Positions 1 to 64,000 of a stretch of 64,000 nucleotides of DNA are shown one piece after another. Origin of the DNA: Macrostomum hystrix (taxonomy: Eukaryota > Animalia > Platyhelminthes). Location of the stretch: NCBI GenBank assembly GCA_950097015.1, contig CATNEN010000003.1, forward strand, positions 13,640,001 to 13,704,000. The letters are read 5' to 3'. Below the pieces are notes generated by a model. That model did not search any database, had not been told where the DNA came from, and was given only the letters and a program-made list of their open reading frames with translations. The position numbers and the translations under genes are program-made. The stretch's first letter is position 1. Every line of letters begins with the position of its first letter.

Positions 1-52
1 ATATGACGAATACAAAGGTTGAGTTCAGTTAGGGTTTTATTTCTTTTGCTTA

Positions 53-3000
53 TTAACGCGGCGGCTGCTGAGGATAGCCCGGATAGCCGGGATAACCGCC
101 GGCCGGACCCGGATAAGTCGGATAAGGATTATGAACGGCGCCCGGATAGCTCGGATAAGACGGATAGGCCTGATAGGCCATGGGTGGCAGCGGAGGCTGC
201 TGATAGCCGCCCTGATAGGCCGGATAAGCCGGTGGCGGGTAAGCACCAACGCCAGAATATGGCGGGTACATAGGATAGGCTGGTGGTTGCTGTGGTTGCT
301 GCTGCTGCTGCTGCTGCTGGTACTGCTGGTGCTGCGGCGCGTTGTATACTGGAGGATTTGGCGGCGGCGGACGCGGAGGCGGCTGCTGCTGCTGCTGCTC
401 CTGCTGGCCAGTGCCAGCTGTTGTGGCGTGAAACGCTGGCGCAGACGGCGCTGGTTGGGCCGATGGCTGCCTAGCAATGGCCGACTGCAGATCCCGCATC
501 AGTTCTTCTTTTTCCGTCTTACGAGCGAAACAGAAATCGCTAACTCGAGACTGATGCTTCAACAGCACCTCGGTTAGATCCGAATAGAACTTGCGACCTT
601 CGTTAAGGTTGCCCAGAACCTCGGCGAATGCGTCGTAGGCTTTGCCTAGTTTGGTTAGCCAGGCCTGGCGACTGCCGGCTGTGCCCTGGGCACCGCCACT
701 CCACTCCGTGTTCTTGGATTGCACCTGTACAGTTGGTAGATTGCGGATAATTGCTGGACTGGTGTGTCTGCGGACGTCTTTATTTGTCTGTGGGTGTCTT
801 TCTAGTCTGCCTTTTGTTATCTCTCTGTATCTGTACGTACATGCAAACTCTGTAGGTGTCTGTCAGTATCTGTGGGTGTCTGTCAGTATCTGTGGGTGTC
901 TGTCAGTATCTGTGGGTGACTGTCAGTATCTGTGGGTGTCTGTCAGTATCTGTGGGTGTCTGTCAGTATCTGTGGGTGACTGTCACTATCTGTGGGTGTC
1001 TGTCAGTATCTGTGGGTGTCTGTCAGTATCTGTGGGTGTCTGTCAGTATCTGTGGGTGTCTGTCAGTATCTGTAGGTGTCTGTCAGTATCTGTAGGTGTC
1101 TGTCAGTATCTGTGGGTGTCTGTCAGTATCTGTGGGTGTCTGTCAGTATCTGTGGGTGACTGTCAGTATCTGTGGGTGTCTGTCAGTAGCTGTGGGTGTC
1201 TTTCAGTAGCTGTGGGTGTCTGTCAGTATCTGTAGGCGTCTGTCAGTAGCTGTAGCTGTAGGTGTCTGTCAGTAGCTGTAGCTGTAGGTGTCTGTCAGTA
1301 TCTGTGGGTGTCTGTCAGTATCTGTGGGTGTCTGTCTTACTTACTTTGCAGGGGGGCCTGGGGCACTTGACGCACAAACACAGGAACGGCATGCCCCCAG
1401 TCCGGCGAACTAGGCGAGAGCCGCCCATCGCGCCGCCTCCCCTGAGCAGGCACCTCACACACACAGCAGCAAGCCAAGCGGGGAAGGGGGCGGCAGCCGG
1501 AGTGCCTCTCACCCCAGGCCCGCACACGCACATAGCAGACCAAGCCGGGGCGGAAGGCTGATAGAAATCAGTCCTCAGGGGGGGCGGGTGACGAGTGTAC
1601 ACTTTATCCAATCGCGCTGACGGAAATCCAGATGAGCGCGCGGCGGTGTACACCCGCCCCCCCAGCTACCCCCCGCAAGGTCTAACGCCCCAGCGCCAAC
1701 GCACATAACTCATACAACGCAGAACAGGCACACAGAAGGTAGGAGCGAAGCTATTTTTCAAGCTTTGATTGCACGAAATATGGTGCACCTCCGCCGGTCG
1801 CTACTGTCCAAACCCCCCAACAAGTACCGAAATTAATCGTGACCTGAAGGGTGAATCGAACTAGCGTCCTTTGGAGTGCGAGGCAGCGACGTTAGCCGCT
1901 GACCCCCCTCGCCCCTCGTGGGTGTCTGTCAGTATATGTGGGTGTCTTTCAGTATCTGTGGGTGTCTATCAGTAGCTGTGGGTGTCTGTCAGTATCTGTG
2001 GGTGTCTGTCAGTAGCTGTGGGTGTCTGTCAGTAGCTGTGGGTGTCTGTCAGTAGCTGTGGGTGTCTGTCAGTATCTGTGGGTGTCTGTCAGTAGCTGTG
2101 GGTGTCTGTCAGTAGCTGTGGGTGTCTGTCAGTAGCTGTGGGTGTCTGTCAGTATCTGTGGGTGTCTGTCAGTAGCTGTGGGTGTCTGTCAGTAGCTGTG
2201 GGTCTGTCAGTAGCTGTGGGTGTCTGTCAGTAGCTGTGGGTGTCTGTCAGTATCTGTTGGTGCTTCTCACAGTGATATATCTATCAGCCGTACACACAAC
2301 TCACCTGAGCTAGCAGAGTTTCCTGGCGTCTCATCTGGTCCTCAACCTGTTTCCTTAACGGCTTCAACAAATCGTTAACCTTATCGTTAACCAGAGCCGC
2401 AATATCAACTTGAGCTCCGTTTCCATCAGACATAGCGGTGCTGAGCTCAGCTGCTAAGCCATCTGGAATGTTTTTCATAGCCTCCTGCAACTTGGTCTCC
2501 AACGCGGCCCGTTCAGTCTTCATTGTTTCAGCGTCTTGGCACAGTCGGCGAAGTTCGTCTTTCAGCGACTCGCTGCCCGAGCCAGAAGTGCCGCCACCGC
2601 TGGCGCCGCTAGGCAGTGCGGCTCTAATCTTGGACTCGCCTCCGCTGAGTACAATCAGACCCTCCTCATTGTCCGCTATCTTCTGTTGCACTGTCCGGTC
2701 AGCATTAGCAGCATTCTCTAGCATTTGCCTGCCAGTTGAAACGGATATACGAGCGTAATGTGTCGTGTTCTAATGCTCAATACAGATACGAGCTACGAGA
2801 AATTGTATTTTCATTTGTGGTCCTAAGGCCAATCATGTCTGCAAGTGTATAAATATGTTAGTAAGTCTATCTTGTCTGTAATGTACATCCATCATCTTGT
2901 CTGTAATGTACATCCATCATCTTGTCTGTAATGTACATCCATCATCTTGTCTGTAATGTACATTCATCATCTTGTCTGTAATGCACAGCTATCAACTTGT

Positions 3001-6000
3001 CTGTAATGTACATCCATCATCTTGCCTGTAATATACATCCATCATCTTGTCTGTAATGCACAGCCATCAACTTGTCTGTAATGTACATCCATCATCTTGC
3101 CTGTAATATAAATCCATCATCTTGTCTGTAATGTACATCCATCATCTTGTCTGTAATGTACATCCATCATCTTGTCTGTAATGTACATCCATCATCTTGT
3201 CTGTAATATACAGCCATTATCTTGTCTGTAATATACATCCATCATCTTGCCTGTAATATACATCCATCATCTTGTCTGTAATGTACATTCATCATCTTGT
3301 CTGTAATGTACATCCATCATCTTGCCTGTAATATACAGCCATTATCTTGTCTGTAATGTACATCAATCATCTTGTCTGTAATGTACATTCATCATCTTGT
3401 ATGTAATATACATCCATCATCTTGCCTGTAATATACAGCCATTATCTTGTCTGTAATGTACAGCCATCATCTTGTCTGTAATGTACAGCCATCATCTTGT
3501 CTGTAATGTACAGCCATCATCTTGTCTTTAATGTACAGCCATCATCTTGTCTGTAATGTACAGCCATTATCTTGTCTGTAATGTACAGCCATCATCTTGT
3601 CTGTAACTTTATCTCTTTGTATCTCTGTACGCCCGTTAGAAGATCGTAAGCAGACAGATAACATTTTCTGTGCTCTATGAAGGCCGTTAATTTATTGCTT
3701 CTAGTGTACACATACCCCCTCACAATACAGATAAAAGTCACGCAGGAGGAAGGTAATAAAAGAACTCCTCACTTAAAGTTCATCGCCTCGCTGCGCAGTT
3801 TATCGTTCAACCGTTCAGACGGAGTACGCTGCCACTTCTCCTTGAACTGTTCCCTGAGCTTCTTATCAGCTTCTTCTTCTTCGTCAATGAGGCGAATAGC
3901 TTCGTCTAAAATTTCTCTGTTGCGTTTGTGCAATTCGGGATTGTCAGCCGACAGCTGGCGAAGTTGATCAAAGCCGCCCTTAGCAACTAAATCTCTAGCC
4001 TTATCTAGCAGCGACGGAGGCACGGTGGCCTCCCCGAAGTCTTCCAGCGTCATTGGCAGATTCAACGAAGTCAAGACGCCCTGCATCAGGCTGGTAGCTT
4101 CGCGTAGTCGGCTCATCTCCATCTGGCAGGCTTCGTTTCGGCGACCTTCGAAGGCCACAACCGACTGGTGGACGTGAATCGGCACCAGACGGTCGAAACT
4201 GTCGCGAAAGCCTTCAGACATCGGATAGGAGAGCGGTGTAGCTTTGGCAATGGCCGCCTTCTCTATGGCGCTCAGCGAGTTGATTGACGGCACCTAGCGT
4301 GTTGCCATGGAAACGAATGGTACTGAAGTTAAATTTTATTTCTCACAAACATAATTCTGAACAGAGAATTAGAATTATATTACAGACCTACATCTAATTT
4401 CCCAGACCAAGATCTAATCTCATTGACCAAGATCTAATCTCATAGACCAAGATCTAATCTCATAGACCAAGATCTAATCTCATAGACCTACATCTAATTT
4501 CCCAGACTAAGATCTAATCCTACAGACCAAGATCTAATCTTACAAACCAAGATCTAATCTTACAGACCAAGATCTAATCTTACAAACCAAGATCTAATCT
4601 TACAAACCAAGATCTAATCTTACAGACCAAGATCTAATCTTACAAACCAAGATCTAATCTTACAGACCAAGATCTAATCTTACAAACCAAGATCTAATCT
4701 TACAGACCAAGATCAAATCTTACAAACCAAGATCTAATCTTACAGACCAAGATCTAATCTTACAGACCAAGATCTAATCTCATAGACCAAAATAAGAGTA
4801 TAATCTCATTTCACAGATAAAAAATCTAATCTCAAAGACAAAATCTACCCTCAAGAACCAAGATCTAATCTCACAGACCAAAATTCTATCTAAAATAACA
4901 AATCGCGTCACTACAGCTAGAAAGACGATTTTAACCCACCTGTTCATGATAAATAGTATTGTTATCCTTCTCAACAGTTTCCAAAGCTTTTTTAGCCTTG
5001 CTCCATTCGACTTTGAACGGCATCTGAGCACTGCTGCCTGATCGTTTCTCGGCCTCCTTAAACAGCTGATCGGAGTGCTGCAAGCGAGCGATCTGTTCTC
5101 CGAATTGGCGAGCCTCGCCGCAAGTCTCAGCCTGATGGTACTCAGCCAGGGCGTGGAAACCCGCCTGTTTGATGAGATAATACCAGCAGGAGATTGATTA
5201 ATGACTGACAACTGGGATTATAGCTTAACTGAATGATCAGCTGGGATTATAGCTTAACAGAATGATCAGCTGGGATTATAGCTTAACAGAGTGATCAGCT
5301 GGGATTATAGCTTAACAGAATCATCAGCTGGGATTATAGCTTAACAGCATGATCAGCTGGGATTATAGCTTAACAGAATGATCAGCTGGGATTATAGCTT
5401 AACAGCATGATCAGCTGGGATTATAGCTTAACAGAATGATCAACTGGGATTATAGCTCTACTGAATGATCAGCTAGGATTATAGCTCTACTGAATGATCA
5501 GCTGGGATTATAGCTCTACTGAATGATCAGCTGGGATTATAGCTCTACTGAATGATCAGCTGGGATTATAGCTCTACTGAATGATCAGCTGGGATTATAG
5601 CTCTACTGAATGATCAGCTGGGATTACAGCTCTACTGAATGATCAGCTGGGATTATAGCTGTACTGAATGATCAGCTGGGATTATAGCTCTACTGAATGA
5701 TCAGCTGGGATTATAGCTCTACTGAATGATAAACTGGGATTATAGCTCTACTGAATGATCAACTGGGATTATAGCTCTACTGAATGATCAGCTGGGATTA
5801 TAGCTCTACTGAATGATCAGCTGGGATTACAGCTCTACTGAATGATCAGCTGGGATTATAGCTGTACTGAATGATCAGCTGGGATTATAGCTCTACTGAA
5901 TGATCAGCTGGGATTATAGCTCTACTGAATGATCAGCTGGGATTACAGCTCTACTGAATGATCAGCTGGGATTATAGCTCTACTGAATGATCAGCTGGGA

Positions 6001-8818
6001 TTATAGCTCTACTGAATGATCAGCTGGGATTATAGCTCTACTGAATGATCAGCTAGGATTACAGCTCTACTGAATGATCAACTGGGATTACAGCTCTACT
6101 GAATGATCAGCTGGGATTATAGCTCTACTGAATGATCAGCTAGGATTATAGCTCTACTGAATGATCAGCTGGGATTACAGTTGCAATATGCATACAATTC
6201 AATAACTCATTGACCTGTTTTCCAGCTACCACAGTGAGCCAATCCTTAGGCCAGAGAGATTTAACGCTAGATATTTGCATACTCCTCAGCGTGTCGGAGT
6301 ACAAATCGGCGGCGTACATAGCAATTTTGGCCACCATAGCTGACTTCATGCGATCCTTAGAAGCCTTTCTATAGACAGTCTCTTGAGCTTGGGCTAGGCA
6401 CAATGAGATCATTGCCGATAGAGCGTCTGAACTCATGTCGGAACTGAGTTCTCGGCCGCACAATACGGTGGCATTGTCCTTTATGTAGCCCAATGCGCCG
6501 GCAGCTTGGCGATACAATTTAGCGCAGCTCTGCAAGCCGTTATCGTCGGAGTTCTGCTGCGAAGCTACTTGGGTCTGCAGGGCCGCGATGTTGAATAGTA
6601 CGCACATCTTCTCGAAGGCTCCGGAGCTGATCTCTGAATGCGTTGGGAGATTTGAAGGTGGGAGAACTCTTGAACGTGCGCTTAGGGATTGAAACCATCA
6701 TAGAAATGAGGAAGGCTTTGATACAGATCATTTTTTAAACAGTGAATAGACCATTTTAAATACTATGTCGGCTATTTTAAATCGATTAAATTGTGAATTT
6801 TTTATTATTTTCGTTTCATTTTTAAACTTACTAAGAGCATTCTTTGAACTGAAAAGACTCTCCTTTTCAAAGGCATCGTGGTATTTGAAATCAATGCGAA
6901 TCTGAAAATTTAGACGAGAAACAGTTTAAATTAGCTTTTTTACAGTAAGTGCTCAAATGCAACTGATGAAAATAATGTCAATAAAACTTACTGAGTTCTC
7001 TGAGATTGGAAGCTTGCTTTCTATTGCGCAGAGTTGGTCGTGATACCTACAATGCACATTGGGTATTAAAAAATTAATTAACCTTCTGGTTAAGTTAATT
7101 CATGTTTTGTAGTAAGCTAGTTAAAAAAACTGAAAGTTCTAAAAACAAGTTAGCATTTTGAAACTATTTGTTATTTAGTATTTATAGTGAAATGTGATAA
7201 AATATCATATTTTGAATTTCATGAAAAAATTCTTTCTTCAAATATTTGTATTTAAAACGTTTATTTAAACAAAACAAAAAACTAATATTTAGTCCATCTC
7301 TTGCAACGCCTTATGCTTTTAATATCAAGTCATGATATTTATATGTTGGCTTTAACATCTATAACACTTTTACTTTTATCAAACTGATAAAAGTCACTTT
7401 GGTCCATTGTATTGTTTTGAATATTTTTTGAATCTAGTAAAAATCAAACAGGTTTTAGCAACTCGAGACACTTATGTACATATTTTTTAATGCTGAACAT
7501 GGAAAACTTTGAAAGAAAGTATTGTTTTAAGTCATTTTGTCTACAACTGTCTCATCAACTTGTCTTTAAAGAGCTTCTTACAAATTTGTCTGCTGTCTGA
7601 CTTTATTGTCCCAAAAGAAAAGATCACATTGATCAAGTGCTTTTCTGTCTGTATCACTTAAGTTGGCAGAAGTTAAAAAAGAGTTGATTTGTTTTCTTGG
7701 CTATCAAATCAAATGCTTCATGTCAATAATGTTATATATTGGTCTCTACAAGCTCATTATATTGTCTACTCATTATATTCATGATTTACTGATTTAGCAA
7801 GTGATCTCTCTCTAATGCACTGTAGGGCATGGCATGTAGAACAAAAATTATCTACAAATATATTCAATGTTCATATGAATGAAAGAAAAAATAATATGAT
7901 TTTCTATCCATACATTAGAATTAGTATATACTGGCATACAAAACAATTTCTTCTCATTTCAGTCATGGCCAAGTTGACCAACTTGTCTGCTCATAAATAT
8001 CACTTGCCTACAAATTAATCAAGTTGTCTGTTAGCAGACAAGATTTTGTTAGATGATAACATGACTATGACTAGAAGGCATTGTTTATAATTTTAGTAAA
8101 CTTGAATTTTGAAAGTTACAAAGGTCACAAAGTTACATATAGAGCAACTATTATGAAACTTTTTGTAGCTTAATTGTAACATTTCTGTTAGAAATAGGCT
8201 TTGCTGTTAAAATAAAGTATACCAAATCATACTAAGCATACTAAACTGATATTGTTTAAATACAATAAAAGAAGCAAGTTAAGCCTTTGTAAAGATATAA
8301 GTTCTAAAATATATTAACTTAAACATAATACACAGTGGCTAGCATTTTAATGCAATAAATAGGAAAAAATGAGGGCTTAGTAAATACTTTATTTAAGACT
8401 ATACAAATTTTTCAATAACAATTTAGAATTTACTTGTTTGGAATTATCAGAATCAGACACTAGTGACACAAAAAAAGTACCCAGCTATCTATTTTTTTAT
8501 ATGCTGGCTGTACCATCTATAACACTTATTATAGCTTTAGGTTTGATAGAAAATATATCCAGCTAGTCCATGACCATTACTACACTGTAAAGTGCGAAAA
8601 ACATTTATTACTTACTTGAGAAGAACATCGAGTGTTGATTCATGTCTATCACTAAGTTTAGCAACCACTTTAGATCTCAGATTCTGGAAATCTTCGATCG
8701 AAGATTTAACAGCTTCGTACTGTTGGCTCGAAAATGTCAGTTCAATAAATGTTTTAAAAGGCTTTCTAAAGTCAACCTCACCAGCCTTTTTAACCGGAAT
8801 AGCAAGGTAGTTTGCCAT
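53..8818 (-). CDS. PDCD6IP: ALIX / programmed cell death 6-interacting protein (Bro1 + V domain + Pro-rich tail), 8 coding exons, 862 aa
   Basis: Exons joined by hand with GT-AG boundaries and consistent phases: 8818-8616, 7046-6992, 6901-6832, 6633-6215, 5164-4940, 4293-3773, 2728-2305, 724-53 (2589 nt). ALIX motifs include KYHDQLCAIESKLPISEN, FEKMCVLFNIAAL, LAQAQE, KDNNTIYHEQVP, NLNEGRKFYSDLT, DFCFARKTEKEEL, PSAP and PPPRPPPP, plus a YP-rich C-terminus. Confidence 0.96.
850..2260. repeat. 20-bp minisatellite (TGTGGGTGTCTGTCAGTATC) in the last ALIX intron, interrupted by a SINE
   Basis: Tandem array visible at ~850-1336 and ~1918-2260. Confidence 0.95.
1337..1917 (-). mobile_element. tRNA-derived SINE, family 1 (~580 bp)
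   Basis: The minus strand begins with a tRNA-like head (GGGGTCAGCGGCTAACGTCGCTGCCTCGCACTCCAAAGGACGCTAGTTCGATTCACCC; B box GTTCGATTC) and ends in an AAGTAAGTAA tail. It is flanked by GTGGGTGTCTGTC at 1324-1336 and 1918-1930 (13-bp TSD, out of phase with the host array). Confidence 0.8.
2870..3606. repeat. 25-bp intronic minisatellite (CTTGTCTGTAATGTACATCCATCAT)
   Basis: Tandem array seen directly. Confidence 0.95.
4385..4790. repeat. 20-bp intronic minisatellite (CAGACCAAGATCTAATCTTA)
   Basis: Tandem array seen directly. Confidence 0.95.
5210..6180. repeat. 29-bp intronic minisatellite (AGCTGGGATTATAGCTCTACTGAATGATC)
   Basis: Tandem array that fills nearly the whole intron 5165-6214. Confidence 0.95.
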
Positions 8819-11800
8819 TCTATTCTGAATAAAGTGGGTCAGTTAATTTTTGTGGTTTACAAATTTTCACTTTAACAACAAGTAAATATAACTTTCAACG
8901 ATAAGTCGAAAATGTTTAGGCGGCGCAGGTGCAATTCGATATTATTACGAAGTTAAATTAGTCACCAAAATGCGTCATTAATCAAATTAATTAACGCGTT
9001 TTATAAACAATGAAACTTGTAAAAACGCTATTAACAGTTAAACGAGTTTTTTTTCGCAAAGTAGGCAAATAATTATAGGAAATTATTTGGCAAGTGCTCA
9101 ACTCATTGCAATCTATTGCATATTTTTGCAATACCATCGATCATACGAGTCGTCTCATGCAAGATTCATGAAAGAAGGAAAATATAACATTGGTTCTGAC
9201 ACAAACAAAAAAATTAAGCTAGCTTAAAGCTTGAAAATTAGAATTTAAGTATGTTGTTCAAATGCTTGAACAACAGTCGTTTTTTTAAAACTATAATGTG
9301 AATCATTCTGCAACATGTCATGTTTCGTATATCGCTAGATTCATGCTAGCTGAAAATATCTGGAACTTATATTTTTGTTACAGTGTTAATTTTTTATTCC
9401 TTTTTTCACAGCACAATGATTTTCTTTTCTTTTAAGCCATACATATTGTCTTATTTGAGGAGAACCATATATGCTATCTTATTAATTATCTAAGAACAAA
9501 ATCAACGGTGTTAAATTGAGTTATAAGTACCGTATCGATAAAGAGCAAGAAAATAATTTATATAGAATTTTAGCTATCTAACAAAGTCACGGTTTTTGTT
9601 GTAAAACGTTAAATTTTTTATACTTCACTCATTTTTTTCTTTACTTTCCAAGAATTAATAGTTACATTAGAGACAGGCTTAACTTCCATATATTTTCCTT
9701 TAAATTTTAAGCGTGCGATGATGGTTCCAACTCTATTCTTTCTGCACCATAGATAATTGCCATATTATTATTTTATTAGTAGCATGCAATCACACTAAAA
9801 GGCTAAAGTTTAAATATCAAGGTTAGTCTTAAACTTAAGAGCTTGTCAAATGCTGGAATTCGACACGTTGAATAGTGCTGACGCATAGTGCATAGTACTT
9901 TATAAACTGCTTCTCAAAGCAAATCAAATTCTTTGAATCAAATTCAAAGAGCTTTTTCTCGAGTTTTCAATCTAAGACATTTAGTTAAAAGGAAGAAAAA
10001 TTCAAGACAACGATTAGCAAATAACTGGTTATAAGTATCATGTATAAGAATTTAAATAGTGATTTTACAATAATTATCAAATTGACCTCATGAAACTGGT
10101 TAGGCCTTGGCCTAGGCCTAACTTTTGAATATTAGGCCTACGTTATGCTACTAACTTACTAGTCCTTAGTTTTTACAATGCTCTAGTAAAAAGTGATACT
10201 ATGATTGGCATAGGCCTAGCTGAACCTAATTAGTTTAGGAGGGAAACAGTAGTCACATGATACAAAAATTGATAGGCCACCTATTGAAAAGTGGCAGGGT
10301 GTGCTATGTTTTCAGATGTTTGTTGTGCTGTGCTGCAAACAGGCACTGACACTGCCAGTCATTGCAGATGAAACATCAGCAAAATTATTTCTAGAAATTT
10401 CCATAGAGCAATAGCAGTGTTGCTTCACATCAAACTTTGGCACTTGTGTTAAATTTTTTTGTCTCTCATGTTGTACTTTTAGGCAACTTTTTGCACCTGT
10501 GCAACATATCCATGACCATGAGCTTTTGAAACTTAGGCCTAATATAAATGGTTATATGCCAAAGCCTACACAATGATGTAACTCTTTAAATGCTTTTTAG
10601 GCATAACCCTAGTTTAGATATGTGTATATGTTTTGAAAAATTTCAAAGCCAAATTGTAGGGCTTAACACAGTCACCACTCCCTTGCATGTTTGGCGAGGG
10701 TCAAACACTAGACATTATCTCACAGTTTTTTTAACAAATACACTTTTTTGACTAGTGCAGAGATTCAAACTGTTTGACTAGTGCAGAGATTCAGATTTTA
10801 ATGCCATGCGCACAGTGGGCTGGTGAAGAAGTTCACCACAAATCTATTGAGACCTAAGTTCTACAATCTACAATGACTTTTCTGTTTCAGTATGTGAGTG
10901 AATCACATGATACTAGCAATGATGCACAAAGTTATGTTAATAAGAAGTTGAGAAAACTCTGAGTTACTATTGTGAATACAGTCTATAAATTTTGATGGGC
11001 TTCAGGGAAACTTTGGAGGTATAGATTTGGATACAGAAACCAGAAAAGTTAAATGCGCTGCTATCTTTACCATTTCACTTTGCTACTATAATACAACTTA
11101 TTTATAATGTATGCCACTGTCCTAGGGCTTCTCTCTTTAATTATAACTTTAAAGATTTGTAATCACAATGCTGCCAATAAAGTTGTGGCAGGGCTAACAA
11201 TGTATAATTTTCTTGGTTAGCACAAAATGTGTTCTATTTATAAATTTTAATTGGTAGCATTATATTTTCAATGTGGCCAATTATATACTTTCTAAATGCT
11301 TCCACTTTGTATCTTACTGTATTATTTCTGTACTCAACCTTTATTACTCTTTATTAGTCTTAATCATGTTCTATCCATCTTTATCAATCTTTATCACTCT
11401 TTTTGAGCTCTTCAATCTTTATGAACTCTTCAATCAATCTTCAGTCCATTTTTAAGCATACCAGTGGATCTAGGGTTAGAGTTCTCCTTTTTTTCACTTA
11501 AACCACTTATTATTGGCAACACTTTGCAATATTTATAAACTTCTATTCTGAAAATTAGAAATGAAAAACATAGGTCTCTTTTGACTTTCTGCTCATGTAT
11601 TTATAGTAAAGTTCCACATCCTCCTTATTTTTGCAACTTTAGTAAAACTTTATCATTTAGTGCAATTTAACAAAATTGTTCATTGTAACAACTTTTGTGA
11701 AATTACAACATTTTTTAAGGAAATTCAAAGATTCAAAGAAAAAAACTACCCTAACTGACAACTGAGAGACTGTTTATGTCAATTATAACAAAAGCATTGC

Positions 11801-12373
11801 TGCTACAAGAGCAAATGATCTTGTGCTTTTTATAAAATAACACATGTTTTTTCTCTTATTTTTTAAGAGATTTAAGTAATTTTTCTGTTTGCTTAATAAT
11901 TTTTTTATGCTTTTTATTTTTAAACTTGAATCATGTATTGAATCATGAATTTTGCTTGAATTTCTCTTTTCTTGGTAATTTTTGGTTATATCTAAGTCCA
12001 TAAAAATGTAAATTTCTAGTTCAGTGGTCCATAGAACAATTGAATTTCAATAAACAATCAACGGCAATCAATAAATTTTACCTTATTGATTCAAGTAAAA
12101 AAGAAGGTATTGTTTTATCTACAGGGGAAAAATAAAGAATGATTTAAAGACTTCGATTTTAAAATTACTTAAAAATTTATTGATTGATATTAAAGTTATT
12201 TACTTTTTATGATTAAGTGAGGTACTAGCATTTTTATAAATTTTTATAAAAGAAACAATATTTTAGTACTACAACACATTTATGCATTCTCTTCTAGAAG
12301 TCAACACTAAGCAAAAGAAATTCGACAAAATTTGATTAAAAAGCATTTCAATTCTTTAAACAAACTGAGCTGT

Positions 12374-15300
12374 ATGGAGCTAGGATTTTATCAGCAGCAA
12401 CAGCAGCAGCAGCAGAGGCGCAATCAACATAGGAATCGCGACTATTATTCCGAGCGTCGCACCAGTCACCATAGCAACAATGCCATAGACAGTGAGGAGG
12501 AAGACAATGACGAAGGCGCCGATGAGCAAGAAGAATCCGAGGGCGATGAGGAGCATTCCACCAGTCGGCGGCAGCAGCAGCAGCAGCCTAGTCAACGAGG
12601 CAGAAGCCACAGCAGGTCCAGCTTATCCCGCCCAAGACTCGGCAGCGACAGTGGCAACGGCTATAGTGCCAGTGGAAATCATCGACGTTCGCCGTCTGAG
12701 CGCAGTCAACGCTCGGCTTATTCTGCTGCTTCGTCGTCGGCCACCAACACTCTGGCAGCGGCGGCGGCTGTCTCAGAGCGAGGCGGCGTCGCTAATCCGG
12801 CCGAAGTTCGGCGCGTCCTGGACCGGCTGATGTCTCGCCTGGAGGCCGAACGTGCTCTCCGACGCGCGGCTCAAGCTGAATCGGCTGAAATTCGTCAACA
12901 ATTGAATCGCAGCGTGGCGGCTTCGGGCAACGCCGAGCTAGTCAACCGGCTGCAGAAGGAGCTGAAAGCTGCCAGATATGCCAATCGGGAGCTGCGCGAT
13001 CAACTCAGCGGCTCTGGCAGCGTCGAGTCCAAGGAGGCCGCTCTGGCTGGCGAACTTGGCGCCCTAAGGCGTCATTTGGCCGCGGCTGTGGACGCCGCCG
13101 CCGGTGACGACGATGATGAACACCGCGACGGCGATTGGGAATCGGCGCAGATAGCTCTGAATGCACTGGTGAGTTCACTTTCAAATCCGTCCGAGTTAGC
13201 ATTGTCGATATATTCAAAAGAAAGAAAATTGTTGGTTATTTGAAACACACCTGTGGGTGTCTGTAACATTTTCTTAATAATGTTAAGCGCAAGTAGGGCA
13301 CTGTTAAGTTGGTTTTCTGACATCAGTTGGTTTCAGAAACGTTACTTTTTTCATTGCTATAATTTTACAACCCGTTTAAAACTAGCGCCCAGTATAACAC
13401 CTAAGGTAAAGATATTTCCTTTTTTTAGAAATTAAAGACAAAATGTTGAATTGAGTAGTGTAGATGTTTGAGACTGTGTGGGGTCAATTGTAGGCTTACT
13501 GTATTGTCTCTTTTGTCTTTTGTTTTCTTACTACTTTCCTAACCGCTGGTTTAAGTGGCAATGGACTAATATGAATTATTCTCTTTTCATCTCTCTTTTC
13601 GTTTCTTTTGTTACTTTGTAGCAGCAGCAGTTCTAGTTTCAAGCGATATTAAGCTTCAGCACCGTTAACTTACATACTTGTTACTTAGACTTTAGAGCAA
13701 AGCCCCTAATATAGAGCGCATATAATATCCTCTTGTCTATGGTTAATACTGACACATAAATACAGTCACTCAAGCCCAGAAGTCTTAGCGGGGCGAGACC
13801 GCTAAGGCATAACGTCCTATCTTACGTTCCACTGCAAACATCTGCCTTTCTTAGTTGTAGCCTTTAAGACGGCTACAAATTGGTAGCAGAGCGTGTGACA
13901 AGGCTGCAATACCGCGATGCCCAACAAACGAAACCAACGACGAACCGAGGCTAACCACGGCCCTTCTGCTTCCGCCGACGTAGCCAGCACTACACCTACT
14001 GTCCAAGAGCCCGGCAACCGTGGCACGGTCCGCCCGGCTCCCTTCTACCGAAAAGCGCCAGACGTATGGTTCCGCCAGCTGGAATCCCAATTCATCTTAG
14101 CACGCGTTACCTGCTCGACGACAAAGTTCCACCACGCCCTGGCCGCGCTGCCAGAAGATGTCGCCTGTGACATGGTGGACGTTGAAGACAACTACGAAGC
14201 GCTGAAGGCGGCCGTGACGGAAATGCTTCGCGCCAACCGCCACCAGCGCATCGAAGAAGCGCTCGCAGCTGTCGAGCTCGGTGATCGCCGCCCCACGCAG
14301 CTGGTTACGGACATCCGGCGTCGCTTCACAGAGGTTGGACTACAGGTAGACGACTCGATCGTAAAATCTCGCCTGCTTTCCGCCCTTCCCGGCAACATCC
14401 GTTCAGCGCTCGTCGGCCATGAGTCTGAAGCGCTCGACAATTTTGCCAAGATCGCCGACAGCATGCTGGCAGTCGCCGGTCCCCTGACACCTTTCCACAC
14501 CATCGCGCGAGCCACAGCGACACCCACCGCCTCTCCCCAAGGAAGTGCTCGAGAGGCTCGACCGCAGCGACGCCCTCGACAACAGAGACAGAAGGTCTGC
14601 AACGCCCACATCTACTACGGCGCAGACGCTCGCACCTGCCGACCATGGTGCCAGTGGCCCGAATCCAAGCCGCAGCGTGTGCTCAACAGCCGCCAGGCTA
14701 CGCCGGCCCAGTCGCGCGCCGTCAGCCCAACAAACATGTAGGTCATGCGCCAGGGCCGAGCCATGACCTCAACGAGGCCTCTTCGCTGTTACTACCCTGC
14801 AAGTTGTTCGGAAAAACTGTTCGTTTCGTTGTGGACACCGGCGCCGAGCGCTCCCTACTACCGTTGGACCTCGCTCCTCGACACCTGCTGGCTCCCACGC
14901 AAGTCCGCCTACGCAGCGTTGATGGTCGCGAATTCCACACTCTTGGCCAGTGCTCGCTATCCCTCGCTGTCCCGGATCTACGCCGCCTCTTTTCTGCGAA
15001 CTTCATTGTCACTAACACACCGCCGATTTTGGGAGCCGACTTCCTAGCTAAGTTCGGTCTCCTGATCGACATGCGCAACAAGCGGGTGCATGACCCGACT
15101 ACGGAGCTCAATGCCTCTCTCCATGCAGCAGCGGAAGTAGCACCGCGCGTACTAGCTACATCGTCAGTGCTAGCAACACCTCTCGACGCTTTCCCACAAC
15201 TAGCAGAAGCCCCAGACTATTCGTCTGCTCCTTCGTCAAGCACAGTCAGTCACCAGATCATCACCGACAGCAAGCCGCTTTTCTGCCGCCCCCGCCCACT

Positions 15301-18300
15301 CCCTCCAGCCAAGTTCGACGCAGCAAAGGCGGAGTTCGACCAGCTTCTCCGTCTTGGCATCGTGCGACCCGCCGCCAGCCCATGGGCGTCCCCTCTCCAC
15401 ATGGTGAAGAAGAAGGACGGCTCGTGGCGCCCCTGCGGAGACTACCGCGCACTCAATGCAGTGACCAAGCCAGATCGCTACCCGATACCACACATCGGTC
15501 ATTTTCATCATCGACTCCACAACGCACGAGTGTTCAGCAAGCTTGACCTGGTCAAGGCCTACCACTTCGTGCCCATTGCCGAGGAGGACATCGAGAAAAC
15601 TACAGTCTGCACGCCATTCGGCTCGTTTGAGTATCTACGCATGCCGTTCGGCCTGCGCAACGCAGCTAGCACTTTTCAACGATTTGTCGACTCCATTTTA
15701 CGCGACATGCCATTCGTCGTCACCTACATCGATGACATTCTGATCCACAGCGCCAGCCGTGAGGACCACGACGCACATCTGCATACCGTACTTCAACGCC
15801 TGAGCGATACCGGCCTGCGAGTGAGCCCTCACAAATGTCAATTCTACCAGGACACCATTGAGTTCTTAGGTCATCAGATTTCCGGAGACGGGATCCGACC
15901 ACTGCCTGATCGAGTGAGCGCCCTACGAGCCCTCCCGACGCCCAAGGACAGCAAGGAGCTACAGCGCTACCTCGGCATGTTCGGCTTTTATCAGCGCCAC
16001 ATTCCGCACTACGCGCAACTACTGCTCCCGCTGCGACGACTTCTGCACAACACCTTCGATTGGCTCCCAGAGCATGACCTGGCATGGCGTTCGCTGCAAG
16101 ACGCACTCGCCGACTCCGTCACACTCGCCTTTCCTCACCCTCGAGCCAACTTCACAGTAACGACAGACGCCAGCTCTATGGCCCTCGGAGCCTGCCTGCA
16201 CCAATTAGTAGACGGTGACTCTACGCCTCTCGCCTTTCTCTCAAGGAAGCTCTCCGACACCGAAGCTGCGTACAGCACCTTCGATCGGGAGCTACTCGCT
16301 ATCTTCGCCGCCATCAAAGCTTGGAAACACCTGCTTCAAGGCCAGACGGTGACGGTGTTCTGCGACCACAAGCCAATTATCGGCGCCTTCGCAAGCAACA
16401 AGGAACGCTTCTCCGACAGACAGCAGCGCCAAATGTCGGCAATCTCCGAGATCGTCACGGACATTGTTCACATTGCCGGCAAAGCCAACGTCGTCGCCGA
16501 CGCACTGTCACGGCCCTCACAAGACCGCGAAAACAGCTCAACATCCGAGGCGCTGGTCGCCGCCGCACAGGAGATAGTCCCGACAGACGAAACCACGCAT
16601 GCGTTACCCAGCATTGACCTACCGGCAATTGCACGCGCACAACAGTTGGATTCAACGCCGACACCGGAGTCCGACGCTTTCAAGCTCTTTGACATCGGAC
16701 TGACTGACTGCCAACTACTCTGTGAGACATCCTACCCCAATCCGCGGCCAGTCGTGCCACCGGAGTTGCGAAAGCACATCTTTACATCGATTCATTCATT
16801 AGCCCATCCTGGTGTCAAGGCTAGCTGCCGATTGATCAGCCACCGCTACTTTTGGTCCGAGATGTCGCGCGACGTGCGCCGTTGGGCAGAAGAATGCCAG
16901 CAGTGCCAAGCCAACAAAGTCACTCAGCATGTGCGCCGACCACTAGATCAGCTACCAACACCCTCTCAGCGATTCACAACGGTACACATGGATATCGTCG
17001 GGCCATTAACGCCCCCGGAAGCTGATGGTCGACAACTACCACGCTACCTACTTACAATCATCGACGCCTACACGCGTTGGTTGGAGGCCGTCCCACTGAT
17101 CGACATCTCCGCCGCGTCCGTCGCCCGTGGATTCCTCGGCGCCTGGGTGTCTCGCTTCGGTCCACCTCTGACGCTCATCACGGACCAGGGTGCCCAGTTC
17201 CGCGCCGAGCTCATGGCAGAACTTACCAAGCTGTTCGGCATCCATCACATCAGAACCTCAGCGTACAACCCCCGAGCCAACGGCCTGGTCGAGCGAGCAC
17301 ACCGCTCGCTGAAGGCTGCCCTTCGGGCTCGAGGACGCTGTTGGCTTGAACAACTGCCAATTGTGCTACTCGGACTGCGGATTCAGCCGGACGACGCTGG
17401 ACACTGCCCGTTTTCCGGAGTGACCGGCGAGCAACCAATCGTGCCTCCAGTAGTAACAGACGATTCAAGCCTGCACCAACTATCCGATCGCTTCCACAAC
17501 CTTTTCTACCCCTACCGTTTGCCGCGCACACGACAAACGCCGACACACCTTCCGGGCAACCTGGAAGACTGCAGCCACGCCTGGCTCCGTCTCGACCGCG
17601 TACGGAAGCCGCTAGAAGCACCTTACCAGGGTCCGTTTCGCGTACTGCACAGGTCACCAATTATATTCACCCTCGACATCCGGGGGACGCCAACGAACGT
17701 GACCATCGACCGCGTGAAGCCAGCACGGCTGCCGAGCCCACAGTGCGAAATGCCTCCCATCACCACCGATGCGGAGGACTCTATACGTTCACGGTTGAGA
17801 CCCCGCCGCGTCACTTTCACTTGAACTATGCGTAAATTGTACCCCATTGACACTGACGTTTGCTCCCTATCGCGCGCAGGTGTGTTTGCTTGACATTGCT
17901 TATGATCCTATATGCTTCATGAGTTATCCCCTTACCTGCCTTTGGGAGGGGGGGTATTTGTAGCAGCAGCAGTTCTAGTTTCAAGCGATATTAAGCTTCA
18001 GCACCGTTAACTTACATACTTGTTACTTAGACTTTAGAGCAAAGCCCCTAATATAGAGCGCATATAATATCCTCTTGTCTATGGTTAATACTGACACATA
18101 AATACAGTCACTCAAGCCCAGAAGTCTTAGCGGGGCGAGACCGCTAAGGCATAACGTCCTATCTTACGTTCCACTGCAAACATCTGCCTTTCTTAGTTGT
18201 AGCCTTTAAGACGGCTACAACTTAGCTGGGTACATTTTTCTTATCGTTCTTCTTGTGTTATTAAAAAGGTATAAAATAGCAACAAAAAGTAAATGAATTG

Positions 18301-21300
18301 ACAATTTTATTAGTAAAATACACCCAATGCATTATAAGCTCTTTCATTTTCGAAAAATGCCACGAAATTTTAACTAACTAAACAATATTTTAAATTGAAC
18401 AATTCGCTTTTATTACTACTTTCTTTGTAATTAGATTGTGAGTAGTATGTGAAGAATCGATGCATTTTTATCGTATTTTTTTAACTTACTGATTACTAGC
18501 CTTTAGGAGTTTAAGTTGACGCCCATGAATAAAATCTAGGGGTTTTGTGTCAAGCAGACGCGGCGGTAACTTATTTTATCGATTGAATAAGAATTGAGTA
18601 TCGAGTCATTCCTTGTTTTCAGTTCCCACGATAGCCGACCAATGAGCTGGCATTGTTGAGGACAGAAGACTATTAATAAAAAAAACTAAACAGTTAGGAA
18701 TGAAAGAAAGAACGTGTTTGAGCAACTGAGAGAGAAAGAAAGGAAACCATTTAAATTCGTGCATTAATCGGCATTATGTATTTCAATGTTTAATTAAATT
18801 AATACACGTAATAATTCTACTTTCAGCTAGTTATAACATATCCAAAGTTGATTGTCTGTGATTAAAATATCAGGTAAAAATTCATGTGTGCTTTCTTTAA
18901 AATTTCTTTATTGATGTTTCGGTGTTGGCAGTTTTATTATCAACTTCGGTTCTATCATTTATCTGTACAGCGTCTGCTGCCTTATTAGTTTGCTAGAATT
19001 TCTTAGAAAATCCATCGTTGTTTTACTGCTCTAGTGTTTTATAGGAAGCATGCTTTGCTTTAAACACCCCAATCTGGCGATCAAATTAAATGAAACAATT
19101 TTTTTGTGAAACTAACTTTATTCGGTGTTTGAAAAGTTACAATATTTTATTTAGATTTCCTCTATTGTTGAATATTTTATTCTATAATCATTACTTTCCC
19201 TGCTATAAAATGTTGTTTGCCAATTGCACTTTTTAGTTTCTTAAAGTGAATAAAACTATACTTCAACTGGTGAAACAGAATCTAGCCGCATTTTAATTTT
19301 CCATTGCTTTTTTTCTTCAGACCAAAGCAATCGAAAAATTTGTCAGCAAACGTTGGCTAGAAAGAGATCAACTAGTCAGTCAACTAGAGCATAAAGTCGA
19401 TACACTGAAGGCCGAGAATGCTAAACTTGTGAGCACTAATTGCTTTCTTAAAGGTCCTCTTTCACCCCGTTTTTCTCCCTCACTTCTCCCTCACCTTCAG
19501 CACCTTCTCCCTCACCTTCAGCATCTTCTTCCTCCCCCTCAGAATCTTCACCCTCCCCTTCAGCATCTTCACCCTCCCCTTCAGCATCTTCTCCCTCCCC
19601 TTCAGCATCTTCTCCCTCCCCTTCAGCATCTTCTCCCTCACCTTCAGCATCTTATTCCTCCCCTTCAGCATCTTCTCCCTCCCCTTCAGCATCTTCTCCC
19701 TCCCCTTCAGCATCTTCTCCCTCCCCTTCAGCATCTTATTCCTTCCCTTCAGCATCTTCTTCCTTCCCTTCAGCATCTTCTCCCTCCCCTTCAACATCTC
19801 CCTCCCCTTTAGCTTCTTCTGCCTCCACTTCAGCACCGTCTCCCTCCCCCTCAGCATCTTCTCCCTCCCCTTCAGCATCTTCTCCCTCCCCTTCAGCATC
19901 TTCTTCCTCATCTTCAGCACCGTCTTCCTTCCCTTTAGCATCTTCTCCCTAACCTTCAACATCTCCCTCACCTTCAGCACCGTCTCCCTCACCTTCAGCA
20001 CCGTGTCCCTCCACTTCAGCATCTTCTCCCTTCCCTTCAACATCTCCCTCCCCTTTAGCTTCTTCTGCCTCCACTTCAGCACCGTCTCCCTCCCCTTCAG
20101 CATCTTCTTCCTTCCCTTCAGCATCTTCCCGCGCCGCACCCGCAGGCGGAACGCGCCCAGCAGTCCTCGGCGGCTGTCGAAGAGCGCATGAAAAGCTTAA
20201 AAAAACGCAACGCAGAACTGGCAGCCATCGCTAGACGATTGGAAGAGAAGGCGAGGGTCGCCCAGCAGGTGAGGTTGCTGTCAATTTTTTGTTTAAAAAA
20301 TTCTTCCCTTTCACAGTTCAATCTCAAAAAGTCTCATAAAGCACGGGTGTGATTTCAGTGTGATTTCTATTCTCAAATAAGGTGAGATTTCTGGTCTCAA
20401 ATAAGGTGAGAATTCAGTCTTAATTAAGGTTTCAAAGAGGGTGAGATTTCTGATGGGATAATACTTCAGCAGTCTCAATTGTTAAATAAGCACTGCTTCT
20501 ACTATAAGTAGACTATTGATTATATTGCAACAAAAATTTGCGCTTTAAAAAAATATGAAAAAAAGATTGACCTCTCTGCTCAGGGCCAGCCCACGCTTGA
20601 CGACATTCGACGCGACTATGAGCGTCAGAGAATGAAAGATTTGGCCGAGAATGCTAAACTCTTAACCGAGCGAGACAAAGAATTGTCCAGTCTACAACAG
20701 AGATTCGATCAGGTCAGCTTTCAGGTTGGTTTGTTCGTCATTTTTCTCGATTGGGCACGAATAAGCCTATTGATTTTTAAGACGATTGCTCTCGACTTGT
20801 TTCATTAATTAACAGTAGAACTACCAAGCCATTTTTCCGCCCGTTTTAATTCCCCCCTGACAATTTTTTTGCAGTGCCTGAATGCTAAAAACGTTGGGTG
20901 GTGACTGATTGGTTGACAGACTAGACCAGGGGTCAACAAACTCCGGCCCGCGGGCCAGATGCGGCCCTCGAAGCTCCCTAATCCGGCCCGTTGACGCTTC
21001 CAACACCTATAGTATCCTTTCTCATCTCTCCCGTGTCTCATCTCTCCCGTGTCTCATCTCTCCCGTGTCTCATCTCTCCCGTGTCTCATCTCTCCCGTGT
21101 CTCATCTCTCCCGTGTCTCATCTCTCCCGTGTCTCATCTCTCCCGTGTCTCATCTCTGCCGTGTCTCATCTCTCCCGTGTCTCATCTCTCCCGTGTCTCA
21201 TCTCTCCCGTGTCTCATCTCTCCCGTGTCTCATCTCTCCCGTGTCTCATCTCTCCCGTGTCTCATCTCTCCCGTGTCTCATCTCTCCCGTGTCTCATCTC

Positions 21301-24300
21301 TCCCGTGTCTCATCTCTCCCGTGTCTCATCTCTCCCGTGTCTCATCTCTCCCGTGTCTCATCTCTCCCGTGTCTCATCTCTCCCGTGTCTCATCTCTCCC
21401 GTGTCTCATCTCTCCCGTGTCTCATCTCTCCCGTGTCTCATCTCTCCCGTATCTCATCTCTGCCGTGTCTCATCTCTCCCGTGTCTCATCTCTCCCGTGT
21501 CTCATCTCTCCCGTGTCTCATCTCTCCCGTGTCTCATCTCTCCCGTGTCTCATCTCTCCCGTGTCTCATCTCTCCCGTGTCTCATCTCTCCCGTGTCTCA
21601 TCTCTCCCGTGTCTCATCTCTCCCGTGTCTCATCTCTCCCGTGTCTCATCTCTCCCGTGTCTCATCTCTCCCGTGTCTCATCTCTCCCGTGTCTCATCTC
21701 TCCTGTGTCTCATCTCTCCCGTGTCTCATCTATCCCGTGTCTCATCTCTCCTGTGTCTCATCTCTCCCGTGTCTCATCTATCCCGTGTCTCATCTCTCCT
21801 GTGTCTTATCTCGCCCTTATATCATATTTCTATAGTCAAAGCGGCCCGCAGACGTCTTTTAAATTCTCTCTTTGGCCCGCCAGCTAATAAGTTTGCCGCC
21901 CCCTGGACTAGGCGATGGTGTCCTGTGGTTGAGCTGCGCCTAATATTTAGGCTTGATCAGTGAAATTGTAGAAATTCGCGTCAGGGTGTCCATAGTGGCA
22001 CAGTTCCACCTGTTGTAACCGTTGAAGGTCCAGCAAATCCGTCTAGATAAAGGTAGGCGACCGCCGAAGACGGAGATGATGCAGGCACATTCGGGTGACA
22101 TGCTGATAAATTTTGAAGGCCTTGGCAGTGCTAATTCATATATAGGGGTGTATGAAATACACTAGCGCTCATGGGCCAGAACCATTGAATATCTCGACGG
22201 TCTGAAGAGCTGGCAACTTGATTCTTGTTTCAGAATTCTTGCGTTGTTCTGTTTGGGTGCAGCACAAAAAAAATTGTCGGGTGGGGAAATTTAACATTTT
22301 CCGCTTTATCCAATGAAAGTAGTTCCAGAATCACAAAACGTCAGAATCGTCGAGATAATCAGCGCTTCTCGTTGGGTAGCTGTTGACGCGAACTGACAGG
22401 AACAGACTATTAAAGATTAATTACATGGTTCATTTCTTTATTTTTAAACTAATATGGAGTCACCATCAGTTATATCATCTCGACGGTCCTGACGTTGATC
22501 AGCTGATGCTGATGATAATTATCGATACAATTTATCGCACAATTATCGATAAATTTCAGTCAAGGACACATCCTAATTCTGAGGCGCTGGAGGCTATGCT
22601 CAAGACTGCTCAGCGCGAGCGCCTGTTACTTGAGCGACAGCTGACCTGGAATCAGGTGTGTGCGGCACTTGTTTTTATTATATTAGTTGAATTAGTATTT
22701 GTTCGGATGGATTACCCAGGGACTTACTGTCAGTTGATTTAGTGTCAGTTGACTGATTTAGTGTCAGTTAACTAATGTCAGTTAATATAGTGTCAGTTGA
22801 TTTAGTGTCAGTTAATTTATTGTCAGTTGATTTAGTGTCAGTTGACTGATTTAGTGTCAGTTAACTAATGTCAGTTGATATAGTGTCAGATGATTTAGTG
22901 TCAGCTGATTTAGTGTCAGGTGATTTAGTGTCAGTTGATTTAGTGTCAGAGGATTTAGTGCCAGTTGATTTAGTGTCAGTTGATTTAGTGTCAGATGATT
23001 TAGTGTCAGTTTGATTTAGTGTCAGTTGATTCAGTGTCAATTAATTAATGTCAGTTGATTTAGTGTCAGATGATTTAGTGTCAGATGATTTAGTGTCAGA
23101 TGATTTAGTGTCAGATGGTTTAGTGTCAGATGATTTAGTGTCAGTTAATTTATTGTCAGTTGATTTAGTGTCAGTTGACTGATTTAGTGTCAGTTGACTG
23201 ATTTAGTGTCAGTTGACTGATTTAGTGTCAGTTAACTAATGTCAGTTAATATAGTGTCAGTTGATTTAGTGTCAGTTAATGTATTGTCAGTTGATTTAGT
23301 GTCAGTTGACTGATTTAGTGTCAGTTAACTAATGTCAGTTGATATAGTGTCAGATGATTTAGTGTCAGCTGATTTAGTGTCAGGTGATTTAGTGTCAGTT
23401 AATTTATTGTCAGTTGATTTAGTGTCAGTTGACTGATTTAGTGTCAGTTAACTAATGTCAGTTGATATAGTGTCAGATGATTTAGTGTCAGCTGATTTAG
23501 TGTCAGGTGATTTAGTGTCAGTTGATTTAGTGTCAGAGGATTTAGTGCCAGTTGATTTATTGTCAGTTGATTTAGTGTCAGATGATTTAGTGTCAGTTTG
23601 ATTTAGTGTCAGTTGATTCAGTGTCAATTAATTAATGTCAGTTGATTTAGTGTCAGATGATTTAGTGTCAGATGATTTAGTGTCAGATGGTTTAGTGTCA
23701 GATGATTTTTAGTGTCAGATGATTTAGTGTCAGATGATTTAGTGTCAGTTTGATTTAGTGTCAGTTGATTCAGTGTCAATTAATTAATGTCAGTTGATTT
23801 AGTGTCAGATGATTTAGTGTCAGATGATTTAGTGTCAGTTGACTGATTTAGTGTCAATTGATTTCGTGTCAGTTGACTGATTTAGTGTCAGATGAGTTAG
23901 TGTCACGTGATTTATCGTATTGTCAGTTAAGTTTTGTCGGTCAGTCAATATCCAGGCTTTAGCCACCTATAAAAGTGTAAATGTTCTACTTTTTGACCTT
24001 ATCAGACGCACCAATAGTGGTAGTACGAGTTATTTTTCAAAAGAAGGATACTTTTTTCACTAGCAAGATAGCTTTATAATTATTTTATTTTATATGCCTG
24101 CATATATGTTTTTATAGAATACATAGGCAATATAGTCAATTAGATTGCAGCAGCAGCAGCAGCAGGTTTGTTGGGATTAACTATTATGAGGATAAAAGAG
24201 CCGCCGTCTGCCTAGCTAGATAGCCTTGGCTAGGATTTCATGACTCTCCGACTTAAACTTTCTCTCTCTCACCTCTGGCCTGTCCTTCCACTCCTGCACT

Positions 24301-27300
24301 TTAAAAGCTTCCTTTCCTCTGTTCTGGCCACTAGCCAGACACTGAATTTGGCGAGAGGTAGGCTAGGAGGATAATATTTGTAACATTCCCTTTCCCCATT
24401 TCTCCCCCCCCCCAATCTCAAATCCCATCTTTCTGTCCTCCCAGACTGCGCTTATTGATTAATCTGCCTTTACAATTTTCTCTCTCTCCTCTTCCCTTGT
24501 GAAAACTCTACTCGCGGGGATAGAAAATATCCCTAACTTCATCCAGTTGTCTAACCTCTGAATGTACTCACGTGTACTCGCAGCCTCTATGTCTGTCTTT
24601 TCTTTTCATTCCGTTTCTTCCCCATCAACTTACAGAGCTGCTGGGAGTACACTCACGACTTCCCCTCCCCCCCTGCTCAAACTCGTCTCCCCGAGCAAAT
24701 TCCTTTAGCTGAGAACTCTGTCCCTTCTCTGCTGTCTCCCTATTCTCTACAATCGGCCCATGTATATGCATGCGGCTAGCTTCAAGCATTGAAGCCAGCA
24801 TTACAACTCCTCAGTAGAATAACTATATTTCCCATTGTTGATTTTGCAGTTTTTACAAATCCTAATATTTATTATTAGTTTTCTAATTAAACAATAAAAA
24901 ACTACAGGATTTATTATCCGACGAGGTGCCAGCGGCCGAGAGACTCCGCCTACTAACTCAAGAGGCTGCTCAAGTTGAGCAATCTAAACGCGATCTAGAA
25001 GCCGAATTGCAACAGCTCAGAGAAGAAGCTAAGCAGGCTAATTATCTCGTGAGTTTCTCAAAGTGAATCTGTTCAAATTGATTCTTAAATTTTGCTCAGA
25101 TTTATTTTTTTTTAATACATTTTTAACACTTTTAAATTTCTAATAATTTTGCAGGAAAGCAGCTTAGCAACAATCTCAGATGAGAATGAAAAGTTGAAAA
25201 ATAAGCTGCACGAGCAGGAAGCTGAACAGACAGAATTGGTTAGTTATTACAGCATTTCTGATTTACTTAAGTTATCCCATTTAGAAATATTTTCCTTTGA
25301 AGAATTAGGGATGATTTAATAGAATTATCCCATGTATATTTATTGGTAAAATTTTTGTAAATATCCAATGCAGATTGATAATCAGATTCTTGTAAATATC
25401 CCATGCAGATTTAGGATCAGATTCTTGTAAATATCCCATGCAGATTTGGGATCAGATTCTTGTAAATATCCCATGCAGATTTGGGATCAGATTCTTGTAG
25501 ATATCCCATGCAGATTTGGGATCAGATTCTTGTAAATATCCCATGCAGATTTGGGATCAGATTCTTGTAGATATCCCATGCAGATTTGGGATCAGATTCT
25601 TATAAATATCCCACGCAGATTCGGGATCAGCTTTTTGTAGATATCCTTTATGTAAATTTTTGTTTTCCAATATCACTTTTTCGCCATTTAATAAAGTACA
25701 TTTGTCTAAAAAATACTGCTTTCTACGAAACGCAAATCATTTTTTTCAGGTAAATAATCTGTCAAATTTGCACGAACTCAACACTCAGCTAAGTGTGAAA
25801 CTTTCCGATTTACAGACTCAACTGCAAGATGCCGAGGAGGTAATCATGGCTTAATTGTTAAATTTTATTATTTTCTTTGTATTTTTATGGGAATTTTAAT
25901 ATGCAAGTATTGAATATTTAATTATTTAAGTATTTAATATGAAAATATTGTTTTGAGTGATAGAATAAGTTTTTTATTAGTGAGGCTTAACATGATTAGT
26001 AATAGGTCATAGGATTAGTGATAGCTCATAGGATTTGTGATAGGTCATAGGATTAGTGATAGCTCATAGGATTAGTGATAGCTCATAGGATTTGTAATAG
26101 GTCATAGGATTAGTGATAGGTCATAGGATTAGTGATAGGTCATAGGATTAGTGATAGGTCATAGGATTAGTGATAGGTCATAGGATTAGTGATAGGTCAT
26201 AGGATTAGTGATAGGTCATAGGATTAGTGATAGGTCATAGGATTAGTGATCGCTCATAGGATTAGTGATAGCTCATAGGATTAGTGATATCTCATAGTAT
26301 TAGTGATATCTCATAGTATTAGTGATATCTCATAGTATTAGTGATAGGTCATAGGATTAGTGATAGCTCATAGGATTAGTGATGAGTGACAGGATTAGTG
26401 ATGAGTGACAGGATTAGTGATAAGTGACAGGATTAGTGATGAGTGACAGGATTAGGGATGAGTGACAGGATTAGGGATGAGTGACAGGATTAGTGATGAG
26501 TGACAGGATTAGTGATAAGTGACAGGATTAGTGATGAGTGACAGGATTAGTGATGAGTGACAGGATTAGTGATGAGTGACAGGATTAGTGATGAGTGACA
26601 GGATTAGTGATAAGTGACAGGATTAGTGATGAGTGACAGGATTAGTGATGAGTGACAGGATTAGTGATGAGTGACAGGATTAGTGATGAGTGACAGGATT
26701 AGTGATGAGTGACAGGATTAGGGATGAGTGACAGGATTAGGGATGAGTGACAGGATTAGGGATGAGTGACAGGATTAGGGATGAGTGACAGGATTAGTGA
26801 TGAGTGACAGGATTAGTGATAAGTGACAGGATTAGGGATGAGTGACAGGATTAGGGATGAGTGACAGGATTAGGGATGAGTGACAGGATTAGGGATGAGT
26901 GACAGGATTAGGGATGAGTGACAGGATTAGGGATGAGTGACAGGATTAGGGATGAGTGACAGGATTAGTGATGAGTGACAGGATTAGTGATAAGTGACAG
27001 GATTAGGGATGAGTGACAGGATTAGGGATGAGTGACAGGATTAGTGATGAGTGACAGGATTAGGGATGAGTGACAGGATTAGTGATGAGTGACAGGATTA
27101 GGGATGAGTGACAGGATTAGGGATGAGTGACAGGATTAGTGATGAGTGACAGGATTAGGGATGAGTGACAGGATTAGTGATGAGTGACAGGATTAGGGAT
27201 GAGTGACAGGATTAGGGATGAGTGACAGGATTAGTGATAAGTGACAGGATTAGTGATGAGTGACAGGATTAGTGATGAGTGACAGGATTAGTGATGAGTG

Positions 27301-30300
27301 ACAGGATTAGTGATGAGTGACAGGATTAGGGATGAGTGACAGGATTAGGGATGAGTGACAGGATTAGTGATGAGTGACAGGATTAGTGATGAGTGACAGG
27401 ATTAGTGATGAGTGACAGGATTAGGGATGAGTGACAGGATTAGTGATGAGTGACAGGATTAGTGATGAGTGACAGGATTAGTGATAGCTCATAGGATTAG
27501 TGATAGCTCATAGGATTAGTGATAGCTCACAGGATTAGTGATGAGTGACAGGATTAGTGATGAGTGACAGGATTAGTGATGAGTGACAGGATTAGGGATG
27601 AGTGACAGGATTAGGGATGAGATACAGGATTAGTGATGAGTGACAGGATTAGTGATGAGTGACAGGATTAGTGATAGCTCATAGGATTAGTGATAGCTCA
27701 TAGGATTAGTGATAGCTCACAGGATTAGTGATGAGTGACAGGATTAGGGATGAGTGACAGGATTAGTGATAGCTCATAGGATTAGTGATAGCTCATAGGA
27801 TTAGTGATAGCTCACAGGATTAGTGATGAGTGACAGGATTAGTGATGAGTGACAGGATTAGGGATGAGTGACAGGATTAGGGATGAGTGACAGGATTAGT
27901 GATGAGTGACAGGATTAGGGATGAGTGACGGGGATGGTTTAAAATTCTTGAGGTTGAAAACAAAGATAAGGGATGAAAGAATAGAGTAAAGACTGTAAAT
28001 GGTGAAAGTTAATGTTTTTGCTTGTTGGTGATTGTTTTGGTATTTGGTATTTGTTTAAATCATTTTCCTCGCTTATAAAATATAAAAAAACTCACTGTAC
28101 GGCAGGTAAAGCAGATTAATCAACAGTTGGCCAGCGATTTGTTAACAGTTAATTCTGATTTGACAACTAGCCGCTTGGAGACCGAGACTTTGCGCTCACA
28201 GATGGCAGAGATGGAGCTCATTATGAAGGTGAGGAAGTGTTCTTTAAGCCGTGTTGTATTTAATGATACTGCTACAATTTGTAGTTAATACTGTGCAATC
28301 TTTTAGGCCAGAAAACAGTAAAAAATGGAAACTTCTTGGTTTATATAGTGTTCCTAAAATTAGGCAATCCATAGAGGCGATAAATCCATAGAAAAGGAAA
28401 ATCCCTAGATTAACGAAATCCTTAGATTAGCACAATCCCTAGATAAGAGATATCCATTGATTAGCTAAATCCCTAGATTAACGAAATCCTTAGATTAGCA
28501 CAATCCCTAGATTAGAGATATCCATTGATTAGCTAAATCCCTAGATTAACGAAATCCTTAGATTAGCACAATCCCTAGATTAGAGATATCCATTGATTAG
28601 CTAAATCCCTAGATTAACGAAATCCTTAGATTAGCACAATCCCTGGATTAGAGATATCCATTGATTAGCTATATCCCTAGATGAACGAAATCCTTAGATT
28701 AGCACAATCCCTGGATTAGAGATATCCATGGATTAGCTAAATCCATAGTTTACGAAATCCCTAACTTGACAAAATCCCTAGATTAGCTAAATCCCGACAT
28801 AAGCGAAATGCATAGATTAGATTCGAGATCCCTAGCTCCCTAGCTTTTGGATATTTCTAGAGTTGGGTAATCCATGTTTACAATGGGTAAAATCTTGAAA
28901 ATAAGAAATCTATTGGAGTAGGTTAATCTCCAGTTCAGTGAGATCTAAAATCGGTGAACTGGGGCATAAATCAGGAAATAAATTTGCTGCCTCGAGCAGA
29001 ACTAGAAAATAATCTGGGCTTGTTTTACAACCTACTGTTTCCAATAGAACTGAGATTTTTTTTTATTCTCTCTCACTAATTTTGTTATAATTTATAATAA
29101 AGAGCATAAAAAGGCTCAGTTTCAAACTGATTTTGAAATTGCGTGATTACTTTAGTTTAAAAGTACCACATAAAGAATTTTTTCTTTACTTTCTGTGTAA
29201 TATGATTAGTCTTTCCCGGACGTAAATCGCAGCTATATCTATAGATCAGCAGTTCGTATTAGTGCTTGCGTTTTAGCATGATCATTATTGAACTATTTCT
29301 AGAATTCTCAAGTTGCAACATCCTTTAACTCAATTTAAATTCGTCTAGTGCCTATAAAATTCTTTTTGCTTTCACATTGTCTCCTAATTATTAACAGCCA
29401 TTCTCTTCTTAAACTTTAGTTCTTTGGAATCATGTCTAATTTTAGCTTCCGCTCTGATGAATCACCGATTGACGTTTCTATTTTTAGCTACTTGTATCAT
29501 GATGAATCACTTTTTGTTTCTATTTTTAGCTTCTAGCCTAATGAATCACCGCACCGTTCTATTTTTAGCACATGCGCGAGTCCCTGGAGAAGAAGCGAGA
29601 ACTAGAATCGGAGCACGCCAGGCTAAAGCATCTGATTGACGAAAAGTCGCGCGAATCGTTTTATATGAAGAAGGTAGAAAATTTTCTAAAAGCCGAAAGC
29701 TTTAAAGAAAGGCGTATCTTAATTATACACGATTTTCGCCTTTCAATTTCGGATAATTGCGCTCGTAGGAAGAAAAACGAACGCGTGCTTCAACACAAGA
29801 GGAAAAAGCCTGTTCTGATCAAAGACAGATAATGAAAACCTTTAGAAATCTAATAACTTTAATTAATTTCCTTATCTTTACTCCGACTTTTTACTTAACA
29901 AAATGGGATGTTTTTTTACCGCAATGGTGAAGGATTTCTCCTAATATTTGATAGCAATTGTGCTACAATATTAGATTAATTCTAGTGCTATAGACTTTTT
30001 AAATCTTCGCCAATTATGCTTGAAACTGTTAATGAATTAGAGTAAGTTCAATTCTAGTTAGCCTGTCCCTGGGGGATGGACTTTATTCCGATTTCTTTCA
30101 GCATTTCAATCCGGGGCTCATTTTCTCTGACGATGTCTTTCTTTGGCGTACTTTAATTATGCTAATGGCGGCCAACTGGGAGTTTATCAAATTTTCTTGT
30201 AGAAATTGACTTTTTTTAAGGTTATAAATATATACGTAGTATTAGTAAAAAAATAATAATTGCAGGAGGGCTGCGGGCAATGGCACGTCATTTGGTGACA

Positions 30301-33300
30301 CTAGACCCGCAGCCAGCGGGGAGGCAATTCTGCCCATTTCGCTGACTCCTGAGCACACACGCACACAGATGCCGTACGTAGGTACACGCTCACACAGGTG
30401 TGTACATCTGGCCTGACTTTCTCATCGTCAGGCAGTGTACATCTCACTGTGCCTTGGAGGTTGGCCCTGAATGGCGTAAACTGCAAGACAAGCCCCCCAA
30501 GCCTTCTCTCCGCGGCTGCGCCCCAAATAAATGTGGCCTCGCCGTGGAATCGAACTTAGGGACCTTGGTGCGAGAGGCAAACGCGATAACCGCTCTGCCA
30601 CCGACCCCCATCCGTAGTATGGGGGTCGGTGGTGATGAGATGATGCAGGCACATTCGGGTGACATGCTGATAAATTTTGAATGCCTGGCAAGGTCGCACT
30701 GAGGCGCAGTGCAAATTCGCATATGGGAAAAATCCGACCTTCGGCCAGAACCATTGAATATCTAGACGGTCTGAAGAGCTGGCGACTTGATTCTTGTTTC
30801 AGAAGATGCGCAACAAAAAGTTGGTCCATGTTCTTGAGTTTCATGTGCTTGCGTTGCTCCGTTCGGGTGCAGCACAAAAAATTGTCAGGTGTGGGAAAAT
30901 CCCTTTCGGTAGTTCTACTGTTAATGATAATAGTCTTTGTTGCTGCAGTCTCCCTTGTAGATTGCAAAACAATGTTAAATTGTTAATAGTGTGTGAATGT
31001 GTGATTTCCCGGAAGAAATAGTTTCTTAGAAAAAATTATAGCGCAATTATATTTCTCAATGAAATTATCTTTTTTATTATATCGTAATGTGAGATGACCT
31101 CTCCCCCACCCCCCGATTCGTCAACTCTTTCACCTCCTCTCGCCCCGCATAGTCGCGCAAGAAAATTAACATCTGATCTCTAAGTGTACTTTAGATTGGG
31201 AAGACAGAGAGCTACATTTTTTGTGTCTGGCGAAGAAAATTTTCTTTTTTTTGAAGAATTTTATTTTTAAATTGAATGTAGCAAAGCATTATTTGTCTAT
31301 AGATATATGAACTACTTTTTCTTATATGAAAATTTCAGTTTTTGAATTATCACTCTCACTCCAAAAAGTCACTCTCACTCAATGAGATTCACTCTCACTC
31401 CAAAATTATCACTCTCACTCCAAACGATTCACTCTCGATCCAAAAGAGTCACTCTCACTTCAAGACATTCACCCTCACTTAAAAAAAAGTCACTCTCACT
31501 CCAAGAGATTTACTCTTTATCCAAAAAAGTCACTGTCACTCCAAGACATTCACCCTCACTTCAAAAAAGTCACTTTCACTCCAAGAGATTCACTCTTTAT
31601 CCAAAAAGTCACTCTCACTCCACGAGATTCACTCTTTATCCAAAAAAGTCACTCTCACTCCAAGAGATTCACTCTTTATCCAAAAAAGTCACTCTCACTC
31701 CAAGACATTCACCCTCACTTCAAAAAAGTCACTTTCACTCCAAGAGATTCACCCTCACTTCAAAAAAGTCACTCTCACTCCAATAGATTCACTCTTTATC
31801 TAAAAAGTCACTCTCACTCCAAGACATTCACCCTCACTTCAAAAAGGTCACTTTCACTCCAAGAGATTCACCCTCACTTCAAAAAAGTCACTCTCACTCC
31901 AATAGATTCACTCTTTATCCAAAAAAGTCACTCTCACTCCAAGAGATTCACTCTTTATCCAAAAAAGTCACTCTCACTCTAAAAGATTCACTTTCACTTA
32001 AAAATGTCACTTTCACTCAATGAGATTCACTATTACGAGCGTACTCTAAAAAGTCACTCTCACTCCAAGATATTCACTCTCACTCTCACACACACAGACA
32101 AGTACACGAACCAACATTACGCGCCTTTGTTAATTTGCCTCACAATAATTTTCCTATCATATTTTGCTAATCTTTCTGCTCTACTGTTGTCAACTCGAAG
32201 CCTACTATCTTGACTACTGGGTGATGCGTGTAGAATTAATTCCCCAATAATTCTAACAACATTTTATCGGTCGATTTATAATTTGCAAACTGCAGCCTGA
32301 AACAGACAGACAGACAGACAGACAGAGGCACAGCATGGGAATGCTTAATTTCGTATTCCCATTGGTCAGTTGATCGCTTATCTATTCGCTTTGAATTTCT
32401 CATATTTCTGCGCCTGTCCAGTGTGGTGTCTCTCTGCTTCTTCCACTCTCTCTCTCTATGCATGTGTTTTTTCCTGTCCGCCTGTGTATTTTGGTGTGTT
32501 TCGCATTTTACTAAATTCTCACTCTGTTCGTTCTGGATATTTCGTCTCTGGCCTTCTCTTCAATTTTTTTGGGCGCATGAATAATTTAAACTAGAGGGCA
32601 GGGAGTGAAATGATTAAACATATTGAATAATGATAACGGTTGCTAGGTACTCGTAGTTGTGGGGCGTATTAATAAAAAACGAATTTTAGTTTCTATCTAG
32701 TTTTTCCCCTCTGTTTTGAAAGTAGAACCCGATCAGGTTTTAGGATTTATCTTAGGGGCGTGAACCTTGTTTATGTTTAGTAAAGTTTTATATTGCGAAA
32801 GTTAATCATGAGCAGTTTTTTCCTAATTAGATCTGCTTCAGTGATAAGGTTGTTTGTCTAACCTATACATTTTTGTCTGTTTGTATCTGTCTGACAACCT
32901 GTCATTTCTGTCTTGTCCATCAGTCTGTCTGTCCGTATGCCATTTCTGTCTTGTCCATCAGTCTGTCTGTCCGTATGTCTTTTCTGTCTTGTCCATCAGT
33001 CTGTCTGTCCGTATGTCTTTTCTGTCTTGTCCATCAGTCTGTCTGTCCGTATGTCTTTTCTGTCTTGTCCATCAGTCTGTCTGTCCGTATGTCTTTTCTG
33101 TCTTGTCCATCAGTCTGTCTGTCCGTATGTCTTTTCTGTCTTGTCCATCAGTCTGTCTGTCTGTGTGTCTTTTCTGTCTTGTCCATCAGTCTGTCTGTCC
33201 GTATGTCTTTTCTGTCTTGTCCATCAGTCTGTCTGTCTGTGTGTCTTTTCTGTCTTGTCCATCAGTCTGTCTGTCCGTATGTCTTTTCTGTCTTGTCCAT

Positions 33301-36300
33301 CAGTCTGTCTGTCCGTATGTCTTTTCTGTCTTGTCCATCAGTCTGTCTGTCCGTATGCCATTTCTGTCTTGTCCATCAGTCTGTCTGTCCGTATGCCATT
33401 TCTGTCTTGTCCATCAGTCTGTCTGTCCGTATGCCATTTCTGTCTTGTCCATCAGTCTGTCTGTCCGTATGCCATTTCTGTCTTGTCTATCATTCAGTCT
33501 GTGTGTCTTTTCTGTCTTGTCCATCAGTCTGTCTGTCCGTATGTCTTTTCTGTCTTGTCCATCAGTCTGTCTGTCCGTATGCCATTTCTGTCTTGTCCAT
33601 CAGTCTGTCTGTCCGTATGCCATTTCTGTCTTGTCTATCATTCAGTCTGTCTGTCTGTGTGTCTTTTCTGTCTTGTCTATCATTCTGTCTGTCTGTCATT
33701 TCTGTCTTGTCTATCTGTCTGTCTGGCTATCTGTGTGTCTTTTCTGTCTTGTCTATCAGTCAGTCTGTCTATCTGTGTGTCTTTTCTGTCTTGTCTATCA
33801 GTCAGTCTGTCTATCTGTGTGTCTTTTCTGTCTTGTCTATCTGGCTATCTGTGTGTCTTTTCTGTCTTGTCTATCTGACTATCTGTCTGTCTTGTCTATC
33901 AGTCTGTCTCATTTCTGTCTTGTCTATCTGACTATCTGTGTGTCTTTTCTGTCTTGTCTATCTGACTATCTGTGTGTCTTTTCTGTCTTGTCTATCTGAC
34001 TATCTGTCTGTCTTGTCTATCAGTCTGTCTCATTTCTGTCTTGTCTATCTGGCTATCTGTGTGTCTTTTCTGTCTTGTCTATCTGACTATCTGTGTGTCT
34101 TTTCTGTCTTGTCTATCTGACTATCTGTCTGTCTTGTCTATCAGTCTGTCTTATTTCTGTCTTGTATATCTGTCTGTCTGTCAGTCTGTCTTTACTTTCT
34201 TGTCCATCCGTCTGTCTATCTCTGTGTGACTGTTTTCTACTCTATATTCGTATACTTCTCCCTTTAGCCCCAACTGTTAGCACTCTATTCCCTGTCGCAG
34301 TCTCGACTCTTATCTCTACGCCGGCCTGGATAGCCGGTGCCAATAAAATATTTGCTCATTTTCTACTTATCCACAGAGATGAATAGTTAGATAAAACAAA
34401 GCTTAGCAGTTGATTAATTATCAACTTTGACTGGACTCTTTATCTATTAGTCTATCTACTGGGTGCCTAGAATAAATATATTAGCAAATTATGCATAATG
34501 TAGAATATTGATACGAGATAGTGCACTCTCTGCATGCTAACACTACTAATAAGTCTAATTATATTTTCCCTACAGGGTCCTGACAATTTTGCCGCCCGAG
34601 CAAATGAGGAAACCGTCGACAATTTGAGGGTGAGTAAAAAAACAACACAACCAATGCGATTGTAAAGTATATTGTATGGACATGCTGAGTATTGCATTTC
34701 ATAAGTACTTTGTGTGTATGTAATCTTCTTTGTAATATTATTGCAGTACTCTAAAGCCAATGGGACTCTCTGATTGTCTTAATATTGATTTTCCCTAATC
34801 TTGTCTAGTCTCTGTATCAATCTCATCTAGGTCTTTGTATCAATCTCATCTAGGTCTCTCTATCAATCTCATCTAGGTCTCTTTATCAATATCATCTATG
34901 TCTAAAAATCTAATCTAGGTCTCTGTATCAATCTCATCTAGGTCTCTGTATTAATCTCATCTAGGTCTCTGTATCAATCTCATCTAGGTCTCTGTATTAA
35001 TCTCATCTAGGTCTCTGTATCAATCTCATCTAGGTCTCTGTATTAATCTCATCTAGGTCTCTGTATTAATCTCATCTAGGTCTCTGTATCAATATAATCT
35101 AGGTCTCTGTATCAATCTCATCTAGGTCTAAAAATCTAATCTAGGTCTCTGTATCAATCTCATCTAGGTCTCTGTATTAATCTCATCTAGGTCTCTGTAT
35201 CAATCTCATCTAGGTCTCTGTATTAATCTCATCTAGGTCTCTGTATTAATCTCATCTAGGTCTCTGTATTAATCTCATCTAGGTCTCTGTATTAATCTCA
35301 TCTAGGTCTCTGTATCAATATAATCTAGGTCTCTGTATCAATCTCATCTAGGTCTAAAAATCTAATCTAGGTCTCTGTATTAATCTCATCTAGGTCTCTG
35401 TATCAATATAATCTAGTCTTACTCTAAATTTCTAGAATTGAATTTAAGTCTTATTTGTCTTAATTTTAAACCAGATTTTGTCTCTGTCGGAATCTCATTC
35501 TCTCGCCGTCTCGCCGTTTCTCCCTCGCCCTACCAGACTCAGCTCCGCGAGTTGGAGAAACGCGCCGAGTTGCAATCGCTGCGACACGAGGAGCTCATGC
35601 TGGAATTGGAGTCCGCAAAAAAGAAGCAGAAATATGATGAGCTTCGCGGACTGGGCGTTGCTCCGATGCAGCAACAGCAACAGCAGCAGCATCAGAACTC
35701 TACGGCTACAGTTGTAGTTGGCCCGGATTATATCACCGGATCAAATGGCTACCAGCCGCGTGAGTGTACTTGATCCGTAGAATAATTCATCATATGAGGA
35801 CAGGTAGATAAGATGACAGGTAGATAAGGTGACAGGTAGATAAGGTGACAGGAAGATAAGGTGACAGGTAGATAAGGTGACAGGTAGATAAGGTGACAGG
35901 TAGATAAGGTGACAGGAAGATAAGATGACAGGTAGATAAGGTGACAGGTAGATAAGGTGACAGGAAGATAAGGTGACAGGTAGATAAGGTGACAGGAAGA
36001 TAAGGTGACAGGTAGATAAGGTGACAGGTAGATAAGGTGACAGGTTTATAAGGTAACAGGTAGATAAGACGACAGATAGATAAGATGACAGATAAGGTGA
36101 CAAGTAGATAAAAATATTTAGATAAAAAGGCAGGTTGATAAGGGTACTGCTACTACTAATTACTAAGGAAAATGATAGACAGATAATGCTAATTGGAGAT
36201 AAGAATACCTAGAGATAAGAGAGAAAATTAAAAAAAGAGTTAGTCAAAGGTTAATCAAAACTTACATTTTTTTATTAATATGTACAAATATATATTTGAG

Positions 36301-39300
36301 CCAATTTGTCTAATTTTGCATGGCTACCAAATTGAACAATTATATTGCATACTTAGCAAAATTTATCAAGCACACACATTTATTAAGATTATTATCAGCT
36401 TATTTGTTTTGCAGCTTCTATTTTGACAAAAAATTCTGAATTGTTGCTTTTACAAAACTAGCGCAAAAGTTATCAGACTTTGTTTCTCGTAAATAATATG
36501 TAGGTGCAGCGCCAGCAGCAGCAGCAGCAGCAGCAGCTAGAAATGGTTCCATGGTTCCATGGACTAATTATTCTTTTGTTGAAGACCTATTCTCCGACTT
36601 GTTACTTCGACCTGGTAAAATATTAAATCGATTCGGCTTGGTGACAGGTGTAAGACAGTTTTGAGTGACAGGTGTAAGACAGTTTTGAGTGACAGGTGTA
36701 AGACAGTTTTGAGTGACAGGTGTAAGACAGTTTTGAGTGACAGGTGTAAGACAGTTTTGAGTGACAGGTGTAAGACAGTTTTGAGTGACAGGTGTAAGAC
36801 AGTTTTGAGTGACAGGTGTAAGACAGTTTTGAGTGACAGGTGTAAGAAAGTTTTGAGTGACAGGTGTAAGTCAGTTTAGAGTGACAGGTGAAAGACAGTT
36901 TTGAGTGACAGGTGTAAGACAGTTTAGAGTGACAGGTGTAAGACAGTTTAGAGTGGCAGGTGTAAGTCAGTTTAGAGTGACAGGTGAAAGACAGTTTTGA
37001 GTGACAAGTGAAAGACAGTTTTGAGTGACAGGTGTAAGACAGTTTAGAGTGACAGGTGAAAGACAGTTTTGGATGACAGGTGAAAGACAGTTTTGAGTGA
37101 CAGGTGAAAGTCAGTTTTGAGTGACAGGTGAAAGACAGTTTAGAGTGACAGGTGAAAGACAGTTTTGTGTGACAGGTGAAAGACAGTTTTGGGTGACAGG
37201 TGAAAGTCAGTTTTGAGTGACAGATGAAAGACAGTTTTGAGTGACAAGTGTAGACGGTTTTGAGTGACAGGTGTAAGACAGTTTAGAGTGACAGGTGAAA
37301 GACAGTTTTGGATGACAGGTGAAAGACAGTTTTGAGTGACAGGTGAAAGTCAGTTTTGAGTGACAGGTGAAAGACAGTTTAGAGTGACAGGTGAAAGACA
37401 GTTTTGTGTGACAGGTGAAAGACAGTTTTGGGTGACAGGTGAAAGTCAGTTTTGAGTGACAGGTGTAAGACAGTTTAGAGTGGCAGGTGTAAGTCAGTTT
37501 AGAGTGACAGGTGAAAGACAGTTTTGAGTGACAGGTGAAAGACAGTTTTGAGTGACAGGTGTAAGACAGTTTAGAGTGACAGGTGAAAGACAGTTTTGGA
37601 TGACAGGTGAAAGACAGTTTTGAGTGACAGGTGAAAGTCAGTTTTGAGTGACAGATGAAAGACAGTTTAGAGTGACAGGTGAAAGACAGTTTAGAGTGAC
37701 AGGTGAAAGACAGTTTTGAGTGACAGGTGAAAGACAGTTTTGAGTGACAGGTGAAAGACAGTTTTGAGTGACAAGTGAAAGACAGTTTTGAGTGACAGGT
37801 GAAAGACAGTTTTGAGTGACAAGTGTAGACGGTTTATGTGACAGGTGAAATACAGTTTAGAGTGCCAGATTGCTTGGCCCTTTTGTCTTTGGTCCTGTTT
37901 CTCTTGTCGTTATCTTTTGTTTTTCCGTGTTAGCGCATTTTTGTGTGTGCTTTTGTGGTGAATTAAGAAATATTGCAAATTTGCAAAGTACAAAGTTGCT
38001 TACGCATTAAATGTTTTATTCGGGCAACTAATTTTTTTGTTGCACGACTCTTTCATACAGGCCTCTCTATAGCAATTATTCATATTGGCCTTCTTTAATT
38101 TATTTCATCTCCAAAATTTGTGTGTTTGTACAAAAGCTTGCCCTAGTCAGTTCAGAAAAACTTTTTACTCTGTGATGGATCGTTTTGAGACGTGATGGTT
38201 GTGAAGGTTGTTTACTTTACCTTAAGTACTCAAAATCGGACTAGTTTTATGCAACGTATTCGTTTAAATTTACTTTTTGGTTAAGTTTCGGTGTAGTTTT
38301 GCTTGTCCCATTGAATAAATTTAAGCTCACTCTTTCAGTGTGCAAATGCGAATTTTATCTCTGAATATTCTCTATCCTAGCCAACCCCTCAGAATTTCTA
38401 CCCTATCTTTAGTGTACATTCTGTATCCTAGCCAACCCCTCAGAATTCCTACCCCATCTTAGATGTACATTCTGTATCCTAGCCAACCCCTCAGAATTCC
38501 TACCCTATCTTTAGTGTACATTCTGTATCCTACACAACCCCTCAGAATTCCTACCCCATCTCAGATGTACATTCAGTATCCTAGCCAACCCCTCAGAATT
38601 TCTACCCCGTCCTCAGTGTACATTCTGTATCCTAGCGTCTTCAGTGTACGCAGTGTCTAATCTAAACCCCCACTAACAATTTCCGTATGTACGCATATGT
38701 TCCTTATCTGTTTTACAAATCCTCAATAATTTGTTTAATTTCTCACCAACAGAGGATTACTTTCCTTCTACCGGCGGCAATTCAGTCCAGCCGACTAGTC
38801 ACCACACTGTTGCTCCTGACTATCACCGTAGAAACTCGCCGCCAATGATGCAACCTCTGCAGCCGCCGCAGCATCATCAAAATATGGGATACGGAAATGC
38901 TGGTCACATGCGGTCCCAGCAGCATCATCAGCCTATGCAGCATAGCAGCAGCGCTCACTACTCATTGGCTCAAGCCGCATCTGGTTATCCCAAGGTAAGT
39001 TAGAAGAAAAGCTGCTAACATTTCTGCCGTTGTGTCTTATCGTCTCAGTGCGTTATTGATATTTAGACAGTAATTTTTATGCGTGTAGCATGTGAAGCAT
39101 GACTAGCTATGTAACTCTAGTTTACAGTTCGATAGACAGTATTCAATCGATATCGAGTGTCCGAATTTATCCGATAATGCTATTGATGTTGTATTTTTTA
39201 ACGATTTTTCCTTCCGAGTTGCACGCTAAGATGTAGCTTCGAGTAGCTTTGAGTAACGTCCGCCTCGTATGTTGGTCATAGTATAAATTTACCACTTATT

Positions 39301-42300
39301 TTTTGCTACTTTCATATTTTCTTCAAGGTTTCCCATCCTTATCATTGCCTTTAATAACCCTTTTAATATTATTCCTAACTTCTACCGCTCTTCCTTTCTA
39401 CCCCTTCCTTTCTACCCTCTTCCTTTCTACCCTCTTCCTTTCTACCCTCTTCCTTTCTACCCCTCTTCCTTTCTACCCCTGTTCAATTCTACCCCTTTCC
39501 TTTCTAACCTTCATCCTTTCTACCCTCTTACTTTCTACCCTCTTCCTTTCTACCCTCTTCCTTTCTACCTCTCTTCTATCCTACCCTCTTCCTTTCTACC
39601 CCTTTTCAATTCTACCCCTTTCCTTTCTAACCTTCATCCTTTCTACCCTCTTACTTTCTACCCTCTTCCTTTCTACCCTCTTCCTTTCTACCTCTCTTCT
39701 ATCCTACCCCCTTCCTTTCTACCCAATTTCAATTCTACCCCTTTCCTTTCTAACCTTCATCCTTTCTACCCTCTTACTTTCTACCCTCTTCCTTTCTACA
39801 CTGTTCCTTACTACCCTCTTCCTTTCTACCCCTTTTCAATTCTACCCCTTTCCTTTCTACCATCTTCCTTTCTACTCCTCTTCCTTTCTACCCCTCTTCC
39901 ATTCTATTCTCTTCCTCTCTACCTTTCTTCTATTCTACCCCTCTTCCTTACTACTCTCTTCCTTTCTATCATCTTCCTTTCTACCCCTCTTCCTTTCTAC
40001 CCCTCTTCTTTTCTACCCCTGTTCTTTCTAACCTACTGCCTCTCTACCCATTTTTTTTCTTACCATCTTACTTGTTTCTCATTTTCCTTTCTACCCAGCT
40101 TGCTTTCTCCTTATTTTCCCTCACTTCTACCCCTAAAGATTTTTCTAATTTTCTAATTTCCTAAATATACCCTCACCATAGCTACTCATCTGCTTTACTA
40201 CTCGCTATCCATTTCTACCCTTCTCCTTTCTACCCCTCCTTCCGCCCAATCTTTATCCCAGTCAGTCGATACTTAAGCTGATACTTAAACCAAATCCCCG
40301 GTTGTCTGTTTGCGGCTCAGAAAACAGCAGCCAAAGTCAGAACACTGTCCTGACCCCCTCAGGACAGTGCTAGAGCCTGTTGATAAACGGTCTAGTCTTT
40401 GCGGCTGGAAATTCATGTCGACGGTTGAAGCAACTCGCGCTGCCTCGCGAAGAGATGAGAATGAGCAGTCAATCATAAGCCTAGTGATCTGCCTTCCGTT
40501 TTCTCTCACTCCCCATCCCGACCTTCATCTCCAATAAGCAGTGAAGAGGGTTGTCTTCCTTATTAGGATGGCATAGGGAGAAAAGTGGACGATAATCCTT
40601 TAGGCCTCGGGATTTTTCTGTAGTTCCCACTATAACTCTCCCCTGACTAGAAGCCCCCATTAGTAGTTATAATAGATGGCTAAATATAGTCGAGAGAATC
40701 TGAGCTTTTGCGGAAAGAATTGGTTGTCTCATTGATTGCTTAGTTTATTTCTATTTCTACTCCTCTCATCTTATTAGGCTGTTAATTGACTAGCTAATGA
40801 GCTATACTCATGTTGGCAATAATTACTTTCTTGATTAGGCGTATTGTTAATTTATTTGCTAATTTTATTCAATTAACCGTAACTTATGAGCACTTTCTCA
40901 TGTATTTTCATCGTAGCGATAAGTTTTTCTGATAATTCTCCTCCAGATCTCACATTTCTCATCTAGATGTCACATTTCTCATCTAGATCTCACATTTCTC
41001 ATCTAGATCTCACATTTCTCATCTAGATCTTACATTTCTCATCTAGATCTTACATTTCTCATACAGATCTCACATTTCTCATCTAGATCTCACATTTCTC
41101 ATCTAGATCTCACATTTCTCATCTAGATCTTACATTTCTCATCTAGATCTTACATTTCTCATACAGATCTCACATTTCTCATCTAGATCTCACATTTCTC
41201 ATCTAGATCTCATATTTCTCATCTAGATCTCAAATTTCTCATCTAGATCTCACATTTCTGATCTAGATCTTACATTTCTCATCTAGATCTCACATTTCTC
41301 ATCTAGATCTCACATTTCTCATCTAGATCTCACATTTCTCATCTAGATCTTACATTTCTCATCTAGATCTCACATTTCTCATCTAGATCTCACATTTCTC
41401 ATCCATCTCTCACATTTCTCATTCGGATCTCACATTTCTCATCCAGATCTCACATTTCTCATCTAGATCTCACATTTCTCATCTAGATCTCATATTTCTC
41501 ATCTAGATCTCACATTTCTGATCTAGATCTTACATTTCTCATCTAGATCTCACATTTCTCATTCGGATCTCACATTTCTCATCCAGATCTCACATTTCTC
41601 ATCTAGATCTCACATTTCTCATTCGGATCTCACATTTCTCATCCAGATCTCACATTTCTCATTCTGGCCTTAACTTTCTTATCTAGATTTTGTTCTAAAA
41701 AATCTCTAAATCTACTATATTTTTAATGTAAATTTTCTAACGGCCTAACAATCGGTCACAAAACAATTGCGTCAACTACAGCCCAGCGTTACTAAGCGCG
41801 CATTCGTAGCCAAGTACAGCTACGACCCGTTCGCCAATTCTCCCAATGATCGACCTGAGGATGAGCTAACCTTATCAGTTGGCGATTATGTCCTTGTTCA
41901 CGGAGATCGCGATCAGGTGAAATTTTATCTAGTCAATAACTATTCTGGTTGCGGTGTTTCTTGGAAAATCTTGTCTTTTCTAATTAACTTCAGGAAAAAA
42001 TCTTGGCTGAAGTATTTTTCGTTTGTAATAACATTTTTATCCTACTCTCAGTAGTGCAGTTTGTATAAAAAAACCTAGGTTTAAAAAACTCTAGTTTATT
42101 TTAAAGTGTCGGATTAATATCGGTTCTGAAAAGTTTCTTTTCAAATGTTGATAAGCTACTTTTTCTTTGATAATAGTTTGCTTGTAAGGTCTCATTTTTA
42201 ACTCTTGGTTTTTTAGAGACTTTGTTTGACTTGTGGTTAAACAGATTTCGTGTGAACTTATTTAAATAAATTGAATTAGCATTGCTACAATAATTCCATT

Positions 42301-45300
42301 TCTAGATCTGTTTTAAGATCCAAAAGAAATCACAAATTTCATAATCAACTTCCCCTTTTATAATCCTACACAGGATGGATACTATTATGGCGAAATGATG
42401 GATGGCAAGAGAGGATATATTCCATCAAACTATGTGGAACCTCTTCCGAGTAAGTGGGATCATTTTGATTTTGTTGCATTTCAAATTTCGAATTTGCGTT
42501 GTCTTTTAAATAAATTCACCTATTTTTTTATTTAAAATTCTGCATTTTACTCTGAATAAATTTCGTATTTCAGTATTTTAACAGTAAAATAGAAAATATA
42601 TGCGTGTACATCGATAGATCTCTAAATTAAATTAACTTTAAGATTGAAAGAAAATTTCCTTCCTATTTGCTTTCTAGATTTACCCTCTGATTGGCCATTT
42701 TAATTTTTCGTCGAAGTTTAATAATAATTTTTAATTTCTTAAATTTTACTCTATAGCTATCGATTGTTGGAGAACAAGCAGAAAAGCAATTTACTTACTT
42801 TCACTTTTTACAAACACAAAAATCGATACCCTGTACTTTTCCTTCTAAATCCGTTGCGAGATCTTATCTATAATTATGGTATTCAAACACCGGCGCACAC
42901 AACTATAAAGATAACAGACCCCCTTGGTTCAGACTGTCGTTTTTCTCGGTTAATTTCCACTTATACACGTTGTACTTTTATCCAATCATTGCGTCATTAA
43001 CGGTACTGATAAGAAACAAATTAAATATCGTTTGTTAGACACAGGCTCGCGTGGAAGGCGTTTCTCGAGTAAGACGGTTTACCTATTTTTATTGTCAAAC
43101 TTGAATATTTTTTTCTTTTGAATACAATATTTAGATTCTCTAATTGCTTTCGTTTCGAGATTATTTGCGGAGATGGGGCTAGAAAATATTTAGGAAACTT
43201 TGCCTTGCCAATTAACGCTTAAAATACAGTTCTTTTCCTTTCGTTTTTCTTAACGGTTTTAAAACAAATATCAAAGTCATTTTTTATTTTTTTAGTAATG
43301 TTTCCTTGTGCACCCTAAGTCGCTAAGCTTCTTGTATTTTTACTTCAAAATTATATTATAGACTTTTAACTGTAGATTATGGTTAAAAATAGAAAAACGT
43401 GTTATTCAGATAGCTACTCAGTTTTAGGTCGTTAGTTTTTATTAAGTTTGTTTCTATCGTTTTCGCGGAAATATGCGGCGCTAAAAGGCCATACCCACCA
43501 CCCCAATTTCCCCCACATAAATTCTAACTCTCTTTACAACCACCTCACGCCAAGACACGCCCACCACCTCATTTTCCTTTCCAAGTTAAATTCTAACTTT
43601 CTCCACAGCCACCTCACGCCAAGTCACACCCCCACCACCTCATTTTCCTTTCCAAGTTAAATTCTAACTTTCTCCACAGCCACCTCACGCCAAGTCACAC
43701 CCCCACCACCTCATTTTCCTTTCCAAGTTAAATTCTAACTTTCTCCACAGCCACCTCACGCCAAGTCACACCCCCACCACCTCATTTTCCTTTCCAAGTT
43801 AAATTCTAACTTTCTCCACAGTCACGTCACTCCAAGTCACACACCCACAACCCTATTTTCCTTCCCCAGTTCGATTTAAACGCCTCTCACAGCCGCTCAG
43901 TGCCCTATCTTTTTTATGTCCATTTGCCGTAAATCTTCCAACACATGTACGAGTTAATTACAACACCTTACCATATTAAAAACCATTTTATTTAGACGAT
44001 GATATCGCCGCGTTTGACGCCGGCTTTGCTAGCTCGGCTGGAATGTACGACTCCGGTCCGAATGCCTACCCAGTCGAGCAGCTGTCTATGGGCGGAACCT
44101 ACTCCTACGAAGAGGAGATCATTCGAGCAGAGGGCTTATCGGACGATACCGTCTCTCCGCCTAGATTCTTAACGCTTGAGCGTCAATTGGCTAGCTCGAT
44201 CGTGATTGGCTGGCGGCCGCCCGCTCACGATCCGACTAGTGTACTAATGCACGATCCTCTGTCAGCCTATCATGTCTACGTCGACGGTAAATTTAAATGT
44301 TCAGTCAATGCTGGCGAGAAGACTAAAGCATTGATTGAAGGCATCAATCCGAAGGAGAGGCACAGAATATGCGTACGATCCGTGACGACTCGCGGCCTGA
44401 CATCCAAGGATCCGGCTTGCACACTGCTCACTGGAAAAGATCGAGACTCGCACCTGGCTCCGACCTATCTGCAGGTGCGCTTGGGGATTACTGTTTAGAA
44501 ACTTTTTAGTTAGGATTTGGGATCTAGAATTAAGGTTTGGATTAAAGATTGAGGATCTTGAATTTAGATTTGGGTTATGGATTAGGGATCTAGAATTAAG
44601 GTTTGGATTAAAGATTTGGGATCTAGAATTAAGGTTTAGATTAAGGATTAGGGATCTAGAATTTAGGTTTGGATTAAGGATTTGGGATCTAGAATTTAGG
44701 TTTGGATTAAGGATTTGGGATCTAGAATTAAGGTTTGGATTAAAGATTTGGGATCTAGAATTAAGGTTTGGATTAAGGATTTGGGATCTAGAATTAAGGT
44801 TTGGATTAAAGATTTGGGATCTAGAATTTAGGTTTGGATTAAGGATTTGGGATCTAGAATTAAGGTTTGGATTAAAGATTTGGGATCTAGAATTAAGGTT
44901 TGGATTAAAGATTGAGGATCTAGAATTAAGGTTTGGATTAAGGATTTGGGATCTAGAATTAAGGTTTGGATTAAAGATTGAGGATCTAGAATTAAGGTTT
45001 GGATTAAGGATTTGGGATCTAGAATTAAGGTTTGGATTAAAGATTTGGGATCTAGAATTTAGGTTTGGATTAAGGATTTGGGATCTAGAATTAAGGTTTG
45101 GATTAAAGATTTGGGATCTAGAATTAAGGTTTGGATTAAAGATTGAGGATCTAGAATTAAGGTTTGGATTAAAGATTGAGGATCTAGAATTAAGGTTTGG
45201 ATTAAAGATTGAGGATCTAGAATTAAGGTTTGGATTAAAGATTGAGGATCTAGAATTAAGGTTTGGATTAAAGATTGAGGATCTAGAATTAAGGTTTGGA

Positions 45301-48300
45301 TTAAAGATTGAGGATCTTGAATTTAGATTTGGGTTATGGATTAGGGATCTAGAATTTAGATTTGGATTAAAGATTGAGGATCTAGAATTAAGGTTTGGAT
45401 TAAAGATTGAGGATCTTGAATTTAGATTTGGGTTATGGATTAGGGATCTAGAATTTAGATTTGGGTTATGGATTAGGGATCTAGAATTAAGGTTTGGATT
45501 AAAGATTTGGGATCTAGAATTAAGGTTTGGATTAAGGATTAGGGATCTAGAATTAAGGTTTGGATTAAAGATTAGGGATCTAGAATTAAGGTTTGGATTA
45601 AGGATTTGGGATCTAGAATTAAGGTTTGGATTAAAGATTTGGGATCTAGAATTAAGGTTTGGATTAAGGATTTGGGATCTAGAATTAAGCTTTGGATTAA
45701 AGATTTGGGATCTAGAATTAAGGTTTGGATTAAGGATTAGGGATCTAGAATTAAGGTTTGGATTAAAGATTTGGGATCTAGAATTAAGGTTTGGATTAAA
45801 GATTGAGGATCTTGAATTTTGATTTGGGTTAAGGATTTGGGATCTAGAATTAAGGTTTGGGTTATGGATTAGGGATCTAGAATTTAGGTTTGGATTATGG
45901 ATTAGGGATCTAGAATTTAGGTTTGGATTAAGGATTTGGGATCTAGAATTTAGATTTGGGTTAAGGATTAGGAATCTTAAATTGACGTGTAGATTAAGTG
46001 TTAGGGATATAGGGTTGAGGTTTGGATTAAAGATTGGGGATCTAGGATTAAGGCTAAATTCCTAAAGGAATTTAGGATTAGGGATCAAGATTATCTGTTT
46101 GGATTAAGGATCAAAAAGCGAGACAAAGATTTGAGTCTATTGGTCTCAAATCGAAATTAGTGTATTAAGTTAATATTTCTATATCTGTGATGTAAAATAT
46201 GTCATTTATGACCATTTCCAGTTGTCTAATGTCACACCTGGCTCAGCCGTGCTGATGTTCTTGCCAGCAGCGTCCAGTCTGCATCACGTTGTCACTGTCA
46301 ACGGCAAAGAGTACAAGCAGTGCCCGCCGGGTACCTACAAACTGCTCATCAGCGGCTTGACTCCCGACACTTTGTACAAGGTGAGGCCGCAAAATATCCC
46401 TATAATTGGGATAAAGTCCACAATTTTCACTGGAAAGGATATAATCCTCAAATCCCACATTGATTGGGATAAAATCTAATCTAACTTTTATTGGGATAAA
46501 ATCTAATCTAACTTTTATTGGGATAAAATCTAATCTAACTTTTATTGGGATAAAATCTAATCTAACTTTTATTGGGATAAAATCTAATCTAACTTCTATT
46601 GGGATAAAATCTAATCTAACTTCTATTGGGATAAAATCCAATCTAACTTTTATTAGGATAAAATCTAATCTAACTTTTATTGGGATAAAATCTAATCTAA
46701 CTTTTATTGGGATAAAATCTAATCTAACTTTTATTGGGATAAAATCTAATCTAACTTTTATTGGGATAAAATCTAATCTAACTTTTATTGGGATAAAATC
46801 TAATCTAACTTTTATTGGGATAAAATCTAATCTAACTTTTATTGGGATAAAATCTAATCTAACTTTTATTGGGATAAAATCTAATCTAACTTTTATTGGG
46901 ATAAAATCTAATCTAACTTTTATTGGGATAAAATCCAATCTAACTTTTATTGGGATAAAATCTAATCTAACTTTTATTGGGATAAAATCTAATCTAACTT
47001 CTATTGGGATAAAATCCAATCTAACTTTTATTAGGATAAAATCCAATCTAACTTTTATTGGGATAAAATCCTCAAATTCCAATTGAGATAAAAAAAATTA
47101 CAAGCAAGCAACCAAGCAAGCATTTCATTTTTAGTATTTGAGATAAAAATACTCTAGTCCCACTTCCTTAAGTCCTTAAGTCTCACCTTGATTAGAAGAA
47201 ATCCCTCAAATCCTACTCAGATTGGAATAGAAATCCTTAAATCCCACCTCGATTATGATAGAAATCCTCTAATCCCACCTCGATTAGGATAGAAATCCTC
47301 TAATCCCACCTCGATTAGGATAGAAATCCTCAAATCCCACCTCGATTAGAATAGAAATCCTCAAATCCCACCTCGATTGGGATAGAAATCCTCAAATCCC
47401 ACCTCGATTGGCATTAGATCCTCAAATACCACCTTGATTGGGATAAAATCTTACAATCTAAAATTGATTGGGATAAAATCCTCCAGTCTAACCATGATTG
47501 GGATAAATCCTCCAATCATTATTTTTTTAAATCCCGAAAAAAGGTTTGCGTCCGCGCCCGCCCCCCGAAAGCAACTGGCACCTCTGTGCCTCTGCTGACT
47601 GCCACTGCGGAGTTCCGCACCACCCCGGGCGGCCTACCCGACGCTCCCCTGGACGTCCAGATTGAGCCTGGTCCGCAGGATCACTCCCTTCTTGTCACCT
47701 GGCTGCCAGTCACCGTAGCCAATTCCGACGGCGTATCTAACGGCGTCCGAGTCACCGGCTACGCCGTCTACGCTGACGGCCGGCATCGGGTAACCGAATG
47801 TCTGGACGCCTACTCGGATCATTGCCTGCTAGCAAGGAACTCGCTGCCTCCGCACACCGCCTTCCTGACTGTGCGAACTGTCGGCACACACAATGGCCAA
47901 ACTGTGGAGAGTCTGGATTCTGATCCGCCCTGCTCGCTAACTTTGTCGGCCGCCAATTCGTCCATTGATTTGCCGCGACCGGAAGATGTAAGTTTTTACA
48001 TTAAGTTAGTAGCCGATATGTTGCGAAAAAAGTGTTTGAAACATTCTTTTTCATCTTGCAAAATTAAAAATCTAATTGAAAGAAAACATGTTTTTGCTTT
48101 AATTGGAATTACTTTAAAACATTTAATTTTCAGATCAAAATCACTTGCCGTAATTTTTGCCCAATCAATCGGGCCGATATGTATCGAAAACAATATATTA
48201 CAGTAAAATAAGCAGACGGTTAAAAGTTATTGTAAAAAAAAGAAAACCATAGAACACAACTAATTATGCTAATATTTTTGTCACAATAATGATCACAACT

Positions 48301-51300
48301 GCCTACTTGACGCTGTGAAGTAGTAAATATTGACGAATTGTAATATTTCTGTAAATATTACCACTTTGCTTGTCTTGGTGACGGTTAGAGGTCCTGAAAA
48401 ATTGCGAGCTGAGATTCACTGATGTTCCACCCTCCAAACCCCTATCATTCCAAATCCCAAAATGAACACAAAACAACAGCCGCGTCATCTTATGTCATAT
48501 GGAAAGCAGCAGCAGCAGCAGCTGTTATTGATGCAGCAACAAAGACTTTCCTCAGCTGGCAGGCCCTTAAATCTTGGTACAGCTAGCGGGGCGCCAGTCC
48601 ACAGCAGGTATGGCAGAGTAATATCTCCAACTGGCATGGGCTACCAAACTAGCTCACACCAGTATCAGCAGCACCAGCACCAGCAGCAGCACCAGCAGCA
48701 GCACCAGCAGCAGCACCAGCAGTTAATTCCTGGCGATACTAGCTTAGGAGCCGGTGCAGCTTCCATGTACGACAATTCTACCGGTTATCGACTGCCAGTG
48801 CAGGCATCTTTTGATGACTGGCAGCAGCAGCAGCAGCAGCCGCCACCGCCACCGCTGATGCAGCGGGATGACTGGAACCAATACGGCAGCCTTCGCCAGT
48901 CTCACCAGTTTCCGCATCATCGCTCCAGTAGGCGAAGTGCTGCCGCCGCCGCCGCTGCTTCAGCGGCTGCTACTGGCATGACGGATCATAGATTGATTCG
49001 TAGTCGGAGTGTTAGTCCGTCTAAGTTCCACCGCCTCAGGCGGCAGCACTTGTTGGCTGCGTCTCGAAATCCGAGGGTATTTTTTTATTTGTTGTATACA
49101 TTTTAGATGTGTGTGATATTTTCCTTATAGAAATTTTTATCGTGTTGTCGCTTTTACAAACGCACTACTGATTTGTTGTAAGTAGTCAATGAGTAGTACT
49201 TTTCACAGTTTTATTTGTGTCCTGCTTTAAAATAAATTTTCACACATGCGCTTTTTGCTTATTAAATTGTCGTGCACCCGTTTTTAGATCAACCACTCAA
49301 TATCATATTTTAGAGTAACACTGAACTCTAGAAAATCTTCTTAATGTCATACATAATTCAAACATCTCCATATTATATTTTAGCCAAGCACACCACAGCC
49401 CGCAGAGGCCAAACTCAGACCCCTATACATAATTTTCCTGCCCTTATGTTTATCGACCCACGCCCACAACACCACAGACCGCACAGTGGCAGTTTCCTGC
49501 CCTAATGTTTATCGACCCACGCCCACCACCCCACAGACCGCACAAAAGCTGTTTCCTGCCCTAATGTTTATCGACCCACGCCCACCACCCCACAGACCGC
49601 ACAGTGGCCGTTTCCTGCCCTAATGTTTATCGACCCACGCCCACCACCCCACAGACCGCACAGTGGCCGTTTCCTGCCCTAATGTTTATCGACACACGCC
49701 CACCACCCCACAGACCGCACAGTGGCCGTTTCCTGCCCTAATGTTTATCGACCCACGCCCACCACCCCACAGACCGCACAGTGGCCGTTTCCTGCCCTAA
49801 TGTTTATCGACCTACGCCCACCACCCCACAGACCGCACAGTGGCCGTTTCCTGCCCTAATGTTTATCGACCCACGCCCACCACCCCACAGACCGCACAAA
49901 AGCCGTTTCCTGCCCTAATGTTTATCGACCCACGCCCACCACCCCACAGACCGCACAAAAGCCGTTTCCTGCCCTAATGTTTATCAACCCACGCCCACCA
50001 CCCCACAGACCGCACAGTGGCCGTTTCCTGCCCTAATGTTTATCGACCCACGCCCACCACCCCACAGACCGCACAGTGGCCGTTTCCTGCCCTAATGTTC
50101 ATCGACCCACGCCCATCACCCCACACAAAGAGGCGAAATGAAATCCCCTACCTATAATTTTCCCGACCTAACGTTCATCGACCGACACCAACCTAAAAAG
50201 TACATCAACCATGCCACTAGCCACTTTATTACTATCGTTAAATTTCTTTGTTGACCAGTAACTATCAATTAACAATATTTAACTAAATCAACTAAAATAT
50301 TGTAATTAGTAAAGTACAGAAAATATTCGCGCAAACTTCTGACCACTCTGAACGCAACACGTCAGGCTATCGCCAACGAATTTGGCATCCTAGTAGACCC
50401 CACTACTGGACTACCTTTGCGAACGGCGCACGGTGAATTCCGAGCTCCACCGGACGGTGCTCCGATTATTTGTCGCATCGCGACTCGAACCTCGGACGGT
50501 CGCCTAGTTCCTGAGACCGGCGATAATGCGGCCACATTTGGCAGTGGAACCAGCGTCAACGCCAATGGTATTCTTGTCGACGAAGATGGCGTACCAATTC
50601 GTGGCATTAACGGCGAATTTTTCGGCTCAAACGGCCGGCCAGTTTATGGTAGTCGGGGCCCGGACGGTCAGTTGTTGGGCGATCCGGCGCCGGTTGTGAA
50701 CTGGTTCGGCGTGCTCGCCTACCCGGACTCGGGCCTTGCTGTCACTCGACCAGACGGCACCCTACTGGACGGCCAGGGCCAGCCCATTGTTTGCCGCCCG
50801 ATTGCACAGGGCACCGCGCCGCTGGACGCTGCGCCAGAAGCTGTGGCTAATGAACACGGCATCCTCACTGCCAACTCTGTTCCGTTGAGAGGTCCTCGTG
50901 GTGAATTCTTCGGACCAGACGGTCGACCAGCTCTGGGTGGTCTTCGCAATGCCTCTGATGGTCGTCTGTTAGAGTTTGAAACAGCGCCGAAGCTTAACTA
51001 TTTCGGAGTGCTAGTGTCTGAGTCGGATGGTCGGCCATTTTCCGGACCAACAGGTCGAGAACTTTTGGACGCCGGAGCGTGCGAGATCACCTGTCGTCGC
51101 GTTGAAGCGGCCAGCGACGTGCCTGACGCTGTTGCCAACGAGTTCGGCGTACTAGTCGACTCACAGGGCGCATCATTACGCGGCCCTAACGGGGAATTTT
51201 TCGGCGCCCCAGATGGGGCCATTGTCTTTGGCCGAAGGTTGCCAACGGGACAATTCGCCGACGAGAATGCCGGACTAGTGAATTATTACGGTGTGCTCTC

Positions 51301-54278
51301 TGAGTCCGGGCCAGATGGCCAACTCTTAGACGAGTCTGGACGACCTATCGAGTGTCGGCGAGCTCGACTAGACGAAGCTACTGGTCGATTGTTGAATGCG
51401 ACAACTGGAACTCCGCTGCCAACATCCGGTGTCAGCGTCAACGGCGTTTTATTGGACGAAGCAAATCGACCGATTCGCGGACCGGCCGGAGAATTCTTCG
51501 ACGCAGAATCGCGACCGGTGCATGGCGTTCGCAATCCCGATGGCAGCTTGAAAACTCCAGCTCAGGCCAACGAATTGGGCGTGCTTGTGAGCACTGAAAC
51601 CAACGAGACACTTCTAGGGCCTGATGGTCAGCTGCTCGATGCTGGTGGACGAGCTATTAATTGTCGACTAGTTCGCTTGTCTGACAATGGCGAGGAATTA
51701 ATTGATGTCAACGGTTATCAAGGCAGTGTTGAAGATCGGCGAGAAAATGAGTTTGGCATTCTAGTTGACGCGTCTAGCGGAGCTCCACTGCGAGACGCAC
51801 AGGGTCGCTACTTCGATGCCAGATGTCGACCAGTTTGTGGTGCTCCCCGAGATCCTGTCACAGGCAAACTCTTAGCTAACAAGGCCGGTTGGCGAGTGAA
51901 CGAGTTTGGCGTTCTGGAAGGTGACAACACCGGCGAAGCAATTAGGGCACCTTCTGGTGAGCTTTTAGACTCGATGGGTCGCACCATTGATGAAGCAGCT
52001 GAGGGTAGGCAGCGCGGACCGCGAGGTGAGCCGCTACCTACGCCCGAAGAGGAGGCTGCCGCTGCCGCCGCTGCCGTCGCTGCTGCAGCTGCTGCCGCTG
52101 AAGCCGCCGCTGCTGAGGCTGCAGCAGCAGCAGAGGCAGCAGCTGCTGAGGCTGCGGCAGCAGCAGAAGCCGCCGCTGCTGAGGCTGCAGCGGAAGCTGA
52201 AGGTCCAGCCGTTGAAGGTGAAGCCGTAACTGCTGAAGGCGCACCAGAGGAGGGCGTTGCCACAGAAGCGGCAACGGGAGAAGCTGGCGCCGAGGGCGGC
52301 GACCCACCAGACGATAGCTTCCTCGGCCGGTTAAAGAAAGGCTTTCACGAGTTCCAAGAAAAGGTGGAAGAAATCGCCGAGGAGACCGGAGACAAGATGC
52401 GCGAAATGAATGAAGAAAATCAGAAGAAATTCGAAGCATTCAACGAAGATACAAAGAAAAAGTTTGACGCATTTGGCGGCGATACTAAGAAACGATTTGA
52501 AGCTTTCGGCGAAGGCACGGCTAGCATGTTCAAGAAGCTAGATCCCAAGAATCTTGGAGGCGGAGGCGACGGCTCCAGCTGAATATGATTGGGCCGGTCT
52601 GCATTTTCAGTTTTCTATTTCAATAATCATGTGGAATTTGGATTGCTTGCTGGTTTTCTGGTGTGGTCTCGGTGTTATTTTGCTATTTTACTATCTTCCT
52701 ATCAATTTGTATTTCCTTTATTATTTGATGTTGTCTATCAGCATGCGAGAATAAAATGCAGATATCGAGTTGATTTAATACATTTTTACCTATCTAATCT
52801 AGATGCACATAATTTTGCAGGTTGGCAAATCTCCAACTGAAGATTATCGCGCTTATCGACAAGGTCACAAAAGATTGTCAAAAAATGTTTCAGTGCCTGA
52901 AATTCGTAAGTTTTTGTCTTTGTACCTTAAAGTATCGAACAAACAGCAGTGGTACAGCTTGACTCACCATTGAATAATATATTAACAGACGTCACCAACG
53001 AAGATCTACCCTATTCTGACGAAGAAGAGGAAGAGTTTATGCCGGAGGATGACGAAATAATCAGCGACGATGTCACCCACCCCTACGACAGCGGCCGTCG
53101 AGGTCCCAACGCCTCCGCCGCCTGGGAACGCGATCGGGATCGTTACCGCGATCGGGATCGGGATCGAGGCTCAAGAGACCCCAGAGATCGCGACAGGCAT
53201 CATCACTACGGCAGGCACGCGAACAGTTCCGCAGATCCCTACCATAGACAACAGACCAGACAGTCTTCGGCGGGCGCCGGCGGCTCAAGAAGTCGCAGGC
53301 AGAGCGGTCATCGCTCGGACTCCCCACCGCCGCCTCCGCCGCCACCGACCCACTCGGGTTCTTCTGGTCACAATCTGCAGCAGCAGCAGACTGGGGGTAG
53401 GGAGCGCGGAAGCAGGCAAAGAAGGCAGCAGCAGCAACAGCAGCAGCAGCAGCAGGAATCGTCGTTTGAATTGCCTGAATCTGAGCCTCAGCAGCAGCAG
53501 CAGCAGCAACAACAGCAGCAGCAACGAATGTCTGCCGCTGCTGCTAACTCGGGGCCAGCTAGAATATTTGTCGCCTTATTTGACTATGACCCGGCCACAA
53601 TGAGTCCAAATCCAGACGCCATCGTTGAGGAACTACCATTCAAGGTCATTTTCTTCCTTTTATAATTTTTTTAATTACGCGCTCGTAGATGACGAGGCAT
53701 TTGGTCTTGAAACTTGTTTTGTAACGAATTTTCTAATTCTCGCTTCCTTTTTCCAGGAGGGTCAGCTAATGAAAGTTTGGGGCGACAAAGATGAAGATGG
53801 CTTCTATCACGGAGAGTGCAATGGCCGAACCGGTCTAATCCCTTTCAACATGGTTAGTGAAGTGCAATTCGGTCAACTCGACGATCCGGGACAGCTGGAT
53901 CAGCTGCTGTCACAGCAGCAGCAGATTCCACAACAACAGCATCAGCTGACAGCTCAGCAACATCATCAGCAGATGCAACAGCAGCACCAGCAGCAGCAGC
54001 AGCAGCTAATGCAACAGCAGCAGCAACAGCAGCAGCAGCAACCCTCCTCTTCAACAGCTAACGGCACGGGTCCACTTCGCCGCTTAGTTGCACTCTACGA
54101 CTATGATCCCAAAGAGCTTAGCCCGAATGTTGACTCGGACATGGAGCTGAGCTTCGTAGCCGGCGACGTAGTCATAGCGCTTGGTCCAATGGACGACGAC
54201 GGCTTTTTGATGGGTCGATTAGAGCGCAACGGTGCCGAGGGTTTGGTGCCTAGCAACTTTCTCCAGGAGATGCCCTAA
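12374..54278 (+). CDS. RIMBP2: RIMS-binding protein (RIM-BP; RIMBP2/TSPOAP1 family), N-terminal coiled coil - SH3 - 3xFN3 - SH3 - SH3, ~1821 aa
   Basis: Phase-consistent GT-AG exons: 12374-13168, 19321-19428, 20146-20268, 20584-20712, 22560-22655, 24908-25048, 25155-25238, 25750-25839, 28106-28228, 29569-29673, 34576-34629, 35537-35759, 38753-38994, 41782-41916, 42374-42449, 43996-44474, 46222-46380, 47544-47987, 48480-49076, 52821-52905, 52989-53644, 53757-54278 (5466 nt). Family motifs: [20 protein letters not shown]; [19 protein letters not shown]; SH3-1 [19 protein letters not shown]; FN3 [19 protein letters not shown] and [35 protein letters not shown]; SH3-2 [20 protein letters not shown]; SH3-3 [24 protein letters not shown]. 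The start codon is the least certain element. Confidence 0.93.
13617..13877 (+). repeat. 5' LTR (261 bp)
   Basis: TG...CA; no difference from 17959-18219 found by eye. Confidence 0.97.
13881..13891 (+). promoter_or_regulatory. Primer-binding site complementary to the initiator tRNA-Met 3' end
   Basis: TGGTAGCAGAG lies 3 nt after the 5' LTR and complements ...CUCUGCUACCA of metazoan tRNAi-Met. Confidence 0.85.
13917..14741 (+). CDS. gag: Gag of the gypsy element, 274 aa
   Basis: [20 protein letters not shown]-terminal motif, LGDRRPTQL, and a C-terminal CxxH...C...C knuckle variant ([18 protein letters not shown]). Confidence 0.92.
14645..17824 (+). CDS. pol: Pol polyprotein (protease, RT, RNase H, integrase), in the -1 frame relative to gag
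   Basis: [10 protein letters not shown] (protease), [90 protein letters not shown]. Confidence 0.97.
17944..17954 (+). promoter_or_regulatory. Polypurine tract
   Basis: GGGAGGGGGGG immediately upstream of the 3' LTR. Confidence 0.85.
17959..18219 (+). repeat. 3' LTR (261 bp)
   Basis: Direct repeat of 13617-13877, followed by the TSD ACTT. Confidence 0.97.
19480..20125. repeat. 21-bp pyrimidine-rich intronic minisatellite (CTTCAGCATCTTCTCCCTCCC)
   Basis: Tandem array filling most of intron 19429-20145. Confidence 0.93.
20927..21905. mobile_element. Non-autonomous hAT (Charlie-type) DNA transposon/MITE with an internally expanded 16-bp minisatellite
   Basis: Imperfect TIRs CAGGGGTCAACAAACT / CAGGGGGCGGCAAACT, subterminal CCGGCCCG/GGCCCG motifs, and an 8-bp TSD GACTAGAC (20919-20926) / GACTAGGC (21906-21913) centred on CTAG. 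Confidence 0.85.
21020..21810. repeat. 16-bp minisatellite (CCCGTGTCTCATCTCT)
   Basis: Near-perfect tandem array inside the MITE. Confidence 0.96.
22073..22290. repeat. Unclassified dispersed repeat, copy 1 (homologous to 30637-30900)
   Basis: Shared blocks GAGATGATGCAGGCACATTCGGGTGACATGCTGATAAATTTTGAA, GGCCAGAACCATTGAATATCT.GACGGTCTGAAGAGCTGGC.ACTTGATTCTTGTTTCAGAA and GGGTGCAGCACAAAAAA. Confidence 0.85.
22728..23930. repeat. 15-bp intronic minisatellite (TGTCAGTTGATTTAG)
   Basis: Tandem array with variants. Confidence 0.95.
25380..25645. repeat. 35-bp intronic minisatellite (ATCAGATTCTTGTAAATATCCCATGCAGATTTGGG)
   Basis: About 7 tandem copies. Confidence 0.93.
26000..27930. repeat. 19-bp intronic minisatellite (GATAGGTCATAGGATTAGT changing to GATGAGTGACAGGATTAGT/G)
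   Basis: Long tandem array with two variant domains. Confidence 0.96.
28400..28800. repeat. 68-bp higher-order repeat made of four 17-bp variants
   Basis: ATCCCTAGATTAACGAA / ATCCTTAGATTAGCACA / ATCCCTAGATTAGAGAT / ATCCATTGATTAGCTAA repeated in the same order about 5 times. Confidence 0.9.
30247..30612 (-). mobile_element. tRNA-derived SINE, family 2, copy 1
   Basis: Minus-strand head TGGGGGTCGGTGGCAGAGCGGTTATCGCG...GTTCGATTCC (A and B boxes) and an (ATT)n tail. Colinear with 61369-61727. Confidence 0.9.
30637..30900. repeat. Unclassified dispersed repeat, copy 2 (homologous to 22073-22290)
   Basis: Shares the same sequence blocks as copy 1. Confidence 0.85.
31350..32090. repeat. ~20-bp minisatellite with alternating variants (CACTCTCACTCCAAGAGATT / CACTCTTTATCCAAAAAAGT)
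   Basis: Tandem array seen directly. Confidence 0.92.
32900..34200. repeat. 38-bp minisatellite (TCTGTCTTGTCCATCAGTCTGTCTGTCCGTATGTCTTT) decaying into shorter variants
   Basis: Tandem array seen directly. Confidence 0.93.
34810..35415. repeat. 23-bp minisatellite (ATCTAGGTCTCTGTATCAATCTC)
   Basis: Tandem array seen directly. Confidence 0.94.
35797..36110. repeat. 16-bp minisatellite (GACAGGTAGATAAGGT)
   Basis: Tandem array seen directly. Confidence 0.93.
36641..37870. repeat. 24-bp minisatellite (GACAGGTGTAAGACAGTTTTGAGT)
   Basis: Tandem array seen directly. Confidence 0.95.
38365..38640. repeat. 51-bp minisatellite
   Basis: TGTACATTCTGTATCCTAGCCAACCCCTCAGAATT... recurs at 38413, 38464 and 38515. 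Confidence 0.9.
39380..40030. repeat. 15-bp pyrimidine-rich minisatellite (CTCTTCCTTTCTACC)
   Basis: Tandem array seen directly. Confidence 0.9.
40945..41665. repeat. 20-bp minisatellite (ATCTAGATCTCACATTTCTC)
   Basis: Tandem array seen directly. Confidence 0.95.
43039..43068 (+). CDS. Candidate 30-nt symmetric cassette microexon of RIM-BP ([10 protein letters not shown])
   Basis: tttgttag|ACACAGGCTCGCGTGGAAGGCGTTTCTCGA|gtaaga. Phase 1-1 matches the flanking exons, it contains no stop, and it is a GC-rich island in an AT-rich intron. Confidence 0.6.
43520..43870. repeat. 71-bp minisatellite
   Basis: About 4-5 copies of CACCTCATTTTCCTTTCCAAGTTAAATTCTAACTTTCTCCACAGCC... Confidence 0.9.
44515..45980. 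repeat. 33-bp minisatellite (GGATCTAGAATTAAGGTTTGGATTAAAGATTTG)
   Basis: Tandem array seen directly. Confidence 0.95.
46463..47070. repeat. 27-bp minisatellite (ATTGGGATAAAATCTAATCTAACTTTT), followed by a related 31-bp array at ~47230-47450
   Basis: Tandem arrays seen directly. Confidence 0.95.
49435..50125. repeat. 59-bp minisatellite
   Basis: About 11 copies of CCTAATGTTTATCGACCCACGCCCACCACCCCACAGACCGCACAGTGGCCGTTTCCTGC. Confidence 0.95.
50366..52582 (+). CDS. Large in-frame alternative (probably terminal) exon within RIM-BP: 11 novel ~45-50 aa Gly/Pro/Asp-rich repeats, an Ala/Glu helix and an 11-mer amphipathic tail (738 aa)
   Basis: The acceptor cacgtcag|GCTATCGCC at 50365/50366 is phase 0, matching the donor at 49076. 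The frame is open for 2217 nt to TGA, there is no Met in the first ~535 codons, the repeats are conserved at protein level but diverged in DNA, and AATAAA follows at 52750-52755. Confidence 0.8.
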   Translation, partial: AIANEFGILVDPTTGLPLRTAHGEFRAPPDGAPIICRIATRTSDGRLVPETGDNAATFGSGTSVNANGILVDEDGVPIRGINGEFFGSNGRPVYGSRGPDGQLLGDPAPVVNWFGVLAYPDSGLAVTRPDGTLLDGQGQPIVCRPIAQGTAPLDAAPEAVANEHGILTANSVPLRGPRGEFFGPDGRPALGGLRNASDGRLLEFETAPKLNYFGVLVSESDGRPFSGPTGRELLDAGACEITCRRVEAASDVPDAVANEFGVLVDSQGASLRGPNGEFFGAPDGAIVFGRRLPTGQFADENAGLVNYYGVLSESGPDGQLLDESGRPIECRRARLDEATGRLLNATTGTPLPTSGVSVNGVLLDEANRPIRGPAGEFFDAESRPVHGVRNPDGSLKTPAQANELGVLVSTETNETLLGPDGQLLDAGGRAINCRLVRLSDNGEELIDVNGYQGSVEDRRENEFGILVDASSGAPLRDAQGRYFDARCRPVCGAPRDPVTGKLLANKAGWRVNEFGVLEGDNTGEAIRAPSGELLDSMGRTIDEAAEGRQRGPRGEPLPTPEEEAAAAAAAVAAAAAAAEAAAAEAAAAAEAAAAEAAAAAEAAAAEAAAEAEGPAVEGEAVTAEGAPEEGVATEAATGEAGAEGGDPPDDSFLGRLKKGFHEFQEKVEEIAEETGDKMREMNEENQKKFEAFNEDTKKKFDAFGGDTKKRFEAFGEGTASMFKKLDPKNLGGGGDGSS
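52750..52755 (+). promoter_or_regulatory. Candidate intronic polyadenylation signal for the alternative terminal exon
   Basis: AATAAA ~170 nt after the stop at 52582, following a U-rich UTR-like stretch. Confidence 0.5.
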
Positions 54279-54504
54279 TGCCCATCTACTCGCATATAGT
54301 TATCCTTATTTGTATGGTATTTTGGATCGGTACCTGTTGATCTACTTAGAAGGTCGGTGGCTTGTGTATTAGAGTGAAGAATCCAGCTTGTTTGCCGTAG
54401 TGTCCATTTTAAATGTGTGTTAGATGATAATAAAAGTTGCATTGTCATATTTATAGAAAAAGCGCGTAAATGAGTCATGAATGTACAATGCTCTATTTTT
54501 ATAA

Positions 54505-54735
54505 TAAGCATGAAGATTAGCCAGGAATGTACTATGTTCTATTTTTAGAATAAGCATGAAGATTAGCCAGGAATGTACAATGTTCTATTTTTAGAATAAG
54601 CATGAAGATTAGCCAGGAATGTACAATGTTCTATTTTTAGAATAAGCATGAAGATTAGTCAGGAATGTACTATGTTCTATTTTTAGAATAAGCATGAAGA
54701 TTAGCCAGGAATGTACCATGTTCTATTTTTAGAAC
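54505..54735. repeat. 46-bp minisatellite downstream of the RIM-BP stop (probably in the 3' UTR)
   Basis: GCATGAAGATTAGCCAGGAATGTACAATGTTCTATTTTTAGAATAA, about 5 copies. Confidence 0.9.
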
Positions 54736-57379
54736 AAGCGCGTTAGATGATTCTCGAGTGGACGAAGTTCGAAAAATAGAACGATGAGTTAAGGGAAGTG
54801 AGGGTGGCGTGAAGAAGAATTCCACTATATTTGAGACAATGCTTATGCTCTTCAATTTTTAGCTTTGTTGCATCTTGCTGTTAGTGACAACCGCATACCA
54901 GACCTGTGTGCAATGTCCATTACAAATCGCTTAAGATGCGCGCATATTTTAAATTAAGAGTTTAATACTTTCTGATACTCTGGCTAAAAGTGTCTCTTCC
55001 ACGAAATTCATAAATTTCTCTCGGATTCGATACCCAAGAGCTGCTGTGTTTCTTAGAAATCATGCGTCATTTTTCCGCATATAAACTGTTATATTTAATC
55101 ATCGAAACGACTAGCCTACATTCGTTATACATACACTAAATCGTAACTAAAATATGGTTTTGCTTTTTCTATTTTTTGACGGATCAAATATCATCGAAAC
55201 ATATTTTTTAGTTAAAAATTAATTTTTACTTGAAAACAGTTCTGTTTTCAGCTCTGCCAGTGTGTTTGTTGCTAAGATCGCTATGTTCTACTAGTGCTCA
55301 TTATATTTTCCTATTTATTGATATTATATTTTGAATGCACATCACTTTGCGTACAACTATGTACCTCGTTTGAATCTCTTCGTTTATAAATTGTCATTAT
55401 TTCTTTTTCATCTTGCTGCTCCAGCTATGTATAGTAACGTTAAAAACAATTTACACTTTCTGACTTCTTACTTGCTACTAAGAGTAATAAGTAGTATTGC
55501 TAGTTTAGTGCAAATCTTTTGTAAAAACAAAAGTCTGTTTTATCAATATCTGCATGATTCTTCACGCTCATTAAATAATCGGAATATTTTCCCATCGTTA
55601 ATCATCTCTCATCTGTGATTTCAAATGTTTAAATGCAGCTTTCACTCACAAAAAATAAGGAAAATGATATAGGAAAGTTCAGCAACATCGGATAATTATG
55701 CGCGTTATTTTTTCGATGCCTAAAGCACTATTTTTCCGGTGTTTTGGTTTTTGTTTTGGTTTAATTTTATTACTATGCACATTTTTCTTGTCGATAAAAT
55801 TTACAGCTCTTTGTATTTCATTTTCTATTTGAGGAAGAAAGGTGATGTTTTAGAATTTTAGCAGAAAGATAAGCTTAAAGGAGGGCAGGTCCCACTGAAA
55901 CCTTTGAATCTACTGAATTTCCTCATTAATTATTACAAATCATAAGGTTTGGTAAAAAAATACTTTTTTTCTCGAGTCATTCTTGTTATAATGATTTACT
56001 TTGCTATAACTTTAGTGTTTTAATTATAAAACTTCATTCTCCAATTTAGCTAGTAGTAGTAAAACAGCTTATGCATATTATACTTGATTTATTAGATTTG
56101 CATGAATAATCACTGCACGCACAACATTAGTATTGAAAATCTATTGAATATATTATACAGCTATTACTAGTAAATAATGCACATGCACAGCCACTGTTCA
56201 TATAAATAACTAGTTAAAATCTCTTTGCTGTTAGTACAAAGCTAGTTTTAAAGCTATATACCGCTTTCTCGTTGACTGCCCTACTAATAGTAGGCAGTAG
56301 CGGTTTAGCTGGTAATATTTTTCTGTTCCCAACATTTAATCGCTAGTGAAAAAATTTTATTGTAATAATAAAATTTCTAAATGAAAAACTTATCTAGTCC
56401 GACATGCAGTGCCCGACGAGGGGTGAGAAACGAAAGCTTAACTTTCTCTCCTGTCTCTTCCTTTATTGCTGTCCCATTTGTATTTGTTTTGTTTTCAATT
56501 ATACTTTTGGTTTCTTAATTGTTCCTTTAAAGTAATGATTATTTATCATACATTTTAGTAAAAACAAGCTGAATTAATAAATATATAAATAAAAGTCATA
56601 AAATATAGTGTATACAGTTGCATAGCCAAACAATTCAATGTGTGATTTTCAAAATTCCCAACTAAACGTGTCTTTACTTTTTATTTATTTGTATGATATT
56701 GAAGTTGAAATTTTATTGAAAATAAAGCATTTTAAGACTTCCATGGTCAAATTTAACAGCTTTGTCGCGGTAAAAATTATTAGATTATATATACGAGCGT
56801 ATATATACCATATATTTATCAAAAAATGCATTTTGTAAATAATTTCAATAATTTCAACCCGATATGTATAGAAAATCACTAATTTTGTGTACTACTTTTT
56901 AGGTTCAAATGCGCATCGGCGCTATAAAAGTACACGCATTTTCATACAAAAAGTGAACACAACCCTTGGTGAATTATGTTAATTTTCGGCAACCAATTCC
57001 CCAAATTGGATGCTTAAAAGCTTTGCATAACGCGTCGACAGTGTGTCCAAATTCCATCTATCCAACATTTCTCGACTCAGGAGTTTCTGTTGATATAGAG
57101 CTGACGTTTTATCCCTTACTTATACAAAGATTGCTGCATACTAGAAGGCCAGTATTATGCAGCTTTGCGCTTGGAAATTGGATTGTTAATAGAGGCTTCA
57201 GTTCAGATGGAATTAAGTCAGCGTCCGAAATTTCCTAGGAACAACGTTAGGAGCGGATCTTTGGATGATGTCGCAGAGTTGCTCATTTTGTTGTTAAGAA
57301 CGCGACATTATAGTTTTATTTCTTCACTATTATTTTGTTCACAGTCTCTTGTTTAGTCTACTTTTCACTCTCTAGTGAT

Positions 57380-58580
57380 CTCTCTCTCTCTATCACTCGT
57401 TCCAAATATCTTGTTCACTATCACTTGTTCACTCTCTCTCTTGTTCACTATCTCTAGTTCACTCTCTCTCTCTCTTGTTCACTCCCTCTCTCTCTCTTGT
57501 TCACTCTCTCTAGTCCACTCTCTCTTGTTCACTCTCTCTTGTTCACTCTCTCTCTTGTTCACTCTCTCTCTCTTGTTCACTCTCTCTAGTCCACTCTCTC
57601 TCTCTTGTTCACTCTCTCTAGTCCACTCTCTCTTGTTCACTCTCTCTCTTATTCACTCTCTCTAGTTCACTATCTCTAGTTCACTATCTCTAGTTCACTA
57701 TCTTTAGTTCACTCTCTCTCTCTTGTTCACTCCCTCTCTCTCTCTTGCTCACTCTCTCTCTCTCTCTCTCTTGTTCACTCTCTCTAATCCACTCTCTCTC
57801 TCTAGTTCACTATCACTTGTTCACTCTCGCTCTTGTTTACTCTCTCCCTCTCTCTAGTTCACTCTCTCTCTAGTTCACTCTCTCTCTAGTTCACTATCTC
57901 TAGTTCACTCTCTCTCACTCCCCTAGTTCACTCGCTCTTGTTCACTCTCTCTAGTTCACTATCTCTAGTTCACTCTCTCTAGTTCACTATCTCTAGTTCA
58001 CTCTCTCTCTCTCTTGTTCACTCTCTCTCTTTTGTTCACTATCTCTTGTTCACTCTCTTTTGTTCACTCTCTCTTGTTCACTCTCTCTAGTTCACTATCT
58101 CTAGTTCACTCTCTCTCACTCCCCTAGTTCACTCGCTCTTGTTCACTCTCTCTTGTTCACTCTCTCTAGTTCACTATCTCTTGTTCGCTCTCTCTCACTC
58201 CCCTAGTTCACTCGCTCTTGTTCACTCTCTCTAGTTCACTATCTCTAGTTCACTCTCTCTAGTTCACTATCTCTAGTTCACTCTCTCTCTCTCTTGTTCA
58301 CTCTCTCTCTTTTGTTCACTATCTCTTGTTCACTCTCTTTTGTTCACTCTCTCTTGTTCACTCTCTCTTGTTCACTCTCTCTTGTTCACTCTCTCTTGTT
58401 CACTCTCTCTTGTTCACTCTCTCTTGTTCACTATCTCTAGTTCACTATCTCTAGTTCACTCTCTCTAGTTCACTCTCTCTAGTTCACTCTCTCTTGTTCA
58501 CTCTCTCTTGTTCACTCTCTTTTGTTCACTCTCTCTTGTTCACTCTCTCTTGTTCACTCTCTCTTGTTCACTCTCTCTTA
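57380..58580. repeat. ~14-bp CT-rich minisatellite (CTTGTTCACTCTCT)
   Basis: Tandem array seen directly. Confidence 0.93.
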
Positions 58581-58815
58581 TTCAAGCTTCTGCTGCTACT
58601 CCCACCCAGTTCAACTGTTGTCAAATATTATCATAGATTTTTACAGGCAAACACTAAGCTCAGCATAATTCCATATTTTCGTATCAGTAATGCAGTGATT
58701 GTGAGTCCCCCCTCTCTCTGATTCGTCCTGTATATAAGTTCCCAGTTGCAGTTGAATATCAATCTCAAACACAGAATCAGCTAATATCAAGCAAATCAAA
58801 CCGCTATTATTGTTC

Positions 58816-60355
58816 ATGGCGCTACGTAGATGTCACAGACTTTGTAACGTTATTGGCTTAGCCAAAATAGTATTCCTCACCTGTGTCTCATTGATTGCCT
58901 GCGGTCTAATAGTAGTCAGCATTCTTGGCTACATCATCATTCTTCCCTACTACAGAGAAGCTCAGTTTCAACGAGCTAATTGTCAGTATCTGGGTGAGGA
59001 CTTGCGCTACTGTATGCGTAACGACCGAGAGAGCTACGGCTACCTGTGCAAATGGGAGAAGTGCCGATTCCCGTGCTACCTGGTGCGAGTGAATGTGTCT
59101 GAATTGTCAACGCCTGGTCAACTGTTCGAAAACTATCTCACCTTTGCTGATATGTACCAGGTCAGAGCGAAATTGGTTGAAACTGGCGCTTATTCGCTTA
59201 TTCCTCCCCTGCCTCATCTATAGCCCTCTCCCGTGTTTCATCTCTCCCCTGTCTCATCCCTCCCTGTCTTATCTCTCCCGTGTCTTATCTCTCCCCTGTC
59301 TTATCTCTCCCGTGTCTTATCTCTCCCCTGTCTCATCCCTCCCTGTCTTATCTCTCCCCTGTCTTATCTCTCCCCTGTCTTATCTCTCCCGTGTCTTATC
59401 ACTCCCCTGTCTCATCCCTCCCTGTCTTATCTCTCCCCTGTCTTATCTCTCCCCTGTCTTATCTCTCCCCTGTCTTATCACTCCCCTGTCTTATCTCTCC
59501 CCTGTCTTATCTCTCCCGTGTCTTATCTCTCCCCTGTCTCATCTCTCCCCTGTCTTATCTCTCCCCTGTCTTATCTCTCCCCTGTCTTATCTCTCCCCAG
59601 TCTAAGCTCTCTCCTTATCTTATCTATCCGTCTTTATTATTTCTCCCCCATAATTTCTCTGCCTCATCTCTCCTATCGCACCTCTCATCTCCATGTCTTA
59701 CTCCACAGTCAATGCAGCCTCACTTTCGTTTTAATTAGATTCTCTCTTCCGTCCGCGAGGTACATAAGCCTGCTGATCCCTCTGACTTGTCTTATCAGCG
59801 TACACAAAGTTATTGCCTCTCTTCCCCCACTGTACATTCTCTGTTCTGAGAGAATCATCCTATTGGCACAGAGGAATGGAGGAGGGTTGACCTCTCACCC
59901 CCTCATCCCAACGATGTACGCTCAAACGTACATTACAAGCTTCTCCCTAACGCTATCTTCAGCTTCTTTATCTCGAATGTACACTCTAAATAATTTCTTA
60001 CCCTGAATGTACACTCTTTTTTCGCTTCCCTCCTTTCAATCGATCGCCCAAAATACAGGAGGGCTGCAGCTCTTTACCATGTTTACCCGAAGGCTCCGAG
60101 AATGTCGAAATGACTCGCCGCTACATTCACACATTGAGGCGTCGACAGAATTTCACCTGCTATTTTCGCGATCCCGCGGTGTCTAACGACTCAAAGAGAT
60201 CGGTCCTGCTCACGAAAATCTACTCAAAGAAGCAAGCTCTGCATTGCGCGATTTGGCCATCCTTAGCTGTGCTGATCGGCTCCATTGTACTGATTGGCAC
60301 ACACTACTGCGCCGGTTGTACAGTTTGGACTCAAGATAAAACTGTCATTGCTTAA
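58816..60355 (+). CDS. BK/Ca-activated K+ channel beta-subunit-like 2-TM protein, paralog A (213 aa, 2 coding exons)
   Basis: Exons 58816-59160 and 60059-60355 (phase 0, GT-AG). TM1, then a Cys-rich loop with FPCYLVRVN, LFEN, CSSLPC, NFTCYF and VLLTKIY, then LHCAIWP-TM2. This matches the KCNMB/CaKB pattern (YPCLQVxVN, CSYxP, FxCY, LFWP). Confidence 0.82.
59226..59600. repeat. 16-bp minisatellite (CCCCTGTCTTATCTCT)
   Basis: Tandem array; the unit is nearly the same as that at 21020-21810. Confidence 0.93.
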
Positions 60356-60469
60356 TGCTCATGGTCGACTTATTATATAGTTTACTCCTTCTGTACTCAA
60401 AATAGTTATTTGCGTGACAACCATATTGAGATTTGAGTTTTTCTAGATTCACAGGATTATACATTATCT

Positions 60470-61080
60470 GGTTTGTACATTCCCAGGATCGTACGTTCAC
60501 TGGATTGTACATTAAATGGATTGTAAACTCGATGGATTGTACATTCCCAGGATCGTACGTTAACTGGATTGTACATTAAATGGATTGTAAACTCGATGGA
60601 TTGTACGTTCACTGGATTGTACATTCACTGGATTGTACATTAAATGGATTGTAAACTCGATGGATTGTACGTTCACTGGATTGTACATTAAATGGATTGT
60701 AAACTCGATGGATTGTACATTCCCAGGATCGTACGTTAACTGGATTGTACATTAAATGGATTGTAAACTCGATGGATTGTACGTTCACTGGATTGTACGT
60801 TCACTGGATTGTACATTCACTGGATTGTACGTTCACTGGATTGTACGTTCACTGGGTTGTACGTTCACTGGGTTGTACGTTCACTGGGTTGTACGTTCAC
60901 TGGGTTGTACGTTCACTGGGTTGTACGTTCGACTGGATTGTACGTTAACTGGGTTGTACCATCACTGAGGTGTACATTCACAGGATTGTACGTTTGCTGG
61001 ATTGTACGTTAACTGGGTTGTACCTTCACTGAGGTGTACATTCACAGGATTGTACGTTTGCTGGATTGTACGTTAAATGG
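60470..61080. repeat. 16-bp-based minisatellite (TTGTACGTTCACTGGA)
   Basis: Tandem array between the two convergent paralogs. Confidence 0.92.
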
Positions 61081-61179
61081 ATCTGTATATTAACCTGTAA
61101 AACAAATAATGGGGTTTTAAAAGTTGAAGTGGAAATCACAAATACGACTAATTGCTTGCTGCAAGTATTCGATTGATTT

Positions 61180-61827
61180 ATTATAATTTAAAACTCCTGC
61201 CCTAATTTTGCAGCCGACAGCACAGCCGCAGCTATTGCGTGGCTGCGTAAGGCTGTTCAGTCCATGGACTGGGGAAACGCCACACCCACCCTCAATTAAC
61301 CCAGCTAATGCTGGTACCCATTTAACAGCTGGGTGAACTGAGCCAGTGAATGCTTAAGTGTCTCGCTAGGGTGGGGGTCGGTGGCAGAGCGGTTAACGCG
61401 TTTGCCTCTCGCACCAAGGTCTTTAAGTTCGATTCCACATTCATTTGAGGCGCAGCCGCGGAGAGAAGGCTTGGGAGCTTGTCGTGTAATTTAAGCCCTT
61501 GAGGGCCAACCTCCAAGGCACAGTGAAATGTGCACTGCCTGACAATGAGAAAGTCAGGCCAGATGTACACACCTGTGAGAGCGTGTGCCTGTGTACAGTA
61601 TCTGTGTGCGTGTGAGCTCAAGAGTCAGCGAAATGGGCAGAATTGCCACCTCGCTGGCTGCGGGTCTAGTGTCACTGAATGATGTGCCATTGCCCGCAGC
61701 CCTCCTGCAATTATTATTATTATTATCAAGTGTCTCGCTAAACGACACAAACTTTTACAGTCGAGTCGGGAATCGAACCCCCGACCTTCAAGTCGTGAGT
61801 CCGATTCTCTTATCACAATAAGGCTAC
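61180..61827 (-). mobile_element. tRNA-derived SINE, family 3 (Nin/Deu-domain-like), split by a family-2 insertion
   Basis: Minus-strand head GTAGCC...GAAGGTCGGGGGTTCGATTCCCG, then TGTGTCGTTTAGCGAGACACTTAA...CTCAGTTCACCCAGCTGTTAAATGGGTACC, resembling the Nin/Deu central domain once the nested element is removed. Confidence 0.75.
61369..61727 (+). mobile_element. tRNA-derived SINE, family 2, copy 2
   Basis: A box TGGCAGAGCGG, B box GTTCGATTCC, (ATT)n tail, and a perfect 13-bp TSD AAGTGTCTCGCTA at 61356-61368 and 61728-61740. Confidence 0.93.
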
Positions 61828-62097
61828 AACCACATAGTGCTTACTATAAGTAGGAGCGATGAAATGAATAGCTTTTTTAAGCAGCGCACATTTTTTCTTT
61901 ACGTTAAATTTATTGATTTTTTAATTTTATATCGTTAAACGTTAACAAAAAGCGGTTTGTTTTTTATTGTCTTGTTAAAATAAGTCATACCTAAATTATT
62001 AATAAGTCTATTGGATAGACAATAAAACTACCCCATTTCTGAGATCTCGCAGGCATGCGTTTTTTTAATTAAAACAAGACTTGTTGTTAAACAGATG

Positions 62098-63037
62098 TCA
62101 AGCTATGACGGTCTTGTCCTGTGTCCACACAGTGCAGCCAGCGCAGTGATGAGTGCCAATTAGCACAATCGCACCTACTGACACGGCAAAGGCTGGCCAA
62201 ATTGCACAATGCTGAGCCTGCTCCTTGGAATAGATCCTAGTTAACAGTACAGTTTTTTTCGGATCCTCGGCCAGTCCGCGAAAGTAGCAGGTGAAATTTC
62301 TGCGACGCCTCAGAGTGTGGATGTAGCGACGCGTCATTTCGACATTTTCAACCGCCTCCGGTAGGCACGGGGCTGTGCTGCAGTTTGTCTGGATTGATAG
62401 AATGGCTTGGCTGCACTTATGTTTGATATGTACATGAATCTTCTATTCCCAGTGTACAATATGGGTAAGAGATTTCAAAGGGTTTGGGTTGGTCATGTTG
62501 ACAGTGTACACTGCGGGTAAGAGATTTTAAGGGTTTGGGTTGGTCATGTTGACCAGTGTACACTGCGGGTAAGAGATTTTAAGGGTTTGGGTTGGTCATG
62601 TTGACAGTGTACACTGCGGGTAAGAGATTTATTGGGTTGGGCTGTCAGCTTTAAGTGTTATCAGTCACTGTACATAATTTTTGCAAATAAAAAAAAGCAC
62701 CAAATACCTTATCATGATCCAGATAGGTGAGATAGTTTTCATAGAGCACACCTGCTTGCGCCATGCCAGACACATTCACGTTAACCATGTAGCAAGGAAA
62801 GCTGCTTTTATCTTTTGCGCATTTGCTTTCGCAGTCAAAGATGCGCTTCATCTCTTCGCCAAGGTAGGCACACTTTGTCGGCAGAAATTGTGCCTCCTTG
62901 TAGTACGGCAGAATGATTAGGTAGGCTAGAATGCTGCCAACAATGATGCCGCATGTGATCAATGAGACACAGGTTAGGAAGACGTATTTGGCCAGGCCGA
63001 CTACATTGCACAGTTGATGGCATCGGCGAAGGGCCAT
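62098..63037 (-). CDS. BK/Ca-activated K+ channel beta-subunit-like 2-TM protein, paralog B (206 aa, 2 coding exons)
   Basis: Exons 63037-62708 and 62388-62098, with the same intron position and phase as paralog A. Motifs: DCESKC..SSFPCYMVNVN, LYEN, CSTAPC, NFTCYF, VLLTRIY, HCAIWP. Confidence 0.84.
62450..62640. repeat. ~52-bp minisatellite in the paralog B intron
   Basis: CAGTGTACACTGCGGGTAAGAGATTTTAAGGGTTTGGGTTGGTCATGTTGA, about 3.5 copies. Confidence 0.88.
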
Positions 63038-63664
63038 GGTGATTCTTTTATAACAGCTTTAGTTGTTCCTGTAAAATATTATGTACTCAAGGATGAAAAA
63101 TGTCCTTTCAACCGATTCTATCTAGGAGTACGAGTATAATTGAATATAGATTTACATTTTATACAAGTTTACGCAAAAATTCCAATGACTTTCCTATTCG
63201 GGATTTTTTCCCAATGGAATTTAGGATCGAAACAAAGTTTCTTTTTTAGAAATTTATTGCTTATTTTCTGCGAACAGTACAAATTGCTTCCAGCCAACGG
63301 AGCATGAATTATTATTTAACAAAATCACCCTAACAAATTTGTGCAAAAACTGTGAATTTTAAGGCAAGAATTCGTTTTACAACCTATTCCTAATCCCTAT
63401 AATTTGAAAGGGGAAAATATCCCCCTATCCCCACTCTCCAGATCTGCATTTATTGGCGTAGAATACTAGTGGGCCTTGCAAAAAGTCTAACAGATTTCCA
63501 ACACATAAAATGTTTAGTTTCTTTCGGAGCACCTTTTGTTAGACTTTTGTTCAACCCCGTGTCTTTTTCTAAAGACGGACTTGGAAAACGAAGAGTCTTA
63601 AAAAAAAGAAGGTAAGAAAATATATGCTGTTATTTACTAAGAGGCTTTTCCAGTTCAACTAATA

Positions 63665-64000
63665 AACAGGTTCATCGTACTGTCTAACAGGTTCATCTGT
63701 CTAACAGGTTCATCGTACTGTCTAACAGGTTCATCGTACTGTCTAACAGATTCATCGTACTGTCTAACAGGTTCATCGTACTGTCTAACAGGTTCATCGT
63801 ACTGTCTAACAGGTTCATCTGTCTAACAGGTTCATCGTACTGTCTAACAGGTTTATCTGTCTAACAGGTTCATCTATCTAACAGGTTCATTGTACTGTCT
63901 ATTAGGGTTATCTGTCTAACAGGTTCATCCTACTGTCTAACAGGTTCATCGTACTGTCTAACAGGTTCATCTGTCTAACAGGTTCATCGTACTGTCTAAC
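63665..64000. repeat. 21-bp minisatellite (TCTAACAGGTTCATCGTACTG), running off the window end
   Basis: Tandem array seen directly. Confidence 0.93.

What the first reader, a model, noticed from the sequence alone, without database searches (positions are those of the whole stretch)
50366..52582. A 2.2-kb alternative terminal exon would replace the two C-terminal SH3 domains of RIM-BP with an unrecognised protein module
Seen: the ORF starts exactly at a CAG acceptor in the same phase (0) as the upstream RIM-BP donor (49076). It lacks an early Met of its own, ends in TGA at 52582 and is followed by AATAAA at 52750. The canonical path 49076->52821 is also phase 0, so the two acceptors compete. 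Established: RIM-BP SH3-II/III bind PxxP motifs of Cav channels and RIM. Inference: one locus makes a canonical ~1821-aa active-zone scaffold and a ~2139-aa isoform. The long form would keep the coiled coil, SH3-I and FN3 domains but end in a repeat domain, a rigid helix and an amphipathic tail. I know of no RIM-BP with this architecture.
Basis: partly seen in the sequence, partly recalled or inferred. Interest (0 to 1): 0.88.

Follow-up and report, generated by a model that had tools for sequence, protein, structure and literature searches.

The report
Orphan 738-codon exon inside flatworm RIM-BP
In the flatworm Macrostomum hystrix, two RIM-BP (synaptic scaffold) genes each carry, in the same intron, a conserved 2.2-kb coding exon with no start codon for a protein module seen nowhere else; it is probably an alternative ending of RIM-BP, but it could be a separate nested gene, and no RNA data could be obtained to decide.

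Summary
Window 50366-52582 is one open 738-codon exon that starts at a phase-0 CAG acceptor. Its first ATG is codon 537, it ends in TGA, and AATAAA follows at 52750. It lies between the FN3 exons and the SH3-II/III exons of a RIM-BP gene. The genome is Macrostomum hystrix.

New evidence: a second RIM-BP paralog (contig C38) has a 48%-identical, 808-codon, ATG-less exon in the same intron, also at a phase-0 CAG acceptor. Homology begins exactly at that acceptor. No other copy exists in the genome. Among 1.84 billion proteins, only three M. lignano RIM-BP-like gene models match, and they hold the tail only, joined in frame to RIM-BP exons.

The module has three parts:
- 11 alternating beta-hairpin units (AlphaFold pLDDT 86, no PDB match);
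- an Ala/Glu helix and an acidic linker;
- a 73-residue amphipathic helix with 11-residue periodicity.

The spliced leader of this genome ends in ATG, so a stand-alone trans-spliced nested gene predicts the same sequence features. My odds are 0.55 for an alternative last exon, 0.33 for a nested gene started by the leader's AUG, and 0.1 for something else.

The parts
50366..52582 (+). The module exon: 738 codons plus TGA, with no ATG before codon 537
   Evidence: 48% identical paralog at G000:C38:27055664-27058090
50363..50365 (+). CAG acceptor, phase 0. Homology with the C38 paralog begins exactly here. The context CGTCAG does not fit the YTNCAG motif that is enriched at SL acceptors
50366..52000 (+). 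Repeat domain: 11 alternating units of about 48 residues. Type A is [25 protein letters not shown]; type B is N.FGVL...[14 protein letters not shown]. Net charge is -28; Lys is 0.7% and Arg 8.1%
   Evidence: AlphaFold2 of residues 162-357 gave pLDDT 85.8 and pTM 0.73 with short beta strands; no PDB match
52001..52315 (+). Linker: a Pro/Arg stretch, an (A4-5E)n helix and an acidic Gly/Glu/Ala-rich segment predicted as disordered
52316..52579 (+). Amphipathic tail with 11-residue (33-nt) periodicity (xTKKKFxAFxx), predicted as one long helix. It is the best-conserved part: 59-61% identity to C38, and the C38 tail is 87% identical to the M. lignano models
   Evidence: weak Pfam Apolipoprotein hit (16.5 bits against a cut-off of 90)
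52750..52755 (+). AATAAA, 168 nt after the stop and about 65 nt before the next RIM-BP acceptor
48480..49076 (+). Upstream Gln-rich RIM-BP exon, 199 codons, phase 0 at both ends; donor AGG|GTATTT at 49076|49077
47577..47987 (+). FN3-3 / Ig_RIMBP2 exon; donor GAT|GTAAGT in phase 0, which would also be in frame with 50366
52821..52902 (+). Next RIM-BP exon on the canonical path (82 nt, phase-0 acceptor TTGCAG), leading to the SH3-II/III exons
   Evidence: read from the sequence; not confirmed by RNA
53555..54278 (+). SH3-II and SH3-III coding exons of RIM-BP
49434..50125 (.). 59-bp tandem repeat, 11.7 copies, in the intron 240 nt upstream of the module acceptor; role unknown

Best explanation
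The ORF is a genuine, selected terminal coding exon of the Macrostomum hystrix RIM-BP gene, most likely used as an alternative last exon.

Proposed mechanism (inferred):
- On the RIM-BP pre-mRNA, the phase-0 donor at 49076, or the one at 47987, can pair with the proximal acceptor at 50365|50366. That acceptor has a weak pyrimidine tract.
- The transcript then runs through 738 codons to TGA and is cleaved after AATAAA at 52750.
- The product keeps the N-terminal half of RIM-BP (SH3-I and three FN3 domains) but lacks SH3-II/III.
- Alternatively the donor pairs with the distal acceptor at 52820|52821 (TTGCAG) and gives the canonical protein.

What the long form would gain (inferred):
- an acidic rod of 11 beta-hairpin units;
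- an Ala/Glu helix and a disordered acidic linker;
- a 73-residue amphipathic helix with 11-residue periodicity, of the lipid-binding type.
It would therefore trade the calcium-channel and RIM contacts of SH3-II/III for a probable membrane or vesicle contact.

Shown here: the exon boundaries, the phases, the conservation, the exclusive association with RIM-BP loci, and the predicted structures.
Inferred: that the splice is used, and what the module does.
For: 1. The exon starts exactly at a CAG acceptor and has no ATG for 536 codons, so its start must come from upstream.
2. All relevant junctions are phase 0: 47987, 49076, 50366 and 52821.
3. A genome-wide protein search and a repeat-profile search find the module at only two loci, C3 (this window) and C38. 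At C38 it sits between the FN3-3 exon (donor PYN|GTGAGT, phase 0) and the SH3-II and SH3-III exons of a second RIM-BP paralog. There too it is ATG-less and opens with CAG|GCC..AAANEFG.
4. The module has diverged in step with its host. It is 47.7% identical between C3 and C38, against 51% for FN3-3. FN3-3 identities (C3-C25 70%, C3-C38 51%, C25-C38 51%) give the grouping ((C3,C25),C38). So the module predates the paralog split and was lost from C25.
5. Purifying selection acts on it. dN is 0.47 overall and 0.28 in the tail, while dS is saturated. Between species the C38 tail is 87% identical to M. lignano, against 59% (tblastn) or 63% (local alignment) for FN3-3.
6. Three M. lignano UniProt models (A0A1I8HA44, A0A1I8GPP8, A0A1I8G1P1) place the module's linker and tail in frame between FN3-3 and SH3-II of the C38-type gene.
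7. The two introns share no conserved or plausible ATG-bearing mini-exon that could start an independent gene.
8. No stand-alone protein with the repeat domain appears in any public proteome searched, M. lignano's included.
9. An acceptor with same-strand donors upstream is expected to be cis-spliced. PMC8629364 cites Conrad et al. 1993: trans-splicing needs an acceptor with no upstream donor in cis.
Against:
- The same hallmarks (no ATG, phase-0 acceptor) are what earlier notes on this genome report for start codons donated by the spliced leader. The leader here ends in ATG.
- The host intron being phase 0 is only weak evidence, because all neighbouring introns are phase 0.
- The M. lignano models are automatic annotations. 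They hold only the tail, treat it as an internal exon, and may be predictor artefacts. M. hystrix has no phase-0 donor before the stop to copy that arrangement.
- The long RIM-BP isoform is also absent from the M. lignano proteomes.
- The pyrimidine tract at 50366 is poor.
Confidence: 0.55

Rival explanations
1. The ORF is a nested, independent gene. Transcripts start inside the RIM-BP intron, or are cut out of the host pre-mRNA, and are trans-spliced to the 35-nt spliced leader at 50365|50366. The leader's 3'-terminal AUG, joined to the phase-0 exon, supplies the initiator. The product is a stand-alone cytosolic protein of 739 residues that begins M-AIANEFG. The C38 copy would work the same way and begin M-AAANEFG.
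For: - The spliced leader of M. lignano (sequence taken from PMC8629364) occurs unchanged in many copies in this genome and ends in ATG.
- About 20% of M. hystrix genes are SL trans-spliced (PMC10468722).
- Earlier notes on this genome report several ATG-less genes at phase-0 acceptors with transcript support for SL-donated AUGs. I did not re-check them.
- Both paralog exons start with G (AUG|G), are phase 0 and lack any ATG of their own near the start.
- The exon has its own stop and AATAAA.
- A gene nested in an intron would be copied along with its host, which would also explain the shared position.
Against: - Same-strand donors in the matching phase lie 1.3 kb upstream (C3) and 0.73 kb upstream (C38), so host transcripts should cis-splice into any working acceptor here.
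- Neither acceptor fits the YTNCAG motif seen at 44% of M. lignano SL sites; they read CGTCAG and TCACAG.
- Lineage-specific genes are under-represented among SL-spliced genes. From the figures in PMC8629364 I compute about 20% for coding genes without a human homologue.
- No stand-alone module protein exists in the M. lignano proteomes.
- The M. lignano models join the tail to RIM-BP exons.
Confidence: 0.33
2. Neither of the above. The exon is fed by an unrecognised upstream exon or promoter outside the intron that is not RIM-BP coding sequence. Or it is a once-functional exon that is now rarely or never included.
For: Nothing proves that it is expressed. The C25 paralog lost the module without obvious harm. 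The M. lignano models lack the repeat domain.
Against: - Two intact frames of 738 and 808 codons have been kept since before the paralog split.
- Amino acids are retained while synonymous sites are saturated.
- The C38 tail is 87% identical between species.
- AlphaFold folds the repeat with high confidence from its own covariation.
- No candidate mini-exon lies in the introns.
Confidence: 0.1

Closest known systems
RIM-binding protein (RIM-BP / Rbp / RIMBP2), canonical active-zone scaffold
   Same: The host gene has the family layout: SH3-I, three FN3 domains (the third hits Pfam Ig_RIMBP2, E 1.9e-30), then SH3-II and SH3-III.
   Different: Neither Pfam nor the searched protein collections show a RIM-BP with this repeat domain. 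The putative long form would lack SH3-II/III. From established knowledge of the family (not tested here), those domains bind the PxxP motifs of calcium channels and RIM.
M. lignano UniProt models A0A1I8HA44, A0A1I8GPP8 and A0A1I8G1P1 ('Fibronectin type-III domain-containing protein')
   Same: They are orthologues of the C38 paralog. Identity to C38 is 59-63% in FN3-3, 87% in the tail and 78% in SH3-II. They carry the acidic linker and the amphipathic tail in frame with RIM-BP domains.
   Different: They hold no beta-hairpin repeats. The tail is modelled as an internal exon followed by SH3-II/III, not as a terminal exon. They are automatic models that all begin inside SH3-I without a Met, and I could not check what transcript support they have.
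Flatworm genes whose start codon is the 3' AUG of the spliced leader. The 2006 origin of this idea comes from my own knowledge and from earlier notes of this scan, not from a paper read here
   Same: An ATG-less ORF that starts at a phase-0 acceptor, in a genome whose spliced leader ends in ATG.
   Different: The cases named in those notes (POP5, TAF10, ADCK1, LTV1 and others) are conserved housekeeping genes. I did not check whether any of them has upstream same-strand exons. This ORF is lineage-specific and has phase-matched donors of a host gene upstream.
Giant alternative exons of neuronal scaffold genes, such as the giant ankyrin exons (from my own knowledge, not tested here)
   Same: One very long coding exon adds a repetitive or extended module to a neuronal scaffold in a subset of transcripts.
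   Different: Those exons are internal. This one would be terminal and would replace known interaction domains.
Amphipathic lipid-binding helices with 11-residue periodicity (apolipoprotein A/E, alpha-synuclein, perilipin, LEA-3 types)
   Same: The tail shows 33-nt (11-aa) periodicity, with Phe at fixed positions flanked by Lys. It is predicted as one 73-residue helix, and the hydrophobic moment reaches 0.55.
   Different: It is not a family member by sequence: Pfam Apolipoprotein scores 16.5 bits against a cut-off of 90. Lipid binding is untested.

Membership tests
RIM-BP (host gene) | FN3 array with an Ig_RIMBP2-type domain, followed by two C-terminal SH3 domains, plus an N-terminal SH3 | tested here: met
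   Pfam PF25523 E 1.9e-30; SH3_2 and SH3_9 hits; tblastn of P0001 places SH3-I, FN3-1, FN3-2, FN3-3, SH3-II and SH3-III in order along the window
Alternative last exon of the host gene | An acceptor in the phase of the upstream donor(s), an open frame from the acceptor, its own stop, and a poly(A) signal before the next host exon | tested here: met
   the same layout at C38, with ATTAAA at L010:4121
Alternative last exon of the host gene | Transcripts that join the host donor to this acceptor and end after its poly(A) signal | not testable with these tools
SL-donated-AUG gene | A spliced leader that ends in AUG is present in this genome | tested here: met
   149 matches to the 35-nt SL with at most 3 mismatches, among them exact copies in tandem arrays, and 0 in the reversed control
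SL-donated-AUG gene | The ORF has no usable ATG of its own and begins in phase 0 at the acceptor | tested here: met
SL-donated-AUG gene | The acceptor lies in an outron, with no cis donor upstream on the same transcript | tested here: inconclusive
   Same-strand RIM-BP donors lie upstream. An internal promoter cannot be excluded or shown from the sequence
SL-donated-AUG gene | Reads or transcripts that carry the SL at this acceptor | not testable with these tools
Apolipoprotein A1/A4/E domain (PF01442) | Score above the Pfam gathering threshold | tested here: not met
   16.5 bits against a cut-off of 90
Known beta repeat folds (beta-propellers, YD/RHS shells, glucan- or choline-binding hairpin solenoids) | A match to a family profile or to a solved structure | tested here: not met
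   No Pfam hit at E <= 0.1. Best Foldseek E is 3e-3 with TM 0.18. VIA-align finds no chain with Z >= 2 among 48,161 representatives or among Foldseek's top 970

The most novel reading that the evidence does not exclude
Both Macrostomum RIM-BP paralogs make a second active-zone scaffold isoform. In it, the calcium-channel- and RIM-binding SH3-II/III pair is replaced by a previously unseen beta-hairpin repeat rod that ends in a long membrane-binding amphipathic helix. That would give a RIM-BP that tethers vesicles or membrane instead of channels. The same exon might also be expressed on its own through a start codon donated by the spliced leader, so that one exon serves two transcription units.
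Probability: 0.3. Interest if true: 0.75.

Novelty: new variant of a known kind. Interest (0 to 1): 0.55.

Why it matters
RIM-BP is a core organiser of neurotransmitter release sites, and its C-terminal SH3 pair couples calcium channels to RIM.

An isoform kept in two paralogs that swaps this pair for a membrane-binding module would be a new way to diversify active zones. It could be tested in a flatworm genus whose model species, M. lignano, already has RNAi, in situ and transgenic tools; whether these work in M. hystrix was not checked.

The repeat domain is an orphan in its own right. It has no homologue among 1.84 billion representative proteins and no match to any solved structure, yet AlphaFold folds it with high confidence.

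The locus is also a clean test case for a general problem in genomes with spliced leaders. An ATG-less exon at a phase-0 acceptor inside a same-strand intron can be read either as an alternative exon or as a nested gene started by the leader's AUG.

Tried and rejected
- Homologues of the module. Word-indexed searches with the window ORF and with the C38 ORF were blank. A full HMMER scan gave only the M. lignano tail-bearing models, plus low-complexity or chance hits: P0002, P0003 (a bacterial GPNGELLGPDGQPL repeat) and P0004. The ESM Atlas gave no usable hit.
- An own first exon in the intron. I found no similarity between the two paralog introns, and no ATG mini-exon with a credible phase-0 donor. 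Rejected.
- The tail as an internal cassette in M. hystrix, as in the M. lignano models. No phase-0 GT donor lies before the stop in either copy. Rejected for this species.
- More family members in the genome. Searches with a repeat profile and with the tail find only C3 and C38. The C5 hits are an unrelated ESDGT(P/L)II tandem repeat.
- Retrocopies as evidence for mRNA isoforms. The intronless-looking hits on C8, C15 and C39 turned out to be a different architecture (coiled coil, one Ig_RIMBP2-like domain, one SH3). They say nothing about the splice.
- Fold assignment. Foldseek and two VIA-align runs found nothing.
- Literature. I found no paper on Macrostomum RIM-BP or on a RIM-BP alternative last exon. 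Wasik et al. 2015 is not held, so the evidence behind the M. lignano models could not be checked.
- Joined model. Exons were searched separately by reference.
Full report
**Identity of the DNA.** The window is G000:C3:13640001-13704000 of a genome of 220,453,370 bases in 42 contigs. Those are exactly the figures given for the Macrostomum hystrix assembly in Table 1 of PMC10468722. This is a free-living flatworm that uses spliced-leader (SL) trans-splicing.

**Check of the observation.**
- The frame is open from an in-frame stop at about 50303 to TGA at 52580-52582.
- CAG lies at 50363-50365 and the exon begins with GCT at 50366.
- The first ATG codon is residue 537 of 738.
- The donors AGG|GTATTT (49076|49077) and GAT|GTAAGT (47987|47988) are both phase 0.
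- AATAAA at 52750 is the only canonical poly(A) hexamer between the stop and the next exon.
- The next acceptor, TTGCAG|GTT at 52820|52821, is phase 0. It opens an 82-nt exon that reads on into the SH3-II exon frame.
- Pfam confirms the RIM-BP context: Ig_RIMBP2 (E 1.9e-30) upstream and two SH3 domains downstream. A related RIM-BP model places SH3-I, FN3-1, FN3-2, FN3-3, the module tail, SH3-II and SH3-III in order along the window.

**The module exists twice, both times in a RIM-BP intron.**
- A six-frame search of the whole genome finds one other copy, at C38:27055664-27058090. It is an open 808-codon exon, 47.7% identical, and also ATG-less at its start.
- It opens with CAG|GCC GCT GCG AAC GAG (AAANEFG). 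The window exon opens with CAG|GCT ATC GCC AAC GAA (AIANEFG). Similarity begins exactly at the acceptor and nothing upstream is alike.
- The C38 copy sits 733 nt downstream of an Ig_RIMBP2-type FN3 exon whose donor (PYN|GTGAGT) is phase 0. About 350 nt after its stop comes a phase-0 acceptor that leads to the SH3-II and SH3-III exons.
- C38 is therefore a second RIM-BP paralog with the module in the homologous intron.
- A profile of the repeat units and a search with the tail alone find only these two loci.
- A third multi-exon paralog on C25 has a 3.4-kb intron at this position with no module.
- FN3-3 identities are C3-C25 70%, C3-C38 51% and C25-C38 51%, which gives the grouping ((C3,C25),C38). 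The module therefore predates the paralog split and was lost from C25. It has diverged about as much as its host domains.
- Of 331 aligned codons that encode the same amino acid, only 123 are the same codon. dS is saturated, while dN is 0.47 overall and 0.28 in the tail. This indicates purifying selection on the protein.

**What the module is.**
- Residues 1-545 consist of 11 alternating units of about 48 residues. Type A reads [25 protein letters not shown]. Type B reads N.FGVL...[14 protein letters not shown].
- I aligned eight double-pair segments from both paralogs (alignment A2) and used them as the input alignment. AlphaFold2 then folds residues 162-357 with mean pLDDT 85.8 and pTM 0.73, as a string of short beta strands.
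- Foldseek finds nothing convincing in the PDB (best E 3e-3, TM 0.18). VIA-align finds no chain with Z >= 2 among 48,161 representatives or among Foldseek's top 970. That suggests an extended, non-globular array. It does not prove a new fold.
- Next come a Pro/Arg stretch, an (A4-5E)n helix and an acidic linker predicted as disordered.
- The last 88 residues show 33-nt (11-residue) periodicity (xTKKKFxAFxx). They are predicted as a single helix of 73 residues with pLDDT about 85, and the hydrophobic moment reaches 0.55.
- Pfam sees only a sub-threshold Apolipoprotein match on the tail.
- The repeat domain uses Arg and almost no Lys, whereas the tail is Lys-rich.

**Relatives elsewhere.**
- Word-indexed searches were blank.
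- A full HMMER scan of 1.84 billion representative proteins found one real relative, P0001. This is M. lignano A0A1I8HA44, a 987-residue RIM-BP-like model.
- Two near-identical models exist, A0A1I8GPP8 and A0A1I8G1P1.
- All three contain part of SH3-I, three FN3 domains, then the acidic linker and tail of the module, then SH3-II and SH3-III, all in one frame. Their tail is 87% identical to the C38 tail, which is more than the 59-63% seen for FN3-3.
- They contain no beta-hairpin repeats.
- They are automatic annotations and all begin inside SH3-I without a Met. I could not retrieve the paper or the contigs to see what evidence supports them.
- In M. hystrix no phase-0 GT donor precedes the stop in either copy, so here the exon must be terminal.

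**How it is expressed: two live readings.** The exon cannot start translation by itself, and the introns hold no conserved or credible ATG-bearing mini-exon. The start codon must therefore come from RIM-BP exons or from the spliced leader.

*Reading 1, alternative last exon.* The points in its favour are:
- phase-matched same-strand donors lie just upstream in both paralogs;
- an acceptor with a cis donor upstream is expected to be cis-spliced (PMC8629364, citing Conrad et al. 1993);
- the module is found only at RIM-BP loci;
- the M. lignano models join the tail to RIM-BP exons;
- no stand-alone module protein appears in any proteome searched.

*Reading 2, a nested gene that takes its AUG from the spliced leader.* The points in its favour are:
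- the 35-nt SL of M. lignano (PMC8629364) occurs unchanged in this genome and ends in ATG;
- about 20% of M. hystrix genes are trans-spliced;
- earlier notes of this scan report several ATG-less, phase-0-acceptor genes in this genome with transcript support for SL-donated AUGs (I did not re-check them).

Against reading 2:
- neither acceptor fits the YTNCAG motif seen at 44% of M. lignano SL sites;
- lineage-specific genes are under-represented among SL-spliced genes.

The two readings are not exclusive. Host transcripts could cis-splice into the exon while transcripts that start in the intron are trans-spliced. I put the alternative last exon at 0.55, the SL-AUG nested gene as the main product at 0.33, and other explanations at about 0.1.

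**Likely function (inference only).** The long RIM-BP form would lose SH3-II/III. From established knowledge of the family, those domains bind the PxxP motifs of calcium channels and RIM. It would gain an acidic hairpin rod (net charge -28) and a long amphipathic helix of the lipid-binding 11-mer type. That points to a membrane or vesicle contact in place of the channel and RIM contact.

**Limits.**
- Only sub-segments of the module were folded.

**Verdict.** Novelty: a new variant of a known kind (an alternative or nested terminal exon in an active-zone scaffold gene) that carries an orphan protein module. Interest: 0.55.

Noticed in passing
window 49434-50125: A 59-bp tandem repeat of 11.7 copies, 96% matching, sits in the RIM-BP intron 240 nt upstream of the module acceptor. 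It has no counterpart in the C38 intron.
   Followed up: partly
window 52750-52821; L010:4121-4145 (C38): In both paralogs a poly(A) hexamer lies about 20-70 nt before the next phase-0 acceptor. In the window that acceptor is TTGCAG, which fits the YTNCAG motif of SL sites. This spacing resembles that between genes of an operon. An SL AUG joined there would also be in frame, so a stand-alone SH3-II/III protein is conceivable.
   Followed up: no
G000:C25:7633742-7638595 (L011): A third multi-exon RIM-BP paralog, the closest to the window gene (70% in FN3-3, about 61-71% in the SH3 region), lacks the module. Its corresponding 3.4-kb intron holds only low-complexity repeats.
   Followed up: partly
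G000:C8:3955500-3962000 (L021), C15:1062000-1068000 (L022), C39:11788000-11795000 (L023), minus strand: Three apparently intronless open frames of 979-1257 codons encode a long coiled coil, one Ig_RIMBP2-like domain and one C-terminal SH3. This is a RIM-BP-related family with a different architecture.
   Followed up: partly
G000:C17:2765-120870, C15:9730-33054, C42:14534-73863, C39:12667884-12685526: Exact spliced-leader copies recur in tandem arrays, mostly about 11.6-11.7 kb apart. A variant leader (...CTCTCTTTTTTGCATG) forms an array with a 927-nt period on C39. Many dispersed SL-like copies end in ATA rather than ATG.
   Followed up: no
L009:9480-9580 (C38 intron upstream of the paralog exon), minus strand: A tRNA-like stretch (a GGTTCGATTC T-arm-like motif) lies in the intron. 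ARAGORN calls no tRNA, so it may be a tRNA-derived SINE fragment.
   Followed up: partly
L010:1343-1350 (C38): TATAAAAA lies 15-22 nt upstream of the C38 module acceptor. That is too close to serve as a promoter for a transcript containing the acceptor, so it is probably chance.
   Followed up: no
P0001, P0005, P0006 (M. lignano): All three RIM-BP-like models from duplicated M. lignano loci start at the same residue inside SH3-I (DFFALRQ...) without a Met. This hints at a shared truncated evidence transcript or an internal trans-splice site.
   Followed up: no
G000:C5:4710053-4711387 (L005): A 514-codon open frame consists entirely of ESDGT(P/L)II 8-residue repeats, and the opposite strand is open as well. 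It is a coding-looking satellite unrelated to the module.
   Followed up: no
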